This document shows, piece after piece, positions 1 to 64,000 of a stretch of DNA of 64,000 nucleotides; position 1 is the first letter of the stretch, and the number at the start of each line of letters is the position of its first letter. The DNA is taken from UHGV virus genome UHGV-2113617; one strand, given 5' to 3'. The position numbers and the translations under genes were made by a program. The notes below the pieces were generated by a model, which had not been told where the DNA came from, ran no database searches, and worked only from the letters and a program-made list of their open reading frames with translations. This DNA is from a virus.

Positions 1-230
1 ATATCACAATCATTTACCAGCTTAAGCGTTTTATCGTATTCTTTTGCCAATAAAACTGGAATTGAAAATGACTTATAATCATGCGCGCAATTACGAGTAA
101 ATGATTTATCTTTAGCATAAACCAAAGTTACTTCATGGCCATTTTTAGTAAACCAATCACGCTGCTCAAGAGAAAATTTAGTTACACCACAACCTTCAAG
201 ACCTCGAGCCATAAAAATGCATACTTTCAT
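1..230 (-). CDS. a-gt: DNA alpha-glucosyltransferase, N-terminal part (gene runs past window start)
   Basis: ATG at 228-230 (minus) with AGGA RBS; MKVCIFMARGLEGCGVTKFSLEQRDWF... matches my recollection of T4 alpha-gt N-terminus. Confidence 0.6.
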   Translation of the reverse strand, partial: MKVCIFMARGLEGCGVTKFSLEQRDWFTKNGHEVTLVYAKDKSFTRNCAHDYKSFSIPVLLAKEYDKTLKLVNDCD

Positions 231-473
231 TTAATATCCTCATTGTTTTGGTTTATTTTACCAAAAATTTATAAAGCAATATAGGAGCCTCGGCTCCTAT
301 CCGCATAATACGCCATACAGAGGCTCATTAGAGCTTCTAAATTTTATGCGCTTATATGTTATAGTTCCTTCTGCTTTAGCTTTATCGTGAGCCTCTTTAA
401 AGCGTCTCATCATTTCTACTTTAGAGGAACGAATTTTGTTATAATCTATTTCAGAAGTCTGGGTGTTCATCTT

Positions 474-677
474 TCACAGTTGCCACCATTTTTTGACTTG
501 ATAAGAATCAACCCACACTTTCATATTAGGGTCTGCTCTTACAATAGGAGGATTAACTTCTTTAATTGAACTATCATGGTATTCTTTTTCAGAAATTTTC
601 ACACAAAGATGACCGTTCAAAGATTCAGTAAATCCTGCATTAATTTTAAGACGCTTGAATTTTACGTGTGTAAGCAT
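474..677 (-). CDS. hypothetical small protein
   Basis: ORF with GAGGAT RBS before ATG at 677; overlaps 3' end of next ORF. Confidence 0.3.
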   Translation of the reverse strand: MLTHVKFKRLKINAGFTESLNGHLCVKISEKEYHDSSIKEVNPPIVRADPNMKVWVDSYQVKKWWQL

Positions 678-963
678 CAATCATATCCTCAATCTGTGAT
701 CTAGTAGTCTTCCAAAGAATACTAATGAGTTCATCGTTATATGGCTGTTTTAGAATATCCCGACTTTTCTTGATAGCATATTCGTATTGAGCAAAATTAT
801 TGTTTTCAGCTGCAATCTGAGCGTGCTTATAAAGACGGTTCAGTTCGCGTTTATTTTTAGACAATAACTTATTTGCTTTTCTTTCTGCTTCAAGACGGTT
901 CTTTTCTTCAATAGAAGAAATAAGCTTTTCCACTTCATCATTAATTTCGGGTTTATCAGTCAT
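646..963 (-). CDS. hypothetical protein
   Basis: 105-aa ORF, co-oriented with the early gene block. Confidence 0.55.
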   Translation of the reverse strand: MTDKPEINDEVEKLISSIEEKNRLEAERKANKLLSKNKRELNRLYKHAQIAAENNNFAQYEYAIKKSRDILKQPYNDELISILWKTTRSQIEDMIDAYTRKIQAS

Positions 964-964
964 A

Positions 965-1183
965 TTATTTCTCTAATATAAAATAAAAATCATCATCTGT
1001 TAAATGATACCGATAGTTTAATTCTACACCATTAGATTTAAAAGCGGTATCATACGGATTTTCTGGATCAATATCAATGTCAAGAGCTAAAACTTCCCTG
1101 AGATACATTTTAAGTAAATAGGGAATAGCTTCAACTTCAGGTATTTCTTCCAAGAATCCGGAGAGGTTAATCGTTAGCCTCAT
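965..1183 (-). CDS. hypothetical protein
   Basis: 72-aa ORF, start overlaps gp55 stop. Confidence 0.5.
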
Positions 1184-1724
1184 ATAAAAAATCCAAACTA
1201 GGAGAATCGTCTACAACACTTTTCTTTTCAGCCCCCGGTGTTCTATAGGTTGATTCTTCGTAATGCGTCATTTTATCGTAGATGTCTTGAATAAAAGTTT
1301 CATCTACTAACGCAACCATATCGTCGTCACGACTGTCATAGACATTGTGAACGAAGTAACTGTATTTCTTTGCAACTTCCTTACGTTCTTTTTTAATACG
1401 TTGGACGAATGCATTAAAACAAGCTTGAGTTATATATGCATGTGGGTTTTTATATTTCGTTTCATCAAAATTATGAAGTCCTTTAATAGAAGCTTCTATA
1501 CCATCTGCAATCATTTCTTGTTTCCAAGACTGGGTGTATCCTGAAAAGTTGAAACGTTTAGATAAGCCTTCTGCAATAAGCATAATGGCTAATCCGATAG
1601 TATCATTCTGACGAACTACTTTATTTGGGTCTTTATTATTTGCTAATTCTGTTTTCCAATCAATAATAGCTTGTAAAAGCTCTTTATTGTTTACGTAATT
1701 ATATTTAGGCTTAGTTTCTGACAT
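1167..1724 (-). CDS. 55: late-transcription sigma factor gp55
   Basis: 185 aa from [23 protein letters not shown]; matches T4 gp55 length and sequence as recalled. Confidence 0.9.
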
Positions 1725-1804
1725 TTTCACCTCTTAGCTCAATTCATAGATCTATTATATCATAATATTTGAAGATCTATCTTAAAGCATAGAGGATGAA
1801 TCAG

Positions 1805-2074
1805 TTATCTAAGTAAACAGTATGCTTGGAACACTTTCTCCATCATCTTTTTAAATTCATGAATATCTATATAATGATCATTAATATCAGCACGATATAA
1901 AAAGTCTAAAAACTTTTTATGGGTGTTAGAATATTTACTTTCATTTAATTCAGAAACATGGCTTTCCCAATATCCAACACCAGTCTTATTTGGGAAAAAT
2001 GAAATTTTCATGTATTGGTCAACATAGAAAATACCAAAATTTTCAATAGCAATAGAAATATTAATAAATTTCAT
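1805..2074 (-). CDS. hypothetical protein
   Basis: 89-aa ORF. Confidence 0.5.
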   Translation of the reverse strand: MKFINISIAIENFGIFYVDQYMKISFFPNKTGVGYWESHVSELNESKYSNTHKKFLDFLYRADINDHYIDIHEFKKMMEKVFQAYCLLR

Positions 2075-2292
2075 ACATTCATCAACTTAGCCGCTTCAAG
2101 AGCTGCATCTAGTGAATCAAATTGATCGACATATTCAATCAATTCGCCGTAATTAGCATATAACCACCATTGGCTAAATTCATACTCAAGGATGAATCCA
2201 TTTCCTTCAATTTGAGTTAAACCAATGCCGTTTGTATTTACTTCATATCCGGCAAGACGCAAATCGTTAATAAGAGCTTCGTTCATATTCAT
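2071..2292 (-). CDS. hypothetical protein
   Basis: 73-aa ORF, stop/start overlap with neighbours. Confidence 0.5.
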   Translation of the reverse strand: MNMNEALINDLRLAGYEVNTNGIGLTQIEGNGFILEYEFSQWWLYANYGELIEYVDQFDSLDAALEAAKLMNV

Positions 2293-2615
2293 ACCTTAGC
2301 AATTTTCAGGTCAGCAAATTTTTTCTTGCGTTGATTTTTCATACGACGAATAGTTTTATCAGAAATTTCATGCTTTTGATAAGCTTTAGATTCTACGCCA
2401 AAAGCTTTAACATCAAATTCTGACAAGATATATTGAACCAACAATTCACGGATAGTATTTCGTCCAATTTTCTGATCATTCTGTTTCATCGTCTGATGAA
2501 GCTCTTTTTCCCATTTATCCAAAATTTGAGGAGTTACAATATCGCCTTTTTCTAGCAAAGAAACTACTTTATCATATGCATAAGAATTGATGGCGTTTTT
2601 AATTTGAATAGTCAT
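2289..2615 (-). CDS. hypothetical protein
   Basis: 108-aa ORF, GAGGATAAT RBS. Confidence 0.6.
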   Translation of the reverse strand: MTIQIKNAINSYAYDKVVSLLEKGDIVTPQILDKWEKELHQTMKQNDQKIGRNTIRELLVQYILSEFDVKAFGVESKAYQKHEISDKTIRRMKNQRKKKFADLKIAKV

Positions 2616-2654
2616 ACATTATCCTCAATTGCGTTAAAATTTTATTATCCAAAA

Positions 2655-2670
2655 AAGGGCCGAAGCCCTT
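2655..2670 (-). terminator. rho-independent terminator hairpin
   Basis: minus-strand AAGGGC-TTCG-GCCCTT followed by TTTTTT. Confidence 0.5.
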
Positions 2671-2869
2671 AGCTAAACCGTTTTGCACCCTTCCAGCCTT
2701 CATACATCATTGCGACTGACAATGACAAAGCTCCTTCACATGCTGCATACTTATTATTCCAAAACCAGTTTAGAAAAACTTCATCCTCAATACCATTGTG
2801 TTTCATGTTCTGGAAAAATTTGGCACGTTCTTCAGCAATTCGTTGTGATAATTTAGATTCAGGATTCAT
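2669..2869 (-). CDS. hypothetical protein
   Basis: 66-aa ORF ending at the terminator. Confidence 0.45.
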   Translation of the reverse strand: MNPESKLSQRIAEERAKFFQNMKHNGIEDEVFLNWFWNNKYAACEGALSLSVAMMYEGWKGAKRFS

Positions 2870-3085
2870 TTAAATTTTCCAGTTACCGTTTTCATCAATG
2901 AATTTAATCCAGTCATTTACTGACCACTTGGTCATATCGCCTTTTGGAGCAACATTTAAAGTGTATAATCCTTGTTTAAAAAGCATGCGTTTGATATTCA
3001 TATTTTCCTCAGCTGTAACGATAGCACTCGTTTGATTTACGCTTAGCAACTCGTTGAGAAGTATTATAATCAAAATCGTCATCAA
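2870..3085 (-). CDS. hypothetical small protein (start uncertain)
   Basis: 71-aa ORF, overlaps next ORF. Confidence 0.35.
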   Translation of the reverse strand: MMTILIIILLNELLSVNQTSAIVTAEENMNIKRMLFKQGLYTLNVAPKGDMTKWSVNDWIKFIDENGNWKI

Positions 3086-3347
3086 TGTAAACTGATTTTT
3101 TCAACTTTCTTACTTCACTACGTAATTGACGATTTAACTCATCTTTAACTTCTGAATCAATGCCTTTCATTCTACGCCATTTATCAGAGCGAAAAATGTT
3201 TTCAACCATATCTTTATGACTTACGCCATCAGGAGCTTTACGCTTTCCGAAATAGTCATAATCACGTACTTTTAAATCTTTACGACGATACGTTTTACCC
3301 ATGGAGTTTAATTTCCTTAGCAACTGAACTAAATACAGCACGATCAC
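3009..3347 (-). CDS. hypothetical basic protein
   Basis: 112-aa ORF rich in K/R. Confidence 0.5.
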   Translation of the reverse strand: MIVLYLVQLLRKLNSMGKTYRRKDLKVRDYDYFGKRKAPDGVSHKDMVENIFRSDKWRRMKGIDSEVKDELNRQLRSEVRKLKKSVYIDDDFDYNTSQRVAKRKSNECYRYS

Positions 3348-3477
3348 AAATCATCTGTTTATGTAACTTGAGTATAAGATAATAAACTTCAAAACCGTTT
3401 ACATAAGTAACACGAACAACATTACCATTAATAAAATAATATTGTCCCTTTTTAATTTCTTTATCAACCACAACCAT
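3295..3477 (-). CDS. hypothetical small protein
   Basis: 60-aa ORF just downstream of early promoter. Confidence 0.4.
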   Translation of the reverse strand: MVVVDKEIKKGQYYFINGNVVRVTYVNGFEVYYLILKLHKQMICDRAVFSSVAKEIKLHG

Positions 3478-3507
3478 ATCAAATCCTCAAAGGCAATTCA
3501 TATGTTA

Positions 3508-3537
3508 ATAATACCACAGTTTGAACTTCTTGTAAAC
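3508..3537 (-). promoter_or_regulatory. T4-type early promoter
   Basis: minus-strand GTTTAC, 18 bp, TATTAT. Confidence 0.55.
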
Positions 3538-3618
3538 AACTTTGTGAAAATTATTTTAGGGAACGATAAGAAGGGAACGATAGCTTAGAATGGTAATATA
3601 CAGAATGCGAGAAAGAAA

Positions 3619-3631
3619 GGCCCAGAGGGCC
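3619..3631 (-). terminator. hairpin terminator after nrdH-like gene
   Basis: GGCCC-TCT-GGGCC hairpin followed by T-rich run on minus strand. Confidence 0.4.
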
Positions 3632-3635
3632 CGTC

Positions 3636-3944
3636 TTAGTCTTCTATGATATCTCTATCATATCCAAGTGAAATGAGAGTTTCTTTGAAGTGTTTAATGT
3701 TCTTTTGTCTAGAATCATTGATGAAAATGACTGGATAACGAATGTTAAGAGATGTGAATCCAGCTCGTTTAGCAAGAGATACAATCAGTGGACGATCATA
3801 CTCAATCTTACCATTATTTGTAAGAACTTTATAGAAAGTAAAAGGAGCATTGAGCTCCTTTAGAAGTTTTGTAACTGATTGACATCCAGGACAACGACCT
3901 ACTTCATCTGGAATTCCATAGACTTCAATCTTGTTTTGTTTCAC
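3636..3944 (-). CDS. nrdH: NrdH-like glutaredoxin
   Basis: 102 aa with CPGC redox motif; sits next to nrdG. Confidence 0.7.
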   Translation of the reverse strand: MKQNKIEVYGIPDEVGRCPGCQSVTKLLKELNAPFTFYKVLTNNGKIEYDRPLIVSLAKRAGFTSLNIRYPVIFINDSRQKNIKHFKETLISLGYDRDIIED

Positions 3945-3946
3945 AA

Positions 3947-4183
3947 CTATTCCTTACTAAGAGCAGCATTCAGCTTGTTAGTAATTTTATCCAGACGCTC
4001 ATTGAACTCGCTAGAAGATAGTCCTTTTTCTGGAGAAATTAAGCTAATCACGAAAAATATAGCAATAAAAGGAATAAGAAAAATAGCTCCAACTGCCATA
4101 AACAAAAAGAATGTTACGGTTGTAAGAAAATCAGCTAAACCTTTACGAAATTTATACATATTTACCCTTAATTGATTAACCAA
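3947..4183 (-). CDS. small membrane protein
   Basis: 78 aa with a long hydrophobic stretch. Confidence 0.5.
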   Translation of the reverse strand: MVNQLRVNMYKFRKGLADFLTTVTFFLFMAVGAIFLIPFIAIFFVISLISPEKGLSSSEFNERLDKITNKLNAALSKE

Positions 4184-4273
4184 GCATTGATAAGTACTAA
4201 ACTATACTGCGAATAAAATTCTGGACCAAAATGAAAAATCATATCATTTATAGTATCAATAATATAATTCAAT

Positions 4274-4744
4274 TTAATCATGTTTCCACACCCCATCGGT
4301 ATTTGACCAAAGTCGCTGATTATCTGATCCTCGCCACAGCTTTTTGGTCGGAAGATTTTTCTCATACTTCCCATCAATAATAACATCAACATATTTAAGC
4401 ATTTCTAGTTGTTTAATATCTTCAAATTTATATCCTGTCCACAACCAAATGCTTTTATTTGGATAAAGATTTTTTACCGTTTGAACAATGCAATGAACAA
4501 CATCTCGGTTATCAGGATAAAGAGGGTCTCCTCCAGTTATAGTTAATCCTTCTATATAATCATTATTCAAACATTCAATTAATTGTTCTAGTGTTTCACC
4601 AGTGAATGGAACGCCATTTCTAGCATTCCATGTTGATTTATTATAACACCCTTCACATTTATGCAAACACCCCGTAACGAAAAGAACGACCCTGCATCCA
4701 GGGCCATTCACAAAATCACAGGGATAAAATCTATCGTAATTCAT
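4274..4744 (-). CDS. nrdG: anaerobic RNR activating enzyme (radical SAM)
   Basis: 156 aa, CLHKCEGC = CxxxCxxC cluster motif; overlaps nrdD stop. Confidence 0.9.
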   Translation of the reverse strand: MNYDRFYPCDFVNGPGCRVVLFVTGCLHKCEGCYNKSTWNARNGVPFTGETLEQLIECLNNDYIEGLTITGGDPLYPDNRDVVHCIVQTVKNLYPNKSIWLWTGYKFEDIKQLEMLKYVDVIIDGKYEKNLPTKKLWRGSDNQRLWSNTDGVWKHD

Positions 4745-6558
4745 TGGTGTTTAACCCTATGCATGATTTCTTTATTTTTGCCAAGATTAAATCCGCGTTC
4801 GTTCGGATTTCCCAAATAACCACAAGTTCTTCTTATTGTGTTCATCTTTTTAGGATCAGTTTCTCCACAAATAGAACAAACAAATCCGTTTTCAGTAGGA
4901 GTCATTTCATGGGTACTTCCACATGTAAAACATTTATCTACTGGCATATTAACACCAAAATAATCTAAATGTTGTGCAGCATAATCCCATACAGCCTCAA
5001 GACCTTTTAGGTTATTTTTCATATCAGGAAGTTCAACATAAGAAATGTGACCACCTGTCGCAATGAAATGATATGGGGCTTCGCGAGAAATCTTTTCAAA
5101 CGGAGTAATATTTTCTTCTACTGAAACGTGGAAACTGTTAGTGTACCAGCCTTTATCGGTAACATCTTTTACACTTCCATATTTTTCGGTATCAAGTTTA
5201 CAGAAGCGATAGCACAGGTTTTCTGCAGGAGTAGAATACAAACTAAAAGCAAATCCGGTTCTTTCAGTCCATTGTTTAAGATGAGTATTCATTTTAGTTA
5301 AAATTTCTTGTCCAATATCACGACCGACAAGAATATTCAATTCGTGAATACCAATGTATCCTAGAGACACTGAACTTCTACCGTTTTTAAATAACTCAAT
5401 TATATCGTCATCAGGTTTAAGACGAACCCCGAATGCACCTTCTTGGTAAAGAATAGGAGCAACAGTAGCTTTAACTCCTTTTAAGGAACTAATTCTACAC
5501 ATCAATGCTTCAAAACATAAATCCATTCGTTCGTTGAACAATTCGGCAAATTTCTGTTCATTGAACTGTGTTCCAATATAAGAATCTAACGCAATACGAG
5601 GAAGATTCAGTGTTACAACACCAAGATTATTACGTCCATCAAGAATTTCATTACCAGTCGAATCTTTCCATACGCCCAAGAAACTACGACAACCCATTGG
5701 AGAAACAGGAATAGATGAACCAGTGATAGCTTTATTGTTCTTAGCCGAAATGATGTCAGGATACATTCTTTTACTTGCACACTCTAGAGCAAGCTGTTTA
5801 ATATCATAGTTCGGATCGTCTTTATAAAGATTAACACCTTCTTCAACGAACATAACAAGTTTAGGGAAAATAGGAGTTATCCCATCACGACCGAGACCTT
5901 TAATACGATTTTTCAGAATTGCTTTCTGAATCATTCGTTCAGTCCAGTCAGTTCCCGTACCAAATGTAATTGTTACAAAAGGCGTCTGTCCGTTTGAACT
6001 AAAGAGAGTATTTACTTCATATTCATAAGCTTGGAACGCATCGTATACGTCTTTTTCTGTTTTAGATTGGGCATAATTCAATGCATCTGCGATTTGCCAT
6101 TTTTCCGCGTCCTCAATATGTTTCGCATAGGTGCGTTTAACATAAGGAGAAAGTACTTTATCTACATTCGCAAAAGTCGTTCCGCCATATTGATGAGAAG
6201 CAACCTGTGCAGTAATTTGTGCCATAATTGCAGTAGCAACGCCGATTGATTTAGGGGTTTCAATCTGTGCATTACCGAGCTTAAATCCGTTCTCAAGCAT
6301 TCCTTTTAAATCTACTAAACAACAATTAGTAAATGGAAGAGCAGGGGAATAATCAATATCGTGGAAATGGATAATTCCGCTTTCATGTGCTTTCATAATA
6401 AAAGACGGGACCATATTTTTGGCAATGTGTTTAGACACAATACCAGCCATAAGGTCCCGTTGAGTTGGAAAAACACGAGAATCTTTATTAGCATTCTCGT
6501 TTAAAAGGTCTTTATTAGTTTTATGAATTAATCCTTCAATTTCTTTTTCAATTGTCAT
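4741..6558 (-). CDS. nrdD: anaerobic ribonucleoside-triphosphate reductase, uninterrupted
   Basis: 605 aa, C-terminal glycyl-radical motif RTCGYLG and CxxC...CxxC zinc site; no intron in the reading frame. Confidence 0.95.
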   Translation of the reverse strand: MTIEKEIEGLIHKTNKDLLNENANKDSRVFPTQRDLMAGIVSKHIAKNMVPSFIMKAHESGIIHFHDIDYSPALPFTNCCLVDLKGMLENGFKLGNAQIETPKSIGVATAIMAQITAQVASHQYGGTTFANVDKVLSPYVKRTYAKHIEDAEKWQIADALNYAQSKTEKDVYDAFQAYEYEVNTLFSSNGQTPFVTITFGTGTDWTERMIQKAILKNRIKGLGRDGITPIFPKLVMFVEEGVNLYKDDPNYDIKQLALECASKRMYPDIISAKNNKAITGSSIPVSPMGCRSFLGVWKDSTGNEILDGRNNLGVVTLNLPRIALDSYIGTQFNEQKFAELFNERMDLCFEALMCRISSLKGVKATVAPILYQEGAFGVRLKPDDDIIELFKNGRSSVSLGYIGIHELNILVGRDIGQEILTKMNTHLKQWTERTGFAFSLYSTPAENLCYRFCKLDTEKYGSVKDVTDKGWYTNSFHVSVEENITPFEKISREAPYHFIATGGHISYVELPDMKNNLKGLEAVWDYAAQHLDYFGVNMPVDKCFTCGSTHEMTPTENGFVCSICGETDPKKMNTIRRTCGYLGNPNERGFNLGKNKEIMHRVKHQ

Positions 6559-7028
6559 TTTAAACTCTTTCTAAGCTGCTTCTTAAATGAAGCTATTAAT
6601 TGTGTTTTAGTGTCAGATTCATTATATTCAAATCCTCTTTGAAGCATCTCAGCCATCATTTCCTCTTTTCCTAAACGAGAAAATTCCTTTGATTTATCTC
6701 CAACAAAGTTAGGGTGAATATTATTTTGGGTGTAATCGGATTTTAAATAAGTAAGTAAATTTTCTAACCATTCAAGATAATCAACACCTTGTCCCTTTAA
6801 GCCAGAACGATTGAATTTATGCTTCATTTGACCTTCTGCAGCATTACAGAGATTACATAGCAACCCACGTACCTTTCCTGCTTTTGGTCCATTTAATTCA
6901 TGGTCATGGTCAAGGTGATTAGCTTGAACATCAGGATTTAGTTCTCGTTGGCAAATTAAGCATTTACCGTTTTGTGCATTATAAAATTTTTGTTTTTCTT
7001 CTTTGTATAATTTGCCAGTCAATAACAT
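6555..7028 (-). CDS. 49: endonuclease VII (Holliday junction resolvase)
   Basis: 157 aa, MLLTGKLYKEEKQKF..., CxxC and HLDHDH motifs; matches T4 gp49 as recalled. Confidence 0.85.
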   Translation of the reverse strand: MLLTGKLYKEEKQKFYNAQNGKCLICQRELNPDVQANHLDHDHELNGPKAGKVRGLLCNLCNAAEGQMKHKFNRSGLKGQGVDYLEWLENLLTYLKSDYTQNNIHPNFVGDKSKEFSRLGKEEMMAEMLQRGFEYNESDTKTQLIASFKKQLRKSLK

Positions 7029-7246
7029 AATAAAACCCTTACCTTGAATAGATAAGGGTATTTATTATTTTCAAGTATTGTAAAACATTCGATGCAATCG
7101 CTTATATTGTCGAATCATCTTTTTAGTAGGACGAGAATAAGTTCCTACACAAGTGGTCATATTAGGATCAGTAGGACTTCCTTTAATAAAAAGTTTCCAG
7201 ACTTTACCACCATTTAGCTTTTCAGTATAAACCAATTCAGTTTTCA

Positions 7247-7711
7247 TTAAAATGCTCGGTCAGAAAAAGAAATTTGAGTTTCAAGCCATTCAATATATTC
7301 TGCCGCAGCTTGCATCAAATTTCCTTCATAACCATCGTTGTTTTCTTGCGCAGCTAATTTAGCTAATGCATATGAAATGCGTTCACCTTGAAAAGCGGCT
7401 TTAGGTTTATGAATAGCTTGATCAACTCGTTCTACGACTTCTTCAATTTCGCCATTTTCTACTGATTCAGTATTCCACAAGCACCAATACGTAATTGGCT
7501 TATCGTAAATGTTAATAATCTTTCCATCAGAAAGTTCAATTTCAATAATTCCAGTATCAGGTTCTATATCATCTTCACATTCTTTTACAAGTTCACGAAC
7601 TTTAAAGACAATACCTGCACTAAGTTCAGGCCAGTAATTACACAGCCCTTTATCAGCACGATTAATTCTAAACCACTTATCTACTGTAATCATGTCCCAT
7701 CTCCATATCAA
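7247..7711 (-). CDS. hypothetical protein (occupies the T4 pin position)
   Basis: 154-aa ORF; identity to pin not verified. Confidence 0.5.
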   Translation of the reverse strand: MIWRWDMITVDKWFRINRADKGLCNYWPELSAGIVFKVRELVKECEDDIEPDTGIIEIELSDGKIINIYDKPITYWCLWNTESVENGEIEEVVERVDQAIHKPKAAFQGERISYALAKLAAQENNDGYEGNLMQAAAEYIEWLETQISFSDRAF

Positions 7712-7816
7712 TTATGTCATTTATTGTAGGTTCATTATATACTGTTTCTTCATCAGTGTAAACCGGTTCTTCCGGCTCTGGCTCTACTGTTTCCCATCTA
7801 GCCGCCCACCAGGGTT

Positions 7817-8137
7817 TTATAGCGTAATCCATTCTCGTATTGTCTGAGTTACTACACGTTCACGGGGCTCGACTAGTTCAACAGTCGGAACTGCATAATA
7901 CCAGTCAGAATGATAAGAACCTGAACGGCATTCATTTACGGAAACATGTACATTATGTTTTGGACTAAAATAAACACACTGACGATATTGACATTTACCG
8001 TCTTGCACCCAGTCTTCTATTTCGACAGGTTTAAGATAATCGGAAAAATCGAAATCATAGTTTTCTGAAAATGCATCATGGTCTTCAATGATTTCACTCA
8101 GAACTGCATCAACATCTAATTTATTTTCAATAGTCAT
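7817..8137 (-). CDS. hypothetical protein
   Basis: 106-aa ORF. Confidence 0.5.
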   Translation of the reverse strand: MTIENKLDVDAVLSEIIEDHDAFSENYDFDFSDYLKPVEIEDWVQDGKCQYRQCVYFSPKHNVHVSVNECRSGSYHSDWYYAVPTVELVEPRERVVTQTIREWITL

Positions 8138-8147
8138 TTGTCACCAC

Positions 8148-8357
8148 TTAATTTCGCAATTTATTAAGTTCTTCATAATCAATCCAGGATTCTAATCCTG
8201 ATGGCAAATCAGATTCAATTTCCCAAAGAAGCTCTTCAATTTTCTGAAGACGATCTAATTCTTCAGCTGGAATAGTAACCATTGACGGAGTTCTTGATAC
8301 ACTAATATCGTAAATCATATTTACCCCAGTTTGACCATACAATCGCCATATTTCCAT
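8148..8357 (-). CDS. hypothetical protein
   Basis: 69-aa ORF. Confidence 0.4.
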   Translation of the reverse strand: MEIWRLYGQTGVNMIYDISVSRTPSMVTIPAEELDRLQKIEELLWEIESDLPSGLESWIDYEELNKLRN

Positions 8358-8536
8358 TTAGAAATAGACTTTTCACCGTTAGAATAATAAACTTCGAGTT
8401 TAGCACGATTATTTTTAATTTGAATAACCTTTGCTGTCATCAAAGTTCCATATCCATAATAAACTGCAACCTCATCACCTACATATACCGCGCTTCCGCG
8501 GTAGTCATGGATATAATCAGTTCCTTCAAGCATCAT
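8321..8536 (-). CDS. hypothetical protein
   Basis: 71-aa ORF. Confidence 0.4.
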   Translation of the reverse strand: MMLEGTDYIHDYRGSAVYVGDEVAVYYGYGTLMTAKVIQIKNNRAKLEVYYSNGEKSISKWKYGDCMVKLG

Positions 8537-8796
8537 TTAAAGTATTCCCGCAATTGGTCAAATCCACCAATATGACTTCCGTCAGGAGCAAATACCTGAG
8601 GCATCGTCAATCCGATTTGAGTATCACGACCCAGTTTAGTCAGAAGCTCAGCGATTTTCTCATCATCAAAAACACCTTTTTCCGGCATAATGTTGATAAA
8701 TTCAAACGGCTGTTTCTTCACAGTCAAAAGACGTTTTGCATTATCGCAATACACACATTTGTGGATGTTGCTATCATAACCATATACTTTAAACAT
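8533..8796 (-). CDS. nrdC: phage thioredoxin/glutaredoxin
   Basis: 87 aa, active site CVYC; matches T4 NrdC as recalled. Confidence 0.85.
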   Translation of the reverse strand: MFKVYGYDSNIHKCVYCDNAKRLLTVKKQPFEFINIMPEKGVFDDEKIAELLTKLGRDTQIGLTMPQVFAPDGSHIGGFDQLREYFK

Positions 8797-8797
8797 A

Positions 8798-9019
8798 TTA
8801 TTCCTTAATTCCTAGTACTTGTTTAAAAGTCTCGTCGTAATCAAGACTTTGGCCCGTTTGTTCTTTATGTTTGTATATAATATCACTTACTTCTGATAGC
8901 ATATTTTTATATGAACGAGTTAAAGCAGATTTAAGCACGCTGTATCTATCAGGAAATTTACCATGTTCATTATAATAAGCTATTGCTAATTCACGGACTG
9001 CCTTTTCAGCAGTCTCCAT
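8798..9019 (-). CDS. hypothetical protein
   Basis: 73-aa ORF. Confidence 0.5.
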
Positions 9020-9028
9020 ATATATTCT

Positions 9029-9346
9029 TTACGCTTGGTCATTTTCTTCTCGGTTAAATCGGTGTTTGCAATGACGACATTTATATTCAAGCTCTGGTTT
9101 ACGCCAGTTAATCAATTGGACCTGTTCAGTACCACATTTTGGGCAGTTCGGAACATTCTTAGAAGCCCTTTCGCGGCGTTCAACCATAACCATAATGGCA
9201 TCCCAAGCAGGAGGTTTAAAGTCTAGATCGTCACAGCCATGAATCTTTCCACGCATTTCCAGATCGTCTTCTTCACCAGCCATAATGATTTTAATTAGAC
9301 TGGAATTACTTGAAGCTGCAATATCTTCTAATAGACGCTTTTTCAT
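9029..9346 (-). CDS. zinc-ribbon protein
   Basis: 105 aa with CPKCG...CRHCKH. Confidence 0.55.
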   Translation of the reverse strand: MKKRLLEDIAASSNSSLIKIIMAGEEDDLEMRGKIHGCDDLDFKPPAWDAIMVMVERRERASKNVPNCPKCGTEQVQLINWRKPELEYKCRHCKHRFNREENDQA

Positions 9347-10272
9347 TTCAATACCTCAATAGCATTACGTAAACCATTTGCTTTTGCATTAAGAGCTTTT
9401 AACAATTTGGTATGTTCGGCAATCTGGACTTCAACTTCAATCAAACGAGCATTGAGATATTCACGTTCTTCGCTCAAGTTATCAATCTTTTCTACTTTAG
9501 GTTCTTTTACAACTGGCTTATATGTATTAGGGTTCTTCAGTTTAATTAGAATGCGTGAACTGTATAACATTGAACCATTATCTTCGGTTTCGTCATACAT
9601 TTCCACTACGTCCATCATCTCCACCATCGTGCAGAGTTTATAAGACAACGAACGAATAGTTTTGTTGTGCTTATTAATTTCTCTAGCTGTCATGGTGCCG
9701 AGATTACGTGAGTAATAATAAGGAACCTGGATATTAATTAATACTGATGAACCACCTGGCTTGTGTGTTACTTCATCAGCAATAACCCAGTCCTTAACAT
9801 GAACTGTATTTGTACGGTCATCGCCGGCGGTAAATAGTTTACGAGCATGCTTAAAAAGCATATTCACTTGGTCATTGAATTGACAAGTGAATTTATCAGC
9901 AAATTTAGTTTCAGGAATGGTAGATAACCAATCAGCCAAATGGGTCTTTTTAACATCGTTAACAATAGTAAATTCAACCAAATCGGTTATAGATGTCGCA
10001 GATTTAATGAAGCTCGGCTTCATAAAGTTTTTAATGTTATCACTAGCTACAGTAGAAGATAACAGACGAGAACGTTTAAACCATTGAAGCAAATTGCCTA
10101 ACGAATGAGAATAAGCGTTTTGAGTATCTTTACAGATATGATTTTCCTGGCCAACATATTGAAAGAAATCACGAAGAATATTATTGATTACTGCTCTGTG
10201 CCCAATCTGATAATTACGGTGTTTAGTAATAAGACTATCAAAATAATCAATATAATGTTTACGAGTTTTCAT
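9343..10272 (-). CDS. coiled-coil paralog family member A
   Basis: 309 aa, MKTRKHY start, C-terminal ~50-aa heptad-rich tail; shares motifs with the next three genes. Confidence 0.7.
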   Translation of the reverse strand: MKTRKHYIDYFDSLITKHRNYQIGHRAVINNILRDFFQYVGQENHICKDTQNAYSHSLGNLLQWFKRSRLLSSTVASDNIKNFMKPSFIKSATSITDLVEFTIVNDVKKTHLADWLSTIPETKFADKFTCQFNDQVNMLFKHARKLFTAGDDRTNTVHVKDWVIADEVTHKPGGSSVLINIQVPYYYSRNLGTMTAREINKHNKTIRSLSYKLCTMVEMMDVVEMYDETEDNGSMLYSSRILIKLKNPNTYKPVVKEPKVEKIDNLSEEREYLNARLIEVEVQIAEHTKLLKALNAKANGLRNAIEVLK

Positions 10273-10324
10273 GTTCTTCTCACTTGGTTAATGATTTATA
10301 CTCCGAGCCATCCTTGGCTTTAAA

Positions 10325-11326
10325 TTACTTAATTAACTGTAAAGCTTGTTCAAGACGATCCAGGCGATTAACAGATTCTTCCCAAATCCTTTTAGCCTGT
10401 TCATATTCTTTCTGCGCTTTATTAGAAATTTCTAGAGCTTCTTTATAAGCTTTTTCTAATGCAATAACTTCTGGACGAATTTCTACCGATTCAGGTGAAT
10501 CATCAAGATTATCCATTAGTTCCTCAAGGGTAGTTTCTTCTTTAGGAGTATTCACAATTTCTTCGCATTTTTGTTGGTAAATTTCTTTATCAGTTAGTGA
10601 ATAAGCACACTTTACTTCACGAAGACTAACTACAATTTTGTATCCTTCCCAACCGCACACATTCTTAAAAGGATAAGTATGAATATTTTCTACTGTTTCC
10701 ATACAAAGTAGTGCAGTCTCTAATTGACGAGTTATATCACTAGCAATTGAGAAAAATTTATTAATGTTCTTTTGATTAGCTTCTGGTGTAAAAAATTCAT
10801 AATTCACAAAAATAGCTGCTTTATTTTTATCAAGCTCATATTCTTTTATGATAATCATATCAGAAGCCCAAGGATGAATTTGACGATAATCGCCATAGCA
10901 TAATTTAGAAGCTGATTTTAGAATTTGCTTTTTGAAAAGTCTGAAATTACTAATCCAACGACGAGTAAAAATATTCTCAGGGTCTTCTTTATTATTAAGA
11001 TGATAAGAATTAACATCACCGAACCAATTATATCCTACTACATCTTTAGTTCGTTTAATTTCTTTCCCAAATTTACCAAGAATATCCTGATTAACTAAAT
11101 ATGAAAGAAGACGAGAACCTTTAAAGGTTTCCTTAATATCATCTTTATCTTCGCGACTAGAAATTTTATGAACTTCATGAATAAATTTGCTGGAAGAAAC
11201 AATGCTTACATCAATATTATTTAGCCATTGATTGATAATGGAAATAACGCTATTCTGACTAGACATAAGTTTAACTTTATCATCAATAACACTATTGAAT
11301 GATTTGATATATTCGTTACGAGTCAT
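10325..11326 (-). CDS. coiled-coil paralog family member B
   Basis: 333 aa from MTRNEYIKSF (ATG 11326, GAGGAG RBS); C-terminal coiled coil. Confidence 0.7.
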   Translation of the reverse strand: MTRNEYIKSFNSVIDDKVKLMSSQNSVISIINQWLNNIDVSIVSSSKFIHEVHKISSREDKDDIKETFKGSRLLSYLVNQDILGKFGKEIKRTKDVVGYNWFGDVNSYHLNNKEDPENIFTRRWISNFRLFKKQILKSASKLCYGDYRQIHPWASDMIIIKEYELDKNKAAIFVNYEFFTPEANQKNINKFFSIASDITRQLETALLCMETVENIHTYPFKNVCGWEGYKIVVSLREVKCAYSLTDKEIYQQKCEEIVNTPKEETTLEELMDNLDDSPESVEIRPEVIALEKAYKEALEISNKAQKEYEQAKRIWEESVNRLDRLEQALQLIK

Positions 11327-11354
11327 ATTAATCTCCTCAGTAAAAAGTAAGAAC

Positions 11355-11384
11355 ATTATACCACATCCTTGTGGTAAAGTAAAC
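11355..11384 (-). promoter_or_regulatory. T4-type early promoter
   Basis: GTTTAC, 18 bp, TATAAT on minus strand. Confidence 0.55.
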
Positions 11385-12415
11385 TAGTTCAGTGCATTTA
11401 GTGCATTGTTCAGTTTAGAACGTTGCTTCGTGAGATTTTTGACTTTTTCTTGAGCTTTTTCTAGCGTCTTTTCAGCTTCTAGCACTTCATTAGTTGCTTT
11501 AACGAGTTCATCATCTACTGCCTTGATAGACTTCTCAATCGCATCTGCATGCCATTTTTCAACAGGTTTAAGACTCGGATTTTCAATAGGAAGAAAATTC
11601 ACTTTATTGAATTTCCATGCATCCTTATTACCTGAACTATACATCCAAAATTTAGGATCGTTTGATGAGTAATTGGATAAATTTAAATTTAAGTTATCTT
11701 GCACTTCCTGCTTTTTCTCTTGTGTGACTTCGTCCTTTCTCAAAAAATCGTATTTAAATGAAACGATCATATCAAGTTCATATGTTGTTGTATGTTCCCA
11801 ATTTCGCTCAAAATGAGGTAAAATCTTAGACTGAACAGCGGCAACAACATCCATATACTTAAATGCTTCTGTCAACTGCGATTTAAGGCATTCACAAATT
11901 GAAAGAGAATTTTTTGTATTAGGTTTAAAGCTAATTCGTGCAGTTCTATTATTTTCTTTTAATGGTCTTACTTCCATCTGAAGAGTATAACCATCAAATT
12001 TCAGATTCTTTAAGTTAATATCAGAACCTTTTAATCGACTCGCAGTTGATAAAATTTGCTTTAATTGTCTACGGAACAGAGCAATAAATCTCCATTCAAT
12101 ACGATAATGATTTGGATTGAAAAATCCAGATGATAAATCGACCTTACTTTGACCAACGCCTTGAACAAATAGAGGATTTTTATAATCAATAGTTTTACAG
12201 AAATCGGTGAGCTGCTCACGAGCCGTCATTTGTGTAATATACCCTGCTTTACTAAAATTACGCACCCATTCACTACTGCTATTCTTATACTTAAAGTGAT
12301 GAATAGCATGATTAACTTTATCAGGGTCTAAATTATTTTCACACAAAAATGTCATAACATCACGAGTATAGCTGGCTCTACGAACTATATCTTCAATTTG
12401 AGAACGAGTTTTCAT
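11384..12415 (-). CDS. coiled-coil paralog family member C
   Basis: 343 aa, MKTRSQIEDIV start, AAGGAAT RBS, C-terminal coiled coil. Confidence 0.7.
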   Translation of the reverse strand: MKTRSQIEDIVRRASYTRDVMTFLCENNLDPDKVNHAIHHFKYKNSSSEWVRNFSKAGYITQMTAREQLTDFCKTIDYKNPLFVQGVGQSKVDLSSGFFNPNHYRIEWRFIALFRRQLKQILSTASRLKGSDINLKNLKFDGYTLQMEVRPLKENNRTARISFKPNTKNSLSICECLKSQLTEAFKYMDVVAAVQSKILPHFERNWEHTTTYELDMIVSFKYDFLRKDEVTQEKKQEVQDNLNLNLSNYSSNDPKFWMYSSGNKDAWKFNKVNFLPIENPSLKPVEKWHADAIEKSIKAVDDELVKATNEVLEAEKTLEKAQEKVKNLTKQRSKLNNALNALN

Positions 12416-12423
12416 GGTATTCC

Positions 12424-13314
12424 TTAAGATTTAAGTAAATCAACAATTTTAATTAACTTTTCACGCTCAGATTTAGCTTTACTACTCAATCCAGATAGTC
12501 TGAAAATTTCATCGTCATACTGTTGAATAGAAATATTCAGCTCTTCAATCTGCTTATTAAAATAATCAATTTGTTCAGAATGTTTTTCGTTACTACGAAC
12601 CAGTACAGGTTTTGTAGGCAATTTAGTTGAACTGGATTCATCCGGGCGATAAATTAAAATACAACTTGAACCAATAGGGCATTTAGCACCAGATGAATAT
12701 TCTAGTGTTCCAGCTTCTTTTAAAACTTCAAAAGCTAAACAGAGATGATGACCCATATTGACATAATCTGTAGAGCGAGCTCTGATGTAATAATCATCTC
12801 CACGAATACTAAATTTAAAGCATTTAAGGTCTTCTGTATTATTGGTCTTAAAAATCATTTGTTTATCTAGACCTTTAGCTAATCGAGCGCCCAATGCTAA
12901 TAATCGTCGTTGATTTTCCCACAAATCCGCAATCATTTGGTCAAATGATAATTTCGGCATTAATCGACCATAAAGGTCATATCCTTTATTATAATTACGA
13001 AGGATTTCACTCGCATTAATGCGAGACAACGCTCCAATTTTATTAAGGGCTTTCATAATGCGATTAGATAAACTCATTCCAGACCCATTTGTTCGCTGTA
13101 GATGTTTTTCTAATCCAAACCCAATATCAACTTTAAATTTATCTAAAATTTCGGCATGAACATCTCTGTCAATAACGTTCAAATTCAGAGTTGGGTTAAA
13201 TCTATGAAAAAATTTATCTGGCTCTCCACGACGAAATACAGTCCATTCATTCATCATTTTTTTATTAACTAAAGATTTAATTACTGTATTGACATTATTA
13301 ATTACTACTGACAT
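12424..13314 (-). CDS. coiled-coil paralog family member D
   Basis: 296 aa from MSVVINN (ATG 13314, GAGGAAA RBS); shared ASRL/ARLAKG motif and C-terminal coiled coil. Confidence 0.7.
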   Translation of the reverse strand: MSVVINNVNTVIKSLVNKKMMNEWTVFRRGEPDKFFHRFNPTLNLNVIDRDVHAEILDKFKVDIGFGLEKHLQRTNGSGMSLSNRIMKALNKIGALSRINASEILRNYNKGYDLYGRLMPKLSFDQMIADLWENQRRLLALGARLAKGLDKQMIFKTNNTEDLKCFKFSIRGDDYYIRARSTDYVNMGHHLCLAFEVLKEAGTLEYSSGAKCPIGSSCILIYRPDESSSTKLPTKPVLVRSNEKHSEQIDYFNKQIEELNISIQQYDDEIFRLSGLSSKAKSEREKLIKIVDLLKS

Positions 13315-13321
13315 ATTTTCC

Positions 13322-13735
13322 TCACTCAATTTCAATTTTAATTTTACTAAATACACAGAATATGATGGAAAAGACTATATAAGCACCACACACAGATTGA
13401 ACTAATACCATTCCAAAGAACCAAACAATATTATCAAACAATGTCTGTTTTACGTCGAAAGGACGTAAACTTACAGTAATATTATCACCTTTTTCTATTG
13501 AAGAATACATCTCTGGGGAAATATATTCACTAAATCTATAACCGTCTTCGAGTTCATATACGGCAATAAACGATAAACTAGACCCCTTTCCTTGAGTTCC
13601 TGTAAAGGTATTAACTACAGTAACATCATAATCTTTATAATGCATATAATCATTAATTGCGTAATAACCATATGCAACTACTATACATAAACAACATATC
13701 AATAAATTCAATCTTTTAATTATCAACCGTTTCAT
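13322..13735 (-). CDS. membrane protein
   Basis: 137 aa with N- and C-terminal hydrophobic helices. Confidence 0.55.
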   Translation of the reverse strand: MKRLIIKRLNLLICCLCIVVAYGYYAINDYMHYKDYDVTVVNTFTGTQGKGSSLSFIAVYELEDGYRFSEYISPEMYSSIEKGDNITVSLRPFDVKQTLFDNIVWFFGMVLVQSVCGAYIVFSIIFCVFSKIKIEIE

Positions 13736-13790
13736 AATAATCTCAATTAAAAGGGCTTAGAACCATTATACCATCCTTGGTATAAAGCGG

Positions 13791-14318
13791 TTATGCGAGT
13801 ACCGTCTTTAACCGTTCTTCAAACTTCCGAAGAGTATTTTGGCGTTCAGCTCTTTGCTTTTTGTAAGTTTCAATACGCTCTGAAATGAGAGAGTATCGTT
13901 CATTTACTGATTCTTTCATAAAATCAGGAATTTCACGAGAAGCTTTAATCTCGTCAAATTTATCAATAACAGCTTGCTCTTCAGCAATTAAGTTATCATA
14001 CATTAAAATATCTTTCTTGATGAACTCAATATCTTCTTGAGTTACACGAGACATTTTAGATGCTTTATCATTTTTGTACTGTTCGTTAGTATCACGAGAC
14101 CAGTGTAATGTACGATTTTTATTCGTATTCTTGTAAATTTCTACAATACCGATCTCATCAATAATAACGATCCAATTCCAACGGGATTTGTAAATTTGTC
14201 CTCCATCAACAGTGATTTCACCTCCGATTGAGATGTCGTTAAAGAACTTGCTTTGCGCTTCAGATTTAAATTTGCCATCGTTGTAATTTACCAAGTTGAA
14301 AATATCTTTAGCGTTCAT
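13791..14318 (-). CDS. hypothetical protein
   Basis: 175-aa ORF, GGAGG RBS. Confidence 0.6.
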   Translation of the reverse strand: MNAKDIFNLVNYNDGKFKSEAQSKFFNDISIGGEITVDGGQIYKSRWNWIVIIDEIGIVEIYKNTNKNRTLHWSRDTNEQYKNDKASKMSRVTQEDIEFIKKDILMYDNLIAEEQAVIDKFDEIKASREIPDFMKESVNERYSLISERIETYKKQRAERQNTLRKFEERLKTVLA

Positions 14319-14346
14319 TTTCTGTTCCTCCGTAGTTGATAGTTGT

Positions 14347-14376
14347 ATAGTACCACAGAGGAACAGTCTTGTAAAC
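14347..14376 (-). promoter_or_regulatory. T4-type early promoter
   Basis: GTTTAC, 18 bp, TACTAT plus conserved leader ACAACTATCAACT. Confidence 0.6.
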
Positions 14377-14378
14377 CA

Positions 14379-14681
14379 CTAAAAGAAACTTCTTTCACAA
14401 TTTTTTCCACTGAACCATGCGCTTACTGCTTTCTTAGTCTCAGGAGCAGTGTTATCCATAAACCATTCAAAGGCAGCCTTTTTATGATTCTGGAGGGCTT
14501 CTCGGGCTTTAATCTGCTCACGGTCTATTAACACTAACATATGAGCCTTTCTTGTCACCATGGGCTTCTTATGATTTTTTGAATACTCCCAGTCATTTGT
14601 CCATCGCATTGTCGTTGCGAACTGAAATACTGCTTCTTTAATTTTAGTTTCGTAAATTTCACGAGCCTTTGAGTATAACAT
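14379..14681 (-). CDS. hypothetical protein
   Basis: 100 aa from MLYSK (GGAGG RBS 6 nt upstream). Confidence 0.55.
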   Translation of the reverse strand: MLYSKAREIYETKIKEAVFQFATTMRWTNDWEYSKNHKKPMVTRKAHMLVLIDREQIKAREALQNHKKAAFEWFMDNTAPETKKAVSAWFSGKNCERSFF

Positions 14682-14782
14682 CACTACCTCCATTCACCAG
14701 TTTAATTCTAGTCATCTTTTTAATGGCAGTCCATATAATCTATTTCTGAACTGCCTTTTTGTCATAGAAGTCCTCTTATGAA

Positions 14783-15751
14783 TTATTTCAGAAGAGTAAC
14801 CTCAGCAATTTCTTCCCAACCGTTTTTGTCGGTCATAATAAAGTCAGCAAGATAAAGAGCAGTACGCAGTGAAACATTGCGTAAACGATTAACATTAACT
14901 TTCATCCATGATAATGCTTTATAAGTTTCTTCATCAGAAAGACCGCGCTTTTGCATCATGTCAGTTGAAAGAATAACATCTTCAACCCTGACCATAATTT
15001 CTTCATTAGTGTGAACACCCAAATCTAAATAAACTGAGCGGGACACTAATGCTTGTAAATGTGGAGCAAGTTTAGTACCACGGTCTAATTCGCGGTCAAT
15101 GTCAACGTTTGTGATAAAAACAATCGTTCCTTTAAATTCAAACTCACGGTCAATGCCTTTTTCTTCTAAGTAAGAAGATGCAGTGCTCCAGCAGACTTTA
15201 CGGGTCTCTCCAGTGTCCAGAGCAGCTTTTAGAAGATTAAGAATGTCCATATCAGAGAAAACATCCACATCATCAATCAAAAGGACAGAATTCTCTTCAC
15301 GATTATTCCAAAGCTGTTCATAAAGACCAATACCAGAGATTTTACCGTTAATGCTTTTATATTCAATGTATCCATTATCATTTGCTTTATTTAAAGCTTT
15401 ATCTAAAGAATACGTTTTACCAATACCTGCTGCGCCAGAGATAATCAATGAACGAATATTTCCATTAATAATACCATTCGTCATCATTCCCATAACATTA
15501 AATCTTTTATTAATGCGGGTTTTCATATCTTCATATGATTCTTTAACTTCTTCAACTTTTACACCATCATATGAAATATCTGATTTGTAAACCCAAACAC
15601 CGCGACGTTTACCGTCAATTTCAACAAAAACTTTACCATCTCCTTGTGCATCTACCGGAGCATTATCTGGGAACCATTCGCCTAAGAGCTCAAAAGTTCC
15701 AGAGATTTCTTTACCGAAGTAGATACCCTTATTGATAGTTACAGTTTTCAT
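14783..15751 (-). CDS. P-loop ATPase (AAA-like)
   Basis: 322 aa; Walker A GAAGIGKT, Walker B LLIDDVD. Confidence 0.7.
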   Translation of the reverse strand: MKTVTINKGIYFGKEISGTFELLGEWFPDNAPVDAQGDGKVFVEIDGKRRGVWVYKSDISYDGVKVEEVKESYEDMKTRINKRFNVMGMMTNGIINGNIRSLIISGAAGIGKTYSLDKALNKANDNGYIEYKSINGKISGIGLYEQLWNNREENSVLLIDDVDVFSDMDILNLLKAALDTGETRKVCWSTASSYLEEKGIDREFEFKGTIVFITNVDIDRELDRGTKLAPHLQALVSRSVYLDLGVHTNEEIMVRVEDVILSTDMMQKRGLSDEETYKALSWMKVNVNRLRNVSLRTALYLADFIMTDKNGWEEIAEVTLLK

Positions 15752-15787
15752 TTTATTCTCCAATTTCACATTTGTTTTGATAGGGTA

Positions 15788-15817
15788 ATAGTATCACACT
15801 ACTACCCTACTGTAAAC
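15788..15817 (-). promoter_or_regulatory. T4-type early promoter
   Basis: GTTTAC, 18 bp, TACTAT. Confidence 0.6.
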
Positions 15818-15820
15818 AAT

Positions 15821-16084
15821 TTATTTTAATGTTCGCCAAATTTTTACTGCTTCGCGACGAGATACTTCTACAGCTCCAAGTTCTACGGCTTTTTGGCGGT
15901 GGCGCGCGTGTAAGTCATAATGTTTAATGCGTTTATCTTGAAACCAAGAGCGTTTCATTCCTATTGCTTCTGCCATTTCATGAAGCTCTTCAATATCTCC
16001 ATCAGTGAACATATGACAATTTTTAGTTGGATGACCGCGAAGTTTCCATCCATGATTCATTAAAACATCTACGTAAACTGTCAT
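15821..16084 (-). CDS. small conserved protein (tentatively DUF4031-like)
   Basis: 87 aa, MTVYVD...CHM...HYDLHARHR; family assignment is from memory. Confidence 0.5.
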   Translation of the reverse strand: MTVYVDVLMNHGWKLRGHPTKNCHMFTDGDIEELHEMAEAIGMKRSWFQDKRIKHYDLHARHRQKAVELGAVEVSRREAVKIWRTLK

Positions 16085-16230
16085 TGATTCTGCTCCAAAT
16101 ATGTTTCTATAATTTTCTGAGCGAGATAAACTGCGTTATCTTCAGTTGCATCTTCTAAGAAATTTTCAAAACAAGCTGAAATCTCTTCTGTGTCAATCAA
16201 CTTTTTTACTTCAATTAACGTAGTTTTCAT
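16081..16230 (-). CDS. hypothetical small acidic protein
   Basis: 49 aa from MKTTLIEV; the longer ORF-track N-terminus MVLYNYQL is promoter read-through. Confidence 0.4.
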   Translation of the reverse strand: MKTTLIEVKKLIDTEEISACFENFLEDATEDNAVYLAQKIIETYLEQNQ

Positions 16231-16266
16231 TTTATTCCCCCAAATCCACATCAGTTGATAGTTGTA

Positions 16267-16296
16267 TAGTACCATAAAGCTTTATGCTTGTAAACA
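16267..16296 (-). promoter_or_regulatory. T4-type early promoter
   Basis: GTTTAC, 18 bp, TACTAT plus conserved leader. Confidence 0.6.
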
Positions 16297-16323
16297 ACTT
16301 TGTGACGTCATTTTAAACAAAAA

Positions 16324-16341
16324 GGGAGACCGAAGGCTCCC
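16324..16341 (-). terminator. rho-independent terminator
   Basis: GGGAGCC-TTCG-GTCTCCC hairpin followed by TTTTT on minus strand. Confidence 0.6.
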
Positions 16342-16343
16342 TA

Positions 16344-17357
16344 TCATTTATAATAACTTCGGTGGTTTTCAAGATATACCTCTTCAACGAACTTGTCCCA
16401 GAACTTCATGTCTACCTTATCAGGCATACCGTTCTTAGCTGCCTGGATGGCTAGGACTTCAACCAAATCAACAGTATCTTCAAGAAGTTCTTGAACTTCT
16501 TTAAATGGTAATTCACCGGCTTTAATCAGCTTAATGATAGAGGCTTCGCGCAATGGGAACGCCAAATCACCTGTTTGGTAGATTTCCATCAATTGATACC
16601 CTGCGCGATAAGCATGACTCAGAGCTTTCCAGTCAATACCTTCATTAGCTTCAGCCTTACGAGCACGTTCACCATATTCCGCATCGAGCTTATTCAGAGA
16701 TTGCTTGAGCTCGATTAAAGACAAGGTGGTTTGGTACTTACGTCCAAGAACAGTATAGAACGTTTGAGGACCTGTTTTCTCGTGGTTATGGAATACCCAT
16801 TCACAGAACTCGTTTTCAGGAAGCCGATGTTTAATATCTACAATTTTAGTACGACGTTGTCCTTGTGTTCCATCTTCTCGGTAATCAACCCACTGATCGG
16901 GGATTTGATTAACTACTTTCAATACATTACGCAATGCAGCCAAACGAGAACCCTTAACACCATATTTAGAAGCTTGCTTGCGCACATATCCTAAATAGGC
17001 TTTCATGTTAGTTGTATAAAACCGTGAACGATTGTCTTGGATAAATTTCCATACATCAGGCAAATCAGATTTAACTACTAGTTCAGGCGGAGTGTGAAGC
17101 ATATCCAATGCTACAGTTTCACCGTCTGCTGCTAATTTAAAGAAATACTTAAGACTGTATAGTTCATGGTCAATATCATCTTTAGTGTTTTTAGATGATG
17201 TGTTGTTAGTGTTTTTACTCATATGCTCTTTAACATTTCCGATAAGAATATCGCGAGCAGGAGGAACAAAGATTTCTTTAAAATCTACATCAGATTCTGG
17301 AGTAGAAGTTCCATAAAGATGACTACCAAAATAGCTTTTCATTACTGTTTTCATCAT
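16344..17357 (-). CDS. Pol-beta-superfamily nucleotidyltransferase-fold protein
   Basis: 337 aa; N-terminal GSHLYGTSTPESDVD (GS...DxD) plus downstream ALDML acidic strand. Confidence 0.6.
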   Translation of the reverse strand: MMKTVMKSYFGSHLYGTSTPESDVDFKEIFVPPARDILIGNVKEHMSKNTNNTSSKNTKDDIDHELYSLKYFFKLAADGETVALDMLHTPPELVVKSDLPDVWKFIQDNRSRFYTTNMKAYLGYVRKQASKYGVKGSRLAALRNVLKVVNQIPDQWVDYREDGTQGQRRTKIVDIKHRLPENEFCEWVFHNHEKTGPQTFYTVLGRKYQTTLSLIELKQSLNKLDAEYGERARKAEANEGIDWKALSHAYRAGYQLMEIYQTGDLAFPLREASIIKLIKAGELPFKEVQELLEDTVDLVEVLAIQAAKNGMPDKVDMKFWDKFVEEVYLENHRSYYK

Positions 17358-17815
17358 TCAGCCTTATATTCAATAACAGGACATACTTTAGCTTTACGAG
17401 CTTTTAAAAATTCGACGATAATAGATTTCTTGGGTTGAATAGGAGGTAAACCTTTATACGCCCTATCAATATTTTCTACATGTAAAGCATAATCCTTTTT
17501 CCATTTATAATCTTTATATTTTTCATGCAGTTGTGCAGGAATAACAAATGAACCAATAATAAGTAAAACAAGCAAAATGGCAAGTACAAATGCTGATGGA
17601 ATAAGAGTCCATAAACTACCAAAAATAAGCCATTTCTGTATGATTTCTGCACAGATGATAGTTAGACCTGCGAGTATAGTACATCCGAAAAAAGAAACGA
17701 AAAATGTAGGAATAACAATAGACCAAAAATACGCGCATAGTGTCTTAGGCCGTTTCCATTCATCATTAAACATTTTGAATAATTTATAGTGCCAAGAGCT
17801 TTCATTAATAATCAT
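17354..17815 (-). CDS. multi-pass membrane protein
   Basis: 153 aa with about four hydrophobic segments; stop overlaps NTase start. Confidence 0.6.
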   Translation of the reverse strand: MIINESSWHYKLFKMFNDEWKRPKTLCAYFWSIVIPTFFVSFFGCTILAGLTIICAEIIQKWLIFGSLWTLIPSAFVLAILLVLLIIGSFVIPAQLHEKYKDYKWKKDYALHVENIDRAYKGLPPIQPKKSIIVEFLKARKAKVCPVIEYKAE

Positions 17816-17817
17816 AA

Positions 17818-18339
17818 TTATCCTTTCATTGAAGGTGTAACAGTTGTTAAATACTTAATCATAGCTTCAGATTCTGATTTTGATAATGAAATTTCTTCAT
17901 TGTTTTGACGAATAGAAATAAAATCCGGATGACGGTCACGGCCAGCTTTCAAAACACACATATAAGTATCAGTTTCATCTTCAATATTTGAAATGATTGA
18001 AGCAGTTCCACATGAATGCGGTTTTTGATAAATCAATACGGCTTTTCTTCCACCGTTTGACTGTTCATAAACTTTTAACACATCAAACAAATCACTTCTT
18101 TTATCAATAGCTAAGATGTTGTTTTCATCTTCAATGTTAAATCCTTCGGATACTTCATAAAGTGTCACCCATAAATCGCCTATATCGATAGTAGCATTTA
18201 CTTTTCCATGACTTTCAAGAGCATGACAAATTTTCTTAATTTCGTCATAACTCATTTTAATATTATCATCTCCTTGAATAAGGAAGATGTCATTTTTAAA
18301 TTCAACACGAATTAAACCACTTTCACTTGAAATAAACAT
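17818..18339 (-). CDS. hypothetical protein, paralog of next gene
   Basis: 173 aa; shares GFNIE.E and C-terminal IRQ...YL..V.P.M with the 183-aa neighbour. Confidence 0.6.
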   Translation of the reverse strand: MFISSESGLIRVEFKNDIFLIQGDDNIKMSYDEIKKICHALESHGKVNATIDIGDLWVTLYEVSEGFNIEDENNILAIDKRSDLFDVLKVYEQSNGGRKAVLIYQKPHSCGTASIISNIEDETDTYMCVLKAGRDRHPDFISIRQNNEEISLSKSESEAMIKYLTTVTPSMKG

Positions 18340-18345
18340 ATTTCC

Positions 18346-18897
18346 TCACTTTGAAATCATAGTTGGAATGACAGAATCAAGATAAGTCTTTAATAAAACA
18401 GCTTCTTCTTTGTTTAATACAACAACATTAACATCATTTACCGATTGACGAATAGTTAAGACATCTCCCTCTTCATAGCATTTTGATACATTTAAAACAG
18501 TTTCATAATTTTGATTACAAGCGTTAGTAATAATAGCATTGCAATTTTTAAACCATTTTAAACCATGTTTTCTTTCATTAGAATAATAGAAATATTTAAT
18601 CTTAGCTATAAAATTATCCCAATTATTAATTGATAAGCATATTGACTCGCTTTCAATATTAAATCCTGGGCATAAAGAATAAAAATGAATTTTATGCTCA
18701 TCATTAATGCTTACAATTTTATCAGTGTATGGTTTTTCAATTTGGGTTAAATGAATAATTTCGCTAGGCGTAAAATATAGCATATCGTCTTCTTGCGTCA
18801 AACGATACATATTATTTACTTTTTCTATAGCCAATTCACCAAAAAGTGAACTAACTTCTAGTACTAATCGTTTCATATTAATCCTTTTTATTGGCAT
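18346..18897 (-). CDS. hypothetical protein, paralog of previous gene
   Basis: 183 aa. Confidence 0.6.
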   Translation of the reverse strand: MPIKRINMKRLVLEVSSLFGELAIEKVNNMYRLTQEDDMLYFTPSEIIHLTQIEKPYTDKIVSINDEHKIHFYSLCPGFNIESESICLSINNWDNFIAKIKYFYYSNERKHGLKWFKNCNAIITNACNQNYETVLNVSKCYEEGDVLTIRQSVNDVNVVVLNKEEAVLLKTYLDSVIPTMISK

Positions 18898-19156
18898 GAA
18901 TTTGTTCTAAAATTTTAGAGTATTCCTTTGTATCAGATTTACGTACAATCGATACACTATAAGGCATACTATCGGTGTCTTTTATAAAGCGTTCCAAATG
19001 ACACTCTAACAAAATTTCTGGGTTATAAATCGTGTACATCAAATTACCTGTTGCTCCACGATATTGACAGATTTCTACTGATTGAGCATCATTCCACAAT
19101 TTTGTTAAGACTAAATCGCCTACTTCTAATTTAGGAAAGCTCATGTTATTCACCAA
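18878..19156 (-). CDS. hypothetical protein
   Basis: 92-aa ORF. Confidence 0.45.
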   Translation of the reverse strand: MVNNMSFPKLEVGDLVLTKLWNDAQSVEICQYRGATGNLMYTIYNPEILLECHLERFIKDTDSMPYSVSIVRKSDTKEYSKILEQIHANKKD

Positions 19157-19331
19157 TTAAAGTTTCAATATAAGAATCAAGATTTACTTTAGCTTCTTCC
19201 ATAAGAGTTTTGTATTTAATCTTATTAGCATGTCCGGAGAAAGCTGATTCATCAATAACTGTTGATGCATGAACAGCTTTACTATACATCTCAATTAATT
19301 CTCTTAATTTAAAAGCCTGCTCACTTGTCAT
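19146..19331 (-). CDS. small helical protein, member of small-paralog set
   Basis: 61 aa, MTSEQAFKLRELIEMYSKAV. Confidence 0.5.
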   Translation of the reverse strand: MTSEQAFKLRELIEMYSKAVHASTVIDESAFSGHANKIKYKTLMEEAKVNLDSYIETLIGE

Positions 19332-19463
19332 TACATGCTCCTTTGAATAATATCAATAATGTTGTTCACCAGATTATAAGTAAACATTGGGTAATTATAT
19401 TGAATCATCACATACACAACAAACAAAACTTTCATTCTCTTCTCCTTGGCAGTTGGCAAGATT

Positions 19464-19493
19464 ACTATACCATAACCTTGCCAACTTGTAAAC
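19464..19493 (-). promoter_or_regulatory. T4-type early promoter
   Basis: GTTTAC, 18 bp, TATAGT. Confidence 0.55.
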
Positions 19494-19495
19494 CA

Positions 19496-19669
19496 TTAAA
19501 TGACGTTTTCAATAAAATTCTGGAGTTTTGTGTGAGCATCAACCATGATTTTCATTTCTTCCTTTGCAAAAGCTATGCCTCTTTCCCTAGAAGAACACTC
19601 ATAGTCAGAAACTGCATTAGCATATTCTTCAATTAGCTTCATTAAAAACATCTGCTTTTCAGTTTTCAT
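19496..19669 (-). CDS. small protein, member of small-paralog set (absent from ORF track, under 60 aa)
   Basis: 57 aa MKTEKQMFLMKLIEEYANAV...; ATG overlaps upstream gene end. Confidence 0.35.
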   Translation of the reverse strand: MKTEKQMFLMKLIEEYANAVSDYECSSRERGIAFAKEEMKIMVDAHTKLQNFIENVI

Positions 19670-19853
19670 TATTCCACCTAATCATTTCAAGATATTGAAC
19701 TAACTTAGCTTTAGATTTATCCAAATCTCTTTTAGCTGCTGCTATACCTTCGTATGAATATCCTTCACAATGCTCAACTGCTAATTGATATGAATCTATT
19801 TCAACATCACGTGCTAATTTAATGATTTTTTCAAACTGTTCGTGTGTCAGCAT
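19659..19853 (-). CDS. small protein, member of small-paralog set
   Basis: 64 aa MLTHEQFEKIIKLARDVE. Confidence 0.5.
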   Translation of the reverse strand: MLTHEQFEKIIKLARDVEIDSYQLAVEHCEGYSYEGIAAAKRDLDKSKAKLVQYLEMIRWNNEN

Positions 19854-19855
19854 AC

Positions 19856-20059
19856 TTAAACTCTCGTATTGTGATCGATAATTTCATCAAGAAACATATC
19901 TAAAGCTTCTACAGCATTATCAACTTTAGCTTCAAATTCTTCAATACCTTTATTTGCAATGCCTGCCGAAAACCAAGCAAAGTCACTAAGTTCCTCATCT
20001 GCTTTGCGAATTAAAGCTACCAATTCTTTAATTTTATCTGCTTGTTCAATACTAATCAT
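19856..20059 (-). CDS. small protein, member of small-paralog set
   Basis: 67 aa from [14 protein letters not shown]; TAATG overlap with upstream gene. Confidence 0.5.
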   Translation of the reverse strand: MISIEQADKIKELVALIRKADEELSDFAWFSAGIANKGIEEFEAKVDNAVEALDMFLDEIIDHNTRV

Positions 20060-20247
20060 TATTCCACCACATATGAAAGAGAGAATATTGCACACGCCAT
20101 ATGAGTTGCAGCTTCATCACACATATCATAACGTTTCTTAAGAAGTTCTTCAAGTTCTTCACTAGTAACATCATCCATGTTGACGAAAAAATCACCATTA
20201 ATGATGACGTAGATATTTCCTTCTTGATTAAGTGCTTCAATTTTCAT
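20059..20247 (-). CDS. hypothetical small acidic protein
   Basis: 62 aa from MKIEAL, GAGGAGAA RBS. Confidence 0.5.
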
Positions 20248-20275
20248 GATGTTCTCCTCTTTATCCGATAGTTGT

Positions 20276-20305
20276 ATAGTATCACAGCTCAAATGGAAAG
20301 TAAAC
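20276..20305 (-). promoter_or_regulatory. T4-type early promoter
   Basis: GTTTAC, 18 bp, TACTAT. Confidence 0.6.
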
Positions 20306-20321
20306 CGGTAAAATGAAAAAA

Positions 20322-20337
20322 GTCTCCCGAAGGAGAC
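20322..20337 (-). terminator. rho-independent terminator
   Basis: GTCTCC-TTCG-GGAGAC then TTTTTT on minus strand. Confidence 0.6.
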
Positions 20338-20342
20338 TAATG

Positions 20343-20729
20343 CTATTCGAGGGAAAGAAGATACTTACTTTGGTAAAACATTCCAGTAATATCATCTATC
20401 GTGCTTTGAATGGCTGGAGGCATTTCTTTGTAAATGCTGTTAGATTGGTCTAGTATACGATCAATCATTTTAATTGTGTCGGTAGGAAGTTTACTAGCAT
20501 CTGGAATTGAAGGTGTGTATTTTCTACCAGAATACCCCAAATATTGCTCACCAAATTTATCAATCAAATCTGGCAACTCAGAGAAAATAAAATCGTATGC
20601 TTTGTGTCTAGCATAACTTTTAGTTTCAAAATGCGCAGAATGAAAATAAGCTTGTGCAGCCATTAATAAACCTAAGTATTCATCTGCCTTTGAAGGTTTT
20701 CCACTTTGTGAAAAGTCGCTGAATTTCAT
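20343..20729 (-). CDS. hypothetical protein (T4 rI.-1 position)
   Basis: 128-aa ORF overlapping rI stop. Confidence 0.6.
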
Positions 20730-21019
20730 TCAGTCTCCAATTTAATGTTCATAATTCTAGCGTATGATTGTGCCATCTCCGCGCCTCGTTCTATACATTC
20801 AAAATCGGAAGAGCACGGGTCATTTTTATAGGTCGTTCGCATAAAACTATAGAACTGTTCAGATGATTCTACGCTTTTATTTTCAAAAAGCATATAAACA
20901 TGTCTAATACCAGATTCCATAAATTTATCAAAATGAGGATCGACATTCGCTTCAATTGGTGGAGATAAAGCAAACGCTAATCCTAGCATGGCAAATAATG
21001 CCGTTGCTTTTAAGGCCAT
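20726..21019 (-). CDS. rI: lysis-inhibition regulator rI
   Basis: 97 aa with N-terminal signal-anchor MALKATALFAMLGLAFALS; matches T4 rI as recalled. Confidence 0.8.
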   Translation of the reverse strand: MALKATALFAMLGLAFALSPPIEANVDPHFDKFMESGIRHVYMLFENKSVESSEQFYSFMRTTYKNDPCSSDFECIERGAEMAQSYARIMNIKLETE

Positions 21020-21031
21020 AAAGGCCTCCTA

Positions 21032-21244
21032 TCATTTTTGTCCTGTATTTACTTTATGCCGATGCACGGCCTTAACTTTATCAAGGCATTTTTCAAAATT
21101 TCGCAATCTAGTATAGTCTGCCGGAGATTGGTTGAGTGATACTTCTCGACGCAAAGCTGAAATGATATTTCCAACTTCCCTACGAATTTCATCTAATTGA
21201 AGAACAGTAAGATTGCGAAGTTGCTTTTCAGTTAATTGTAGCAT
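21032..21244 (-). CDS. hypothetical protein
   Basis: 70-aa ORF. Confidence 0.5.
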
Positions 21245-21286
21245 ATATACCCCTTTAGTTAGATAAACCTATTTATAACTTTTGCA

Positions 21287-21868
21287 CTAACCGAGCTTTT
21301 TAGTTAATTCATTCCAATGTTTTCTACACAAAGAAACATAAATTTCATCACCAATACAGATTTGATTACCTTCTTTAACTGGCGTTCCATCTTCCATTAA
21401 TCGAGCTGTCATAATCGCTTTTTTACCGCAATGACAAACTGCCTTTAGTTCAATAAGTTTATCTGCAATCGCCAAAAGTTCTTTAGAACCTTCAAATAAT
21501 TTTCCAGCGAAATCAGTCCTTAGACCATAAGCCATAACAGGAACATTATATGCATCGACAATTCGGCTTAATTGATGTACCTGTTCAGTTTTTAAAAACT
21601 GAGCTTCATCTACAAATACGCAATGAATATCTTTTTGTGCTTCAGCCCATTTATAGAACTCAAAAATATCCATATCATCCGTAATAATATTCGCTTCCTG
21701 CTTAATTCCAATGCGAGAAACGACTTCACAGACAGAATCGCGAGTATCAATAGCAGGCTTAAGAACTAATACACTCATTCCACGTTCTTTATAATTATGC
21801 GCAGCAGTCAAAAGAGAAGCAGATTTTCCAGCATTCATTGCTGCATAAGTAAAAATTAAACTCGCCAT
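21287..21868 (-). CDS. tk: thymidine kinase
   Basis: 193 aa, P-loop AAMNAGKS, C-terminal CxxC pairs. Confidence 0.9.
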   Translation of the reverse strand: MASLIFTYAAMNAGKSASLLTAAHNYKERGMSVLVLKPAIDTRDSVCEVVSRIGIKQEANIITDDMDIFEFYKWAEAQKDIHCVFVDEAQFLKTEQVHQLSRIVDAYNVPVMAYGLRTDFAGKLFEGSKELLAIADKLIELKAVCHCGKKAIMTARLMEDGTPVKEGNQICIGDEIYVSLCRKHWNELTKKLG

Positions 21869-21877
21869 ATCACCTTC

Positions 21878-22063
21878 TTAAAGCGTATTCACATAAGCTA
21901 TTAATTCGTTTTCTTTCTTATCAAACCGATCAGCAAATTCTTCCTGGTGTTCGGGAGATAGCGGGCCGTATTCATCATAAAAGGTGTTTGCTTCTGTATG
22001 CTCATCTAGAAGTTCATGGATAAGCTCAAACAATTTATCTTTTTGTTCTTTACTCAGACTCAT
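21878..22063 (-). CDS. hypothetical small protein
   Basis: 61-aa ORF. Confidence 0.5.
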   Translation of the reverse strand: MSLSKEQKDKLFELIHELLDEHTEANTFYDEYGPLSPEHQEEFADRFDKKENELIAYVNTL

Positions 22064-22233
22064 ATATTAATTTCCAGAAGTTTTAAAATAATTCGCTTTT
22101 GCTTAAATATTTCCATAGTTAAATGATCAGTATCTTTTTGACCAATTCCAATGGCAAAACCTTTATTAACAGCGAGTTCAATTAAATTATCAAGTTCACG
22201 TAACACTTCATATTGTAACTCAAAACTATTCAT
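22060..22233 (-). CDS. hypothetical small protein (absent from ORF track)
   Basis: 57-aa ORF MNSFELQYEVLRELDNL..., start/stop coupled to neighbours. Confidence 0.35.
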   Translation of the reverse strand: MNSFELQYEVLRELDNLIELAVNKGFAIGIGQKDTDHLTMEIFKQKRIILKLLEINI

Positions 22234-22442
22234 TTTGGTTTACCTTCTTTAACGAAATCAGGATAAGGATAAAATCCTGAATAAAATCCTTCGCCTTTAT
22301 GATTGATGCATCCTTTATTAGAGCAATAGCACCAATAATCGAAATCACAAGCCATTTCATCATTGCATAAAGCAAAAACAACTGGCCATTTACACTTTTC
22401 ACAATGTGCATTTTTAAGAATGCTAGTTTGGCTCATAACCAT
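22230..22442 (-). CDS. cysteine-rich small protein (putative zinc binding)
   Basis: about 70 aa with HCEKCKW...CNDEMACDFDYWCYCSNKGC. Confidence 0.45.
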   Translation of the reverse strand: MVMSQTSILKNAHCEKCKWPVVFALCNDEMACDFDYWCYCSNKGCINHKGEGFYSGFYPYPDFVKEGKPK

Positions 22443-22645
22443 GTAACCTTTAAGCAATATTCTTCTACATGCTGTTTACGACCTTTCTTATCAATAAAGG
22501 TATATTCAACGAATGTTCCAATATAGTCTTTATCTACATCATGTGGACTATTAATTGGGCATTTAGTACGGCAAATGCGTTCCCATTGACGAATAATTTC
22601 CACTTTGTTTTTAGGATCAAACGGATGCGGGTAATGTGCTTTCAT
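22433..22645 (-). CDS. hypothetical protein
   Basis: 70-aa ORF. Confidence 0.45.
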   Translation of the reverse strand: MKAHYPHPFDPKNKVEIIRQWERICRTKCPINSPHDVDKDYIGTFVEYTFIDKKGRKQHVEEYCLKVTWL

Positions 22646-23096
22646 AATCCACCACTATTAAATCAATATCAGGAGTAAACATGTCGATTAATTTAGAAAC
22701 CTTATCCCAATCACCGCCAGCAATACCACAACCTATGCGTGGAATGTAAATTACTGGTTTAAACAAAAGGGTTTCTGCCTGTAGATTTAATTCTATCATG
22801 CAGTTTACTAAAGCACCATAATCAAGATTAGGACCCGGTTCGTATTGTGTATACAGGTTATAGCATATACCAAATCCCGTAGGATTATGTTTAAAAACAA
22901 TAGACATATCGCCTAGTTTATCACGAGAACCGTACTCAGTAGTGGTTTTATCTATTTCTAAAATTTTAGGATAGGCCCTTGCTAATTGACCTGCTACACC
23001 TGAACCCATAGTATGAAAACAATTGCATCCGTGCGCAATAATATTACCTTGAAGAAATAGGGCGACAATATCGCCCTTGATATATTTTACAATCAT
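22617..23096 (-). CDS. macro-domain protein (ADP-ribose binding/hydrolase fold)
   Basis: 159 aa; GDIV...HGCNC...GSGVAGQLARA and C-terminal PRIGCGIAGG resemble macro-domain signature. Confidence 0.6.
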   Translation of the reverse strand: MIVKYIKGDIVALFLQGNIIAHGCNCFHTMGSGVAGQLARAYPKILEIDKTTTEYGSRDKLGDMSIVFKHNPTGFGICYNLYTQYEPGPNLDYGALVNCMIELNLQAETLLFKPVIYIPRIGCGIAGGDWDKVSKLIDMFTPDIDLIVVDYESTLPASV

Positions 23097-23434
23097 CTAG
23101 TACTCAATCCTCGATTATAAGAATCTACCAAACGGTCAACCATTGAATGACAAGCGGCTTTATCTTTCTCCTCCGCAACTGAACATTCTAAGGTATTCCA
23201 CTTTTTAGCATATCGTTTTAATAAAGTATCATTTTTGTATCTGCTTGATTTATCTCTTTCTCCGTCTTTATATGCATATATTAATTTCTGCGCAAATTCA
23301 GCTTGACATGCTTTATTTTTCCCACAATAATCTGCGGCAGTACGGTTTACATACTCTCTAATTTCAGTGTATGATGTATTTGCTAACGCAGAAAATGAAA
23401 TTAATCCTACACATAAAACCAAAATTTTAGTCAT
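23093..23434 (-). CDS. secreted cysteine-containing protein
   Basis: 113 aa, signal peptide MTKILVLCVGLISFSALA, four Cys in mature part. Confidence 0.6.
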   Translation of the reverse strand: MTKILVLCVGLISFSALANTSYTEIREYVNRTAADYCGKNKACQAEFAQKLIYAYKDGERDKSSRYKNDTLLKRYAKKWNTLECSVAEEKDKAACHSMVDRLVDSYNRGLSTR

Positions 23435-23972
23435 TTACTATTTCCAACAGTTTATTATTTTTAAGGTAGTTAGCCTTTTCTAGGACTTCAGAAGCATATT
23501 TAGAACCTGCTTTAACATTCCATCCCGAATTATAAGAGGATATTGCCTTTCTTATATCGCCCTTATGTATATTTAACCAATAAGAAAGTTCAATGTACGC
23601 CCAGGAAGCTGAATTGGACCGTTTATTCAACATTCTTTTTATTTCAGCATCGGTCATATTATAACCAAGTTCCTTAACTCTTGCTCGCATGGTCGGCAAA
23701 TAATTTTGGAACATTCCATAGGCATGATGCTTTGGTTTAGATTTTAAATTAACTCCGGCAGAGCTTTCTTGCCATAAAATAGCAGCCATTATATGACCTA
23801 ATCCACTCTTGTGGATATTTTTGTGTGTTTTATATTTTCCATCCTTAGAAAATTGTTCCCCGAATTGATATGCGTAACGCATGTTATCGAGTTGGACATT
23901 ACTGAAAGTATGCTCGGAGCTATGTGCCATCATTGAAATGGCCAATAGACCAGCGAGTAGTGCTTTTCTCAT
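23427..23972 (-). CDS. secreted lytic-transglycosylase-like protein
   Basis: 181 aa, signal peptide; motifs ES, GMFQ, YNSG match family-1 lytic transglycosylase motifs. Confidence 0.6.
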   Translation of the reverse strand: MRKALLAGLLAISMMAHSSEHTFSNVQLDNMRYAYQFGEQFSKDGKYKTHKNIHKSGLGHIMAAILWQESSAGVNLKSKPKHHAYGMFQNYLPTMRARVKELGYNMTDAEIKRMLNKRSNSASWAYIELSYWLNIHKGDIRKAISSYNSGWNVKAGSKYASEVLEKANYLKNNKLLEIVND

Positions 23973-23979
23973 GCTTACC

Positions 23980-24441
23980 TCATTGAGTTTTAATTACTGC
24001 TTTAGAAGCCTTTCCTGGTAAACGACGACTGTTGATAATTGCCATCCTGCACTGAAGTGACGGGTCTTTGAACTTCTCGTTAGGTTTACAAACTGTAAAT
24101 CCAAGCCAAAGATTTCCATCTGTGATTTCTAAACGCCCAGGACGATATTCAACCCCATCAATAAAATCCTCATTAATGTCAGGACGCGGAGGCATACTCA
24201 GGAATTCATTAACTTCTAAAACATGGTCTTTTATTTTGTGGAATAATTCAAAAACATATGTCTCATCAATCTCCCGTTGAATTGCACGATCAAGAAGATG
24301 CTGAGAATATTTTAGATGAAACGATGAGACCCCTGCTGCTTTTGATGCCTCACGAATCTCATTGTTAATTTGACGAAACTCCGACTCAAAGTGACGACGG
24401 AGCTTATTTCGACGGATAAAAACTTCTGTGTTGATAGTCAT
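23980..24441 (-). CDS. regB: RegB-like sequence-specific endoribonuclease
   Basis: 153 aa in the regB position; identity from memory. Confidence 0.55.
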   Translation of the reverse strand: MTINTEVFIRRNKLRRHFESEFRQINNEIREASKAAGVSSFHLKYSQHLLDRAIQREIDETYVFELFHKIKDHVLEVNEFLSMPPRPDINEDFIDGVEYRPGRLEITDGNLWLGFTVCKPNEKFKDPSLQCRMAIINSRRLPGKASKAVIKTQ

Positions 24442-24468
24442 GTTATTCTCCTCTTAACTGATAGAAAA

Positions 24469-24498
24469 ATTATACCACAGTCAAGAGGAAAAGTAAAC
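24469..24498 (-). promoter_or_regulatory. T4-type early promoter
   Basis: GTTTAC, 18 bp, TATAAT. Confidence 0.6.
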
Positions 24499-24500
24499 AA

Positions 24501-24779
24501 TTATTCTTTAAATCTAATCAATTTATTCATAGACTTTGTAACTTCTGCACGAACCTCATGTAGGTTTTTGAGTTGCTCAAGACGCTGCTCATAGTAAGCA
24601 ATTTCATCTTCTTCGAGACAGTCCTGTGAATCTTCTTTAAGATAGCGTGCATAGTCCTGGAAAGCGTTACGGACTACTTCCTGGAAGTCATCAAGACTTT
24701 GAATTTTCTTAGGAGCAACAGATACACGACGAGGGGCAGTATAATACTCATAACCAAACCCTGCGCTTAATTGGGCCAT
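24501..24779 (-). CDS. hypothetical protein
   Basis: 92 aa from MAQLSAGF; TAATG coupling to upstream gene. Confidence 0.5.
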
Positions 24780-25045
24780 TAATATTTTTCCTCTGGTTGG
24801 AACACAGCACGACAAGCCCACATACTGGCTTCTTTGAGTTTCGTTTTAGCAATAGTTAACTGATCGAGACTTTCAGCATAATTCTTCGCGAATTCGCAGT
24901 CTTCACAATTATCTAGTGCTTCCCAGAATTCATCATATAAAGCATCAAAGATAAGCCCTAAACGAACTTCAGCATCTTTGATAGCATTCACTTTACCGAT
25001 TTTCTCTTCAGTATGTGGCTTATAACCCTTAATATCTTCAATCAT
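24779..25045 (-). CDS. hypothetical small helical protein (vs.4/Acb2 position, unverified)
   Basis: 88-aa ORF; assignment by synteny only. Confidence 0.45.
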
Positions 25046-25259
25046 ATTTTACTTCCTCACCAGTACCTAAATCATATTCAACTAAACGAATAGGTTCATG
25101 AATGCCATATCCCTGAACAGAAATTTCTGTCGTAGGATAAATTCCATCAATATCACCCATATTCCATGCTTCATTAAATTGCTGTTCGCCTGAATTACTA
25201 AACCACTCGGCGAAAGCATTTAGCACATCTTCAGAACCTTCAATAATTATCTTTGCCAT
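25038..25259 (-). CDS. hypothetical acidic protein
   Basis: 73-aa ORF. Confidence 0.5.
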   Translation of the reverse strand: MAKIIIEGSEDVLNAFAEWFSNSGEQQFNEAWNMGDIDGIYPTTEISVQGYGIHEPIRLVEYDLGTGEEVKYD

Positions 25260-25621
25260 TACAGACTCTCGGTAAAGGTACGAGCGATAACGTCGCGCTG
25301 CTGTTCCGGAGTCAGAGAGTTAAAGCGAACTGCATAACCGGATACACGGATGGTCAGCTGCGGATATTTTTCCGGATGCTTAACTGCATCTTCCAGAGTT
25401 TCGCGACGCAGAACGTTAACGTTCAGGTGTTGACCACCCTCGATTTTAACTGTAGGTTGTGTTTCAATTTCAATTTCACGGGCATGCAAACCATAGAAAA
25501 TTTCTGGGTCTACAAAAGAGTCCTCTTTAAAAGTTTTAGAGACAATAATTCTTGCTTGAATACCGTCTTCAAAATAAATAGTACCTTTATGCGTGCCTTC
25601 AAGAATTTGATATGCTTTCAT
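25259..25621 (-). CDS. autonomous glycyl-radical cofactor (GrcA/YfiD-like)
   Basis: 120 aa from MKAYQ; C-terminal ...[29 protein letters not shown] glycyl-radical motif; 3' half GC-rich and host-like. Confidence 0.85.
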
Positions 25622-25629
25622 ATAACCTC

Positions 25630-25959
25630 TCAATTAGAAAATAAATTTATCCAAGACTGTTCTTTAATTAAAAATGGCTCAGAATCATATGCCATTAAAC
25701 TTTGGGTGATTAGTCCTTTAAAAGGTCCATCAATAAATTCCATGGTAAAATATGGAATTTTATTCATTAATCTTGCATTAGGAGCAGTACACAAAACTCT
25801 GCATCCTTTGAATACGCCTTTTTGTAATTTGTATTGCTTAGGATAAAATTCGCTCAAGACGTTGTTATTTGCCAAAATTTCAAAATGATTCACCAATTTA
25901 TTTTTAATAGTTTTTGGCGAAAAATAAAGATATTCGAAAAGCTGCGTGTCTGTCATCAT
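25630..25959 (-). CDS. hypothetical protein
   Basis: about 109 aa from MMTDTQ. Confidence 0.5.
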
Positions 25960-26495
25960 TGCATTCCGATTACGAAAAACTGCGGACGAGTAATACCACC
26001 GATGCAACAATTACTATTGCAGCAGTGTTGTACAGTGTCAATATGGACGCTATAAATCTTATCCATATCAGGAGATTTAACAGGCTCATCGATTATATAC
26101 AAAATCCGCGAAAGCGATAAACCTCTGAACTTGCTTCCTTTATTACCGATAAAACTACGGACAGAATCGGTAAATAAACGAAAACGTATACCATCATTAG
26201 AATAACGCGAAAATTCCTTTTTAATGTTATTTGCAGAAATTTTAGCGTAAGCTGAAGTATTAGAAAGAACAATAACTGTTCCACCGTCATACAACCAATT
26301 AGCGGCAAAATTAGTTACTGCAGTTGATTTACCGGATTGACGTCCACCATCTAGTCGAAGTGTGCAATACTGCTTAAGTAAGTCTTCAAATGGCGGGATA
26401 TATTCGTTTTTACAAATTTCTTCTACTCTAGCATCAGAATGGTGTGTAAAAGCATTCATCAGGGATAGATAAGGACCAGTTAAAAATGTTCTCAT
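25956..26495 (-). CDS. small P-loop NTPase
   Basis: 179 aa from MRTF (GAGAGAATAAA RBS); Walker A GGRQSGKST, Walker B ILYIIDEP. Confidence 0.55.
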   Translation of the reverse strand: MRTFLTGPYLSLMNAFTHHSDARVEEICKNEYIPPFEDLLKQYCTLRLDGGRQSGKSTAVTNFAANWLYDGGTVIVLSNTSAYAKISANNIKKEFSRYSNDGIRFRLFTDSVRSFIGNKGSKFRGLSLSRILYIIDEPVKSPDMDKIYSVHIDTVQHCCNSNCCIGGITRPQFFVIGMQ

Positions 26496-26510
26496 TTTAT
26501 TCTCTCTAAA

Positions 26511-26579
26511 TTTGGGCCATTCCATGGCGCATGAATTGTCCATTTCTGTATTTACCCATTACCGCACTTGGGCTCGACC
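26511..26579 (-). repeat. 5' UTR element copy A (degenerate)
   Basis: about 75% identical to 27107-27176; TTTGGG(C/A)CA...GCATGAATTGTCC...ATTACCG. Confidence 0.6.
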
Positions 26580-26734
26580 TTATTACAGGTTGGCGGGAAT
26601 CCCTCACAGAATCATGAGGTCCAGCTTGTTCCCATGTTATTTGAATGTAAATATTTTTGCCTTAATACTTATACCAGTGTGGCTTCGTTAAAATTTTTCA
26701 TCGAGTCATTTTACCTCTCCAAGTAATTATGAAT

Positions 26735-26764
26735 ATACTATCACAATTTTAGGAGAAAGTAAAC
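26735..26764 (-). promoter_or_regulatory. T4-type early promoter
   Basis: GTTTAC, 18 bp, TAGTAT. Confidence 0.6.
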
Positions 26765-26766
26765 TG

Positions 26767-27069
26767 TTATTTACCTTTAATTACTTTAGCTGCTTCGATA
26801 GCCGCTTGCTGAAGGTCATCCATAGACATACCGAATTTAGAAGCAAAGTTATCAATTTTCTTTTCGACAGCATTCAAAGGCTTGGCCTGTTTACCTTCAT
26901 TAGCGCCAGGAAGAGCGAGAATACGTTCTTTGTCAATATAAAGGCTTACAAGTTTCTTACGGTCTTTATCGGACAAATCATGAAATGAATGGGCCTTTTT
27001 ATTTATAGCGGCTTCTAATTTACCTGCACTCACTCGCGCTTCAGTAATAAATTCTTGATATGTTTTCAT
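26767..27069 (-). CDS. ipII: internal head protein II
   Basis: 100 aa, N-terminal capsid-targeting sequence MKTYQEFITEA. Confidence 0.75.
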   Translation of the reverse strand: MKTYQEFITEARVSAGKLEAAINKKAHSFHDLSDKDRKKLVSLYIDKERILALPGANEGKQAKPLNAVEKKIDNFASKFGMSMDDLQQAAIEAAKVIKGK

Positions 27070-27106
27070 ATGTTTCCTTTAAATGTAAATAGTTTTATTC
27101 TTTAAG

Positions 27107-27176
27107 TTTGGGACAATTCGCACGCATGAATTGTCCGTTTCTATATTTATCTATTACCGGGTTCGAACTCGGCTTT
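27107..27176 (-). repeat. 5' UTR element copy B with perfect hairpin
   Basis: GGACAATTC-8 nt-GAATTGTCC inverted repeat (27111-27136) plus CCGGGTTCGAACTCGG palindrome. Confidence 0.6.
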
Positions 27177-27177
27177 A

Positions 27178-27756
27178 TTAAGAATTACCACGGGCTGCAT
27201 TAGCAACGGCGTAAGCGTACTGAACATTAGCGTCTTTAAACGTACCTTTAGAGGTATCTAGTTCTGCCTTAAAGCCGCCTTTAGTCATAACATCGGCAAA
27301 TTCTTTGCGGAAAGCCATTGCATCAAGGCTTCTCCATGACGATTTGTGCTTGGCGAATTCAAGACCAGCGTAGTTGACAGCCTTAGCTAATTTATTATCA
27401 ATAACCCATTTACCAGCTTTAGGCACAAACACCGGGCCTTTCTGTTTAGAGAATAGTTTTAAATTCCAGCGACGAAGTTCACCATCAGCTTTAACAAAAG
27501 CTGCGTCCAAGTTACTAGCAACAACATCTTGAATATGACCAAATTTAAGCCCATCAACTTCAATATTTAGATCGGTGCGCCAGCGAAGTCCTTCCCAAGC
27601 GAAAGCTTTAAAGTCGGAAGCTTTTGTAGCTAAGTATCGTTCAATAGGAGCTGTTTTAGGGTCAAAGCCGTTTCCTCGGTAAGTCCACTCATCTTTATTA
27701 ATGCCTTTGGCCTTTTCCACAGAAGCTTCAGCGATAAATTCTTTATACGTTTTCAT
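27178..27756 (-). CDS. ipIII: internal head protein III
   Basis: 192 aa, capsid-targeting start MKTYKEFIAEA. Confidence 0.75.
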   Translation of the reverse strand: MKTYKEFIAEASVEKAKGINKDEWTYRGNGFDPKTAPIERYLATKASDFKAFAWEGLRWRTDLNIEVDGLKFGHIQDVVASNLDAAFVKADGELRRWNLKLFSKQKGPVFVPKAGKWVIDNKLAKAVNYAGLEFAKHKSSWRSLDAMAFRKEFADVMTKGGFKAELDTSKGTFKDANVQYAYAVANAARGNS

Positions 27757-27793
27757 GTGTTTCCTTTAAATATTTTAATTAGTAACTGTGAAT

Positions 27794-27823
27794 ATACTAT
27801 CACAGTTCTAGGAGAAAGTAAAC
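27794..27823 (-). promoter_or_regulatory. T4-type early promoter
   Basis: GTTTAC, 18 bp, TAGTAT; near-identical to the 26735 copy. Confidence 0.6.
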
Positions 27824-27827
27824 AACT

Positions 27828-28358
<531 letters not shown>

Positions 28359-28814
28359 TTAAAAGAGGTTGTTCATTATTCGGTAAAGTGAAGGACCCAT
28401 CACATATTGCCACTGAGTACGAGGAATAAGAGCAAAAGCATCCATCTCTGGAATCATAACGCCATCTTTATTTTCAAAATAAGACTCGCAATGGCAATTT
28501 CTAAACATCTCATGCTCTACTGGAATCGTATAATAAAATAACTGTAAGTCTTTATTACTAGAATATTTAAATACACCTAGGTCTTCTAGAAGGTCTGGAT
28601 TATAATTGCTAAAGCCAGTCTCTTCTAAACATTCTCTTCGTGCTGCATCTAGTGCGCTTAAATCAGAATTTTCTACACGGCCCTTTGGAATATCCCAGCG
28701 ATGGGCCATCATTCCAGGCTTACGAGAACCGGTAACCCGACCCATGAATAAATCTTTATCTTCTGTCATAAAGATAATACCAGCTGATAATGTTTTCATT
28801 TTAATTTCCTGCAA
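28359..28814 (-). CDS. nudE: Nudix hydrolase
   Basis: 151 aa, Nudix box GRVENSDLSALDAARRECLEETGF. Confidence 0.8.
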   Translation of the reverse strand: MQEIKMKTLSAGIIFMTEDKDLFMGRVTGSRKPGMMAHRWDIPKGRVENSDLSALDAARRECLEETGFSNYNPDLLEDLGVFKYSSNKDLQLFYYTIPVEHEMFRNCHCESYFENKDGVMIPEMDAFALIPRTQWQYVMGPSLYRIMNNLF

Positions 28815-28875
28815 TCAATCACAAACTCTTTCATTGATTCATTTTCAATATAAGACATGTAGTTATTATATTCTT

Positions 28876-29157
28876 TTAACTGTATTTTGTAATCCTTTTT
28901 TCTTTGCCAATTATTTTAAAATTATCATAATGAAAATATAGTATAGTGCCAAAGAATGAAAATAATGAAATCGCTATAGTAAAACGAAGTTCACTCCAAA
29001 CCTCTGTTATAATTGCTGAACTATCGATGTTTAAAATAAAACAGTCAATCATTAGTCCAATAAGACTACCCGCAAGAGCTGCAAATACTGATACGGCAAG
29101 AATTAATAGCGCCTCAGGAAACGAATATTTGACTTTATTTAGTTTTGGCTTTTGCAT
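28876..29157 (-). CDS. small membrane protein
   Basis: 93 aa, two to three hydrophobic helices. Confidence 0.5.
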   Translation of the reverse strand: MQKPKLNKVKYSFPEALLILAVSVFAALAGSLIGLMIDCFILNIDSSAIITEVWSELRFTIAISLFSFFGTILYFHYDNFKIIGKEKRITKYS

Positions 29158-29552
29158 CGTGATTCCTTAACAAATTTCATAATTTCGTTAAATTCATACG
29201 CAGCAAGTTTAAGCTGATATTCCTTTTTAATCTTTTTACACTGTGCTTTCCAATCACGTACGCGTTTACGATAATGTCTTCCTTGATACCAGTATCCTAC
29301 CCAATTTACAGGTATTAATAAAAGCGGAATTATTAATGGAAGAATTAGCGTTGCTCCAAATATTACACCGGATTCAATATCAGTCATAACGTCTATAACC
29401 ATTCCAGCAATTAGCAGAATCACAAATGATACAGCTACCACAGGACCCATTAATACATCGGTAGAAATTATCTGGCGCTTTAGTTCATACTTCAAAGGTT
29501 TACTTGGAAGGTATAGTGATGGCTTTGACATATTCTCTGCATTCCTTAACAA
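29139..29552 (-). CDS. membrane protein
   Basis: 137 aa, two hydrophobic helices and basic C-terminus. Confidence 0.5.
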   Translation of the reverse strand: MLRNAENMSKPSLYLPSKPLKYELKRQIISTDVLMGPVVAVSFVILLIAGMVIDVMTDIESGVIFGATLILPLIIPLLLIPVNWVGYWYQGRHYRKRVRDWKAQCKKIKKEYQLKLAAYEFNEIMKFVKESRCKSQN

Positions 29553-30108
29553 ATTTTTCTAGTAATAAATCGCTTTCAAAATTAGGATTTTCTACGAATT
29601 TATCAAAAAGATCATCAACAATAGTAAAGATATTCTTTTTACTAAGAATACGCTTATTTTCATATTTTGTTTCAGAGTCAACTATAAGAGTAAAGAAATA
29701 TTTCTTTCCCTGAAATTTTACTGTAGTATCAATATAAAATAAATTTGACTTTTGTAAATTACGTCTAAAACACGCGTCACTTAAACTATAAATGCCAAGA
29801 TAATCATAATCGTCGTTTAAATAACAAACTGTCCATTCAGGAGAAATGAAATCAGTAAATTCAACATCAAAATCACATGTCAATGAATGAATTGATTCAA
29901 TACTGTTAATAAGTATTCCAGGACGTATTAAGGACTTTTTACCTCTATAAAATCTTCCAGAAAGACTTTCGTCAGTTTCATACGAAGACCCCCAATAGTA
30001 ATTACGCCCTTCTGCCATACGTTTAAGAGCATTTAGTAATTGGTCTGGAACATCAACATGTCTTTGGAACTCTTCAAACATTGAATTGAAATCATTTTGC
30101 ATTCTCAT
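29500..30108 (-). CDS. hypothetical protein
   Basis: 202-aa ORF. Confidence 0.6.
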   Translation of the reverse strand: MRMQNDFNSMFEEFQRHVDVPDQLLNALKRMAEGRNYYWGSSYETDESLSGRFYRGKKSLIRPGILINSIESIHSLTCDFDVEFTDFISPEWTVCYLNDDYDYLGIYSLSDACFRRNLQKSNLFYIDTTVKFQGKKYFFTLIVDSETKYENKRILSKKNIFTIVDDLFDKFVENPNFESDLLLEKFVKECREYVKAITIPSK

Positions 30109-30128
30109 TCCTATTTACTCCAGTAATA

Positions 30129-30142
30129 GGGGCCGAAGCCCC
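30129..30142 (-). terminator. hairpin (weak terminator or RNA stability element)
   Basis: GGGGC-TTCG-GCCCC; no strong U-tract. Confidence 0.4.
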
Positions 30143-30148
30143 TTATCA

Positions 30149-30742
30149 TTATTTCAGAGAATTAATGTATTCCTGAACATCGGCAGAGGTAGTTTCAACC
30201 CCGGAAATATTACCGTTAAAGGTTTCAACTCGAGCAAGAGTATCTTCAATATCAACCTTAGTTAGCGCTGCGATTTCAACTACATCATCAGCAGTACTAA
30301 TTCCAAGGGCATTTGCCGCACGAGTTTCACGGATATATTCCAATTTAACTGCAAGTTCTTGACGAGCATCATCTAACTCAACTACTTTCTTGGCGATTTC
30401 AATTCGCATTTCAGCATAACCATCAGCTTTAGTAGTCAACTGCTCAGCTGTTCGACGATATAGTAAACCGAGCTTAGCATGCATTGTTACATCTTGACCT
30501 TCGGAAAGAAGTTTGCGAATTTCACGCTCTTTTGATTCGGCTTGTCGATTCTTTTCGATAACAAGTTCACGAATACGTTTTTCTTCATTAATAGATTTAA
30601 CAGAAGCAGTTTTTAGGTCTTTAATTTTATCAAGAAGTTTTGCTGCTGCAGCAGTATACTGTTCTTCAACAGATAGATTTTTAGCCATAGCAGAACCAAG
30701 TTTAGTGCGAATAAACTCAACAATTTTCTTCAGTGTGTTCAT
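30149..30742 (-). CDS. coiled-coil protein (weak PspA/IM30-like feel)
   Basis: 197 aa, heptad-rich throughout; family assignment unverified. Confidence 0.55.
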
Positions 30743-30785
30743 AGTATTTCCTTAGGTTGATTAAAAATTAAAATCTGTGGAAGAA

Positions 30786-31316
30786 TTATATCATGCTATT
30801 TAAGAGATGTAAACTATTTTTAATTTTACAAATTCGTTCAGCTTCTTCAACAGCGGCGGCGATAATGCTTTTAGCTATAGGAGTACTAATACTAGTAGCT
30901 TTTACACTTAACACGATTTCTTTATCTTTACCAGGCCAACCCCACGATTTTTCACCGTGAGTGCCTTTAATTACAGCAGACACCTCAAGTGAGCATCCAT
31001 TATCATATGTTTTTACATTGACAACCCAAGGTTCACTTTTCTCAATCGGTTTCTCAATCGGTTTATCCCAGTAAATATTAAGAATACGTGGGACATCAAA
31101 TTTGGCAGGACAAATCTTAACTGTAAGACCTTCGCTTTCTAGCCAATTAATAAGAGGGCGTTCATACAGGCGACGATGTGGGCTTGGGATTCGACAAGCC
31201 TTATGTCCGTTGCTTGCGGCTTCACTAAGCTGTTCTAATACCTGCTTTTGCATTATTGATAAGATACCATCAAAAGATTTTTCGGAAGTTTCATTCAGTT
31301 CGGTATAAAGAGACAT
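30786..31316 (-). CDS. hypothetical protein
   Basis: 176-aa ORF. Confidence 0.6.
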   Translation of the reverse strand: MSLYTELNETSEKSFDGILSIMQKQVLEQLSEAASNGHKACRIPSPHRRLYERPLINWLESEGLTVKICPAKFDVPRILNIYWDKPIEKPIEKSEPWVVNVKTYDNGCSLEVSAVIKGTHGEKSWGWPGKDKEIVLSVKATSISTPIAKSIIAAAVEEAERICKIKNSLHLLNSMI

Positions 31317-31371
31317 AACAGTTTCCTCAAATTATAGGCTCATAATATCTCAATCATGAGCCTATGTAAAC

Positions 31372-31635
31372 TTATTTCATATTATTAAAATATTCTTCTG
31401 CGATTTCGTCGTTATCATGGTAAACTTTAGAAGACAGTTTAACATAACCTTCAGCAGTGAACATGTTAATCACAACCTTTACAGTATACCACTGACCATC
31501 TTCATTACCCATTACTGCGTAAGTTTCAAACATCGGATGATCAGGACCGATAACTTTAATATCATTCACTGTACGACCGAAATCTTCTGAAACGCATTTC
31601 ATAAAGAAGTTGAACAGTTCGCCGTAATTATCCAT
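31372..31635 (-). CDS. hypothetical protein
   Basis: 87 aa from MDNYGEL (GGAG RBS); longer ORF-track start lies inside the promoter. Confidence 0.55.
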   Translation of the reverse strand: MDNYGELFNFFMKCVSEDFGRTVNDIKVIGPDHPMFETYAVMGNEDGQWYTVKVVINMFTAEGYVKLSSKVYHDNDEIAEEYFNNMK

Positions 31636-31679
31636 TTCATTCTCCAAGTTGTTTTTCTGTATCAGTAGTTGATAGTTGT

Positions 31680-31709
31680 ATAGTACCATGGAAGAACGGG
31701 GATGTAAAC
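31680..31709 (-). promoter_or_regulatory. T4-type early promoter
   Basis: GTTTAC, 18 bp, TACTAT plus conserved leader. Confidence 0.6.
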
Positions 31710-31842
31710 CGTTTTGTGAAAAAATTTTTAAAAAGTTTTAGGGAATTCTAGGGCAGGGATGGGCAATTAAAGGATAGGATAATATATTATAAAGGGTATA
31801 AACTAAATGATGCCTAGAGAGGTCCAGAAAGGCCTAGATATC

Positions 31843-31869
31843 AAAAAGCCCCAACCTTTCGGTCGAGGC
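31843..31869 (-). terminator. rho-independent terminator (downstream copy of duplicated terminator)
   Basis: minus-strand GCCTCGACC-GAAA-GGTTGGGGC then TTTTT. Confidence 0.65.
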
Positions 31870-31877
31870 TAAGAATG

Positions 31878-32351
31878 TTATTTGATTTGTTTAGCAGACC
31901 AAATGCGGTCTTTGATGATTTTTTGGAGATCTTCAACATACTCTAGGTCATGAGCATGTGGATTATCTTTGAAACTATAGGCACGGGCTAATTTTTGGCC
32001 TTCGGTTTTAATTACTAAAAGCTCTTTAAGGATAGCTTCATATTTAGCGATAATTCCTTTAACAATATTTTTTTCTTGTGCAGCTTTAGGATCTGCTTTA
32101 GGAGCAGGTTTACCGGAAGGTTTTTCGAAAGCCGCACCAGTAGCAACCAGACTTTTCCAGGCGGTGGTAACATAGTTACCCACAAAGCCTTCAGCTCTCA
32201 TATCGTCGTAGAACTTGTACCGGGATTCGTCAGAAGCATCTTTATAAGAATATTTACCAGCTTTAATAGCAGCAGTTGCTACAGCGCGAACATCTGAAGC
32301 GGATGCTTCATTTAACACCACTTCATTTAAAAATTGAGCATATGATTTCAT
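31878..32351 (-). CDS. candidate internal (capsid-packaged) protein with CTS-like N-terminus
   Basis: 157 aa, MKSYAQFLNEV resembles the MKTY.EFI.EA capsid-targeting sequence; AGGAAATAAG RBS; late promoter 39 nt upstream. Confidence 0.6.
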   Translation of the reverse strand: MKSYAQFLNEVVLNEASASDVRAVATAAIKAGKYSYKDASDESRYKFYDDMRAEGFVGNYVTTAWKSLVATGAAFEKPSGKPAPKADPKAAQEKNIVKGIIAKYEAILKELLVIKTEGQKLARAYSFKDNPHAHDLEYVEDLQKIIKDRIWSAKQIK

Positions 32352-32390
32352 CTTATTTCCTGTTTTAATTCGTGATTTAATATACTACTA

Positions 32391-32398
32391 TATTTATA
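32391..32398 (-). promoter_or_regulatory. T4 late promoter
   Basis: minus-strand TATAAATA directly after the terminator. Confidence 0.65.
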
Positions 32399-32400
32399 CC

Positions 32401-32427
32401 AAAAAGCCCCAACCTTTCGGTCGGGGC
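32401..32427 (-). terminator. rho-independent terminator (upstream copy)
   Basis: minus-strand GCCCCGACC-GAAA-GGTTGGGGC then TTTTT; ends the tRNA/stable-RNA transcript. Confidence 0.7.
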
Positions 32428-32429
32428 TA

Positions 32430-32744
32430 AGCCTTGCGGCAACCTTGTCGGGGTTCCACCTGCTAAGGCAAGTGTTTGTACGAAACGCCGGGATTTGAAC
32501 CCGGTTATTGAGCAGTTGACGCTACTCAATATTTTTAAAAGGCCATATCTCGACCATATCCGAACGTTCCGTCAAAAACGCTACTCGGCTTACGGCAAAG
32601 ATATTTCCTCGAATCGATAATTTGGTGCGCCGTTTCTGCTGTGATGTAAGAGGGCATCAACAAATCATAAAGATTTATTAACACAATTCCTTACCCAGGG
32701 AACATCAGTCCGACGACTTACCGGTAGCGACCCGGTTTCTCATT
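32430..32744 (-). ncRNA. probable small stable RNAs (T4 species 1/2-like)
   Basis: no ORF; tRNA-like T-arm CCGGGTTCAAATCCCGG at 32488-32504; between tRNA-Arg and terminator; boundaries not determined. Confidence 0.35.
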
Positions 32745-32821
32745 TGGTCGAGGCAGAAGGATTCTAACCTTCAACCAACGGATTAGAAATCCGTTGCTCT
32801 ATACAATTGAGCTATGCCCCG
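32745..32821 (-). tRNA. tRNA-Arg (anticodon TCT)
   Basis: hand-folded cloverleaf: acceptor CGGGGCA/TGCCTCG, anticodon loop TTTCTAA, T-arm GAAGG-TTAGAAT-CCTTC, encoded CCA; ends +/-2 nt. Confidence 0.8.
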
Positions 32822-32824
32822 TAA

Positions 32825-33490
32825 TTAAAATTTCATTTTTCGACCTTTAAACCATCCTTCTGGAATTGGGTCAGTTTTCTTAATACGTTTAGAAACTTTT
32901 TCATCTAATGAATGAATCCACATCATACCAAATTGAGAATTCTTTTCACCTTGTTGGTGTTTATTTCTGGCGTGAGATTCTTTCATTTTATTAATAGTTT
33001 CAGGAGTATGGGTCTTACCCAAGAAAGATTTAGTATTTAAAAATTTCTCTCTATACTTAGGATTATCCCAAAGCTGTTTAAACCTTTCTGAACCCATTTT
33101 ACGATATTTTTCTTTAAGGTCTGGGTCGTTCTCAAATCTGGTTTTAAAAGCGGCAGCTCCTTTTAAGGAAGCTTCTTTCTTTTTATCCAAATATTCTTTA
33201 GTGTTTAAATGGTCCCAACCACCTTCACCACCTAATTTCAAATTATAAACATCAGGGCGCTTTAAAAACTCTTCAGTCACAATATTCTTTTCTGACTCAA
33301 ACATAGAGGTTTTATCGTCAAAGAACTCTAATATTTCTTTAGAAAAATTTTCTATACCATACTTGTCTTGGGCTCTTTTTAATAATTTACCAGAACCCAT
33401 ATATCCATCATCTAAATTTTCGGTAGAATGAGCGCCTATGTAGATTTTATTATTAATTTTATTTGTTATTTTATAAATGTAATGGAACAT
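32825..33490 (-). CDS. segB: GIY-YIG homing endonuclease
   Basis: 221 aa, MFHYIYKITNKINNKIYIGAH motif; embedded in tRNA cluster as in T4. Confidence 0.8.
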   Translation of the reverse strand: MFHYIYKITNKINNKIYIGAHSTENLDDGYMGSGKLLKRAQDKYGIENFSKEILEFFDDKTSMFESEKNIVTEEFLKRPDVYNLKLGGEGGWDHLNTKEYLDKKKEASLKGAAAFKTRFENDPDLKEKYRKMGSERFKQLWDNPKYREKFLNTKSFLGKTHTPETINKMKESHARNKHQQGEKNSQFGMMWIHSLDEKVSKRIKKTDPIPEGWFKGRKMKF

Positions 33491-33531
33491 AAATATCTCC
33501 TATTTCTAAGAGTATTTATGTTCTCAAAATA

Positions 33532-33603
33532 TGGCCCTGGGTGGAATTGAACCACCATCTGGCGATTATGAGTCGCTTGCTTGAACCTTCCAGCTACAGG
33601 GCC
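33532..33603 (-). tRNA. tRNA-Ile (anticodon CAT, presumably lysidine-modified)
   Basis: acceptor GGCCCTG/CAGGGCC, anticodon loop CTCATAA, T-arm GGTGG-TTCAATT-CCACC. Confidence 0.75.
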
Positions 33604-33609
33604 TTGATA

Positions 33610-33682
33610 TGCTGATTGACGGAATCGAACCGCCGACGTCCTCATTACAAGTGAGTTGCTCTACCTACTGAGCTAAATCAGC
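33610..33682 (-). tRNA. tRNA-Thr (anticodon TGT)
   Basis: acceptor GCTGATT/AATCAGC, anticodon loop CTTGTAA. Confidence 0.8.
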
Positions 33683-33689
33683 GAAATTA

Positions 33690-33776
33690 CGGAGGCGATA
33701 GGATTTGAACCTATGAGTCGCCGGAGCGACTGCCGGTTTTCAAGACCGGTGCATTAAACCACTCTGCCACGCCTCC
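33690..33776 (-). tRNA. tRNA-Ser (anticodon TGA)
   Basis: acceptor GGAGGCG/CGCCTCC, anticodon loop CTTGAAA, long variable arm. Confidence 0.8.
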
Positions 33777-33778
33777 AG

Positions 33779-33852
33779 TCTCCGCGGCAGGATTTGAACC
33801 TGCGACATTCTGCTCCCAAAGCAGACGCTCTACCAAACTGAGCTACACGGAG
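33779..33852 (-). tRNA. tRNA-Pro (anticodon TGG)
   Basis: acceptor CTCCGTG/CGCGGAG, anticodon loop TTTGGGA. Confidence 0.8.
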
Positions 33853-33864
33853 TAAATTAAATTT

Positions 33865-33936
<72 letters not shown>

Positions 33937-33942
33937 AAACTT

Positions 33943-34029
33943 TGGTACGAGAAGTGGGACTCGAACCCACAAGGAAATCATTCCGCAGCATTTTAAGTGC
34001 TGTGCCTTTACCAATTTGACCATTCTCGC
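33943..34029 (-). tRNA. tRNA-Leu (anticodon TAA)
   Basis: anticodon loop CTTAAAA, long variable arm, encoded CCA. Confidence 0.75.
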
Positions 34030-34030
34030 G

Positions 34031-34103
34031 CTGGGAATAAAGGACTTGAACCTTTGCATCTAGCAGTCAAAGTGCTATGCCTTACCAACTTGGCTAATTC
34101 CCA
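34031..34103 (-). tRNA. tRNA-Gln (anticodon TTG)
   Basis: acceptor TGGGAAT/ATTCCCA, anticodon loop CTTTGAC. Confidence 0.8.
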
Positions 34104-34200
34104 ATTATTAACAAAGGCTCTCAAGCAAGAACCCTTGATGATAGAGGGTATTAATCAGTGCGATATGAGTTAATAATAACAAATAATTCTTAAAGCATAT

Positions 34201-34488
34201 TTACCATTTATGATAATACATATTTACGATGCATTCAAGACCCAAAGGATTCTTGAAAATATCATATTCAAGAGGACCTTTTTCTGTTTCAATAAAGAAA
34301 TCAAAGTTAACTGTGTTAAATTTACGGTCTTCCTTTACTAATTTAACCTGAGAAGATGAACGGTCAATGTAAACCTTTTCGACTTCAAAACACGTTAAAA
34401 TGCCATAATCATCAATCAAGGCTTTAGCTGCTTCTTGATCATATTTATATCCATTTTCAATGGACGATACTTTCGCATAAAGAATCAT
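34201..34488 (-). CDS. hypothetical protein
   Basis: 95-aa ORF. Confidence 0.55.
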   Translation of the reverse strand: MILYAKVSSIENGYKYDQEAAKALIDDYGILTCFEVEKVYIDRSSSQVKLVKEDRKFNTVNFDFFIETEKGPLEYDIFKNPLGLECIVNMYYHKW

Positions 34489-34490
34489 TA

Positions 34491-34673
34491 TTAACCTTTA
34501 GAAATTTTATCCATAGCAATAGCGATTAAACCAATTAAAAATGCTACTACAAGTGAAAAAACGTTTTCTGCTGTAGTTAATAATCCGCATATAAATCCAA
34601 CAAACATTGAAAAACTAAAAGCAGAAGCAGAAATTGCAATAGCAACATTTCGAATTAATTCACAGCGTTTCAT
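34491..34673 (-). CDS. small membrane protein
   Basis: 60 aa, two hydrophobic helices, GAGGAGAATAAA RBS. Confidence 0.55.
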   Translation of the reverse strand: MKRCELIRNVAIAISASAFSFSMFVGFICGLLTTAENVFSLVVAFLIGLIAIAMDKISKG

Positions 34674-34702
34674 TTTATTCTCCTCAGTAGTTGATAGGGT
34701 AA

Positions 34703-34732
34703 TAGTATCACTACCCTATCTAAAAGTAAACT
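34703..34732 (-). promoter_or_regulatory. T4-type early promoter
   Basis: GTTTAC, 18 bp, TACTAT. Confidence 0.6.
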
Positions 34733-34965
34733 TATTTTTTACGAAAAATTGATTTATTTTCTGCTGCCCATTTTTCAATAACTGCAGCAGGACCAGTAAC
34801 AACAATTTTATCGCCGTAATCTTCTGCGGCGAGTTGACCGAAATTATCTAATGCATCACGAAGAACTCCATGAGGCATTTCACCCATTTTATCTTTCTTA
34901 CCAGTGTAAATAAACTCAACTTTTACATCAGCCGCTTCATTGATAAATTCTTTGAAAGTTTTCAT
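34732..34965 (-). CDS. ipI-locus internal-protein-like protein
   Basis: 77 aa from MKTFKEFINEA (capsid-targeting-like start); adjacent to 57B as T4 ipI is. Confidence 0.6.
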   Translation of the reverse strand: MKTFKEFINEAADVKVEFIYTGKKDKMGEMPHGVLRDALDNFGQLAAEDYGDKIVVTGPAAVIEKWAAENKSIFRKK

Positions 34966-34999
34966 TTTGATTTCCATTTGGTTTTGTTTTGATAGGGTA

Positions 35000-35029
35000 A
35001 TAGTATCACAACTAAAACTCCATGTAAAC
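35000..35029 (-). promoter_or_regulatory. T4-type early promoter
   Basis: GTTTAC, 18 bp, TACTAT. Confidence 0.6.
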
Positions 35030-35041
35030 AACTTTGTGAAA

Positions 35042-35727
<686 letters not shown>

Positions 35728-35737
35728 TATAGTACCT

Positions 35738-36463
35738 TTAGTGTATTTTTAGTGTATTTTTAATTTTAGAAAAAAGTTCTTCAAGAGAACCATCGTTTGT
35801 AATTACTAAATCACCATCACGAATTGGCAATCCAGCTTCTGTAATATGTGTATCATTGGATTTTTGACCAGGACGAACTACATGAATTACTGTAGCACCC
35901 ATCGCCCTAGCCGCATCCATTTCATGATCTTGACGAGTATCAGGAACGATATAATAATCATAACCTGAGTTAAATTTATCAAGATAATCTAAAGCAAATA
36001 ATTTTACCCAATACATGCGGTCGAAGTTATTAACAATCAAATCCGTACCTAGGGCTTGCATCAGACGACGGACTGACCATTGATCTTCAATATTATTTAT
36101 AACGTCAATAATCTTGTTACATGCTACGGAATCAACTGATTCTTGTCCTTCGTCCTCAAAAACACACACCCCCTTAATTGGGCTTTTACCGTTAAGATAG
36201 CAAAATGCTTGTTCCATAATCGTGATTACTTCTGATTTAGTCAGATTTAAATTAGTCTCACGATCATAGTCAATTCCTTCAAACTCTTTACGAGTTAAGC
36301 AAGGATAGTCGGTGTTTGCTGCAAATACACCCCATGCATAAGCCAATGCATCCTTAATAGGACCAGCAAGTTGGTATTTAACTGCAGAATAATTACTCAT
36401 GATAAAATCAGCAGTAGTATCTTTTCCACTACGCTTTACACCGCTTAAAAAGATTAGTTTCAT
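35738..36463 (-). CDS. 1: deoxynucleoside monophosphate kinase
   Basis: 241 aa from MKLIFLSGVKRSGKDT (P-loop). Confidence 0.9.
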   Translation of the reverse strand: MKLIFLSGVKRSGKDTTADFIMSNYSAVKYQLAGPIKDALAYAWGVFAANTDYPCLTRKEFEGIDYDRETNLNLTKSEVITIMEQAFCYLNGKSPIKGVCVFEDEGQESVDSVACNKIIDVINNIEDQWSVRRLMQALGTDLIVNNFDRMYWVKLFALDYLDKFNSGYDYYIVPDTRQDHEMDAARAMGATVIHVVRPGQKSNDTHITEAGLPIRDGDLVITNDGSLEELFSKIKNTLKIH

Positions 36464-36512
36464 GTGTTTCTCCTCAAATTTAATTAAGATTATAACACAC
36501 AAAACTGAAGCA

Positions 36513-37043
36513 TTAAACTTCTGCTATAATTTTACCATCTTTTTCTACTTGAAAATAGGTGTAAGGAATCGTTGCTGTACATACTAAAGCCGGGTCTGAA
36601 TCTTCCGTGTAGCTAAATTCTACTTCAGATAGGTCAGAAACCCAAGGCTTATAAAAATTTATTGACATCACGATTTCAGTTTTACTATTATCTAAAATGT
36701 AAAGCGTAATGTATTCAGGACCTGTTTTTTGGGCAGTATTTTCGCCTGTAAGATAGTTACTAGTTCCTAGCATCCATTCATACATTCCTATCCACGACTT
36801 AAGCTCTTCGTCAACTATAAATCTCACAATGAGTGGGTCGTACTCAAATGTAACACCTGGACGTTGTGCTCGACCAAGTCCAAACGGCCCAGTCACGGTA
36901 TCAGTAACAGGTATTCTAATTCCTGGAATAGGAACTGACTGAGCATTTAAAGTAAAAGCAGATGTAGTATTACTATGTGGTATTGATACTACAAAGTTAG
37001 TTGTATTTGCTTGGTTAAAAATTTGTTGTAGTGCTTGCGACAT
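36513..37043 (-). CDS. 3: tail completion / sheath stabilizer gp3
   Basis: 176 aa from MSQALQQIF, GAGGAA RBS; order 1-3-2-4 as in T4. Confidence 0.8.
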   Translation of the reverse strand: MSQALQQIFNQANTTNFVVSIPHSNTTSAFTLNAQSVPIPGIRIPVTDTVTGPFGLGRAQRPGVTFEYDPLIVRFIVDEELKSWIGMYEWMLGTSNYLTGENTAQKTGPEYITLYILDNSKTEIVMSINFYKPWVSDLSEVEFSYTEDSDPALVCTATIPYTYFQVEKDGKIIAEV

Positions 37044-37149
37044 ATATTCCTCATAATGCTTTATAAATGTTGGTGGTATAATGGGTCTAAGTCCCTTCCA
37101 TTCAATTCCAATTAGAACAAACAATAGAAAAGAATGGAAGATAATAGAA

Positions 37150-37974
37150 TTAGATATTTGACCAGACTTTGTTTGCAGAGAAACGTTTTCCTTTTGAAAC
37201 GAACTGCTGAAGTGGCATTAACACAACGTTCGCCCAGTCTTTCGGGGCGATTTCAACAAGGCTACCCATAATATTACCAGGTATATATGCCTTAATCATT
37301 TGGTCTGCACCTCTAAATCCTTTCACTTGACTCCAATCAATTTTTAATTTCGTTTTATTAGTAATAGTAGGTGTATTTGCATATTGCTTTAAAAGCTCTT
37401 CTAGAAATTGCTGACGAGCTTTAGGTGGAATATAGTGCAAGTTCAATCCGTACATTAAATTGTGTTTACCTAAACCGAGGTAAATTATCAAAGGAAATTT
37501 ATCCCAATAAGGAAGAGTTTCTTTGTGTTTAGCATCATAAGCAAAAGCATATATTCGTCCCGGCTGCGGGCGAACAACTTTATGTCCTTTTACCTGCTTA
37601 ATAGTTTCAGCAAACCACTTTCTGGTTTTATTATTAATTGCTGCACCTTCATTACGAATTTTATCACGCAACGTTTGCCTGAATGAATTTATCATAAGCA
37701 GTTGTCTTTCTTGCTTATTGAGTTTATTCATTGGTTTTGATTCAAGCTTTTGAATCTTTTCAGCCGTTTTAATTCCTGAAGCATATTTTGACATTGCCGA
37801 AGTAAACGTAGAGTATTTGATTCCTCTTTCTTCAGCAAATTGCTTTCCTGTCATTCCTTTTGCTTTGGCCTTTTTGTATTCAAGACCTATCTGAATCCAT
37901 TTCTTTTCGTTTAATGATTGCTTAACCTTTGGAACTTGGGGAGTGCTTTCATTAATTATTTGAAAAATAGCCAT
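37150..37974 (-). CDS. 2: DNA end protector gp2
   Basis: 274 aa. Confidence 0.8.
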
Positions 37975-38426
37975 TATGCCCCCTTAAAGCCAAGAGCTCG
38001 TAATCCATCTTCTGTTAAAATTCTAAATTTTATTCCACGCTTTTCAGCTAAAGCTTGAGCTGCTTTCCATTTGTCAGTATTAACGGAATATGTATAAATT
38101 TCATTCATAAATCTTTTCTTCGCTGCAGTTGTTAGATGTGCTGGTTTAACTGGTGGTTGTGTTTCTTTTTTAGGCTTTATTTCAATAAAAAATTCTTGTC
38201 CAGAAGAATCTTTCATCCAAATATCCATGAAGTATCTACGTTTTTTCCCTTCTGCATTACAAAAATAAGGAATTACTGCTGTTTCACTACCCCATGCAAT
38301 AATTTCTGGATTTTTATCTAACCATTCAAAAAAGAATTTTTCCCAATTTGATCTATACGTAATTTTTTTAGGGTCACCTCTATATTTTGATATATTTTTA
38401 GGAACCCATTTTCCAGAATATGCCAT
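37974..38426 (-). CDS. 4: head completion protein gp4
   Basis: 150 aa. Confidence 0.8.
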
Positions 38427-38437
38427 TGGATTCTCCT

Positions 38438-38445
38438 TATAAATA
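38438..38445 (+). promoter_or_regulatory. T4 late promoter for gene 53
   Basis: TATAAATA 28 nt before ATG. Confidence 0.7.
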
Positions 38446-38452
38446 GATAATA

Positions 38453-38460
38453 TATTTATA
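38453..38460 (-). promoter_or_regulatory. divergent T4 late promoter for genes 4-2-3
   Basis: minus-strand TATAAATA. Confidence 0.65.
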
Positions 38461-38473
38461 AACAGGAGGGCCC

Positions 38474-39064
38474 ATGCTCTTTACATTTTTTGATCCGATT
38501 GAATATGCGGCCAAAACGGTGAATAAAAACGCGCCGACTATTCCTATGACAGATATTTTTAGAAACTATAAAGACTATTTCAAACGTGCTCTTGCGGGAT
38601 ATCGCTTACGTACTTATTATATTAAAGGTTCACCACGCCCGGAAGAATTAGCAAATGCTATATATGGAAATCCACAGTTGTATTGGGTTTTATTGATGTG
38701 TAATGATAATTATGATCCGTATTATGGATGGATTACTTCGCAAGAAGCTGCTTATCAAGCATCTATACAAAAATACAAAAATGTAGGTGGAGACCAAATA
38801 GTATATCACGTGAATGAGAATGGTGAAAAATTTTATAATTTAATATCATACGATGATAATCCATATGTTTGGTATGATAAAGGCGATAAAGCTAGAAAAT
38901 ATCCTCAATACGAAGGAGCACTTGCTGCGGTCGATACGTATGAAGCTGCTGTTCTTGAAAATGAAAAACTTCGTCAAATAAAAATAATAGCAAAATCAGA
39001 CATCAATTCATTTATGAACGACCTTATACGTATAATGGAGAAATCTTATGGAAATGATAAGTAA
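38474..39064 (+). CDS. 53: baseplate wedge protein gp53
   Basis: 196 aa, GGAGGG RBS. Confidence 0.85.
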   Translation: MLFTFFDPIEYAAKTVNKNAPTIPMTDIFRNYKDYFKRALAGYRLRTYYIKGSPRPEELANAIYGNPQLYWVLLMCNDNYDPYYGWITSQEAAYQASIQKYKNVGGDQIVYHVNENGEKFYNLISYDDNPYVWYDKGDKARKYPQYEGALAAVDTYEAAVLENEKLRQIKIIAKSDINSFMNDLIRIMEKSYGNDK

Positions 39065-40775
39065 TAACCTCAACTGGTTTGTTGGCGTTGTTGAAGATAG
39101 AATGGACCCATTAAAATTAGGTCGTGTTCGTGTTCGTGTGGTTGGTCTGCATCCGCCTCAAAGAGCACAAGGCGATGTAATGGGTATTCCAACCGATAAA
39201 TTGCCATGGATGTCAGTTATTCAACCGATAACTTCTGCAGCAATGTCTGGAATTGGAGGTTCTGTTACAGGGCCAGTAGAAGGAACTAGAGTATATGGTC
39301 ATTTTTTAGACAAATGGAAAACTAACGGAATTGTCCTTGGCACTTATGGCGGAATAGTTCGCGAAAAACCTAATAGACTTGAAGGATTTTCTGACCCAAC
39401 TGGACAGTATCCTAGACGTCTAGGAAATGATACTAACGTATTAAACCAAGGCGGAGAAGTAGGATATGATTCGTCTTCTAATATTATCCAAGATAGCAAT
39501 CTAGACACTGCAATAAATCCCGATGATAGACCGCTATCAGAAATTCCAACTGATGATAATCCAAATATGTCAATGGCTGAAATGCTTCGCCGTGATGAAG
39601 GATTAAGACTAAAAGTTTATTGGGATACAGAAGGATATCCGACAATTGGTATTGGTCATCTTATCATGAAGCAGCCAGTTCGTGATATGGCCCAAATTAA
39701 TAAAGTTTTATCAAAACAAGTTGGTCGTGAAATTACCGGAAATCCAGGTTCTATTACAATGGAAGAAGCGGTAACTTTATTTGAACGTGATTTAGCTGAT
39801 ATGCAACGTGACATTAAATCACATTCTAAAGTTGGCCCAGTTTGGAAAGCAGTTAATCGTTCTCGTCAAATGGCATTAGAAAATATGGCATTTCAGATGG
39901 GTGTTGGCGGTGTAGCTAAATTTAACACAATGTTAACTGCTATGTTAGCCGGAGATTGGGAAAAAGCATATAAAGCCGGTCGTGATTCATTGTGGTATCA
40001 ACAAACAAAAGGCCGTGCATCCCGTGTTACCATGATTATTCTTACAGGGAATTTGGAATCATACGGTATTGAAGTTAAAACACCAGCTAGGTCTTTGTCA
40101 GCAATGGCTGCTACCGTAGCAAAGTCTTCTGATCCAGCTGACCCTCCTATTCCGAATGATTCGAGAATTTTATTCAAAGAACCTGTTTCTTCATATAAAG
40201 GTGAATATCCGTATGTTCACACAATGGAAACTGAAAGCGGTCATATTCAGGAATTTGATGATACCCCTGGACAAGAACGATACAGATTAGTTCATCCGAC
40301 TGGAACGTATGAGGAAGTATCACCGTCAGGAAGAAGAACAAGAAAAACTGTTGATAATTTGTATGATATAACAAATGCTGATGGTAATTTTTTGGTAGCC
40401 GGTGATAAAAAGACTAACGTCGGTGGATCAGAAATTTATTACAACATGGATAATCGTCTTCACCAAATAGATGGAAGCAACACAATATTTGTCCGTGGCG
40501 ATGAAACTAAGACAGTTGAAGGTAATGGAACTATCCTAGTTAAAGGTAATGTTACTATTGTAGTTGAAGGTAATGCTGACATTACAGTTAAAGGGGATGC
40601 TACCACTTTGGTTGAAGGAAATCAGACTAATACAGTAAATGGAAATCTTTCTTGGAAAGTTGCTGGGACAGTTGATTGGGACGTTGGTGGTGATTGGACA
40701 GAAAAAATGGCATCTATGAGTTCTATTTCATCTGGTCAATACACAATTGATGGATCGAGGATTGACATTGGCTAA
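39048..40775 (+). CDS. 5: baseplate hub / tail lysozyme gp5
   Basis: 575 aa; lysozyme segment MAEMLRRDEGLRLKVYWDTEGYPTIGIGH; C-terminal VxG beta-helix repeats. Confidence 0.95.
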   Translation: MEMISNNLNWFVGVVEDRMDPLKLGRVRVRVVGLHPPQRAQGDVMGIPTDKLPWMSVIQPITSAAMSGIGGSVTGPVEGTRVYGHFLDKWKTNGIVLGTYGGIVREKPNRLEGFSDPTGQYPRRLGNDTNVLNQGGEVGYDSSSNIIQDSNLDTAINPDDRPLSEIPTDDNPNMSMAEMLRRDEGLRLKVYWDTEGYPTIGIGHLIMKQPVRDMAQINKVLSKQVGREITGNPGSITMEEAVTLFERDLADMQRDIKSHSKVGPVWKAVNRSRQMALENMAFQMGVGGVAKFNTMLTAMLAGDWEKAYKAGRDSLWYQQTKGRASRVTMIILTGNLESYGIEVKTPARSLSAMAATVAKSSDPADPPIPNDSRILFKEPVSSYKGEYPYVHTMETESGHIQEFDDTPGQERYRLVHPTGTYEEVSPSGRRTRKTVDNLYDITNADGNFLVAGDKKTNVGGSEIYYNMDNRLHQIDGSNTIFVRGDETKTVEGNGTILVKGNVTIVVEGNADITVKGDATTLVEGNQTNTVNGNLSWKVAGTVDWDVGGDWTEKMASMSSISSGQYTIDGSRIDIG

Positions 40776-40809
40776 TATACTTCCAATGAGCGCTGATTTA
40801 GGAGAATCC

Positions 40810-41304
40810 ATGGAAGGTTCTTCTATCGACGTCACCTTTACTGCTCAATTAGAAACAGGTGAAACGTTAGTATCTATAAATATAACTAGTTACGAAGAAA
40901 CTCCTGGGGTTTTAGTAGAAGAAAATCGCTTATACGGAACATATGAATCTGTGTTTGGATTTGGAAATGACGCGTTGAAATATCGTTTAGGCGATGAATT
41001 TAAAACTGCTGCTTCATGGGAAGAACTTCCTACTGATTCTGATACTCAGTTGTATTTATGGAAAGCTCCTCAAAACCTCCAGAAGACATTCACTTACGAA
41101 GTAACATTAATATATGACTACCAAGAACAAAGTGAATCTGGAGGTTCTGGCAGTAATTCTAGGTCATCTTCTGATACTACTGAACCGACAGATCCTCCTG
41201 CTCCAGTAAGAAAAACTCTCGTTAAAAATTATACTAAAACTATAGTTGGAAATTGGAGTCGTTGGGCTAATAAATTAAGAAGCTATGTGTATGAGAGGTC
41301 ATAG
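40810..41304 (+). CDS. 5.1: gp5.1-like protein
   Basis: 164 aa from MEGSS (AGGAGAA RBS). Confidence 0.65.
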   Translation: MEGSSIDVTFTAQLETGETLVSINITSYEETPGVLVEENRLYGTYESVFGFGNDALKYRLGDEFKTAASWEELPTDSDTQLYLWKAPQNLQKTFTYEVTLIYDYQEQSESGGSGSNSRSSSDTTEPTDPPAPVRKTLVKNYTKTIVGNWSRWANKLRSYVYERS

Positions 41305-41598
41305 ATGTCAGGATTAAGTTATGATAAGTGTGTTACTGCCGGCCATGAAGCATGGCCTCCAACAGTTGTGAATGCTACACAAAGTAAAGTATTCACTGGA
41401 GGAATTGCTGTTCTCATAGCAGGTGATCCAATTACAGAACATACAGAAATTAAAAAGCCATATGAAACACATGGCGGAGTGACACAACCTAGAACTTCTA
41501 AGGTATATGTCACTGGAAAGAAAGCGGTTCAAATGGCTGATCCAATATCATGCGGTGATACTGTGGCTCAGGCATCATCTAAAGTATTCATTAAATAG
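41305..41598 (+). CDS. 5.4: PAAR-like spike tip protein gp5.4
   Basis: 97 aa. Confidence 0.75.
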
Positions 41599-41606
41599 GA
41601 TTTAAA

Positions 41607-43589
41607 ATGGCAAATACCCCTGTAAATTATCAATTAACAAGAACAGCAAATGCTATTCCCGAGATATTCGTCGGGGGTACATTTGCTGAAATAAAACAAA
41701 ACCTCATTGAATGGCTTAATGGCCAAAATGAATTTTTGGATTATGATTTTGAAGGCTCAAGATTAAACGTTCTGTGCGACCTTTTGGCTTATAATACGCT
41801 GTACATTCAACAGTTTGGTAATGCTGCTGTGTATGAAAGCTTTATGCGTACTGCTAACTTACGAAGTTCAGTTGTTCAAGCTGCACAAGATAACGGATAT
41901 TTACCTACTTCAAAATCCGCTGCGCAGACCGAAATTATGTTAACATGCACCGACGCATTGAATAGAAATTACATTACTATTCCTCGCGGTACTCGCTTTT
42001 TAGCATATGCAAAAGATACTTCCGTTAATCCTTATAACTTTGTATCTACCGAAGATGTTATTGCTATTCGCGATAAAAATAACCAATATTTTCCGCGTTT
42101 AAAATTAGCCCAGGGACGTATAGTAAGAACTGAAATCATTTATGATAAATTAACACCTATTATCATTTATGACAAAAATATAGATAGAAACCAAGTTAAG
42201 CTGTATGTTGATGGAGCAGAATGGATTAACTGGACAAGAAAGTCAATGGTTCATGCTGGTTCTACATCAACAATTTACTACATGCGTGAAACTATTGATG
42301 GAAATACTGAATTTTATTTTGGTGAAGGTGAGATTTCCGTTAATGCGGCAGAAGGAGCATTGACCGCTAATTATATTGGAGGTCTTAAACCTACCCAGAA
42401 CTCTACGATTGTTATTGAGTACATCAGTACTAACGGTGCAGATGCGAATGGCGCAGTCGGATTTTCATATGCAGATACATTAACAAATATAACTGTCATC
42501 AACATTAATGAAAATCCAAACGATGACCCAGATTTTGTTGGGGCAGATGGCGGCGGCGATCCAGAAGATATTGAACGTATTCGCGAATTGGGTACTATTA
42601 AACGCGAAACCCAGCAACGCTGCGTAACTGCGACTGACTATGATACATTCGTTTCAGAGAGATTTGGTTCTATTATTCAAGCAGTTCAGACGTTCACTGA
42701 TTCTACTAAACCTGGTTATGCATTTATTGCTGCTAAACCTAAATCAGGACTATATTTAACTGCTGTACAGCGCGAAGATATTAAAAATTATCTCAAAGAC
42801 TATAATTTAGCTCCTATTACACCATCAATTATTTCTCCTAATTACCTTTTTATTAAGACTAATTTAAAAGTCACATATGCTTTAAATAAGCTGCAAGAAT
42901 CCGAACAGTGGCTCGAAGGTCAAATAATTGATAAAATTGATCGTTATTATACCGAAGATGTAGAAATTTTTAACTCATCTTTCGCTAAATCTAAGATGTT
43001 GACATATGTAGATGATGCAGATCATTCTATCATTGGCTCATCAGCGACAATTCAAATTGTTCGTGAAGTACAAAACTTCTATAAAACGCCTGAAGCAGGT
43101 ATTAAATACAATAATCAAATAAAAGAACGTTCTATGGAATCTAATACGTTTTCATTTAATTCTGGACGAAAGGTTGTAAATCCTGATACTGGTTTAGAAG
43201 AAGATGTATTATATGACGTTCGCATAGTATCAACAGACCGAAATTCTAAAGGAATTGGTAAAGTTATTATTGGTCCATTTGCTTCTGGCGATGTTACAGA
43301 AAATAAAAACATTCGTCCATACACGGGCAACGATTTTAATAAATTAGCAAATTCTAGTGGACGCGACAAATACTATGTTATCGGTGAAATAAATTATCCA
43401 GCTGATATGATTTATTGGAATATCGCTAAAATTAATTTAACATCCGATAAATTTGAGGTTCAGACTATTGAACTATATTCTGACCCAATAGACGATGTTA
43501 TTTTCACACGTGATGGTTCACTGATTGTATTTGAAAATGATTTACGCCCGCAATACTTAACTATCGATTTGGAGCCTATATCACAATGA
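41607..43589 (+). CDS. 6: baseplate wedge protein gp6
   Basis: 660 aa. Confidence 0.9.
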   Translation: MANTPVNYQLTRTANAIPEIFVGGTFAEIKQNLIEWLNGQNEFLDYDFEGSRLNVLCDLLAYNTLYIQQFGNAAVYESFMRTANLRSSVVQAAQDNGYLPTSKSAAQTEIMLTCTDALNRNYITIPRGTRFLAYAKDTSVNPYNFVSTEDVIAIRDKNNQYFPRLKLAQGRIVRTEIIYDKLTPIIIYDKNIDRNQVKLYVDGAEWINWTRKSMVHAGSTSTIYYMRETIDGNTEFYFGEGEISVNAAEGALTANYIGGLKPTQNSTIVIEYISTNGADANGAVGFSYADTLTNITVININENPNDDPDFVGADGGGDPEDIERIRELGTIKRETQQRCVTATDYDTFVSERFGSIIQAVQTFTDSTKPGYAFIAAKPKSGLYLTAVQREDIKNYLKDYNLAPITPSIISPNYLFIKTNLKVTYALNKLQESEQWLEGQIIDKIDRYYTEDVEIFNSSFAKSKMLTYVDDADHSIIGSSATIQIVREVQNFYKTPEAGIKYNNQIKERSMESNTFSFNSGRKVVNPDTGLEEDVLYDVRIVSTDRNSKGIGKVIIGPFASGDVTENKNIRPYTGNDFNKLANSSGRDKYYVIGEINYPADMIYWNIAKINLTSDKFEVQTIELYSDPIDDVIFTRDGSLIVFENDLRPQYLTIDLEPISQ

Positions 43590-46500
43590 CAGTAAAAGCA
43601 CCTTCAGTCACTAGTCTCAGAATTTCCAAGTTATCCGCAAATCAGGTGCAAGTACGCTGGGATGACGTTGGTGCTGATTTCTACAAAATAGTAGAAATCG
43701 CTGAGACAAAAACAAACTCGGGGGAAAATCTCCCGAGCAATCAATACCGATGGATTAACTTAGGATATACTGCAAATAACAGCTTCTTTTTTGATAATGC
43801 TAATCCATTGACATCGTACATTATTAGAGTAGCTACAGCTGCACAGGATTTTGAGCAGTCTGATTGGATTTATACCGAAGAGTTTGAAACTTTTGCTACA
43901 AACGCTTATACATTTCAAAACATGATTGAAATGCAATTAGCTAATAAATTCATTCAGGAAAAATTTACTCTTAATAATTCTGACTATGTTAATTTTAATA
44001 ATGATACTATAATGGCTGCATTGATGAATGAATCATTCCAATTCAGCCCATCATATGCTGATGTTTCATCAATAAGTAATTTTATTATTGGTGAAAATGA
44101 GTATCATGAAATACAAGGTTCTATTCAGCAAGTATGTAAGGATATTAATCGAGTTTATTTGATGGAATCAGAAGGGATTCTATATCTTTTTGAGCGTTAT
44201 CAACCTGTAGTTAAAGTATCCAATGATAAAGGTCAAACCTGGAAAGCTGTAAAGCTCTTCAATGACCGTGTAGGATATCCTTTATCTAAGACTGTATATT
44301 ACCAATCTGCGAGCGCAACATACGTTCTAGGATACGACAAGATTTTCTATGGCCGCAAATCTACTGATGTTAGATGGTCAGCTGATGATGTCAGATTTAG
44401 TTCGCAGGACATAACATTCGCTAAACTTGGTGATCAACTTCATTTGGGATTTGATGTTGAAATCTTTGGTACTTATGCTACATTACCTGCAAACGTGTAT
44501 CGTATAGCTGAAGCTATTACTTGCACCGATGATTACATTTACGTTGTCGCCAGAGACAAAGTTAGATACATAAAAACGAGTAATGCACCTATAGATTCTG
44601 ATCCATTATCTCCAACATATTCGGAAAGGCTATTTGAACCTGATACAATGACTATAACTGGAAATCCTAAAGCAGTATGCTATAAAATGGATTCTATTGG
44701 TGATAAAGTTTTTGCTCTTATTATCGGTGAAGTTGAAACATTAAATGCTAATCCTAGAACGTCAAAAATAATTGATTCTACTGATAAAGGAATATATGTT
44801 TTAAATCATGACACAAAAACGTGGAAAAGAGTTTTTGGCAACACTGAAGAAGAAAGAAGACGTATTCAACCTGGGTATGCGAATATGTCAACTGATGGTA
44901 AATTAGTTTCTCTATCTTCGAGTAATTTTAAATTTTTAAATGATAACGTTGTTAATGACCCTGAAACTGTAGCAAAATATCAGTTAATCGGTGCCGTTAA
45001 ATATGAATTTCCTCGTGAATGGTTAGCTGATAAGCATTATCATATGATGGCATTTATAGCAGATGAAAAGTCTGATTGGGAAACTTTTACGCCTCAGCCA
45101 ATGAAATACTATGCAGAACCATTCTTTAACTGGTCTAAAAAGTCTAATACACGGTGCTGGATAAACAACTCTAATAGGGCTGTGGTAGTTTATGCAGATT
45201 TAAAATATACTAAAGTTATTGAAAATTTTCCAGAAACATCGCCAGATAGATTAGTTCATGAATACTGGGATGACGGCGATTGCACTATAGTAATGCCAAA
45301 CGTTAAATTCACGGGATTTAAAAAATATGCGTCTGGGATGCTTTTTTATAAATCCTCTGGTGAAATAATTTCTTATTATGATTTTAACTATCGAGTGAGA
45401 GACACGGTTGAAATAATTTGGAAGCCAACTGGAATATTTTTAAAAGCATTTTTACAAAACCAAGAGCATGAGACTCCTTGGTCACCAGAAGAAGAGCACG
45501 GATTAGCTGACCCTGATTTAAGACCATTGATTGGCACAATGATGCCTGATTCTTATTTACTACAAGATTCGAATTTTGAGGCATTTTGCGAAGCATATAT
45601 TCAATATCTTTCTGATGGATATGGAACTCAGTATAACAATTTACGAAATTTAATTCGTAACAAATATCCACGAGAAGAGCATGCATGGGAATATTTGTGG
45701 TCAGAGATATATAAAAGAAACATTTATTTAAATGCTGACAAACGTGATGCTGTTGCAAGATTTTTTGAATCACGTAGCTATGATTTTTATTCTACTAAAG
45801 GAATTGAAGCATCATACAAATTTCTTTTTAAAGTTCTTTATAATGAAGAAGTTGAAATTGAAATTGAATCTGGTGCTGGTACTGAATACGATATAATCGT
45901 TCAATCTGATTCTTTAACTGAAGATTTGGTAGGACAAACGATTTATACAGCCACAGGAAGATGTAATGTTACTTATATAGAAAGAAGTTATTCTAATGGT
46001 AAATTGCAATGGACCGTAACTATTCATAATCTTTTGGGAAGATTAATTGCTGGTCAAGAAGTTAAAGCAGAAAGACTTCCGAGTTTTGAAGGCGAAATTA
46101 TTCGTGGTGTTAAAGGAAAGGATTTGCTTCAAAATAATATAGACTATATTAATAGAAGCCGATCATATTATGTAATGAAAATTAAATCCAATTTACCTTC
46201 TTCTCGCTGGAAATCTGACGTTATTCGTTTTGTTCATCCAGTAGGATTTGGATTTATAGCAATTACCCTTTTAACGATGTTTATTAATGTTGGTTTAACT
46301 CTTAAACACACAGAGACTATAATTAATAAATACAAAAACTACAAATGGGATTCTGGATTGCCTACTGAATATGCTGATAGAGTAGCTAAATTAACTCCAA
46401 CTGGCGAAATTGAACATGATTCAGTGACAGGAGAAGCAATTTATGAACCTGGCCCAATGGCTGGTGTAAAATATCCTCTTCCTGATGACTATAATGCTGA

Positions 46501-46684
46501 AAATAGTAATTCAATATTTCAAGGTCAATTGCCTTCTGAACGACGCAAGTTAATGAGTCCTCTATTTGACGCATCTGGAACAACATTTGCACAGTTTAGG
46601 GATTTAGTTAATAAACGTCTAAAAGATAATATAGGAAATCCAAGAGACCCTGAAAATCCAACACAGGTTAAAATAGATGAATGA
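43586..46684 (+). CDS. 7: baseplate wedge protein gp7
   Basis: 1032 aa. Confidence 0.9.
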   Translation: MTVKAPSVTSLRISKLSANQVQVRWDDVGADFYKIVEIAETKTNSGENLPSNQYRWINLGYTANNSFFFDNANPLTSYIIRVATAAQDFEQSDWIYTEEFETFATNAYTFQNMIEMQLANKFIQEKFTLNNSDYVNFNNDTIMAALMNESFQFSPSYADVSSISNFIIGENEYHEIQGSIQQVCKDINRVYLMESEGILYLFERYQPVVKVSNDKGQTWKAVKLFNDRVGYPLSKTVYYQSASATYVLGYDKIFYGRKSTDVRWSADDVRFSSQDITFAKLGDQLHLGFDVEIFGTYATLPANVYRIAEAITCTDDYIYVVARDKVRYIKTSNAPIDSDPLSPTYSERLFEPDTMTITGNPKAVCYKMDSIGDKVFALIIGEVETLNANPRTSKIIDSTDKGIYVLNHDTKTWKRVFGNTEEERRRIQPGYANMSTDGKLVSLSSSNFKFLNDNVVNDPETVAKYQLIGAVKYEFPREWLADKHYHMMAFIADEKSDWETFTPQPMKYYAEPFFNWSKKSNTRCWINNSNRAVVVYADLKYTKVIENFPETSPDRLVHEYWDDGDCTIVMPNVKFTGFKKYASGMLFYKSSGEIISYYDFNYRVRDTVEIIWKPTGIFLKAFLQNQEHETPWSPEEEHGLADPDLRPLIGTMMPDSYLLQDSNFEAFCEAYIQYLSDGYGTQYNNLRNLIRNKYPREEHAWEYLWSEIYKRNIYLNADKRDAVARFFESRSYDFYSTKGIEASYKFLFKVLYNEEVEIEIESGAGTEYDIIVQSDSLTEDLVGQTIYTATGRCNVTYIERSYSNGKLQWTVTIHNLLGRLIAGQEVKAERLPSFEGEIIRGVKGKDLLQNNIDYINRSRSYYVMKIKSNLPSSRWKSDVIRFVHPVGFGFIAITLLTMFINVGLTLKHTETIINKYKNYKWDSGLPTEYADRVAKLTPTGEIEHDSVTGEAIYEPGPMAGVKYPLPDDYNAENSNSIFQGQLPSERRKLMSPLFDASGTTFAQFRDLVNKRLKDNIGNPRDPENPTQVKIDE

Positions 46685-47681
46685 TTCAAGTGTTATCTAT
46701 CGTGCGATAGTTACTTCAAAATTTAGAACAGAAAAAATGTTGAATTTTTATAATTCAATTGGGAGTGGTCCGGATAAAAACACTATCTTTATCACATTTG
46801 GAAGATCAGAACCGTGGTCATCAAATGAAAATGAGGTGGGCTTTGCTCCACCTTATCCAACTGATTCTGTATTGGGTGTAACTGACATGTGGACTCATAT
46901 GATGGGAACCGTAAAGGTTCTTCCATCTATGCTTGATGCGGTTATTCCTCGTAGAGATTGGGGAGATACTAGATATCCGGATCCATACACATTTAGAATT
47001 AACGATATTGTAGTATGTAACTCAGCTCCTTACAATGCTACTGAATCAGGCGCAGGATGGCTAGTATATCGTTGTTTAGATGTTCCTGACACAGGAACAT
47101 GCTCAATAGCATCTTTGACTGACAAGGATGAATGTATTAAGTTAGGTGGAAAATGGACTCCTTCTGTTAGGTCAATGACTCCTCCTGAAGGTCGAGGAGA
47201 CGCGGAAGGAACAATCGAACCTGGAGACGGATATGTTTGGGAATATCTTTTTGAGATTCCGCCTGATGTATCTATAAATAGATGCACAAATGAATATATC
47301 GTAGTTCCTTGGCCTGAGGAATTAAAAGAAGACCCAACTAGATGGGGGTATGAAGATAATCTCACTTGGCAACAAGATGATTTTGGATTAATTTACCGTG
47401 TTAAGGCAAATACTATCCGTTTTAAAGCATATTTAGATTCAGTTTATTTTCCTGATGCTGCATTACCGGGAAATAAAGGATTTAGACAAATATCAATAAT
47501 CACCAATCCTCTTGAAGCTAAAGTTCATCCAAATGACCCAAACGTTAAAGCTGAAAAGGATTATTATGATCCGGAAGATTTAATGAGGCATTCGGGCGAA
47601 ATGATTTATATGGAAAATAGGCCACCTATTATCATGGCAATGGATCAAACAGAAGAAATCAATATTCTGTTTACATTTTAA
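46677..47681 (+). CDS. 8: baseplate wedge protein gp8
   Basis: 334 aa. Confidence 0.9.
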   Translation: MNDSSVIYRAIVTSKFRTEKMLNFYNSIGSGPDKNTIFITFGRSEPWSSNENEVGFAPPYPTDSVLGVTDMWTHMMGTVKVLPSMLDAVIPRRDWGDTRYPDPYTFRINDIVVCNSAPYNATESGAGWLVYRCLDVPDTGTCSIASLTDKDECIKLGGKWTPSVRSMTPPEGRGDAEGTIEPGDGYVWEYLFEIPPDVSINRCTNEYIVVPWPEELKEDPTRWGYEDNLTWQQDDFGLIYRVKANTIRFKAYLDSVYFPDAALPGNKGFRQISIITNPLEAKVHPNDPNVKAEKDYYDPEDLMRHSGEMIYMENRPPIIMAMDQTEEINILFTF

Positions 47682-47686
47682 ATTAA

Positions 47687-47713
47687 GGGAGCCCATAGGC
47701 TCCCTTTTTTTCT
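47687..47713 (+). terminator. rho-independent terminator after gene 8
   Basis: GGGAGCC-CATA-GGCTCCC then TTTTTTTT. Confidence 0.7.
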
Positions 47714-47714
47714 T

Positions 47715-47722
47715 TATAAATA
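47715..47722 (+). promoter_or_regulatory. T4 late promoter for gene 9
   Basis: TATAAATA. Confidence 0.7.
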
Positions 47723-47746
47723 CTATAAACTCATAAGGAAACCGCT

Positions 47747-48613
47747 ATGTTCATTCAAGAACCAAAGAAATTGATTGATACCGGCGAAATTGGTAACGCT
47801 TCTACTGGTGATATCTTATTCGACGGTGGTAATAAAATTAATAGTGATTTTAACGCAATTTATAATGCGTTTGGCGATCAGCGCAAAATGGCAGTAGCAA
47901 ATGGCACTGGAGCAAATGGCCAAATTATCCATGCTACTGGATATTATCAAAAGCACTCTATAGCAGAGTACGCAACTCCAGTAAAAGTTGGCACTAGACA
48001 TGATATTGATACCTCTACTGTAGGTGTTAAAGTTATCATTGAAAAAGGCGAACTTGGCGACTGTGTTGAATTTATTAACTCAAATGGATCAATATCAGTT
48101 ACTAATCCTTTAACAATTCAGGCTATTGATTCAATCAAAGGCGTTTCGGGTAATTTGGTAGTAACTAGCCCATATAGTAAAGTTACTTTACGATGTATTT
48201 CATCTGATAATTCTACATCTGTTTGGAATTATTCTATTGAAAGTATGTTTGGACAAAAGGAATCACCAGCTGAAGGTACATGGAATATTTCTACATCTGG
48301 ATCAGTTGACATTCCACTATTTCACCGTACTGAATATAACATGGCTAAATTGTTAGTTACGTGCCAATCGATAGATGGAAGAAAAATTAAAACAGCAGAA
48401 ATAAATATTCTTGTGGATAATGTTAATTCAGAGGTCATTTCTTCTGAATATGCTGTCATGCGAGTTGGGAATGAAACTGAAGAAGACGAAATCGCTAATA
48501 TTGCATTTAGTATTAAAACAAATTATGTAACAGCGACTATAAGTTCTTCAACTGTCGGTATGAGAGCAGCAGTTAAAGTTATCGCTACGCAGAAAATCGG
48601 GGTGGCTCAATAA
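47747..48613 (+). CDS. 9: baseplate socket / long tail fiber attachment gp9
   Basis: 288 aa. Confidence 0.9.
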   Translation: MFIQEPKKLIDTGEIGNASTGDILFDGGNKINSDFNAIYNAFGDQRKMAVANGTGANGQIIHATGYYQKHSIAEYATPVKVGTRHDIDTSTVGVKVIIEKGELGDCVEFINSNGSISVTNPLTIQAIDSIKGVSGNLVVTSPYSKVTLRCISSDNSTSVWNYSIESMFGQKESPAEGTWNISTSGSVDIPLFHRTEYNMAKLLVTCQSIDGRKIKTAEINILVDNVNSEVISSEYAVMRVGNETEEDEIANIAFSIKTNYVTATISSSTVGMRAAVKVIATQKIGVAQ

Positions 48614-50418
48614 TGAAACAAAATATTAATATCGGTAATGTTGTTGATGATGGTACCGGTGACTACCTGCGTAAAGGTGGTATAAAAATAAATGAAAACT
48701 TTGATGAACTTTATTATGAACTTGGCGATGGAGATGTTCCATATTCAGCCGGTGCCTGGAAAACTTATAATGCTTCATCCGGTCAAACATTAAAAGCTAA
48801 GTGGGGAAAATCATACGCTATTAATACCTCTTCTGGAAGAGTAACTTTACAACTTCCTAAAGGAACTGTTAATGATTATAATAAAGTAATTAGAGCTAGG
48901 GATGTATTTGCAACATGGAACATTAATCCAGTTACTTTAGTAGCTGCTTCTGGGGATACAATTAAAGGGTCGTCATCGTCAGTTGAAATTAATATTCAAT
49001 TTAGTGATTTAGAGCTCGTTTATTGCGCTCCAGGACGTTGGGAGTATGTCAAAAACAAACAAATTGATAAAATTATTAGTTCAGATATTAGTAATGTAGC
49101 TCGCAAAGAATTTTTAGTAGAAGTTCAAGGACAAACTGACTTTTTAGATGTTTTCCATGGAACTAGTTATAATGTCAATAACATCAGAGTAAAACACCGC
49201 GGTAACGAATTATATTACGGCGATGTATTTAGTGAAAACAGTGACTTTGGCTCTCCGGGGGAAAATGAAGGAGAATTAATTCCTCTTGATGGATTTAATA
49301 TTAGGTTAAGACAGCCTTGTAATATTGGCGACACTGTTCAAATTGAAACGTTTATGGATGGTGTATCACAATGGAGAAGTTCATATACAAGACGCCAAAT
49401 AAAAGTGCTAGATTCAAAACTAACATCAAAGACTTCTTTAGAAGGAAGCATTTATGTTACTGATTTATCGGCGATGAAATCAATTCCATTTTCAGCTTTT
49501 GGATTAATTCCTGGCGAACCCATTAATCCTAATTCTCTTGAGGTTCGTTTTAATGGAATTTTACAGCAACAGGCTGGAACAGCTGGGTATCCTCTGTTTT
49601 TGTGCGAAGGCGCTAATTCAGATACGCAAGAAGGATGTATATCTCTTGGTGGCGAATGGAAAGAATCAAACACAGATTATTCTATAGAATATGAAGATGG
49701 AAAACCTACCAGTCTTTTATTTGATAGAAAATTTGAATCAGGCGATATAATCGTTATAACGTGGTTCAATAATGATTTAGGAACTCTTTTAGAAAAAGAT
49801 GACATCATTGAATTAACGGATGACCGTTATGTTAGTAAAGGATCATCTACCGAAGTTACTGGTGATGTAGCCTTAACAGATTTTGATAAAATCGGTTGGC
49901 CAAATGTTGAAAAAGTTGATTCTTATACTAGAACGTATAATTCAATATCATCTATTTTCGATAGCATTTATCCTGTAGGTTCAATTTATGAAAATGCTAT
50001 AAATCCAAATAATCCGGTGACTTATATGGGATTTGGTTCATGGAAATTATTTGGTAAAGGACAAGTTTTAGTAGGATGGAATGATGATGTTACGGATCCA
50101 AACTTTGCTTTAAACAATAATGATTTAGATTCTAGCGGAAATCCTTCACATACTGCCGGTGGAACAGTTGGAACAACATCGGTGACACTTGAGAACGCAA
50201 ATCTTCCTGCGACTAAAACTGATGAAAAAGTTTTAATTGAAGATGAAAACGGATCAGTTATTATTGGAGGTTGTCAATATGACCCAGACGAAACTGGTCC
50301 TATATATACAAAATATCGTGAAGACTACGCAACAACAAACTCTTCACATACTCCTCCTACTAATATTAGTAATATTCAACCGTCTATTACTGTATACCGT
50401 TGGATAAGGATTGCATAA
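48613..50418 (+). CDS. 10: baseplate wedge / short-fiber attachment gp10
   Basis: 601 aa. Confidence 0.9.
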
Positions 50419-51077
50419 TGAGTTTACTTAATAATAAAGCGGGAGTTATTTCCCGCTTAGCAGATTTTCTTGGTTTTAGAACTAAGAAAAATGATATTTC
50501 GGTTATGAATAATCAGCCAGTAGGCGCTGTAACAATTTCACAAATAGCAAAAGGTTTTTATGACCCGAATGTAGAATCTGCTATCAATGATGTTAGAAAT
50601 ATGGCAGAGCAACCGGTTGGAGCTGTATTAGTTAATATAAGCGGCGTATCTCCTACTGGCGTGCAACAAACCGACTATTGGTCATTTGAAGGAACTGTTA
50701 CTGATACTTCAGTCAAATCAGGTGACCCAGTTATTGTTAACATGTTTGGTATTCCAGTTAAAGCTACTAATGGAATGACTTCAATTGAATTTACTAGTGC
50801 CGTTAGAATAGCTCTACAGGAAATGGTTGTAAAATTTATTGCAATTGATTCATTTGAAGGCCATCCTACCATAGGAAATAAAATACAAGTTAAGTATTTA
50901 GATAACCAAGAACATATCTTAGAACAATACTCTGATAAAGGAATTACTTTCAAACAGGAAATAATTTCTCCTTCTAAACCTGGGTATGGAACTTGGCAAT
51001 TATTAGGTGCGCAAACTGTTACGCTAGATAGTCACACACAACCTACAGTATTTTATTATTTTGAGAGAGTAGCATGA
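50418..51077 (+). CDS. 11: baseplate wedge protein gp11
   Basis: 219 aa from [14 protein letters not shown] overlap with gene 10. Confidence 0.85.
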
Positions 51078-52624
51078 GTAACAATACATATCAGCACGTA
51101 TCAAATGAATCAAAATATGTTAAATTCGATCCTACTGGATCGAATTTTCCTGGCACTGTTACGACAGTACAGTCTGCATTATCAAAAATAAGTAATATCG
51201 GCGTAAATGGTATTCCTGATGCAACTATGGAAGTTAAAGGAATAGCAATGATTGCGTCAGAGCAAGAGGTTTTAGATGGAACTAATAATTCTAAAATCGT
51301 TACACCAGCTACATTAGCAACAAGATTATTGTATCCAAATGCTACTGAAACTAAATATGGTTTAACGCGTTATTCAACAAATGAAGAAACATTAAAAGGC
51401 TCAGATAATAATTCATCAATAACACCACAAAAACTGAAATACCACACTGACGATGTGTTCAAAAATAGATATTCGTCTGAGTCATCAAACGGGGTTATTA
51501 AAATATCATCTACACCTGCAGCTTTGGCTGGAGTTGATGATACTACTGCGATGACTCCGCTAAAAACCCAAAAACTTGCAATAAAATTAATTTCGCAAAT
51601 AGCTCCTTCAGAAGACACTGCAACAGAATCGGTGAGAGGAGTAGTTCAATTATCTACTGTTGCACAAATTCGTCAAGGAACTCTCCGCGAAGGATATGCA
51701 ATTTCCCCGTATACCTTTATGAATTCTGTTGCAACACATGAATATAAGGGTGTTATACGCCTAGGAACGCAGACTGAAATTAATAATAATTTGGGTGGTG
51801 TTGCAGTAACAGGTGAAACACTAAATGGTCGAGGAGCTACCGGTTCTATGCGTGGAGTAGTTAAATTAACGACGCAAGCCGGTATTGCCCCTGAAGGTGA
51901 TAGCTCTGGAGCATTAGCATGGAACGCAGATGTAATTAATACTCGTGGTGGACAAACTATTAATGGTTCTTTAAATTTAGACCATCTTACAGCAAATGGA
52001 ATTTGGTCACGCGGTGGAATGTGGAAAAATGGCGATCAACCTGTTGCCACTGAAAGATATGCGTCCGAACGAGTTCCGGTTGGAACTATTATGATGTTTG
52101 CGGGTGATTCAGCACCTCCAGGTTGGATTATGTGTCATGGTGGAACCGTGTCAGGTGACCAATTTCCTGATTATAGAAACGTAGTTGGAACAAGATTTGG
52201 TGGCGATTGGAATAATCCTGGCGTTCCTGATATGCGGGGTCTTTTCGTCAGAGGAGCCGGCACAGGCGGTCATATTTTAAATCAACGTGGACAAGATGGC
52301 TATGGAAAGGATAGACTGGGCGTAGGATGTGACGGAATGCATGTTGGTGGTGTTCAGGCACAACAAATGTCATACCATAAACATGCTGGTGGTTGGGGTG
52401 AATATAACAGAAGTGAAGGCCCATTTGGCGCGTCAGTTTATCAAGGATATCTTGGAACTAGAAAATATTCCGACTGGGATAATGCTTCATACTTCACTAA
52501 TGATGGATTTGAATTAGGTGGACCGAGAGATGCTCATGGTACACTTAATCGTGAAGGATTAATTGGTTATGAAACTAGACCATGGAATATATCATTAAAC
52601 TATATTATTAAAGTTCATTACTAA
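51074..52624 (+). CDS. 12: short tail fiber gp12
   Basis: 516 aa. Confidence 0.85.
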
Positions 52625-52633
52625 GGATTACAA

Positions 52634-54091
52634 ATGATTGAATTAAAAGAGTTACCTTTTGTTGATAGCGTTCCTGACGAAGGTCAGGAACGTATTTCAT
52701 GGATTAAAAATGGTGAAGAAATATTAGGAGCTAGTACTAAGTATGGAAATGATGGATCAATGAATAGACCAATTGTTTCCGTGTTTAAAAACGTCGAAGT
52801 TCTTGATGAAAATGTGGGAATTCTTAAAACTGCCATTGAAACATCACAGAAAGATATTAAAACAATTCAAGGAGTTTTAGATGTATCAGGAGATATAGAA
52901 GCACTATCGCAGATCAGTGTTAATAAAAATGACATATCGAATTTAAAGACACTTACCAGTGAACACACTGATATATTAACTGGAACTAATAATACAGTTG
53001 ACAAAATTATTGCTGATATAGGTCCATTTAATGATGAAGAAAACTCTGTCTATAGAACAATTAGAAATGATTTATTGTGGATTAAACAGGAATTAGGACA
53101 ATATTCTGGCCAAGACATTAACGGTCTTCCTGTTGTTGGTAATGCTAGCACAGGAATGAAACACAGAATAATAACAAATAGTACATTATTATCTTCACAA
53201 GGCATTCGTTTAAGTGAATTAGAAAATAAATTTACTGAATCTGACGTAGGATCATTAACTGTTGAAGTTGGTAAATTACGTGATGAACTTGGTAATAAAC
53301 CAGTAGATTTTGGGCCAAATATTTATAATAGATTAAACACCATAGATGATAAACAAACTTTAATAATTTCTGATATAGCAGAAATTAAATCTTCTATTGG
53401 ATACCCAGAAAATGTTTCTATAATAACAGAAATTAATAATAACAAAAGTAGCATTGAAGCTATTAATAATGAATTAAATCAGAGTGAAGGTGTTAAACAG
53501 CGCTTAACGGCTATTGAAACTTCTATAGGTTCAGATGATATTCCTTCTAGTATTAAAGGAAAAATTAAAAATCACACAACTTCTATTGAGTCTTTAAACG
53601 GAATTGTTGGTGAAAACACTTCGTCTGGTTTAAGAGCGAATGTTTCGTGGTTAAATCAAATTGTTGGAACTGACTCCAGCGGAGGACAACCGTCTCCTTC
53701 TGGATCTCTATTAAATAAAGTTTCAGTGCTTGAAGGAGAAGTTTCAGTTTTAAACAATAATGTTCAAAATATACAAGTTGAAATAGGAAATAATAGAACA
53801 GGAATTAAAGGTCAAGTTATTGAACTTACTTCACTTATAAATGGAAATAATCCTGACGGATCAACTGTTGAAGAACGAGGATTAACTAATTCTATAAAAA
53901 CGAATGAAACTAACATTGCGGCAGTCACACATGAAGTAAATACAGCTAAAGACAATATATCCTCTTTACAGAGCAGCGTTCAAGCTCTACAAGAAGCAGG
54001 TTATATTCCTGAAGCTCCAAAAGATGGCCAAGCTTACGTTCGTAAAGACGGCGAATGGGTACTACTTTCTACCTTTTTATCACCAGCATAA
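52634..54091 (+). CDS. wac: fibritin (whisker)
   Basis: 485 aa; heptad coiled coil; C-terminal foldon [27 protein letters not shown]. Confidence 0.95.
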
Positions 54092-54094
54092 CAT

Positions 54095-54110
54095 GGGGCC
54101 GCAAGGCCCC
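54095..54110 (+). terminator. hairpin after wac (possible terminator)
   Basis: GGGGCC-GCAA-GGCCCC; weak U-tract. Confidence 0.45.
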
Positions 54111-54122
54111 AAAGGATTTTAA

Positions 54123-55824
<1,702 letters not shown>

Positions 55825-55865
55825 TAAATATTATAAACTAATTAAAGCCCAGATTAGGAGAAATC

Positions 55866-59006
<3,141 letters not shown>

Positions 59007-59034
59007 TATTAAAGCATATTAAAGAGGATTAAAA

Positions 59035-61017
59035 ATGACTTTATTATCTCCGGGCATTGAGCTCAAAGAAACTACGGTTCAAAGCACCGTGGTTAATAAC
59101 TCTACTGGTACAGCAGCTTTGGCCGGTAAATTCCAGTGGGGTCCTGCTTTTCAGATTAAACAGGTTACAAATGAAGTAGATTTAGTTAATACTTTTGGTC
59201 AACCAACCGCTGAAACTGCTGACTATTTTATGTCTGCGATGAATTTCTTGCAGTACGGAAATGACTTACGAGTAGTTCGTGCTGTTGATAGAGATACCGC
59301 TAAAAACTCATCGCCAATTGCCGGTAATATTGAATACACAATTTCTACCCCAGGTAGTAACTATGCGGTTGGAGATAAAATCACGGTCAAATATGTTTCA
59401 GATGATATTGAAACTGAAGGTAAAATTACTGAAGTAGACGCAGATGGAAAAATTAAGAAAATTAATATTCCTACTGCAAAAATTATCGCTAAAGCTAAAG
59501 AAGTCGGTGAATATCCAGAATTAGGTTCTAACTGGACTGCGGAAATTTCTTCGTCTTCCTCCTCTGGTTTAGCCGCAGTAATAACTCTTGGAAAAATTAT
59601 TACTGATTCTGGTATTTTATTAGCTGAAATTGAAAATGCTGAAGCTGCTATGACAGCGGTCGACTTTCAAGCAAATCTCGAAAAATACGGAATTCCAGGA
59701 ATAGTAGCTCTTTATCCAGGCGAATTAGGCGATAAAATTGAAATTGAAATCGTATCTAAAGCTGACTATGCAAAAGGAGCTTCTGCATTACTCCCAATTT
59801 ATCCAGGTGGTGGTACTCGTGCATCTACTGCCAAAGCAGTGTTTGGATATGGACCGCAAACTGATTCACAGTACGCTATTATAGTTCGTCGCAATGATGC
59901 TATTGTTCAAAGCGTTGTTCTTTCAACTAAGCGTGGTGAAAAAGATATTTACGATAGTAACATCTATATCGATGACTTTTTCGCAAAAGGCGGCTCAGAA
60001 TATATTTTTGCAACTGCACAAAACTGGCCAGAAGGCTTCTCTGGAATTTTAACTCTGTCTGGTGGATTATCATCAAATGCTGAAGTAACAGCAGGAGATT
60101 TGATGGAAGCTTGGGACTTCTTTGCTGACCGCGAATCTGTTGACGTTCAGTTGTTTATTGCGGGTTCTTGTGCCGGTGAATCTCTTGAAACAGCATCTAC
60201 TGTCCAAAAACATGTTGTTTCAATTGGTGATGCTCGTCAAGATTGCTTAGTATTATGCTCACCTCCGCGTGAAACTGTAGTTGGAATTCCTGTAACTCGT
60301 GCAGTAGATAATTTAGTTAACTGGAGAACTGCAGCAGGTTCATACACTGATAATAACTTTAATATCAGTTCAACCTACGCAGCAATTGATGGTAACTACA
60401 AATATCAGTATGACAAATATAATGATGTGAATCGTTGGGTTCCATTAGCAGCTGATATTGCTGGTTTATGCGCAAGAACTGATAACGTATCTCAGACTTG
60501 GATGTCTCCAGCTGGTTATAATCGTGGCCAGATTCTTAACGTTATTAAACTTGCTATTGAAACTCGCCAAGCTCAGCGCGACCGTTTATATCAAGAAGCT
60601 ATCAACCCAGTAACTGGTACAGGTGGTGATGGTTACGTATTGTATGGTGATAAAACAGCTACTTCTGTTCCTTCTCCATTTGATCGTATTAACGTTCGTC
60701 GTCTGTTTAATATGTTGAAAACGAATATCGGACGTAGTTCAAAATATCGTTTGTTCGAATTAAACAACGCGTTTACTCGTTCATCATTCCGCACAGAAAC
60801 TGCCCAATACTTACAGGGAATTAAAGCTCTCGGTGGAATTTATGAATATCGTGTAGTTTGCGATACAACAAATAACACTCCGTCAGTAATTGATAGAAAT
60901 GAGTTTGTTGCAACATTCTACATCCAACCGGCTCGTAGTATAAATTATATCCAACTTAATTTCGTCGCAACTGCTACTGGTGCAGATTTCGATGAGTTAA
61001 CTGGTCTTGCAGGTTAA
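59035..61017 (+). CDS. 18: tail sheath protein
   Basis: 660 aa. Confidence 0.95.
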   Translation: MTLLSPGIELKETTVQSTVVNNSTGTAALAGKFQWGPAFQIKQVTNEVDLVNTFGQPTAETADYFMSAMNFLQYGNDLRVVRAVDRDTAKNSSPIAGNIEYTISTPGSNYAVGDKITVKYVSDDIETEGKITEVDADGKIKKINIPTAKIIAKAKEVGEYPELGSNWTAEISSSSSSGLAAVITLGKIITDSGILLAEIENAEAAMTAVDFQANLEKYGIPGIVALYPGELGDKIEIEIVSKADYAKGASALLPIYPGGGTRASTAKAVFGYGPQTDSQYAIIVRRNDAIVQSVVLSTKRGEKDIYDSNIYIDDFFAKGGSEYIFATAQNWPEGFSGILTLSGGLSSNAEVTAGDLMEAWDFFADRESVDVQLFIAGSCAGESLETASTVQKHVVSIGDARQDCLVLCSPPRETVVGIPVTRAVDNLVNWRTAAGSYTDNNFNISSTYAAIDGNYKYQYDKYNDVNRWVPLAADIAGLCARTDNVSQTWMSPAGYNRGQILNVIKLAIETRQAQRDRLYQEAINPVTGTGGDGYVLYGDKTATSVPSPFDRINVRRLFNMLKTNIGRSSKYRLFELNNAFTRSSFRTETAQYLQGIKALGGIYEYRVVCDTTNNTPSVIDRNEFVATFYIQPARSINYIQLNFVATATGADFDELTGLAG

Positions 61018-61025
61018 TTGATTGT

Positions 61026-61039
61026 GGGGCTTCGGCCCC
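61026..61039 (+). terminator. hairpin after gene 18
   Basis: GGGGC-TTCG-GCCCC; weak U-tract. Confidence 0.45.
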
Positions 61040-61056
61040 TATTCTCGAGGAAACAA

Positions 61057-61662
61057 GTGATTATTTCTAAGTTTGTTACAATAAAACCAAGAAATCATTC
61101 AAAAATGTGGTCGGCAATTCTAGGTTATGAAGTATCATATCATGATACAATATCTGTTCCAATAGAATTAATGCCAAAGAATAGTAATAAAATAGTTGAC
61201 GCTAAATGTGATTTGTGCGGTATTAAATTTAGTAGAAGCATTCAGCTTTTAAATAGAACACCCACACATGCGTGTAGAAAATGCAGCATTAAACAAGTTG
61301 CTATTAAAAATTCGGAAGTTCAATCCGGAATAAGCAGACCATGGCAAAGAGGCGATAAACATCCTCGATGGACTGGTAAAAGAAAAGAGTTTGCATTATA
61401 TGCTAGTAGAGTTCATTCTATAACTAAGTCAGCTAAAATAAGAAAAATTTGGTCAAAATGGCCGAATGCTGATAAAATAGGAGTGTGCGGTGTAGAAGGT
61501 GCTTATCAACTCGATCATAAAGTATCTATCAAATATGGATTTGATAATTTAATTCCGCCGGAAATTATAGCAAGCGTAAAAAATTTAGAAATAATCACTT
61601 GGGAATCTAACCGAGAAAAGTCAAAAAGAAATAGCGTAGATCTTTGGGATTTACTAGAATGA
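61057..61662 (+). mobile_element. freestanding HNH homing endonuclease gene inserted between genes 18 and 19
   Basis: about 201 aa from GTG 61057 (GAGGAAA RBS) or ATG 61105; zinc finger CDLCG...CRKC; HNH motif YQLDHKVSIKYGFDN...NLEIITWESNREK. Confidence 0.7.
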
Positions 61663-61669
61663 TTCTAAA

Positions 61670-61687
61670 GGCCTGTTTCGGCAGGCC
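61670..61687 (+). terminator. hairpin after HNH gene
   Basis: GGCCTG-6 nt-CAGGCC. Confidence 0.4.
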
Positions 61688-61688
61688 A

Positions 61689-61755
61689 TATAAATACACT
61701 ATATCCTTAATTCTTTAATTCTATATGCCCTAGGTTAAACATAGGGATATAAATA
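61689..61755 (+). promoter_or_regulatory. two T4 late promoters for gene 19
   Basis: TATAAATA at 61689-61696 and 61748-61755. Confidence 0.7.
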
Positions 61756-61769
61756 CTACAGAGGCTAAT

Positions 61770-62261
61770 ATGTTTGTAGATGATGTAACACGAGCGTTTG
61801 AATCTGGTGATTTTGCTCGACCTAACTTATTCCAAGTAGAAATTTCTTATCTTGGACAAAATTTTACATTCCAATGTAAAGCCACTGCTTTACCAGCTGG
61901 TATTGTAGAAAAAATTCCAGTCGGATTTATGAACCGTAAAATTAACGTAGCAGGCGATCGTACATTCGATGACTGGACTGTTACAGTAATGAACGATGAA
62001 GCTCATGATGCTCGCCAGAAGTTTGTTGATTGGCAAAGCATTGCTGCTGGTCAAGGAAACGAAATTACTGGTGGAAAACCTGCAGAGTATAAAAAGAGCG
62101 CTATTGTTCGTCAATATGCTCGTGATGCTAAAACAGTAACAAAAGAAATTGAAATTAAAGGTCTGTGGCCTACTAACGTGGGTGAACTTCAATTAGATTG
62201 GGATTCAAACAATGAAATCCAAACCTTTGAAGTAACTCTTGCTCTCGATTATTGGGAATAA
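61770..62261 (+). CDS. 19: tail tube protein
   Basis: 163 aa. Confidence 0.95.
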   Translation: MFVDDVTRAFESGDFARPNLFQVEISYLGQNFTFQCKATALPAGIVEKIPVGFMNRKINVAGDRTFDDWTVTVMNDEAHDARQKFVDWQSIAAGQGNEITGGKPAEYKKSAIVRQYARDAKTVTKEIEIKGLWPTNVGELQLDWDSNNEIQTFEVTLALDYWE

Positions 62262-62268
62262 AATGAAT

Positions 62269-62282
62269 GGGGAGAAATCCCC
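62269..62282 (+). terminator. hairpin after gene 19
   Basis: GGGGA-GAAA-TCCCC. Confidence 0.4.
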
Positions 62283-62293
62283 ATCCTGCTTAA

Positions 62294-63918
<1,625 letters not shown>

Positions 63919-63919
<1 letters not shown>

Positions 63920-64000
63920 TGGAAGGTTTAATTGAAGCTATTAAATCAAACGACCTCGTAGCCGCTCGTAAATTATTTGCTGAAGCCATGGCTGCAAGAA
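63919..64000 (+). CDS. 67: prohead core protein gp67, N-terminal part (runs past window end)
   Basis: MEGLIEAIKSNDLVAARKLFAEAMAAR; TAATG overlap with gene 20. Confidence 0.7.

Follow-up and report, generated by a model that had tools for sequence, protein, structure and literature searches.

Four adjacent early-region genes of a T4-like coliphage form one superfamily of ancient paralogues and are candidate counter-defence factors

Four adjacent genes of a T4-like coliphage, the orthologues of T4 nrdC.3, nrdC.4, nrdC.5 and nrdC.6, are supported as ancient paralogues belonging to one superfamily that is restricted to T4-like phages. With moderate confidence, we read the array as a set of non-enzymatic oligomeric binders that would disable immune proteins of the host at an early stage of infection. 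The four genes have long been known; what is new here is their unification into one superfamily and a functional prediction for nrdC.3, nrdC.4 and nrdC.6.

The window, which is the whole stretch of 64,000 nucleotides that was analysed, comes from a T4-like coliphage (Tequatrovirus), and its DNA is 95-97% identical to many Tequatrovirus genomes. The four minus-strand open reading frames reported in a first-pass annotation are present where it placed them: nrdC.3 at 9343..10272 (309 aa), nrdC.4 at 10325..11326 (333 aa), nrdC.5 at 11384..12415 (343 aa) and nrdC.6 at 12424..13314 (296 aa). Synteny and identity both establish the orthology. The block lies between nrdC.2 and nrdC.7 in the order and orientation seen in T4, and the proteins are 60% (nrdC.3), 89% (nrdC.4), 93% (nrdC.5) and about 98% (nrdC.6, by tblastn) identical to their T4 counterparts, the nrdC.3 gene here being an alternative allele. 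Transcription runs from nrdC.6 through nrdC.5 and nrdC.4 to nrdC.3, and the block sits in an early-transcribed region of T4-like genomes.

An early-type T4 promoter, GTTTAC-N-TGTGGTATAAT (GTTTAC ... TGTGG TATAAT), occupies the gap between nrdC.5 and nrdC.4 on the minus strand (11355..11383), ahead of nrdC.4 as had been proposed, and in phage SA20RB this site carries an annotation, made by similarity, as a T4 early promoter. The ATG at 11326, which gives nrdC.4 its 333 aa, is taken as the true start because a 343-aa frame would start within this promoter's -10 box, and because a GAGGAG ribosome-binding site precedes that ATG. The membrane protein that was said to follow the array is nrdC.7 (13322-13735), which does adjoin it but lies upstream in the direction of transcription.

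All four proteins share one build: the head is basic and of alpha/beta type, the linker that follows is poorly ordered, and a heptad helix of about 50 residues forms the C-terminus. The predicted head runs from N-terminal helices through a conserved helix and a small G-x-G strand region to a conserved helix pair with a G-D-(D)-R turn at its end, and is completed by two beta-hairpins that have one helix between them. The helix pair is the shared internal motif that the first-pass annotation had noticed, and it is real, since hhalign and the structure models agree on its place. On the minus strand it is found at 9814..9903 in nrdC.3 (aa 124-153, ...NMLFKHARKLFTAGDDR), at 10883..10969 in nrdC.4 (aa 120-148, ...RRWISNFRLFKKQILKSASKLCYGDYR), at 12020..12106 in nrdC.5 (aa 104-132; model helices 106-116 and 118-129) and at 12862..12945 in nrdC.6 (aa 124-151; model helices 124-133 and 135-145). 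An MKTR/MTRN-type N-terminus, described earlier for the whole array, is found in three of the four, but nrdC.6 begins MSVVINN. The heads have a net charge of +4 to +11 and a pI of 8.8-9.5, not the strongly acidic surface of a DNA mimic of the Ocr type, and the only acidic part is the nrdC.4 linker. Heads this basic would also be compatible with nucleic-acid binding.

The C-terminal heptad helices, also on the minus strand, lie at 9346..9489 in nrdC.3 (aa 262-309, ending ...GLRNAIEVLK), 10328..10471 in nrdC.4 (aa 286-333, ending ...RLDRLEQALQLIK), 11387..11563 in nrdC.5 (aa 285-343, ending ...QRSKLNNALNALN; a single helix, 285-342, in the model) and 12427..12591 in nrdC.6 (aa 242-296, ending ...EREKLIKIVDLLKS; model helices 242-272 and 278-295). 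In each tail a single heptad register runs without a break, 75-88% of its a/d positions being hydrophobic, and the 3.5-residue hydrophobic periodicity is significant against shuffled sequences in all four (P = 0.044, 0.0006, 0.0002 and 0.0024), which bears out the heptad-rich tail claimed for each protein. The tails of nrdC.5 and nrdC.6 are long helices in their AlphaFold models, and continuous heptads, hydrophobic a/d positions and a long helix together mark a predicted coiled coil. The motif R-x-K-L-x-x-A-[ILV]-x-x-L-[KN] at the extreme C-terminus is similar in all four, and in every family it is the tail that is best conserved between genera.

The all-against-all alignment that had been suggested as a check is significant for nrdC.3 and nrdC.4 (BLASTP E 6e-6; hhalign 97.5%), but the other pairs, with BLASTP E values of at least 0.028, need profiles with intermediates and models; phmmer likewise supports nrdC.3/nrdC.4 only. 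Profile comparison joins nrdC.4 to nrdC.5 (hhalign 84%, E 7e-6, 236 collinear columns), and a 315-aa protein from Klebsiella F48 scores 41 bits against the nrdC.3/4 HMM and 29 bits against that of nrdC.5. A bridge set of relatives that occur as single copies in T4-like phages of Klebsiella and Citrobacter aligns profile to profile with nrdC.3/4 (E 2e-26) and with nrdC.5 (98.2%, E 3e-14). The proposed paralogy of nrdC.3/4 and nrdC.5 therefore holds at hhalign probabilities of 84-98% and E 7e-6 to 3e-14. nrdC.6 is reached by the combined profile (93.9%, E 1.6e-7), a result that persists when any bridge member is dropped and that covers the nrdC.6 head (columns 5-149), not the tail; reversed and shuffled decoys gave E 0.39-0.93 in this comparison. 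Significant head similarity was found for every member, for nrdC.6 via intermediates only, with decoys at E of at least 0.2. HMMs of the last 62 residues of one family gave E values of at least 0.08 with the other tails (among 125 ORFs), and therefore tail similarity alone is no proof of homology. A pooled tail model matches only the four genes, which is a circular test.

It might be argued that nrdC.6 is unrelated, its likeness arising only from a convergent helical tail and composition, so that no true four-member family exists. Its N-terminus differs, Pfam and PHROGs keep it in a separate family, and its direct profile comparisons with nrdC.3/4 or nrdC.5 are not significant (E 0.02-0.12, with 0.02-0.08 for direct hhalign). 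We consider this very unlikely: the combined profile finds the nrdC.6 head while the decoys stay clean, the gene sits directly in the array, and the predicted folds of nrdC.5 and nrdC.6 appear to agree. The AlphaFold monomer models of nrdC.5 (pLDDT 61, moderate confidence) and nrdC.6 (pLDDT 79) were compared by element order and common BFVD neighbour. They show helices and hairpins in identical order, and sequence alignments place the conserved helices on corresponding helices of both. Both models also match BFVD entry A0A2Z4QAR2 from Klebsiella phage Mineola (E 3e-6 and 6e-3). Upstream of nrdC, the related Klebsiella phage Roth34 carries a 324-aa gene at the syntenic position. The nrdC.5 model also matched tail-completion and tail-terminator proteins in BFVD, but these matches were rejected as too weak (E 0.004-0.05, TM < 0.2 on the query).

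Pfam and PHROGs each divide the four proteins into three families. nrdC.5 matches DUF7235 (PF23882) with 414.6 bits and E 3.6e-124 over residues 1-343, where the gathering score is 30 bits, and nrdC.3, nrdC.4 and nrdC.6 have no match to the PF23882 model. nrdC.3 and nrdC.4 belong to phrog_1435 (E 1.5e-114 and 1.3e-164), with PF26897 on close homologues in a precomputed table, and nrdC.6 belongs to phrog_2257 (E 2.5e-150), with PF26899 on homologues 97% identical to it. PF26897 (nrdC.3/nrdC.4 type), PF26899 (nrdC.6 type) and PHROGs 1435, 2351 and 2257 contain the array members together with orthologues from Tequatrovirus, Mosigvirus, Dhakavirus and Gaprivervirus. Whereas the databases hold three separate families of unknown function, here these are joined with the Klebsiella and Citrobacter single-copy genes in one superfamily.

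The number of family copies per genome varies between genera from one to four. When 1.84 billion representatives were searched by HMMER with the nrdC.3/4 profile, only 11 matches came back; those with a named source all fit T4-like phages, and no cellular relatives were found. Each member is individually dispensable, including on laboratory hosts, and the natural phages ACG-C40, Pinarejo, Manna and P0056 lack single members or subsets through independent loss. Apparent cases of head swapping on a constant tail, suggested by matches to the tails alone (H85, H125, H165, P0056), were rejected as deletion products and in-frame fusions of neighbouring paralogues. P0076, on an 803-nt contig, is a divergent nrdC.5 relative.

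T4 nrdC.5, supplied in trans from a plasmid, restores T4 plating on Dsr1-carrying cells, and was identified as an anti-Dsr1 counter-defence gene by Srikant, Guegler and Laub (eLife 2022; PMC9391042), who treat it as a single uncharacterised early gene, without a mechanism. The third array gene is the orthologue of this gene, at 93% identity and in the same position, and nrdC.3, nrdC.4 and nrdC.6 are distant paralogues with the same architecture. Because a paralogue is known to beat Dsr1, these three are good candidates for immune evasion. The anti-defence role proposed in the first-pass annotation has experiment behind it for T4 nrdC.5, while for the other three it is suggested by family membership. 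Literature searches on nrdC.3, nrdC.4, nrdC.6, DUF7235 and anti-Dsr1 returned nothing beyond PMC9391042, and no link between nrdC.5 and nrdC.3, nrdC.4 or nrdC.6 was found in searchable papers. The earlier remark that no catalytic motif is visible was borne out, as searches of Pfam, NCBIfam, PADLOC and the PDB gave no enzyme signature (PADLOC and NCBIfam returned noise only). No solved structure or defence-system model matched the four proteins.

The rescue by nrdC.5 also bears on whether the four proteins work as a single machine, hetero-oligomerising through their similar C-terminal helices for one task or a common partner. Adjacent, co-directional genes, a tail that is the most conserved segment across genera and a terminal motif similar in all four would suit such a machine, but plasmid-expressed nrdC.5 rescues the Dsr1 phenotype by itself, genera differ in having one to four copies, natural phages have lost individual members, and the tail-only profiles of one family have no significant match to the others. 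On these grounds a single machine seems distinctly unlikely.

Compared with T4, dN/dS is about 0.2-0.27 for nrdC.3, nrdC.4 and nrdC.5, which indicates purifying selection, and the head cores are 94-98% conserved within Tequatrovirus. Conserved head cores and a dN/dS of about 0.2 are unlike the rapid change that arms-race proteins often show. The description of the paralogues as diversified needs qualification: they are ancient copies kept under purifying selection, and a swapped central cassette (roughly 40-57% identical) occurs in nrdC.3 alone. Such selection on heads that are highly conserved within the genus, along with their positive charge and early expression, would also fit host-takeover or nucleic-acid-binding regulators. 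In that case the proteins would dimerise through the coiled coil and use their basic heads to bind DNA, RNA or a core host machine, and the effect of nrdC.5 on Dsr1 would be indirect, for example through expression or timing. This is unlikely, though the most serious of the alternatives, for the proteins match no family or fold that binds DNA or RNA, the phages can do without the genes on laboratory hosts, some natural isolates lack them, and the sole phenotype known so far concerns a defence gene specifically.

If the proteins are instead oligomeric binders of host immune proteins, as we favour, the head would provide target specificity, and the coiled coil would form an oligomer that gives avidity for oligomeric defence proteins or presents the heads correctly. 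NrdC.5 would defeat the NAD+-depleting sirtuin defence Dsr1 probably by binding it, for example at the TPR sensor through which Dsr1 detects the phage major capsid protein (PMC12803255), before late proteins appear. NrdC.3, NrdC.4 and NrdC.6 may each handle a different host factor. A bolder version, which we find improbable, is a modular platform in which the conserved coiled coil assembles homo- or hetero-oligomers or docks on a common host hub, and presents basic heads that can be exchanged, each adapted to a different pattern-recognition sensor of bacteria (Dsr1, other TPR-type or related). One ancestral inhibitor would then have given rise to the four copies of T4, which together would counter several immune receptors.

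DSAD1 of Bacillus phage SPbeta binds and inhibits the DSR2 sirtuin defence, a SIR2-type NAD+-depleting sensor. By analogy, NrdC.5 would neutralise its sirtuin sensor in the same way, by binding. The systems differ in host target and trigger, DSR2 responding to the tail tube and Dsr1 to the capsid protein, and a PDB profile search gave no sequence match to DSAD1. T4-like phages also have known counter-defence clusters, such as the dmd-tifA-adfA "anti-TA island" and the internal proteins IpI/IpII/IpIII. Like the array, these consist of early or accessory genes that are dispensable and lie clustered where the genome is plastic; every such gene disarms a single host system, and phages that lose it have a narrower host range. 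They encode unrelated small proteins, however, while the array members, each about 300-340 aa, are paralogues that share the head-linker-coiled-coil build.

Of all virulent phages T4 has been studied the most, yet many of its early genes still lack a known function. Should nrdC.3, nrdC.4 and nrdC.6 be related to nrdC.5, they would be three concrete counter-defence candidates and leads to the host systems that they target. The merger would make one family of three unknown-function families, the Klebsiella and Citrobacter single-copy genes and candidates from Acinetobacter phages, and therefore results on any member could transfer to the others. In phage therapy, T4-like phages that are otherwise near-identical can differ in host range, and whether they carry these genes may be part of the reason.

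Many Tequatrovirus genomes share 95-97% identity with the 4.8-kb region at 9000-13800, which matches 744 phage records, and by its sequence the window is that of a T4-like coliphage. Annotated relatives and T4 itself identify the four minus-strand genes of the array as orthologues of nrdC.3 (9343-10272), nrdC.4 (10325-11326), nrdC.5 (11384-12415) and nrdC.6 (12424-13314), flanked by nrdC.2 on one side and the membrane protein gene nrdC.7 on the other. The first-pass annotation had a membrane protein following the array. nrdC.7 does adjoin it, but since the array is transcribed from high to low coordinates, nrdC.7 lies upstream and nrdC.6 is the first member. The internal early promoter proposed there holds up: GTTTAC-N-TGTGGTATAAT at 11383-11355 on the minus strand matches the T4 early promoter consensus, and the annotation of phage SA20RB places a T4 early promoter at the same site. 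The start of nrdC.4 was set at ATG 11326 (333 aa) because a longer ORF would start within the promoter's -10 box.

Several observations concern annotation and neighboring genes. For nrdC.6 (window 12424-13356, minus), T4 RefSeq gives a length of 275 aa, and the 296-aa start at ATG 13314, after GAGGA, better fits the N-termini of Dhakavirus and Gaprivervirus orthologues. Many database records of orthologues of all four genes are automatically annotated as thioredoxin, apparently a spill-over from the gene name nrdC, and some copies carry the label of an Enterococcus faecalis or E. coli assembly or of a "Pseudomonas phage", most likely through contamination or mislabelled hosts. The 105-aa product of nrdC.2 (9029-9346, minus) shows a zinc-ribbon signature, CxxC...CxxC, and matches several zinc-ribbon Pfam families weakly; its gene shares four bases with the end of nrdC.3. 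The nrdC.10 orthologue (14783-15769, minus) encodes a P-loop NTPase (GAAGIGKT) that matches STAND- and AAA-type domains weakly, and an Acinetobacter T4-like phage also has a conserved copy close to its nrdC gene (L020:2661-3668).

The four genes had been read as tandem paralogues, which direct comparison bears out for nrdC.3 and nrdC.4 (25% identity over 226 residues, E 6e-6) but for no other pair (nothing significant, E at least 0.028); the remaining relationships emerge from profiles with intermediates. Databases split the array proteins into three families: PHROGs groups nrdC.3 with nrdC.4 and keeps nrdC.5 and nrdC.6 each separate, and precomputed Pfam labels on homologues name PF26897, PF23882 (DUF7235) and PF26899. 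With family alignments built from related phage genera, the nrdC.4 and nrdC.5 profiles aligned over 236 collinear columns (probability 84%, E 7e-6), and nrdC.6 showed no link to the other family profiles before intermediates were added (best E 0.08). An exhaustive HMMER search of 1.84 billion representatives with the nrdC.3/4 profile returned only 11 proteins, among them one of 315 aa from Klebsiella phage vB_Kpn_F48 and its relatives, which scored 41 bits against the nrdC.3/4 model and 29 bits against the nrdC.5 model. The syntenic site upstream of nrdC holds a 324-aa gene in Klebsiella phage Roth34 and a 335-aa gene in Citrobacter phage CF1. This bridge set of single-copy relatives matched nrdC.3/4 (probability 99.7%, E 2e-26) and nrdC.5 (98.2%, E 3e-14), and the combined profile matched the nrdC.6 head (columns 5-149; 93.9%, E 1.6e-7). 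Reversed and column-shuffled decoys gave E 0.39-0.93 in the nrdC.6 comparison and 0.23-0.63 in the nrdC.5 comparison, and the nrdC.6 link stayed at 91-96% with any single bridge member omitted. Beside these controls, we find it very improbable that nrdC.6 is no relative of the other three.

The predicted models of nrdC.5 (pLDDT 61; core 56-222 mostly 70-90) and nrdC.6 (pLDDT 79) were compared by order of elements, which is the same in both. nrdC.5 has a helix (56-70), short strands (83-93), two helices (106-116, 118-129), a hairpin (145-163), a helix (170-185), a hairpin (191-220), a disordered linker and a single helix (285-342). nrdC.6 has a helix (95-107), short strands, two helices (124-133, 135-145), a hairpin (168-178), a helix (187-200), strands (205-222), a linker and two helices (242-272, 278-295). 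Sequence alignments place both conserved blocks, (K/R)S(R/G)LLS...IL..F.K and a helix pair ending in G-D-(D)-R, on equivalent helices of the two models; the second is exactly the internal motif noticed in the first-pass annotation. In BFVD, both models matched uncharacterised proteins, roughly 300-370 aa long, in other T4-like phages that infect Klebsiella, Enterobacter, Pectobacterium, Citrobacter, Serratia, Erwinia, Acinetobacter and Aeromonas; a Klebsiella phage Mineola protein was matched by both (E 3e-6 for nrdC.5, 6e-3 for nrdC.6).

The C-terminal heptad-rich tails are likewise real: all four keep one continuous register with significant 3.5-residue periodicity, and end similarly in R-x-K-L-x-x-A-[ILV]-x-x-L-[KN]. 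In every family, no other segment is as well conserved between genera as the tail (for example, 0.63 vs 0.47 for the head in nrdC.4, 0.65 vs 0.49 in nrdC.6). Tail-only profiles gave no significant match to other families' tails, so the case for homology does not rest on them. A helical, heptad-like tail also closes the 175-aa nrdC.8 (13791-14318, minus), which matched neither the family tail model nor any family profile.

Tequatrovirus carries four members, Dhakavirus and Gaprivervirus three (nrdC.6, a 290-300-aa nrdC.5 type and nrdC.4), Mosigvirus two (nrdC.6 and nrdC.3 types), and Roth34, F48 and CF1 one each. A 335-aa protein encoded immediately upstream of nrdC in an Acinetobacter phage is a candidate member by its architecture. 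Just upstream of the single member, Roth34 (L017:4353-5141) and CF1 (L018:5312-6100) share a conserved 262-aa gene with no sequence relation to the array family.

Members are lost independently in natural isolates. ACG-C40 is without nrdC.5 to nrdC.3, Pinarejo retains only the final 47 codons of nrdC.6, Salmonella phage Manna (L016:4215-5252) has an in-frame fusion nrdC.6(1-266)::nrdC.4(251-333), and the variant P0056 is a fusion nrdC.5(147-275)::nrdC.3(131-309). At the junctions there seem to be short microhomologies (…DEI/…EEI, …KVN/…QVN). Set beside these losses, a single hetero-oligomeric machine built from all four proteins seems improbable. In one IMG/VR T4-like genome (L006:8084-9083), nrdC.4 lies in two reading frames with a break near residue 178; either the gene is a pseudogene with a frameshift or the sequence contains an error. 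dN/dS against T4 is about 0.2-0.27, the nrdC.6 estimate being left out. Relative to T4 (L002:6934-7860), nrdC.3 (window 9343-10272) is mosaic, diverging in the center while the ends are nearly identical: the first 60 residues are ~87% identical, the center 40-57%, and the last ~40 residues 100%, and the 3' end lacks synonymous changes as well. This suggests that a central cassette was exchanged between two types of allele that circulate among Tequatrovirus phages.

The array genes have long been catalogued, and nrdC.5 has had a published role since 2022. No mention was found in the searchable literature of the four-way homology, of the shared head-linker-coiled-coil architecture or of single-copy members in other T4-like genera. 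T4 nrdC.5 is the only array gene with functional data: expressed from a plasmid, it restored plating of a phage clone on MG1655 with dsr1, a sirtuin defence (PMC9391042). According to a 2026 preprint (PMC12803255), Dsr1 recognises the phage major capsid protein with a bilobed TPR sensor. It is unlikely, if somewhat less so than a single machine, that the array proteins are basic nucleic-acid-binding takeover factors whose effect on Dsr1 is indirect. The rescue on dsr1 cells, together with capsid sensing by Dsr1, therefore leads us to favor a family of proteins that act early, have no enzymatic activity and bind host immune proteins as oligomers. Among these binders, NrdC.5 would block Dsr1 ahead of the capsid protein's appearance, and we infer that NrdC.3, NrdC.4 and NrdC.6 may act on other targets.

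Follow-up and report, generated by a model that had tools for sequence, protein, structure and literature searches.

The 337-aa protein encoded at nt 16344–17357 (minus strand) of the window, a 64,000 nt stretch of virus genome UHGV-2113617, is, as judged from its sequence, the ortholog of T4 NrdC.11, and belongs as a divergent member to RlaP, a family of nucleotidyltransferases (NTases). By analogy with characterised members of that family, we infer that it most likely acts on RNA 3' ends in a repair role, and the explanation favoured here, at somewhat better than even confidence, is that NrdC.11 carries out untemplated nucleotide addition to the 3'-OH ends of broken RNAs so that these can be repaired. 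The family has already been catalogued and the locus is an ordinary one, so there is little in either that is new.

Layout of the locus and comparison with T4

The window belongs to a T4-like phage (Tequatrovirus). The ORFs, motifs, promoters and start/stop overlap described in a sequence-only reading of this DNA were all found, on the minus strand, and a terminator is present as well. The most upstream gene encodes a 153-aa multi-pass membrane protein (nt 17354–17815; phrog_944, E = 1.3e-49) with a hydrophobic block at residues ~25–98. The NTase gene follows, and has two candidate starts, of which most database records use the second ATG (nt 17354), giving a protein of 336 aa. As the junction reads ATGATG, the TGA stop of the membrane gene overlaps either start. 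Directly 3' of the NTase stop is a hairpin resembling an intrinsic terminator (GGGAGCCTTCGGTCTCCC followed by a T run; nt 16323–16342), which marks the end of the membrane-NTase transcription unit.

The genes downstream of the NTase do have promoters of their own, as had been claimed. Both are of T4-early type, at nt 16266–16295 (GTTTACA-N14-TGGTACTAT) and nt 15788–15817; the pattern GTTTACA-N14-TGNTACTAT occurs eight times in the window, always on the minus strand, against 0.01 matches expected. A single small gene had been described ahead of the ATPase, but the NTase and ATPase genes are actually separated by two, both served by the first promoter: a 49-aa ORF (nt 16081–16230; phrog_6888), whose counterpart in vB_EcoM_P8 is annotated as a 150-bp CDS, and a gene for an 87-aa DUF4031 protein (nt 15821–16084; PF13223, E = 2.5e-21), coupled through a stop/start overlap (ATGA). 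The second promoter serves the nrdC.10 ortholog (ATG at nt 15751, end at nt 14783). Its 322-aa product was correctly recognised as a P-loop ATPase, and is a genuine P-loop/AAA+ protein: it starts with a beta-rich domain, carries Walker A (GAAGIGKT) and Walker B (LLIDDVD) motifs, and has an AAA+ alpha/beta core with helical lid. No specific function emerged from its structure and a fold search, and NrdC.10 is a generic AAA+ ATPase that is transcribed separately.

T4 NrdC.11 (NP_049709.1, 'nucleotidyltransferase', T4p095) is of the same length as the window protein and shares 86% amino-acid identity with it. The N-terminal catalytic halves are identical, and 33 of the 46 substitutions lie in the C-terminal helical domain (residues ~250–325), where the genes show only 62–80% nucleotide identity. 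From these alignments the C-terminal domain is, as an addition of the present analysis, a mosaic hot-spot among closely related phages. The T4 gene occupies the equivalent position, flanked by nrdC.10 and the mobD/mobD.1 region, but differs in its surroundings. Upstream of it, where the window has the membrane gene, T4 carries the homing endonuclease gene mobD, and between nrdC.10 and nrdC.11 the 49-aa ORF and DUF4031 gene are missing. These two genes are an insertion cassette; the DUF4031 protein is 92–94% identical in loci whose NTase is merely 67–68% identical. A literature search on DUF4031 gave nothing informative. In T4, the nrdC.11–mobD.3 region can be deleted under laboratory conditions (PMC9825161), which fits an accessory counter-defence role but has so far revealed no phenotype.

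Family assignment and active site

Assignment of the 337-aa protein to the Pol-beta superfamily of nucleotidyltransferases, proposed in the sequence-only reading, was borne out. It matches the Pfam RlaP family (PF10127) across residues 7–136 far beyond chance (50.1 bits, E = 3.8e-13; curated gathering threshold, 23 bits) and phrog_388 ('nucleotidyltransferase') with E = 6e-132, and a precomputed PF10127 assignment exists for 120 of 120 homologs among those listed. The name RlaP was reportedly coined by Burroughs and Aravind in 2016. NrdC.11 had been placed in COG3541 (nucleotidyltransferase) in 2006 (PMC1524935), and within the PF10127 similarity network T4 NrdC.11 falls in cluster 5, as a protein 'of unknown function', whereas the canonical Pseudomonas enzymes PfRlaP and PaRlaP are found in cluster 1a (10.64898/2025.12.29.696909, a December 2025 preprint). 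Profile-profile comparison with canonical RlaP gave significant homology over residues 2–91 only, that is, the NTase core. Searching the PDB with the NTase, by sequence and by profile, returned nothing at E <0.79, in a copy lacking the PfRlaP crystal structure, and searches of PADLOC and NCBIfam gave only sub-threshold matches to a 17-residue core motif.

The active site is intact and conserved. The GS and DxD elements had been correctly identified, but the spacing between them is ten residues rather than nine, the motif being GS-x10-DVD (G11, S12, D23, D25). In 138 diverse homologs (34–53% identity), G11 is invariant, and S12, D23, D25 and D63 are each conserved in at least 90%. The sequence ALDML had been taken as the later acidic strand, but sits in a predicted helix (H81–87). 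Its aspartate, D85, is invariant or nearly so among the 138 homologs, and its counterpart in canonical RlaP is a conserved Glu. D63 lies on strand 62–68 and is matched to the invariant third Asp (D82) of canonical RlaP, which points to D63 rather than D85 as the probable third catalytic acid. NrdC.11 and the canonical enzymes would then share the GS, DxD and third Asp of the Pol-beta core.

An AlphaFold2 model of the protein (pLDDT 95) shows an N-terminal NTase domain and a C-terminal helical domain, the same order as described for PfRlaP. The helical bundle comprises residues 214–336. NrdC.11 differs from canonical RlaP in being ~70 aa longer and in having an extra beta-rich insert (residues 155–209 of the model). 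Residues K244-x3-H248-x2-R251...P268 are in register with K161-x3-Y165-x2-R168...P184 of RlaP, in an alignment of sliced C-terminal domains for which the hhalign E-value is only ~0.1. This K-x3-H-x2-R motif is the one conserved across the 138 homologs; the HEPN motif R-x4-6-H is absent from the NTase.

Gene neighbourhoods

NrdC.11-like genes in bacteria lie in a number of cases among genes for RNA repair. Of 80 bacterial loci, 24 encode canonical RlaP, Pnkp, Hen1 or RtcB no further than 5 kb away; canonical RlaP is usually the next gene downstream and Pnkp the next one upstream, and T4-type RNA ligase 1, Ro60/TROVE and RtcA are also among the immediate neighbours. No repair genes were seen nearby in the other 56 loci, many of which are on short contigs. 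It is the NrdC.11 clade itself, and not just canonical RlaP, that is present in bacterial Pnkp/Hen1 and RtcB loci, an observation added by the present analysis. Since the two genes often stand side by side in bacteria, their activities appear to be non-redundant and are possibly different. Some phage homologs have a similar context: in distant viruses, RtcB, Thg1 and CCA-adding-type enzymes are encoded no more than 5 kb from the NTase (a motif search pinned down two CCA-adding-like viral genes, but not Thg1), or else a gene for a ProQ-C-like protein overlaps the NTase start. In the phage studied here, neither pseT nor rnlA adjoins the NTase gene, and no association with genes for RNA ligases or end-healing enzymes is seen within the window. 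A 99.4%-identical complete phage genome encodes both RNA ligase 1 and PseT (Pnkp), and in the near-identical vB_EcoM_P8 roughly 80 kb separate nrdC.11 from pseT and rnlA. The phage also has a cluster of eight tRNA genes.

The pairing of NTase and membrane gene, on which a signalling or anti-signalling module had been proposed, is for the most part not conserved. Direct adjacency of the two genes is limited to 12 of 80 viral loci; in other viral loci they are 350–1700 bp apart, and the membrane gene is lacking in distant phages and in all 80 bacterial loci. It is often truncated in relatives, including T2, and its product has homologs in 861 phage records, compared with 1518 for the NTase. A homolog search with the membrane protein showed exclusively proteins of T4-like phages, annotated no further than 'signal-peptide domain' or 'membrane protein', and comparison with PDB chain sequences, HalA included, gave no match. 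The overlap of the membrane gene stop with the NTase start does exist, but cannot be taken as evidence of a partnership, as 35 of 106 adjacent same-strand ORF pairs in the window overlap. The NTase gene likewise overlaps its upstream gene, whichever that is, in 39 of 80 loci. Translational coupling was for this reason rejected as an argument; the membrane gene is a lineage-specific upstream neighbour and not an obligate partner, and its shared transcription and translational coupling with the NTase reflect no more than its chance position upstream in the present lineage. A functional link to the ATPase was also rejected, since that gene lies downstream of the NTase in 36 of 80 viral loci, is not within 6 kb of it in Aeromonas-type phages carrying both, and was never found near the NTase homolog in the 80 bacterial loci. 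Both the membrane protein and NrdC.10 are ordinary T4-type neighbours, and neither is required to explain the NTase.

Proposed role in RNA repair, and alternatives

In the mechanism proposed, D23, D25 and probably D63 would form a two-metal active site, at which a broken RNA would be extended at its 3'-OH by one or a few untemplated nucleotides. The likely substrate would be a tRNA cleaved and trimmed by RloC-type host anticodon nucleases; phage PseT and RNA ligase 1 could afterwards join the pieces into a functional tRNA of full length. Part of the basis for this is the behaviour of the two Pseudomonas RlaPs, which add one or two NMPs to RNA 3'-OH ends, favour mimics of cleaved tRNA, are inactive on DNA and protein, and restore aminoacylation to a tRNA short of one nucleotide (10.64898/2025.12.29.696909). 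The same logic, of phage enzymes that heal and seal host-cut tRNAs, is that of the T4 Pnkp (PseT)/Rnl1 pathway against PrrC and RloC, and a nucleotide-restoring step ahead of ligation has been proposed for RlaP (10.64898/2025.12.29.696909; PMC7824862).

The evidence from family membership and active site would apply equally to an RNA 3'-tailing activity outside repair, one that, with no need of Pnkp or RNA ligase, marks host or phage RNAs for decay, blocks 3' exonucleases or maintains tRNA 3' ends. A wide range of E. coli RNAs is labelled by PfRlaP, with little NTP specificity (10.64898/2025.12.29.696909), and both the distance of the NTase gene from the ligase genes in T4-like phages and the phage's own tRNA cluster are in keeping with such a role. 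It is nevertheless considered unlikely, as it is the end-healing and sealing enzymes Pnkp, Hen1, RtcB, RNA ligase 1 and RtcA that recur next to the gene in bacteria and some phages, and PfRlaP prefers the broken anticodon-loop end to the acceptor end (10.64898/2025.12.29.696909). NMPylation of a protein or small molecule, for example AMPylation of a host toxin, would have parallels in MNT antitoxins with their HEPN toxins and in the kanamycin and lincosamide nucleotidyltransferases. This is improbable, given that sequence matches to such enzymes score well under the cutoffs and span only the 17-residue core motif (MntA of NCBIfam, 15.9 bits against a cutoff of 60, residues 9–26), that protein labelling is not seen with the characterised RlaPs (10.64898/2025.12.29.696909), and that there is neither an adjacent HEPN gene nor a HEPN motif, in a context of RNA repair.

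That the NTase makes or modifies a nucleotide signal together with the coupled membrane protein, in signalling or anti-signalling directed at, for example, CBASS, Pycsar or Thoeris, is very improbable. The enzyme shares the Pol-beta superfamily and GS...DxD chemistry with CD-NTase, cGAS and OAS, but these are not among its top structural matches, and it has no conserved effector partner. Profile and structure checks revealed nothing resembling the CD-NTase, OAS or CCA-adding families, neither Pfam nor PADLOC gave matches to CD-NTase, SMODS, OAS or Mab-21, and the fold matches obtained are weak (TM <0.4, 14% identity) and of a kind generic to minimal NTases. The inconstant membrane gene, the generic nature of gene overlaps in this genome and the RNA repair context in bacteria argue in the same direction. 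The best structural match is HalB of the Hailong system, which, with the location of the two genes in a single transcription unit and the unique beta-rich insert and fast-evolving C-terminal domain of the NrdC.11 clade, raises the idea that in Tequatrovirus and Mosigvirus NrdC.11 and the 153-aa membrane protein might function as a HalB-HalA-like pair. Short oligonucleotides made by the NTase would then gate the membrane protein, or replace the decoy DNA of host HalB and so keep a host HalA-type channel closed. We regard this as the most doubtful of the readings: HalB is only 14% identical to the NTase and was not matched in the PDB by single sequence or profile, the membrane protein is unlike HalA in sequence, and Hailong is a bacterial defence system of NTase and membrane channel, whereas the window NTase is a phage early gene in an unconserved pairing.

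If NrdC.11 restores nucleotides to broken tRNAs, its significance would lie in the contest with host nucleases. RloC-type anticodon nucleases excise the wobble nucleotide, so the classic T4 Pnkp/Rnl1 repair should fail against them. A published prediction holds that phage RlaPs, acting ahead of ligation, put back what RloC has removed (Iyer et al. 2021; PMC7824862). The nucleases would thus be countered by a phage enzyme that replaces the missing wobble nucleotide, for which NrdC.11 is the obvious candidate.

Gene layout around the nrdC.11 ortholog

Escherichia phage ZCEC14 is 99.9% identical to the window over nt 14700 – 17900, and 762 phage records, T4-like with few exceptions (Tequatrovirus and relatives), match this region. 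The G+C content is about 35%, with every gene here on the minus strand. Set against the T4 record, the 337-aa nucleotidyltransferase (NTase) ORF (nt 16344 – 17357) is the ortholog of nrdC.11, annotated there as 'nucleotidyltransferase', and the 322-aa ATPase (nt 14783 – 15751) that of nrdC.10. The features of the sequence-only reading (a membrane protein gene overlapping the NTase gene, the NTase itself, a small protein, the ATPase and promoters) are all present, with corrections of detail. The 153-aa membrane protein (nt 17354 – 17815, minus strand) has an unbroken hydrophobic block at residues ~25–98 and, at its C terminus, a basic tail. The TGA stop of its gene and the NTase start overlap inside ATGATG; in most database records the NTase begins at the second ATG and has 336 aa. 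Immediately upstream of the membrane gene are tandem y05I/MobD.1-like paralogs (nt 17818 – 18339 and 18346 – 18897; 'putative transcription factor', PF24449 + PF24448), where T4 has a single mobD.1.

A G+C-rich, terminator-like hairpin with a T run (nt 16323 – 16342, minus strand) lies 3' of the NTase stop. Beyond it are two genuine T4-early-type promoters, GTTTACA-N14-TGNTACTAT, both on the minus strand, one (nt 16266 – 16295) driving a 49-aa ORF and the other (nt 15788 – 15817) the ATPase. With at most one mismatch, this pattern has 8 copies in the window, all on the minus strand, relative to 0.01 expected by chance. They span nt 3508 – 35029, marking early transcription units over the first 35 kb. 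The proposal that a small protein and the ATPase stand behind their own promoters is correct as to the promoters, but there are two small genes, not one: the stop of the 49-aa ORF (nt 16081 – 16230) overlaps the start of an 87-aa protein (nt 15821 – 16084) matching DUF4031 (PF13223, E=2.5e-21). Further along, 8 tRNA genes form a T4-type cluster at nt 32745 – 34103 of the minus strand (Arg-TCT, Met/Ile-CAT, Thr-TGT, Ser-TGA, Pro-TGG, Gly-TCC, Leu-TAA and Gln-TTG).

Names in the databases are misleading. NrdC.11 and NrdC.10 orthologs are labelled 'thioredoxin' in many GenBank and UniRef records, in the ZCEC14 record the NTase is called a 'putative HNH homing endonuclease', and MobD.x ORFs appear elsewhere as 'molybdopterin-guanine dinucleotide biosynthesis protein MobD'. 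All are erroneous annotations that have spread from the gene names nrdC.x and mobD.x.

Family, active site and C-terminal domain of the NTase

At the family level the locus was known before this analysis. Nolan et al. (2006; PMC1524935) matched nrdC.11 to the COG3541 nucleotidyltransferases and nrdC.10 to AAA ATPases. The NTase belongs to the RlaP family (PF10127, 'RNA repair pathway DNA polymerase beta family'; 50.1 bits, cutoff 23) and matches phrog_388 'nucleotidyltransferase' (E=6e-132); its relatives form 3523 clusters at 50% identity with E≤0.001, 871 of them with E≤1e-30. When aligned with 137 representatives (34–53% identity), G11 is invariant and S12, D23, D25, D61, D63 and D85 are at least 90% conserved, as are Y124, Q128, K131, Y132, G136, Y228, G229, R231, D242, W243, K244, H248, R251, P268, K279 and G281 in the C-terminal half. 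The family match and the conserved active site bear out the NTase fold, although the motif is GS-x10-DxD rather than GS-x9-DxD. An AlphaFold2 model built from this alignment is confident (pLDDT 95, pTM 0.85), and shows an N-terminal alpha/beta NTase domain, helices at 119–150, a beta-rich insert (155–209) and a C-terminal helical bundle (214–336).

The third catalytic carboxylate had been placed at the Asp of 'ALDML' (D85), which is probably not correct. Compared profile to profile with 15 canonical RlaPs of full length taken from bacterial loci, residues 2–91 of the NTase aligned with a probability of 94.8% (E=4.9e-8). D63 is paired there with the Asp of 'LDxNGWD', an RlaP motif in which this Asp is invariant, and D85 with an invariant Glu. 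In the model D63 opens the beta-strand 62–68 and D85 sits in the helix 81–87. T4 NrdC.11 has N at position 61 and retains D63. Because of the RlaP alignment, its strand position and its retention in T4, D63 is the likely third metal ligand.

Judging from the model, no solved structure is close to the NTase. The best Foldseek matches (E ~5e-3, TM <0.4) were to 3c18, kanamycin NTase and Hailong HalB, i.e. minimal-NTase and HEPN-like helical-domain classes; CD-NTases, cGAS, OAS and CCA-adding enzymes were not among the matches listed, and PADLOC and NCBIfam searches gave only sub-threshold core-motif matches.

Of the 46 amino acids that differ from T4 NrdC.11, 33 lie within residues ~250–325 of the C-terminal helical domain, where nucleotide identity is 62–80% vs 85–94% in the first 600 nt. 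This divergent mosaic segment (nt 16344 – 16610) covers the C-terminal ~85 codons, the last ~10 of which are identical to T4. The neighbouring ATPase is 99% identical to that of T4, and an identity of 90% or more to the window's NTase allele is reached by just 14 of 1518 phage records. The pattern suggests either an exchange of alleles at the level of the domain or diversifying selection acting on the domain presumed to bind the substrate.

Conservation of the neighbouring genes

Whether the membrane protein and NTase form a conserved pair, as had been proposed for a signalling or anti-signalling module, was examined in 80 viral loci (NTase identity 39–89%). A membrane-protein homolog is detectable in 41, and abuts the NTase in only 12, which are the closest genera. 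Other T4-like phages, enterobacterial ones and those of Acinetobacter, carry it 350–1700 bp upstream, with intervening ORFs; T4 and one other locus lack it and have the HNH homing endonuclease mobD at the site, and, outside the Acinetobacter phages, every locus with an NTase identity of ~53% or less lacks it as well. The gene immediately upstream of the NTase represents at least 24 different families and, whatever its kind, shares a 4-nt overlap in 39 of the 80 loci. The start/stop overlap is real, but is no sign of partnership: 35 of 106 adjacent same-strand ORF pairs in the window overlap, so that it reflects ordinary T4-type gene packing. The phage collection has the NTase in 1518 records and the membrane protein in 861; the membrane family occurs in T4-like phages alone, often in truncated form, as in T2. 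The membrane protein matched no PDB chain sequence, that of Hailong HalA included. Neither it nor the ATPase occurs near any NrdC.11-like gene in 80 bacterial loci. Given the variable upstream genes, generic overlaps, lack of bacterial pairing and the RNA-repair context described below, the signalling-module reading is not supported.

The ATPase, which has its own promoter, lies downstream of the NTase in 36 of the 80 viral loci; in Aeromonas-type phages carrying both genes it is not within 6 kb. In this phage the two are separated by the terminator and the two-gene cassette of the 49-aa ORF and DUF4031 gene (nt 15821 – 16295, with its own early promoter), whereas T4 has only ~115 bp there. 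The cassette behaves like a laterally mobile unit: in three viral loci (L032, L033, L036) its proteins are 92–94% identical, vs 67–68% for the flanking NTase and 73–74% for the ATPase, and in other phages it lies ~3–4 kb further downstream.

RNA-repair context and probable role

Scanning one genome for each prokaryotic species turned up 156 relatives. The 80 loci retained from these (34–53% identity) come mostly from Desulfobacterales, Nitrospirota and Alphaproteobacteria. Neighbours were clustered and their identities confirmed by Pfam. At least one of canonical RlaP, Pnkp, Hen1 or RtcB lies within 5 kb in 24 of these loci. Of the 80 loci, 16 have a full-length paralog of the canonical RlaP type (E=4e-73), mostly immediately downstream; 6 have bacterial Pnkp, with kinase, phosphatase and ligase domains, typically immediately upstream; 4 have Hen1; and 7 have RtcB, which also occurs in 2 viral loci. 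Counted by Pfam family, the 149 closest neighbours (within 822 bp) are headed by RlaP (15), PNKP_ligase (5), AAA_33 (5) and Metallophos (4), the last two being the kinase and phosphatase domains borne by confirmed Pnkp, and include T4-type RNA ligase 1 (2), Ro60/TROVE (2) and RtcA (1). The order Hen1 - Pnkp - NrdC.11-like - RlaP is at least partly kept in several alphaproteobacterial loci, and all four genes occur in L137 (nt 4088 – 9799). L155 (nt 5465 – 7990) and L117 (nt 8001 – 9777) are further examples of such bacterial loci. Two different RlaP-type enzymes within a single repair operon suggest non-redundant roles.

Distant viral loci carry RtcB, Thg1 and CCA-adding-type PolyA_pol genes within 5 kb. 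In one group of distant T4-like phages (NTase ~50% identical), the stop of a 'Phage ProQ C-terminal-like domain' gene (PF24203; L040 nt 5627 – 6004, L048 nt 5615 – 6007, L053 nt 5606 – 6004) overlaps the NTase start; this relative of an RNA chaperone is an RNA-linked neighbour at the site held by the membrane protein in the window. The complete genome of vB_EcoM_P8 (99.4% identical over the region) encodes RNA ligase 1 and the polynucleotide kinase PseT.

Bacterial and viral gene context thus support a putative RNA-end-repair role for the NrdC.11 clade. RlaP is the most prevalent NTase of jumbo phages, and was predicted to replace nucleotides lost to nucleases such as RloC, ahead of ligation (Iyer et al. 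2021; PMC7824862). Carruthers, Fatma and Huang (bioRxiv 10.64898/2025.12.29.696909) found that two RlaPs from Pseudomonas extend RNA 3'-OH ends by one or two NMPs, favour Mn2+ and the broken anticodon-loop end of a cleaved-tRNA mimic, are inactive on DNA and protein, and partly restore aminoacylation when a tRNA lacks one nucleotide. The solved RlaP structure combines an NTase domain at the N terminus with a helical domain at the C terminus; T4 NrdC.11, marked there as an RlaP 'of unknown function', falls in a separate similarity-network cluster (same preprint). In the laboratory, T4 can lose its nrdC.11-mobD.3 segment (PMC9825161). As to substrate and biological role, we infer with slightly better than even confidence that the NTase is a template-independent RNA 3'-end nucleotidyltransferase complementing the phage Pnkp/Rnl1 tRNA repair: it would extend RNA 3' ends without a template, and its product would feed that pathway. 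NrdC.11 as a counter to nucleotide-excising anticodon nucleases is a testable idea that has already been published; what is new is gene context evidence that concerns the NrdC.11 clade itself.

Follow-up and report, generated by a model that had tools for sequence, protein, structure and literature searches.

Two small genes lie side by side on the minus strand of a T4-like phage genome, immediately before the genes of a membrane protein and a nucleotidyltransferase. Are they diverged copies of a single gene, and what could the proteins that they encode do? Here, we analysed the window, i.e. the whole 64,000-nucleotide stretch of the virus genome UHGV-2113617, which belongs to a T4-like phage and, within these, to the genus Tequatrovirus. 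A stretch of 1.9 kb that includes the gene pair is 99.7-99.8% identical to the phages ZCEC14, vB_EcoM_P8 and vB_EcoM_BMB16, while dozens of further listed records of Escherichia, Shigella and Yersinia phages match it at 94-95% identity. The genes of the minus strand follow the order known from T4: tk, rI.1, rI, rI.-1, small mobD.x genes, the gene pair (y05I genes), the membrane protein, NrdC.11 and NrdC.10. Both open reading frames of the pair, 173 and 183 codons long, were found where a preliminary description of this DNA had placed them (Table 1).

Table 1. Features of the locus, in window coordinates.
Feature	Coordinates	Strand	Remarks
NrdC.11 ortholog, RlaP-type (pol-beta superfamily) nucleotidyltransferase	16344..17357	-	PF10127 RlaP, E=3.8e-13; phrog_388; T4 annotation
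Intrinsic-terminator-like hairpin and T-run	16323..16342	-	Directly past the nucleotidyltransferase stop; consensus match only
Small basic membrane protein, 153 aa, pI 9.3	17354..17815	-	phrog_944 'membrane protein'; cytoplasmic ends conserved
MobD.1 paralog, 173 aa	17818..18339	-	Missing from T4
Paralog C-domain	17821-18045	-	Residues 99-173, one repeat
Paralog N-domain	18046-18339	-	Residues 1-98, two beta-sheet/helix repeats
mobD.1 ortholog	18346..18897	-	Longest ORF 183 aa; probable start ATG 18876, giving 176 aa
mobD.1 ortholog domains	N-domain about 18571-18876; C-domain about 18349-18570	-	PF24449 and PF24448
Phage_tudor domain protein, 88 aa from ATG	18878..19144	-	PF24144, E=3.5e-40
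DUF7438 small protein, 61 aa	19146..19331	-	PF24219, E=5.4e-15; first gene past the promoter-like site
Candidate sigma-70/T4-early-like promoter (TTTACA, 17 nt, TG-TATAGT)	19464..19492	-	Consensus match only

The pair had been described as the result of a duplication followed by divergence, and a pairwise alignment had been proposed as the check. Indeed, in an end-to-end BLASTP alignment of 174 columns (E=1e-7), 24% of the positions are identical and 46% positive. The Smith-Waterman score of 107 compares with a mean of 32.1 (SD 5.4) and a maximum of 70 among 2000 shuffles, corresponding to z=14, and both the N-terminal halves alone (z=9.2) and the C-terminal halves alone (z=6.4) were significantly similar. 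Crossed comparisons of the N-terminal half of one protein with the C-terminal half of the other gave no significance, and among the other open reading frames of the window with 100 aa or more, none scored above 50 against either paralog. A chance similarity is ruled out by the shuffles and this window-wide background. The sequence motifs on which the proposed duplication had been based proved accurate to varying degrees. GFNIE(D/S)E...L.I is matched exactly by both proteins. The motif I(S/T)IRQ holds for one of them, which reads ISIRQ, but not for the other, which reads LTIRQ. For the C-terminal motif EA..(K)YL..V.P(S/T)M, the 'EA' is out of register in both alignments; what the family as a whole conserves at its C-terminus is K.E....YL..V.P(S/T)M. 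With their full-length homology and common two-domain architecture, the paralogy of the two proteins is confirmed. The two genes are genuine copies within the T-even MobD.1 (T4_y05I) family, they stand in tandem, and their divergence is ancient.

Which of the two corresponds to the mobD.1 gene of T4? The protein of the upstream gene shares 81-86% identity with T4 MobD.1 (Y05I_BPT4) in a syntenic position, between small genes of the mobD.2 type and nrdC.11, with a protein identity of 86% in the N-domain and 77% in the C-domain, and the DNA is 88.9% identical over 18321-18874. By identity and position, this gene is the ortholog of T4 mobD.1. Its length of 183 aa stands as that of the longest reading frame, but not as that of the likely product: a Shine-Dalgarno sequence (AAGGA) is found 6 nt upstream of ATG 18876 (M8) and none precedes ATG 18897, so that the real MobD.1 product probably comprises 176 aa. 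The annotation of phage P8 likewise gives 176 aa. Two allele classes of mobD.1 exist within Tequatrovirus, one sharing about 85% and the other about 43% identity with the copy in the window. When alleles are compared, it is the N-domain that has changed more rapidly than the C-domain (38% versus 77% identity, and 40% versus 51%).

The downstream gene is different. Its product shares both domains with T4 MobD.1 over the full length, but is only 24-32% identical to it (23-34% in the test for orthology), and it is about equally distant from every MobD.1 lineage, at 23-33% identity. It does not qualify as an ortholog of T4 mobD.1 and, by sequence comparison, is a paralog with no counterpart in T4. 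T4 lacks exactly the segment equivalent to window 17359-18320, i.e. the paralog together with the membrane gene, and carries in their place the HNH homing-endonuclease gene mobD. Among phage records, mobD was found at an identity of at least 95% in 47, the 173-aa paralog at an identity of at least 80% in about 434, and a full-length paralog reading frame at an identity of at least 90% in about 430. T4 is thus the minority state at the mobD.1 locus.

How widespread is the family? Both proteins pass the gathering cutoffs of two Pfam models. T4_y05I_N (PF24449; cutoff 24.9 bits, 99 positions) matched the 173-aa protein with 112.5 bits over model positions 2-98 and the 183-aa protein with 136.7 bits over positions 1-98, while T4_y05I_C (PF24448; cutoff 27 bits, 69 positions) matched them with 78.3 and 63.8 bits, respectively, both over positions 2-69. 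In addition, phrog_1502 is matched by both over the full length. Word-based homolog searches gave almost exclusively near-identical T-even proteins, and the breadth of the family was therefore taken from an exhaustive profile search. Among 1.84 billion cluster representatives, this search returned only 21 matches, namely 5 full-length types, several fragments and 7 free-standing proteins of 67-87 aa that consist of the C-domain alone. All relatives with a traced source came from T-even phages, and the range of the T4_y05I family among annotated phages is the Tevenvirinae, of enterobacteria. The full-length form occurs in Tequatrovirus and Dhakavirus; Kagamiyamavirus, Moonvirus and relatives have the C-domain only, as a separate protein of about 75 aa. 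Moonvirus carries two free-standing C-domain genes in tandem before the membrane gene, and in Dhakavirus a reading frame of 72-78 aa just upstream of the single mobD.1 weakly matches the same repeat motif. No model of NCBIfam or PADLOC matched any of four proteins, namely the two paralogs, the membrane protein and the tudor protein; with PADLOC unmatched, membership in a defence or anti-defence system was rejected. In the literature searched, we found no paper or experiment on the function of the T4_y05I family, and 'MobD.1' appears there solely as an insertion-site label in one review. The labels in circulation vary: Pfam curators call the family a 'putative transcription factor', one depositor chose 'putative SSB protein', and RefSeq mislabels these genes as 'molybdopterin-guanine dinucleotide biosynthesis protein MobD'.

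What fold do the proteins adopt? A structure prediction, also proposed in the preliminary description, was carried out for the 173-aa protein with AlphaFold2 on a 22-sequence alignment and gave a model with a mean pLDDT of 83. In this model, the chain forms three beta(3-5)-alpha units: the first with strands at residues 10-29 and a helix at 31-43, the second with strands at 49-78 and a helix at 81-94, and the third with five strands at 101-152 and a helix at 154-167. The C-domain modelled alone reached moderate confidence (pLDDT 73), and its structural matches were headed by the KhtT N-domain (score 7.1), followed by Pur-alpha repeat III (5.9), Borrelia Pur-alpha (5.9), Sub1/PC4 (5.4-5.7), YdbC (4.7) and the PC4 homolog of phage T5 (4.3). 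A literature search on the KhtT N-domain brought nothing usable, and we leave it as a bare structural match. Repeats 1 and 3 also resemble each other in sequence, with an hhalign probability of 88% (E=3e-6) and HMMs that each hit the other repeat, and no sequence similarity of repeat 2 to repeat 1 or 3 was detected. The predicted fold places the proteins in the PC4-like/PUR/Whirly structural superfamily. At the sequence level, a Pfam scan at E<=1 gave no match to a PurA, Whirly or PC4 family, and the family profile had zero matches among all PDB sequences at E<=10. A search of viral folds in BFVD returned the same family and weak Bacillus-phage matches, nothing else. We propose that both proteins have a three-repeat, Pur-alpha-like fold, as predicted by the model. 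The labels 'putative transcription factor' and 'putative SSB protein' probably go back to this PC4/PUR-like fold.

Among known proteins, the predicted layout most resembles that of Pur-alpha, in which repeats I and II make up a type I domain and repeat III serves as type II dimerisation repeat. The phage proteins are about half as long as PURA, the two have no detectable sequence similarity, and the phage proteins are acidic and without known nucleic-acid-contacting motifs; moreover, their repeat 3 has five strands in the model as against four in a PUR repeat. Single-repeat, PC4-like proteins comparable to the C-domain are human PC4, fungal Sub1, Borrelia Bpur, Lactococcus YdbC and the T5 homolog. 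To the Whirly-fold proteins (plant p24/StWhy2, trypanosome MRP1/2) and the Whirly-like SsgA/SsgB, we found no sequence relationship, and Whirly and MRP proteins tetramerise through extra helices that are absent from the phage proteins. It has been reported that single beta-beta-beta-beta-alpha repeats form a PC4-like domain through intermolecular dimerisation, that Pur-alpha is the sole known protein joining an intramolecular type I with an intermolecular type II PC4-like domain, and that heterodimers of Pur-alpha and Pur-beta via repeat III are formally possible (PMC7549692). In terms of these classes, the model would give the phage protein a type I PC4-like domain and, behind it, a type II repeat dependent on a second chain.

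Do the genes around the pair offer a hint to its function? As described earlier, the pair is co-oriented with, and directly upstream of, the genes of the membrane protein and the nucleotidyltransferase on the minus strand, with gaps of 1, 6, 2 and -4 nt; for the whole block, the gaps are -11, 1, 6, 2 and -4 nt. The membrane gene and NrdC.11 share the letters ATGA, in which the stop of the former and the start of the latter overlap. One promoter-like site (19492-19464) falls within the only sizeable upstream gap (164 nt), one terminator-like hairpin (16342-16323) closes the block, and within 16000-20600 no complete match to a MotA box of middle promoters or to TATAAATA late promoters was found. 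The synteny that had been suggested for comparison in related phages was surveyed with our own HMMs on the open reading frames of 22 sequences from four genera: in 20 of these, a reading frame bearing y05I_C directly precedes a homolog of the membrane gene, L001 and T2 being counted from fragments. Two sequences deviate: T4 has no membrane gene, and in L015 no y05I reading frame was detected. The order shared by the T-even phages of the four genera reads rI.-1, variable small genes, often the tudor gene, one or two y05I genes, the membrane gene, none to three further genes, and NrdC.11. In most loci the tudor gene lies directly upstream of the y05I genes, while in other genera the adjacency of membrane and nucleotidyltransferase genes is broken by 1-3 genes. 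Homologs of the membrane protein are confined to T-even phages and show a dN/dS of 0.12-0.26. The y05I proteins are acidic (pI 4.2-5.8), most members with a net charge of -3 to -20. With this gene order and the two consensus sites it is consistent, though not proven, that the y05I pair, the membrane gene and NrdC.11 form one transcription unit. We note that in T4 both mobD.1 and nrdC.11 persist although the membrane gene is absent, that all T4 early genes are tightly packed, and that conserved gene order among T-even phages is partly plain inheritance.

Natural variants show how this region changes. In 6 metagenomic contigs we found a wild hybrid of the MobD.1 N-domain and the paralog C-domain, flanked by the tudor and the membrane gene and with no second y05I gene beside it. 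At the DNA level, the hybrid corresponds to an in-frame deletion equivalent to window 17980-18511, such as unequal recombination between the copies would produce; it shows that the two recombine as repeats. In T2, frameshifts disrupt both mobD.1 and the paralog, and also the beginning of the membrane gene, but NrdC.11 is intact. The paralog of P8 ends at a premature stop at W57, both the paralog and the membrane protein are truncated in TadeuszReichstein, and one metagenomic protein fuses residues 1-51 of MobD.1 to the C-terminus of NrdC.11. T4 tolerates the deletion of its nrdC.11-mobD.3 block (PMC9825161). Read from the sequences, these variants indicate dispensable, modular accessory genes with a fate tied to that of the membrane gene.

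Based on the predicted fold and the gene neighbourhood, we consider it somewhat probable that the y05I proteins are non-essential early accessory proteins of three PC4/PUR-like repeats, which act as dimers and bind single-stranded nucleic acid together with the membrane protein. Repeats 1 and 2 would pack together into an intramolecular type I PC4-like N-domain, the variable and presumably specificity-bearing part, whereas repeat 3 would be a lone type II repeat with a fold completed only by pairing with a second copy. Because the lone repeat needs this second copy, by analogy to Pur-alpha repeat III, Borrelia Pur-alpha and PC4, the y05I proteins should act as dimers. Phages that co-express the two paralogs might form homodimers, heterodimers or both; heterodimerisation cannot be obligatory, because many phages have a single copy. 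The dimer would most likely bind RNA or ssDNA, and it would probably work with the downstream membrane protein, possibly also with the RlaP-type NrdC.11. We infer nucleic-acid binding rather than observe it, since the proteins are acidic, which is unusual for a nucleic-acid binder. For dimerisation we counted that the single-repeat structural neighbours are all dimeric and that free-standing and tandem single-repeat genes exist. For the link to the membrane gene we counted the joint deletion in T4, the joint frameshift in T2 and the pairing of acidic y05I proteins with a basic membrane protein; that T4 keeps MobD.1 without the membrane protein was counted against the mechanism. One may go further and speculate that the MobD.1 family is a viral counterpart of Pur-alpha, in which a heterodimer joined through the third repeats and tethered to the inner membrane presents RNA or ssDNA to NrdC.11, be it for RNA repair or tailing or for countering a host nuclease-based defence. 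This extended version we regard as quite improbable.

Could the same fold serve a protein ligand instead? The proteins might be acidic adaptors or inhibitors, similar to SsgA/SsgB and recruited to the membrane, or else nucleic-acid mimics or anti-defence factors; the variable N-domain would then target a host protein, while the C-domain would dock on the downstream membrane protein. The acidity of the family, as opposed to its basic membrane partner, would follow naturally from such a role, and so would the hypervariability of mobD.1 alleles at one locus with a faster evolving N-domain, the repeated loss or pseudogenisation in the laboratory phages T4, T2 and P8, the dispensability of the genes and the restriction of the family to T-even phages of enterobacteria. 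On the other hand, none of the PADLOC defence and anti-defence models is matched, the label given by the Pfam curators is 'putative transcription factor', and a protein can be acidic on the whole and still bind through a basic face; SSB-type proteins with an overall acidic character are numerous. A protein ligand is thus a possible explanation, albeit one that we hold only tentatively.

Did this second copy arise on the spot? In a neighbour-joining tree, the paralog clade was split from every MobD.1 ortholog (the two Tequatrovirus allele classes and the Dhakavirus type, i.e. two genera) in 200/200 bootstraps. Therefore, either the duplication goes back a long way or the copy came in from a remote relative. 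In the latter case, no local tandem duplication would have taken place: the 173-aa gene would be a divergent homolog that recombined in, together with the membrane gene, from another T-even lineage. Beyond the separate clade and the equal distance of the paralog to every MobD.1 lineage, this would agree with the region being a hot spot of cassette exchange, as seen in the replacement by mobD in T4, the presence or absence of the tudor and DUF7438 genes and the two MobD.1 allele classes. However, in no phage did we find the 173-aa type as the one full-length copy present, with neither a MobD.1-type gene nor a hybrid next to it. Moreover, in Dhakavirus the membrane gene lies beside a single-copy mobD.1, so that it need not have arrived with the paralog, and the data are accounted for just as well by an ancient duplication with subsequent loss. 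We therefore judge an import to be unlikely. That one copy is a redundant, decaying duplicate without a function of its own is very improbable: the stop at W57 in P8, the frameshifts in T2, the absence from T4 and the collapse into a hybrid in some wild phages would fit such a decay, but the dN/dS of 0.09-0.2 among intact paralog orthologs reports purifying selection, and the full-length reading frame in the about 430 records mentioned above comes with a good Shine-Dalgarno sequence and widely passed Pfam thresholds. Given this dN/dS, the paralog is a functional gene, and we rejected the idea of a pseudogene.

In summary, the gene pair is not new as an object, because its family is catalogued and present in hundreds of sequenced phages. 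Our contribution is a modest one and consists of a predicted fold, a domain logic similar to that of Pur-alpha, the constant association with a membrane gene, and a set of variants that have recombined or decayed. The practical value lies mainly in annotation, where the RefSeq mislabel can be corrected. T-even phages carry more than 100 early genes without an assigned function, and MobD.1 is among them. Its family comes in single, double, hybrid and C-domain-only versions, a design that points to concrete and cheap experiments. The laboratory strain T4 is the exception at this locus, in that mobD replaced the paralog and the membrane gene that about 430 of its relatives have kept.

In T4, the paralog and the membrane gene (window 17359-18320) are exchanged exactly for the HNH homing-endonuclease gene mobD (L002, the T4 locus, 6451-7258), and homology between T4 and the window picks up again on both sides of the replacement. 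Since mobD of T4 stands in place of these two genes, the window represents a mobD-less allele, which may contain the MobD target site. Among phage records, mobD (at least 95% identity) occurs in only 47, whereas the paralog occurs in about 434. A second T4 indel adjoins the tandem pair (window 18875-19319 versus L002 7815-7818): here, T4 lacks 445 nt that hold a DUF7438 gene together with the Phage_tudor gene, and its flanks nearly abut.

In metagenomic contigs (L005-L008; gene at ~5001-5540 of L005), the tandem genes are replaced by a wild hybrid gene in which the N-domain of MobD.1 is followed by the C-domain of the paralog, and which originated from an in-frame deletion of ~532 nt between the mobD.1 and paralog copies. 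In the metagenome protein P0037, residues 1-51 of MobD.1 are joined to the C-terminal half of NrdC.11. Unless this fusion is an artefact of assembly, it implies that the nucleotidyltransferase gene lost half of its length and that the membrane gene, the paralog and the remainder of mobD.1 were deleted.

In T2 (L003 2940-4481), frameshifts present in two independent records break up mobD.1, the paralog and, at its N-terminus, the membrane gene, while the nucleotidyltransferase gene beside them is intact; this suggests that three adjacent genes decayed together in this laboratory phage. In phage vB_EcoM_P8 (L001 4403-4924), which is 99.7% identical to the window at the paralog locus, a premature stop at W57 interrupts the paralog, and the annotation divides it into two small CDSs. 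Either a true nonsense mutation or an error in sequencing could account for this stop.

In the window, two G+C-rich hairpins, each followed by a T-run, enclose a block of ~4 kb with 10-11 tightly packed small genes. Five small ORFs of 57-79 aa belong to DUF7438, and these short paralogs form an array that flanks the rI/tk genes on both sides; one of them is labelled 'helicase loader' in some records. T4 differs from the window in having no annotated gene at the spot of the DUF4031 protein.

Features surrounding the tandem pair in the window
Feature	Coordinates	Strand	Remark
DUF7438 ORF	19146-19331		Pfam DUF7438
DUF7438 ORF	19496-19669		Pfam DUF7438
DUF7438 ORF	19659-19853		Pfam DUF7438
DUF7438 ORF	19856-20095		Pfam DUF7438
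DUF7438 ORF	21878-22063		Pfam DUF7438
Hairpin, then T-run	20321-20338	minus	G+C-rich; just after rI.-1
Hairpin, then T-run	16323-16342	minus	G+C-rich; just after NrdC.11
NrdC.10 ortholog	14783-15769		sub-threshold AAA/STAND NTPase matches (nSTAND3, AAA_16)
DUF4031 protein	15821-16084		between NrdC.10 ortholog and NrdC.11

Names in public records have been propagated erroneously for several of these proteins: MobD.x appears as 'molybdopterin-guanine dinucleotide biosynthesis protein MobD', NrdC.x as 'thioredoxin', the tudor protein as 'virion structural protein' and rI.-1 as 'starvation-inducible transcriptional regulator'.

Just upstream of the single Dhakavirus mobD.1 lies an ORF of 72-78 aa (phage JS10, L009 3287-3505; L020 and L021, both 4368-4604), which weakly matches the hairpin-helix motif of repeats 1 and 3 (E=8e-5 to 1e-3) and may be another diverged relative with a single repeat. 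Moonvirus loci (L011, Citrobacter phage Moon, 2992-3448; L017 and L019) carry two tandem, free-standing y05I_C-domain genes of 78 and 76-77 aa immediately before the membrane-protein homolog, and this pair is an independent instance of pairing within the y05I family.

Follow-up and report, generated by a model that had tools for sequence, protein, structure and literature searches.

What are the small, related genes that follow one another in the early region of a T-even phage, and what might their products do? Although no virulent phage has been studied better than T4, many of its small early genes lack an assigned function, and the five genes treated here are among them. We addressed this question in a 64,000-nt stretch of viral DNA (UHGV-2113617; hereafter, the window). 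An earlier note on its letters had described a chain of translationally coupled small helical paralogs, followed by an acidic protein, and had suggested that such phage proteins are frequently inhibitors of host proteins.

By its sequence, the window belongs to a T6-like Tequatrovirus. The region is 96–99.5% identical to T6-like phages, and the paralog stretch is the mobD.5-to-mobD.2 part of the variable early region, nrdC to tk, in this T6-like T-even phage. We mapped the window gene by gene onto T6, T4, and 13 viral contigs and found the gene order of T4 and T6 (tk.x, tk, rI.1, rI, rI.-1, mobD.5, mobD.4, mobD.3, mobD.2a, mobD.2), with every gene of the paralog region carried by the minus strand (Table 1). 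The four small ORFs with related sequences were confirmed on this strand, encoding 61, 57, 64, and 67 aa. Apart from the tk-adjacent gene, the members of this family (Pfam DUF7438) were 92–98% identical to their T6 orthologues and 81–92% identical to those of T4. The arrangement is of the T6 type, with an intact mobD.2a and an extra 61-aa member plus a Tudor gene, and one DUF7438 copy rather than two adjoins tk. No difference of substance separated the window members from the catalogued DUF7438/T4 genes (mobD.2a, mobD.3, mobD.4, tk.1, and tk.2; RB69 tk.2). As judged from these comparisons, the four small related genes are already catalogued as T-even early genes of the mobD.2a/mobD.3/mobD.4 type. 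In several loci, a y05I-like gene was observed directly downstream of a DUF7438 copy.

Table 1. Genes and elements of the paralog region and its surroundings in the window, listed in the direction of minus-strand transcription.
Feature	Position	Strand	Basis
Fifth DUF7438 member, 61 aa, net charge ~-10	21878..22063	-	Pfam E 5.6e-19; top family-HMM match
Intrinsic-terminator-like hairpin, UUCG loop then T run	20321..20338	-	Terminator scan and sequence
T4-type early-promoter-like site, GTTTAC-18 nt-TGaTACTAT, upstream of mobD.5	20276..20305	-	Read from sequence
mobD.5, 62 aa, acidic	20059..20247	-	phrog_3024; no Pfam match
mobD.4 orthologue, 67 aa, DUF7438	19856..20059	-	Pfam, T4/T6 comparison
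mobD.3 orthologue, 64 aa, DUF7438	19659..19853	-	Pfam, T4/T6 comparison
mobD.2a orthologue, 57 aa, DUF7438	19496..19669	-	Pfam, T4/T6 comparison
Internal early-promoter match, TTTACA-17 nt-TGgTATAGT	19464..19492	-	Promoter scan, 10/12 matches plus TG extension
15-bp RNA hairpin in the mobD.2a/61-aa spacer	19451..19486	-	Region fold z-score -3.0
mobD.2, 34 aa, hydrophobic	19331..19435	-	Shine-Dalgarno AAGGAG; T4 counterpart
61-aa DUF7438 member, phrog_4859	19146..19331	-	Pfam; present in T6, absent from T4
Phage Tudor-domain protein, 88 aa	18878..19144	-	Pfam PF24144 E 3.5e-40

The relatedness of the small genes held up under alignment statistics. All four matched DUF7438 (PF24219, a 57-position model with a 25-bit gathering score) end to end, with E values of 7e-14 to 9e-17. 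A fifth full-length match, located outside the stretch considered earlier, is a gene with 54–56% identity to T4/T6 tk.2, immediately upstream of tk; the five together scored 52–69 bits (E = 7e-14 to 6e-19). The four paralogs cross-matched one another's PHROG families at E values of 8e-6 to 1.6e-3 (the PHROGs linked to DUF7438 genes are 653, 2758, and 4859). Profile–profile comparison of the subfamilies yielded P values of 3e-6 to 5e-3 for 7 of the 10 pairs, with most alignments spanning the full length, against a best value of 0.026 among 20 reversed-sequence controls. Among all 1196 ORFs of the window in six frames, the family HMM recovered exactly five members, and the next best ORF had an E value of 0.69. 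Pairwise identity among the paralogs is only 20–32%, and single-subfamily HMMs cross-match weakly (E from 0.01 to about 2); the support for relatedness therefore comes from the profiles and not from pairwise comparison. Two other small helical ORFs, rI.1 and a 57-aa frame at 22060–22233, were tested as well and are not members.

The family is very small, since an exhaustive profile search among 1.84 billion representatives returned only 26 clusters at 50% identity. All DUF7438 copies found in T4 and T6 sit between tk.2 and mobD.2. Scanning T4 at 1–39 kb and 138–169 kb revealed no further members, and the window's own scan covers, by a rough estimate, the counterpart of about 38–102 kb of T4. 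Distant relatives stand alone, in one copy and with the neighboring genes missing.

The acidic 62-aa protein exists as an ORF (pI 4.2), but instead of following the paralogs, as had been stated, it precedes them in transcription: mobD.5 is the first gene of its transcription unit, not the last. The terminator-like hairpin at 20321–20338 closes the upstream rI.-1 unit. The mobD.5 promoter has been mapped in T4 by primer extension (PMC1702504); the corresponding site in the window scores below the promoter-scan threshold, so we infer this promoter assignment. As a candidate DUF7438 member, mobD.5 was rejected: it has no Pfam match and a PHROG family of its own, it was missed by the family HMM, and its predicted fold is different, consisting of three beta strands followed by two helices (AlphaFold2, pLDDT 87). 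No fold neighbor with E < 0.3 was found for it in the PDB, and its relatives amounted to only 10 protein clusters.

The linkage of the genes through TAATG/ATGA-type overlaps stood in part. From mobD.5 to mobD.2a, the three junctions are tight. The mobD.5 stop and the mobD.4 start overlap in TAATG, mobD.4 and mobD.3 are separated by a 2-nt spacer without overlap (TAAGTATG), and mobD.3 and mobD.2a overlap by 11 nt (ATGAAAACTGA). The mobD.4 start is an ATG behind a Shine-Dalgarno-like GGTGGA. No such link joins mobD.2a to the 61-aa gene: 164 nt separate the two, occupied by the early-promoter match, the hairpin, and mobD.2. A TAATG shared by mobD.2 and the 61-aa gene contains the stop of the former and the start of the latter; the Tudor gene then starts 1 nt past the stop of the 61-aa gene. 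Stop/start contact was thus not continuous at every junction, and the description as a translationally coupled chain was overstated, because a promoter-bearing spacer with another gene breaks the chain. In a crude gene call of this genome, 44 of 96 same-strand neighbors overlapped or were ≤5 nt apart. Tight junctions are the norm here, so they do not set the DUF7438 genes apart; the overlaps probably reflect general T-even gene packing rather than a family-specific device.

Inspection of the spacer showed that the hairpin overlaps the -10 element of the internal promoter. Covariation among relatives was seen at one of its pairs, 19481–19456, which is G-C in the window, G-U in five loci, and A-U in T4. 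An Rfam search over 17–23 kb found nothing. T4 annotates a mobD.2 of equal length (105 nt), and the gene is 91–100% identical in six loci, with a pN/pS of 0.21; it was absent from the earlier note. In the transcription scheme, which is in large part established, two sigma-70-type early promoters, one upstream of mobD.5 and a second upstream of mobD.2, transcribe the genes right after infection within polycistronic mRNAs.

Assignment to a phage early region is borne out by T4, whose orthologues are classed as early RNA; LC-MS placed MobD.3 and MobD.4 among the early proteins and Tk.1 and Tk.2 among the middle proteins (PMC9697503 supplements). Expression is known from these T4 orthologues, and their detection as proteins answers the concern that the frames might not be expressed at all. 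The window itself shows promoter-like sites and Shine-Dalgarno sequences. The pN/pS values were 0.11–0.40 in the four DUF7438 members with enough data and 0.21 in tk; the value of 0.75 for the 61-aa gene is uninformative, since it is based on only two distinct sequences with four differences. The DUF7438 orthologues are under purifying selection.

These data also bear on whether the small genes are functional. They might be chance frames or decaying remnants in a spacer, as could be suggested by the copies that are frameshifted or truncated in some phages (mobD.2a is frameshifted in laboratory T4 and intact in the window) and by the partial deletability of the region. Yet the genes are under purifying selection, their Shine-Dalgarno sequences lie at the correct distance, their lengths are conserved across loci, and four T4 members were seen by LC-MS. 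This reading is already contradicted, and we regard it as highly improbable.

The set of copies is nevertheless changeable. A viable T4 deletion spans nrdC.11 to mobD.3, and at least part of the region is therefore deletable in T4. The DUF7438 copy number ranges from 2 to 6 among relatives and shifts by duplication, insertion/deletion, and frameshift. According to their presence and absence across loci, the 61-aa gene and the Tudor gene are gained or lost jointly, as one insertion/deletion module.

The proteins had been described as small and helical, and AlphaFold2 agreed, predicting a two-helix hairpin (pLDDT 78); for mobD.4, the predicted helices span residues 4–31 and 37–66. Each DUF7438 member is predicted to be a single antiparallel two-helix hairpin, acidic, and about 60 aa long. 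The open end of the hairpin is the most conserved part across the family. It is built from the N-terminal S/T-x-E-Q-x-x-K-L-x-E-L-I and the C-terminal L-x-x-Y/F-I/L-x-x-L motifs. Foldseek searches of the PDB and of viral models gave no significant match (all E values were at least 0.05). The best neighbors were generic dimerizing hairpins, namely Aqs1, CnrXs, and the DHp domains of histidine kinases, and the viral neighbors were uncharacterized proteins, with the top ones coming from T4-like phages. Function cannot be read from a helical hairpin, which is too generic a fold.

Public records do assign functions. The 61-aa protein is labeled 'helicase loader' or 'kilA', and mobD.4 is labeled a molybdopterin-guanine dinucleotide biosynthesis protein. 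If these labels were correct, the 61-aa protein would be a helicase loader or a KilA-type anti-repressor, and mobD.4 would be a biosynthetic enzyme, but the record labels and the phrog_4859 description are all that speaks for it. The helicase loader label was rejected, as BLASTP did not connect the protein with the T4 helicase loader gp59 (E = 0.89) and the PDB sequence profile search returned nothing relevant. In that search, the DUF7438 members had no significant match to solved structures (best E = 0.01, a TetR-family regulator). NCBIfam gave no match either, and the proteins consist of 57–67 aa in two helices. In T4, 'MobD' denotes a homing endonuclease locus; a clash of gene names thus accounts for the molybdopterin label. 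The 'helicase loader' and 'molybdopterin MobD' labels are annotation errors, and we give the annotated functions practically no credence. Several such wrong labels are spreading through phage annotations.

What, then, could the hairpins do? Our literature search found no functional study of any member with respect to binding partner, oligomeric state, phenotype, or target. The explanation that we consider best, with about even confidence, is a dispensable early hairpin family likely to bind a host or host-defense protein. Through the conserved open end, a packing surface common to the family, two hairpins would probably join into a four-helix bundle, and the resulting small acidic dimer would bind and modulate its host or host-defense target stoichiometrically. 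The loop-proximal half varies between paralogs and therefore probably sets target specificity. Constraint falls on the helix ends (omega ~0.12) in mobD.4 and the tk-adjacent gene, whose centers are relaxed (omega ~0.45). In mobD.3 the pattern is reversed and it is the loop that is conserved (CEGYSYxGI), so the proposed role of the loop in specificity would not apply evenly to all members. A search for positive selection on the loop was negative: no site class had omega > 1 (maximum, 0.46). This gives no positive sign of an arms race, and the variable center may be merely unconstrained.

The suggestion that the proteins inhibit host proteins is a plausible guess, with one hint behind it in the form of a non-significant fold resemblance to Aqs1. 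A bolder version, which we hold only tentatively, is that the hairpins are duplication-expanded dimeric inhibitors, each paralog directed against a different host or host-defense protein, with copy gain and loss tracking host range. In a variant of this proposal, the paralogs may mix into heteromeric four-helix bundles and thereby provide a combinatorial set of binders.

The same evidence can be read in terms of dedicated counter-defense, with each paralog neutralizing a different bacterial immune system and the most acidic members possibly serving as DNA mimics. Early expression of the T4 orthologues, dispensability of the region in a laboratory host, and copy numbers that differ between phages are consistent with it, as are the variable central segments with their insertions and deletions and the high acidity of mobD.4 and the tk-adjacent gene (net charge ~-9 to -10 over 61–67 aa). 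In addition, the top PDB neighbor is a phage-encoded inhibitor. Nevertheless, omega nowhere exceeds 1, three members have a net charge of only -2 to -3, and the defense-related models of PADLOC gave no match. The literature searched names none of these genes in trigger or escape data. Dedicated counter-defense restricts the best explanation to a special case, and we consider it unlikely.

A role inside the phage can also be considered. The hairpins would then serve neighboring phage proteins (the putative y05I-like transcription factors or the Tudor protein) as adaptors or regulators, or would form mixed bundles with one another, with coupled translation providing matched amounts; the conserved open end might just as well mediate contacts among paralogs. 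The position of a DUF7438 copy directly upstream of a y05I-like gene in several loci, the invariable gain and loss of the 61-aa member with the Tudor gene, and the close juxtaposition of the genes point in this direction. Against this, tight junctions are generic in the genome, tk, rI.1, rI, and rI.-1 lie between the fifth member and the others, and the distant relatives are single-copy genes lacking the neighbors. Free variation in composition and in copies (2 to 6) also fits an obligate mixed complex poorly. We therefore consider a role inside the phage improbable, and retain binding of a host or host-defense protein as the preferred reading.

The corrected locus map adds a fifth member beside tk, the 34-aa mobD.2, another promoter that is internal to the unit, and a hairpin that is conserved. 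The DUF7438 proteins are real, expressed, and conserved, their fold is simple and their conserved surface defined, which makes them cheap candidates for defense-system deletion and expression screens. Should they prove to be inhibitors, a small scaffold would be added to the known phage countermeasures; otherwise, the locus is ordinary for a T-even genome.

Among known systems, Aqs1 of Pseudomonas phage DMS3 (PDB 6v7u) is the best PDB fold neighbor (TM-score 0.61/0.70; 23% identity; Foldseek E = 0.48, not significant). It is likewise a small phage-encoded helical hairpin of about the same size, it is dimeric in solution (PMC13436744), and its targets are known, as it inhibits host PilB and LasR. 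The PDB profile search gave no sequence match to Aqs1, and the similarity was not significant. Unlike the multicopy T-even set, Aqs1 is a single-copy protein of a temperate Pseudomonas phage. The likeness concerns shape alone and does not amount to membership. The DHp and CnrX modules (TM-score 0.6–0.78 normalized to the query, none significant) share with the DUF7438 members two antiparallel helices with heptad-spaced hydrophobics, and they pair into four-helix bundles. These modules are domains of larger proteins, and their catalytic or metal-binding residues are absent in the DUF7438 members.

AsiA, Arn, Dmd, and Stp are short T4 early host modifiers with known targets, and each carries an annotated host- or RNA-directed role. 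The DUF7438 hairpins would, through the proposed modulation of a host protein, parallel other small phage early proteins.

The small-ORF cluster at 19146-20247 belongs to the mobD/tk early region of a T-even phage. More than 200 T-even genomes, including T6, matched 19000-20400 over its full length at 96-99.5% identity, and about 500 records matched it at 90% identity or more. T4 covered only the first 83-84% of the cluster. The gene order was established by mapping against the T6 and T4 records and 13 viral contigs; all genes of the region lie on the minus strand.

Features of the mobD/tk early region, in the direction of transcription
Feature	Position	Strand	Description
tk.2-like (tk-adjacent) gene	21878-22063	-	61 aa
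tk	21287-21868	-	
rI.1	21032-21244	-	
rI	20726-21019	-	
rI.-1	20343-20729	-	
mobD.5	20059-20247	-	62 aa
mobD.4	19856-20059	-	67 aa
mobD.3	19659-19853	-	64 aa
mobD.2a	19496-19669	-	57 aa
15-bp hairpin	19451-19486	-	mobD.2a-mobD.2 spacer; overlaps the -10 of an internal early promoter
mobD.2	19331-19435	-	34 aa
61-aa gene	19146-19331	-	not in T4
Tudor-domain gene	18878-19144	-	88 aa
y05I-like gene	18346-18897	-	183 aa
y05I-like gene	17818-18339	-	173 aa

The four small ORFs and their N-terminal sequences were precisely as the earlier note had described them, and their proposed relatedness was borne out at the profile level, not pairwise. Pairwise identities were only 20-32%, and HMMs built from single orthologue groups gave weak cross-hits (E 0.01 to ~2, against 1196 ORFs). 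All four ORFs matched Pfam DUF7438 (PF24219) end to end, above the gathering score (E 7e-14 to 9e-17), and the paralogs cross-hit one another's PHROG families. Local profile-profile comparison of five orthologue groups related seven of ten pairs with P values of 3e-6 to 5e-3, mostly over 57-63 columns; the best of 20 reversed-sequence control comparisons reached P 0.026. When the family HMM was run over every six-frame ORF in the 64-kb window, exactly five members emerged (next match E 0.69), the fifth being the tk-adjacent gene, which had been left out. The paralogs are thus members of a curated Pfam DUF by which NCBI already names proteins, and their genes already carry names in the T4 and T6 records. 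No published function for DUF7438 members was found in the searchable literature. The initial observation therefore correctly recognised an established family without a known function; it is low on surprise and needs four corrections, which concern the strand order, the interruption of the chain, the overlooked mobD.2 and the fifth member. Its value is modest, namely a short candidate list for experiments.

The 62-aa acidic protein said to follow the paralogs does exist as an ORF (mobD.5), but it opens its transcription unit and so precedes them. PHROG, Pfam and the family HMM all placed it outside DUF7438. Its confident AlphaFold2 model (pLDDT 87) had three beta strands and, after them, two helices, with no PDB neighbour at E <0.3, and a protein search returned only 10 clusters.

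The claim that overlaps link the ORFs into a chain held in part. The mobD.5/mobD.4 (TAATG, 1 nt) and mobD.3/mobD.2a (ATGAAAACTGA, 11 nt) junctions overlap, whereas a 2-nt spacer separates mobD.4 from mobD.3 (TAAGTATG) and the chain is broken before the 61-aa gene. The 164-nt interval from mobD.2a to the 61-aa gene holds a promoter match, a hairpin and mobD.2; therefore, the genes form two transcription units, not one chain. The promoter scan returned a strong early-promoter match (TTTACA-17-TGgTATAGT). The hydrophobic mobD.2 ORF is preceded by the Shine-Dalgarno sequence AAGGAG, equals the annotated T4 mobD.2 in length and is 91-100% conserved across six loci. It overlaps the 61-aa gene by 1 nt (TAATG), which is followed by the Tudor gene after a 1-nt spacer (TAACATG). 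In the window, mobD.5 is preceded by a promoter-like site and, farther upstream, by an intrinsic terminator; the T4 mobD.5 promoter has been mapped via primer extension (PMC1702504). One pair of the spacer hairpin, 19481-19456, covaries: where the window has G-C, T6 and four viral contigs have G-U and T4 has A-U. The intermediate state, G-U, can pair only in sense-strand RNA. Possible roles of the hairpin are stabilising a 3' end, marking a processing site or serving as an attenuator.

Tight junctions are not particular to the mobD locus: a crude gene call of the window gave 96 pairs of same-strand neighbours, of which 44 overlapped or lay ≤5 nt apart. Dense overlapping small ORFs carry on upstream of the tk-adjacent gene (22060-22645: a 57-aa ORF without family, a zinc-binding domain protein, PF23895, and a DUF7202 protein), so the chain pattern is regional rather than paralog-specific. 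Beyond this run, a 159-aa ORF stands where T4 has tk.4, whose T4 annotation lists an A1pp phosphatase motif. An identical minus-strand 12-mer, GGTGGAATAATG, comprising Shine-Dalgarno, stop and start, occurs at the mobD.5/mobD.4 (20057-20068) and mobD.3/mobD.2a (19667-19678) junctions. Short repeats of this kind could promote unequal recombination and copy-number change.

DUF7438 copy number turns over among relatives, with six copies in T6, five in the window, five in T4 (one frameshifted) and two or three in Mosigvirus-type loci. Scanning T4 early regions elsewhere, at 1-39 kb and 138-169 kb, turned up no member. The 61-aa and Tudor genes (18878-19331) form one clean insertion/deletion module, gained or lost jointly between mobD.2 and a y05I-like gene; the window, T6 and the viral locus L012 have it, and T4, L003, L004 and L013 lack it. 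The TAATG at the mobD.2 end is retained without the module in T4 and L013, while L003 and L004 have TAATTGTG. Next to tk, the window carries one DUF7438 gene, which shares 54-56% identity with T4/T6 tk.2, where T4, T6 and L013 carry two: tk.2 and tk.1, of which tk.1 is the more divergent (family HMM E 2e-6 to 3e-5). This difference looks like replacement or an allele class, not simple drift. A short way downstream of the cluster, the y05I-like genes are tandem paralogs, a further local duplication; both match the N- and C-terminal domains (PF24449 and PF24448) of the T4 y05I-like 'putative transcription factor'.

The named members, RB69 tk.2 among them, belong to Tequatrovirus and Mosigvirus phages. 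When 1.84 billion cluster representatives were searched exhaustively with a profile, only 26 clusters were returned at E<=0.001. Rare single-copy relatives occur outside the T-even phages (L018, 4001-4213; L019, 4001-4195). One is on a 60% GC contig with an integrase, an N6/N4 methyltransferase and a dCMP deaminase, the other amid a dense small-ORF array on a 142-kb contig of 43% GC.

The paralogs are under purifying selection, with pN/pS across loci of 0.11 (mobD.2a), 0.29 (mobD.4), 0.33 (mobD.3) and 0.40 (tk-adjacent gene), while the comparison genes tk and rI.-1 stood at 0.21 and 0.29; differences in the 61-aa gene were too few for an informative ratio. Placement in the phage early region was confirmed by a T4 time course, in which the orthologues were classed as early RNA and LC-MS intensities of MobD.3 (P39238), MobD.4 (P39237), Tk.1 (P13306) and Tk.2 (P13307) climbed from the first infection minutes (PMC9697503 and supplements). 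For T4 mobD.5, mobD.2 and mobD.2a, RNA but no protein was recorded (PMC9697503). The LC-MS detection and pN/pS values led us to reject non-functional ORFs. A viable T4 lacking nrdC.11 to mobD.3 was recovered in a genome-reduction study (PMC9825161). In laboratory T4 (58049-58165 and downstream), mobD.2a is frameshifted into a 38-aa ORF and a remnant still recognised by the family HMM; the gene is intact, at 57 aa, in the window, T6 and four contigs. Taken together, these genes are expressed, conserved and dispensable in the laboratory.

Several misleading product names are spreading in public records that match 18878-22233. The 61-aa gene appears as 'helicase loader' or 'kilA'; the former, the only public label put to a test, was rejected. 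The mobD.4 name 'molybdopterin-guanine dinucleotide biosynthesis protein MobD' was also rejected and traced to a gene-name clash. The Tudor gene is called 'virion structural protein', rI.-1 'starvation-inducible transcriptional regulator', and the T6 counterpart of the 57-aa ORF at 22060-22233 'rI antiholin'.

The small helical character proposed for the paralogs agreed with an AlphaFold2 model of mobD.4 (24-sequence family alignment; mean pLDDT 78), which predicted a hairpin: two long helices, at residues 4-31 and 37-66, with a short loop between them. In the sequences, hydrophobic residues recur every 3-4 residues in both helices. The columns conserved family-wide are E5 and L13 at the N-terminus and L53 near the C-terminus, which the hairpin geometry would bring together at its open end. 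In mobD.4 and the tk-adjacent gene, variation, including insertions/deletions, is mostly central (omega ~0.45 versus ~0.12 at the ends). The pattern is reversed in mobD.3, which keeps its loop motif CEGYSYxGI even in Mosigvirus-type relatives. No region with omega >1 was found within orthologue groups.

We propose that the hairpins pair via the conserved open end into four-helix bundles and may bind host or host-defence proteins stoichiometrically, the target being determined by the centre, which is specific to each paralog. The acidic composition and the accessory, variable nature of the genes point this way, as does analogy with small phage early proteins. Less likely readings are a strictly counter-defence role, or a role within the phage, with the neighbouring Tudor or y05I-like proteins or as mixed bundles. 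A PDB sequence profile search, NCBIfam and PADLOC gave nothing useful, and Foldseek gave no significant neighbour among PDB or viral models. The best viral matches were uncharacterised proteins, with T4-like phages supplying the top ones; the best PDB matches, likewise not significant, were CnrX sensor domains, histidine-kinase DHp hairpins and Aqs1 (E 0.48). For the proposed bundle-forming binders, the example among known phage proteins would be Aqs1, the small helical-hairpin inhibitor from Pseudomonas phage DMS3, which is a dimer in solution (PMC13436744).

Follow-up and report, generated by a model that had tools for sequence, protein, structure and literature searches.

A divergent allele of the T4 tk.4 (adfM) macrodomain gene and its probable action against DarTG2

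Introduction

DarTG2 is a toxin–antitoxin system, widespread as a phage defence, in which ADP-ribosylation of the phage DNA stops the phage, and knowing the phage genes that cancel this defence helps host-range prediction, including for therapeutic T4-like phages. The locus described here raises the question of whether a small gene of a T4-like phage belongs among them. A sequence-only reading had picked out a 159-aa ORF by the strings HGCNC...GSGVAGQLARA and PRIGCGIAGG, both of which are indeed present, on the minus strand at 22617..23096 of the window (the whole stretch of 64,000 nucleotides that was analysed), and had proposed a macrodomain that could reverse host ADP-ribosylation, with the deletion phenotype on DarTG hosts as one test. 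That hypothesis is supported, yet the function has already been published for the ortholog in T4, whose knockout is sensitive to DarTG2 (bioRxiv 10.1101/2025.11.20.689424). The main value of the present analysis lies in confirmation of the published factor and in refinements that concern the share of a divergent allele, the Gln-for-Lys chemistry and the naming of AdfM, and annotation errors. A role in Thoeris or in the degradation of other signals had also been raised and was set aside, with nothing in the analysis in support.

The tk–regB segment

The locus lies in a Tequatrovirus (T4-like) tk–regB segment with its genes on the minus strand. The macrodomain gene ends in a stop codon at 22617-22619 and sits between vs (96% identical to T4) and a tk.3 homolog (93%), which is the position of T4 tk.4. 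Its translation start context (23093..23112, minus strand), as read from the sequence, has GAGGA at 23108-23112, 11 nt upstream of the ATG at 23094-23096, and this start codon shares bases with the TGA stop of vs, the gene upstream, in the string ATGA. This overlap may reflect translational coupling of vs and the macrodomain gene within one transcription unit.

The earlier reading placed the macrodomain gene next to, and downstream of, a gene for a cysteine-rich small protein, and treated 22230-23096 as two genes. The small protein exists, but the interval holds three genes, and the arrangement was misread in both respects. The immediate downstream neighbour is the tk.3 homolog (22433..22645, minus strand), unmentioned in that reading, which encodes 70 aa matching Pfam DUF7202 at 127.9 bits and starts within the 3' end of the macrodomain ORF, with an overlap of 29 nt. 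The gene for the cysteine-rich protein (22233..22436, minus strand, with its stop codon at 22230-22232) follows, its ATG overlapping the tk.3 stop, again as ATGA. With the minus strand coding for all three, transcription reaches the macrodomain gene before the gene for the cysteine-rich protein, and the former is thus upstream of the latter.

A scan for sigma-70-type promoters across 21000-25200 returned 14 sites, compared with 15.7 expected in shuffled sequence, and thus no excess; it carries no information on transcription. A terminator-like hairpin at 23059-23077, within the 5' end of the macrodomain ORF, was rejected as a candidate element, for it folds no better than shuffles in context (z = -1.26), and it is treated as a by-product of the conserved coding sequence.

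Fold and class of the 159-aa protein

The 159-aa protein is a real macrodomain. Pfam Macro (PF01661) covers residues 22-136 with model positions 2-117 of 118 and scores 33.1 bits where the gathering score is 22 (E 5.8e-8), which is far beyond chance. An AlphaFold2 model, built from an input alignment that left out the T4 sequence row, has a mean pLDDT of 93.5 and a pTM of 0.89, and its three-layer alpha/beta/alpha fold superimposes on solved macrodomains. Foldseek returned 159 PDB chains at E <= 0.001, and the best 50 of these are all macrodomains or designs on that scaffold; the best matches are TARG1, Poa1p, BT1257, DarG and SCO6735, all with a probability of 1.00. The family profile, searched against PDB sequences, finds BT1257 (1.6e-18), TARG1 (1e-16), SCO6735 (3e-15) and DarG (7e-12), and its hhalign alignment to DarG macrodomains has a probability of 99.1% (E 8e-19). 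The fold suspected from two short motifs is therefore borne out by Pfam, by the structural model and its matches, and by the match of the family profile to DarG macrodomains.

Members of the ALC1/TARG1-like class make up all 15 profile matches and the first 18 Foldseek matches, with YmdB and coronavirus Mac1 ranking lower. The protein is thus of the ALC1/TARG1-like class rather than of the MacroD, PARG or viral Mac1 classes.

The T4 ortholog and its phenotype

The protein is 58% identical to T4 Tk.4 over 155 aa (E 8e-70), and position and sequence together identify it as the ortholog of Tk.4 (AdfM, "anti-DarT factor Macrodomain"), in a divergent allele. The two share the slot between vs and tk.3, the length class (159 versus 155 aa), membership in phrog_335, residues H22, N25 and Y82-T83-Q84, the glycine-rich loop, and a nearly identical N-terminal stretch of 38 aa.

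A further anti-DarTG2 factor in T4 was already predicted, because T4 lacking both adfA and adfN stays resistant to DarTG2; T4 and T2 lacking adfN alone also remain resistant. A transposon screen on a DarTG2 host then gave tk.4 as its single significant match in T4, and a clean knockout of tk.4 made T4 sensitive to DarTG2, whereupon the gene was named adfM (bioRxiv 10.1101/2025.11.20.689424). The same preprint describes enzymatic removal of ADP-ribose by T4 Tk.4 only as something that "seems likely" (bioRxiv 10.1101/2025.11.20.689424).

This phenotype bears on a metabolic reading, in which the protein would be an ADP-ribose-1''-phosphate phosphatase or an O-acetyl-ADP-ribose deacetylase that feeds ADP-ribose or NAD+ metabolism rather than DNA repair. 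Yeast Poa1p is among the best matches by both sequence and structure, and its His23 aligns with the invariant His22; genes for NAD+ salvage flank the homologs of Pseudomonas phage IQPL and Vibrio phage Quinn; and annotations of T4 tk.4 have long listed an "A1pp phosphatase motif". The "phosphatase" label was, however, assigned by homology alone, NAD+ salvage genes are absent from the neighbourhood covered (window positions of about 20.3-25.0 kb) and from the tk–regB region of T4, and the sole known phenotype of the T4 ortholog is sensitivity to DarTG2 (bioRxiv 10.1101/2025.11.20.689424). A metabolic function is accordingly considered very unlikely. Public records often carry the "phosphatase" label for the macrodomain gene, and some annotate a truncated product of about 130 aa, which is only 82% of the protein.

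T-even phages encode ADP-ribosyltransferases, and this general point could suggest that the macrodomain serves to remove the ADP-ribose that Alt, ModA or ModB of the phage itself attach to host proteins or RNA. These three enzymes are arginine-specific, while the activities of the TARG1/DarG class in the literature covered are on Glu/Asp-linked and on thymine- or uracil-linked ADP-ribose, with cleavage of the arginine linkage not reported. The known phenotype, moreover, depends on a host defence system (bioRxiv 10.1101/2025.11.20.689424), and reversal of the phage's own marks is exceedingly improbable.

The cysteine-rich neighbour

The cysteine-rich protein, of 68 aa with seven cysteines, matches PF23895 ("Phage zinc binding domain") with 101.2 bits, compared with a gathering score of 27, and falls in phrog_2306. 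In an alignment of seven sequences, C12, C15, C24, C30, C38, C43 and H46 are invariant and are putative zinc ligands, in keeping with the zinc binding suggested by the earlier reading. An AlphaFold2 model made from six homologs has a mean pLDDT of 41.5 and is unusable.

Proximity invites the suggestion that the macrodomain and the putative zinc-binding protein form a two-part system. Their genes belong to a single cluster that runs in one direction and in which start codons overlap stop codons, the two are immediate neighbours in Gaprivervirus VR20 and in two further T4-like contigs, and the order tk–Zn–macro looks to be kept in distant Klebsiella straboviruses, as judged by coordinates in two related records. 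The gene for the cysteine-rich protein is nevertheless absent from the T4 tk locus, yet T4 resists DarTG2 by way of tk.4 alone, the single screen match; the cysteine-rich protein is therefore not needed for the anti-DarTG2 function in T4. In addition, it occurs with either macrodomain allele (L005, L008, L009 versus L006, L007; T2), and among the 778 records listed it is confined to T4-like phages, while the macrodomain family extends to wider phages. The two-part reading is highly improbable and is largely refuted, and a functional link of the macrodomain to either the tk.3 homolog or the cysteine-rich protein finds no support here.

Active site and proposed mechanism

Conservation was scored in an alignment of 74 sequences with identities as low as about 40%. 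Of the motif H22-G23-C24-N25 (codons 23022..23033, minus strand), H22, G23 and N25 are invariant, and N25 is the counterpart of the Asn conserved in the active site of macrodomain hydrolases, aligning with N22 of the Thermus aquaticus DarG. The glycine-rich phosphate-binding loop from P119 to G128, PRIGCGIAGG (codons 22713..22742, minus strand), has P119, G122 and G124 invariant and G127 and G128 at least 90% conserved, and it aligns with PRIGCGLAGG of BT1257, PRIGCGL of TARG1 and PPLGAGNGG of DarG.

The remaining motif, N80-x-Y82-T83-Q84, is conserved at the position of a catalytic lysine that the family does not have. N80, Y82 and Gln84 (codon 22845..22847, minus strand) are invariant, and T83 is at least 90% conserved. 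In profile alignments, Gln84 stands opposite the catalytic Lys80 of DarG and Lys84 of TARG1: hhalign sets T83-Q84 opposite T79-K80 of T. aquaticus DarG, and HMMER sets the motif opposite "ITKK" of TARG1 and "IGQH" of BT1257. Profile alignments were used for this region given that a six-sequence MAFFT alignment misplaced the Lys/Gln region of the distant sequences. By these alignments the catalytic lysine is replaced by Gln across the Tk.4 family, as in SCO6735 of Streptomyces coelicolor; the equivalence of Gln84 and N25 to the SCO6735 residues runs through the BT1257, TARG1 and DarG alignments and the published structural alignment (PMC9411070) rather than through a direct one.

SCO6735 has Gln85 at the equivalent position, and it is inactive as Q85A and loses activity as N27S (PMC9411070). 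It hydrolyses ADP-ribosylated thymidine in DNA efficiently and rescues cells from DarT (PMC9411070). In PhiKZ gp104, another phage macrodomain, mutation of the corresponding Asn (N23A) abolishes activity (PMC13309987).

The explanation preferred here, and considered likely, is that the protein is a stand-alone macrodomain of the "orphan antitoxin" type, an ortholog of AdfM that removes DarT2 ADP-ribose from phage DNA by SCO6735-like chemistry. The protein would be made from one transcription unit together with vs and tk.3. The host toxin DarT2 would ADP-ribosylate thymidines in single-stranded phage DNA and block replication, and the macrodomain would bind the ADP-ribose and cut the ribose-thymine bond, such that ADP-ribose is released and normal DNA is restored. 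The chemistry is probably like that of SCO6735 and not like that of DarG or TARG1, in that the invariant Gln84, itself fixed by Asn25, would hold the distal ribose in place together with a water molecule, with neither a catalytic lysine nor a covalent intermediate. By analogy, the 58%-identical allele of the window may act as T4 Tk.4 does, by the same mechanism.

Several observations weigh against hydrolysis of the DNA modification as the main explanation. The window allele is only 58% identical to the T4 allele that was tested and differs from it in the phosphate-binding loop, and it is without the lysine that is required in DarG and TARG1 and kept in the AdfM of PhiKZ. Homologs among NAD+ salvage genes in other phage families hint at other or additional roles. 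SCO6735 also blocks DarT non-catalytically, such that hydrolysis is not the sole possible route to protection (PMC9411070).

This last point leads to the alternative that protection is mainly non-catalytic, whereby the protein binds or blocks DarT2 or shields modified DNA, similar to the "interaction-inhibition" by DarG and SCO6735. SCO6735 Q85A, though catalytically dead, remains an inhibitor of DarT in vitro, and a stronger one than DarG K80A or TARG1 K84A (PMC9411070). The absence of the catalytic Lys from the 159-aa protein fits, as does the high variability of the gene body among close phages, which would be expected if the protein surface co-evolved with a host protein. A pure binder would, however, have no need of the Gln-type catalytic residues, all of which are invariant in the 74 sequences, and the protein is without the C-terminal DarT-binding domain of DarG. 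A mainly non-catalytic action seems improbable.

Alleles and distribution

Although the flanking genes are 93-99% identical to those of T4, the macrodomain proteins are only 58% identical overall. The phosphate-binding loop is GCGIAGGD in the window allele and GAGIGKGN in T4 Tk.4, residues 45 to 80 also differ, and the 29-nt overlap with tk.3 comes with a C-terminal extension of 4 aa in the window allele. Gaprivervirus VR20 has a copy that is 92% identical to the window allele, and in PP01 and teqdroes tk.4 is again about 58% identical to its T4 counterpart. In the collection, the two alleles are about equally common among T4-like phages, with window-type alleles (at least 90% identity) in 313 records and the T4 allele (at least 90%) in 224, and the macrodomain family as a whole is found in 2859 records, including those of Felixounavirus, Demerecviridae and Pseudomonas phages.

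Two allele classes at 58% identity inside near-identical flanks, one of them common to another genus at 92% identity, could suggest that the window allele acts on something else, or on more, than the T4 allele does; candidates are other variants of DarT2, RNA with uracil-linked ADP-ribose, Glu/Asp-linked ADP-ribose on protein, or another host ADP-ribosyltransferase toxin. Both SCO6735 and TARG1 accept further substrates, namely proteins and U-ADPr RNA. The active-site residues are, however, the same in both alleles, nothing in the data points to a second target, and descriptions so far treat the CmdT-type ADP-ribosylation of adenine in RNA as irreversible. A change of target is quite unlikely. 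A larger conjecture, itself unlikely to hold, is that in E. coli T-even phages both classes of Tk.4 allele move as cassettes, even between genera, and are not equivalent, being tuned to different host ADP-ribosyltransferases (DarT2 variants and toxins that target RNA or protein), that the Gln mechanism makes for a broader "eraser" than DarG, and that the variable cysteine-rich protein adds a separate counter-defence activity.

Comparison with known systems

The closest solved structures by sequence profile are BT1257 of Bacteroides thetaiotaomicron (PDB 2FG1, 2AFC), with 70 bits, and human TARG1 (4J5R), with 64 bits. BT1257 shares the Gln and the loop PRIGCGxAGGxW, but is a protein of no known function. 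TARG1 differs in its Lys84/Asp125 dyad, in place of which the window protein has Gln84 and, as judged by eye from the loop alignment, Ala126.

DarG is the best-scoring defence-system model for the protein, both in PADLOC (4.5e-7) and in NCBIfam (1.4e-6), with only the macro half matched. The DarG macrodomain of DarTG2 (PDB 5M31, 5M3E, 5M3I) has a homologous fold (TM-score about 0.73-0.78), and the presumed substrate of both would be ADP-ribosyl-thymidine in ssDNA. Identification as a true DarG was rejected, as three defining features fail. The two-domain build of about 340 aa, a macrodomain with a C-terminal DarT-binding domain, is absent, for NCBIfam NF048014 is matched over positions 2-142 of 338 with 27.8 bits, compared with a cutoff of 250, and the PADLOC match spans only 3-144 of 329. 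The catalytic Lys80 of the DarG PTK motif is absent, with YTQ (Gln84) in its place, and no darT (DUF4433) gene is adjacent, the neighbours being vs and the tk.3 homolog. A real DarT-DarG pair, from Haliscomenobacter, served for comparison.

SCO6735 (PDB 5E3B) is a Gln-type hydrolase of thymidine-ADP-ribose in DNA (PMC9411070). In common with it, the window protein has an ALC1/TARG1-like macro fold, a Gln where other members have the catalytic Lys, and the conserved His and Asn of loop 1; both Q84 and N25, the signature of SCO6735-like hydrolases, are present and invariant. Each is also a stand-alone single domain that is not encoded beside darT. The two differ in that identity is only 23% in the structural alignment and in that SCO6735 is the product of a bacterial DNA-damage-regulated gene, not of a phage counter-defence gene.

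PhiKZ gp104 has also been named "AdfM" and, like the window protein, is a stand-alone phage macrodomain, there countering DarTG2, with N23 equivalent to N25 (Cell Rep 2026, PMC13309987). It is of a different lineage and keeps the "PTK" lysine of DarG where the window protein has YTQ. An HMM of DarG macrodomains scores gp104 at 106.6 bits and the window protein at 36.6, gp104 reaches only 34.7 bits on an HMM of the Tk.4 family, and pairwise BLAST of the two proteins gives an E of 0.007. Gp104 thus groups with the DarG macrodomains and retains their catalytic Lys, while the window protein does neither. Gp104 also has direct biochemical proof (PMC13309987), in which it differs from the Tk.4 family. 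The name "AdfM" therefore currently covers two independently recruited macrodomain lineages, one of the T4 type and one of the PhiKZ type, with probably different chemistry.

Macrodomain Gene and its T4 Counterpart

The 159-aa ORF at 22617-23096 (minus strand) contains the motifs from which a sequence-only reading had proposed a macrodomain, and the assignment is correct, given a Pfam Macro match of 33.1 bits against a threshold of 22. An alignment of the window protein with 73 homologs (74 sequences) yielded an AlphaFold2 model with a mean pLDDT of 93.5. The solved structures that match it best, at TM-scores around 0.7-0.8, are TARG1, yeast Poa1p, BT1257, DarG and SCO6735. T4 has tk.4 in the slot between vs and tk.3; in the reference genome this gene encodes 155 aa and is annotated as "phosphatase; contains A1pp phosphatase motif". 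The alignment of the window protein with Tk.4 runs over the full length, with 58% identity (E 8e-70). A phosphatase function, as the database label has it, is an attribution by homology whose only source is Poa1p, and the product name is unsupported by experiment.

A HIDEN-SEQ transposon screen of T4 on a host that expresses the DarTG2 toxin-antitoxin system, in which the DarT2 toxin ADP-ribosylates phage DNA, yielded only one significant hit, tk.4, whose clean knockout makes T4 sensitive to DarTG2 (bioRxiv 10.1101/2025.11.20.689424). The 2025 preprint named the gene adfM; removal of ADP-ribose from DNA is the authors' proposal. Earlier work, in which a factor of this kind was predicted, had found that T4 and T2 without adfN, and also T4 without both adfA and adfN, still withstand DarTG2. 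The feature is real and its first interpretation, reversal of host marks to be tested against DarTG, was right in substance, but screen and knockout are already published for the T4 ortholog.

Organization of the Locus

Nucleotide identity assigns the region to a T4-like phage (Tequatrovirus): in a search of phage records, the 3.3-kb stretch around the finding (22230-23096) matches Escherichia phage vB_EcoM_SP1 at 99% identity and several hundred other T4-like records at 95-99%. Every gene of the region lies on the minus strand, in the transcription order regB, vs.1 (SLT domain), vs, the 159-aa macrodomain ORF, a 70-aa ORF (22433-22645; DUF7202, a homolog of T4 Tk.3), a 68-aa Cys-rich ORF (22233-22436; Pfam PF23895), a 57-aa ORF, a 61-aa ORF and thymidine kinase. 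GAGGA precedes the macrodomain ORF, whose start codon shares bases with the vs stop codon (ATGA), and the start of the Cys-rich ORF likewise lies on the stop of the 70-aa ORF. Given these overlaps, the genes resemble one tightly packed transcription unit. A consensus scan of 21000-25200 for sigma-70-type promoters gave 14 sites, no excess over shuffled sequence (15.7 expected).

At 23059-23077 (minus strand), within codons 7-13 of the macrodomain ORF and in a stretch 100% identical to T4, a GC-rich hairpin with a perfect 8-bp stem precedes a T-rich run. It is probably incidental, since in its 81-nt context it folds no better than shuffled sequence (z = -1.26). About 1.7 kb upstream of the macrodomain ORF, an 88-aa ORF (24779-25045, minus strand), the counterpart of vs.4 in T4, is annotated in phage P8 as "anti-CBASS protein 2 (acb2)", which would place two anti-defence genes inside a 2.5-kb span of the early-gene block.

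Two Alleles of the Macrodomain Gene

The neighboring proteins are much closer to their T4 counterparts than the macrodomain protein is (Tk 99%, Tk.3 93%, Vs 96% and Vs.1 99%). DNA identity to T4 is 93-100% on either side but falls to 53-68% at about 22580-23000, with the first ~100 nt of the macrodomain gene 83-100% identical. Judged from these identities, the gene body is a cassette-like allelic replacement relative to T4. The left recombination boundary lies within the conserved stretch that encodes the N-terminus. The two allele classes are both common: at 90% identity or more, the window protein has copies in 313 records of the phage collection and T4 Tk.4 in 224. The copy in Gaprivervirus VR20 is 91.6% identical in amino acids to the window protein, compared with only 72% for Tk and 42% for Vs, a pattern that points to cassette exchange between genera.

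Cysteine-Rich Protein and Small Neighbors

The Cys-rich protein that had been reported next to the macrodomain is real, with seven cysteines and a 101-bit match to the PF23895 "Phage zinc binding domain", and few homologs were retrieved for it; the two genes are not adjacent here, however, as the DUF7202 gene lies between them, and the direction of transcription puts the macrodomain gene first rather than downstream. They do abut directly in VR20 and two other contigs, so the closeness of the two genes is conserved within the variable early-gene region of T4-like phages. The abutment could suggest that the two proteins are required partners, but the evidence is against it. T4, with the order tk, tk.1, tk.2, tk.3, tk.4, has no copy of the zinc protein in its tk locus yet resists DarTG2 through tk.4 alone. 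The zinc protein accompanies the T4-type macrodomain allele in T2 and several metagenomic T4-like contigs and the window-type allele in other contigs. It is found in 778 phage records, those listed all being T4-like phages, whereas the macrodomain is found in 2859, including Felixounavirus, Demerecviridae and Pseudomonas phages.

Between tk and tk.3 lies a shuffled set of small genes (window 21878-22436; T4, L002 4347-4717; T2, L019 12486-13235). T4 has tk.1 and tk.2; T2 has these plus the 57-aa gene and the zinc protein; and the window lacks tk.1 and combines a tk.2 variant (54% identical) with the 57-aa gene and the zinc protein. Further combinations occur in other contigs.

Family Members in Other Phages

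In unrelated phage families, Tk.4-family macrodomains are found among NAD+ salvage genes. In Pseudomonas phage IQPL (L017 1-1980), the macrodomain is one small gene downstream of nicotinamide phosphoribosyltransferase, and in Vibrio phage Quinn (L018 1632-4638) it lies between PRPP synthetase and nicotinate/nicotinamide phosphoribosyltransferase. This adjacency hints that the family may be tied to NAD+/ADP-ribose recycling. The homolog in Escherichia phage Alf5 (Felixounavirus; L016 1495-2280) is 261 aa long, with about 100 aa added to the macrodomain at its C-terminus, and several matches in a viral structure database are likewise 240-260 aa.

Some public records (vB_EcoM_P8, L001 2918-3310; P0002 in Shigella phages SHFML-11 and SHFML-26) give a truncated product of about 130 aa, which spans just 82% of the protein and so omits part of the domain. 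SHFML-11 DNA encodes the full 159 aa (99.4% identity), and the shorter form looks like a start-codon annotation error.

Active Site and Comparison with Known Macrodomains

Among defence-system models, DarG, the DarTG2 antitoxin, scores best with the window protein and T4 Tk.4 alike, although the match covers only the macrodomain half (27.8 bits against a family cutoff of 250). A profile of the phage family matches DarG macrodomains with 99.1% probability (E 8e-19) and places T83-Q84 opposite T79-K80 of Thermus aquaticus DarG, numbered by the PDB chain sequence. In HMMER alignments, Gln84 faces Lys84 of TARG1 and a Gln of BT1257. Across the 74 aligned sequences, Gln84 does not vary, and neither do H22, N25, N80, Y82, P119, G122, G124 and W130.

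SCO6735 of Streptomyces coelicolor also has glutamine where the catalytic lysine would be, strips DNA of thymidine-linked ADP-ribose with higher efficiency than DarG or TARG1, and can rescue cells from DarT (PMC9411070). All activity is lost in its Q85A mutant and nearly all in N27S, and a water-mediated mechanism was proposed in which Gln holds the distal ribose in position (PMC9411070). Because the window protein has the same Lys-to-Gln replacement, we propose that it acts as SCO6735 does: after binding to ADP-ribosyl-thymidine in single-stranded phage DNA, it would hydrolyze the ribose-base bond without a covalent lysine intermediate. Protection may instead come from binding of DarT2 without hydrolysis, since SCO6735 Q85A still inhibits DarT (PMC9411070), but the strict conservation of the catalytic residues argues that catalysis matters. 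As to the substrate of the proposed hydrolysis, the window allele may have a different or wider range, given its divergence and the fact that relatives also act on U-ADPr RNA and proteins. A macrodomain of this class is unlikely to undo the arginine-directed ADP-ribosylation carried out by the phage itself.

The name AdfM was given independently to gp104 of PhiKZ, which removes DarT2-made ADP-ribose from DNA in vitro (2026 Cell Reports; PMC13309987). Translated from the construct sequence in that paper, gp104 retains the DarG-type "PTK" lysine and scores 106.6 bits with a DarG-macrodomain HMM, against 36.6 for the window protein, but only 34.7 with the T4-family HMM; BLAST barely detects the similarity between the two proteins. 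The T4-type and PhiKZ-type AdfM are thus separate recruitments of related macrodomains.
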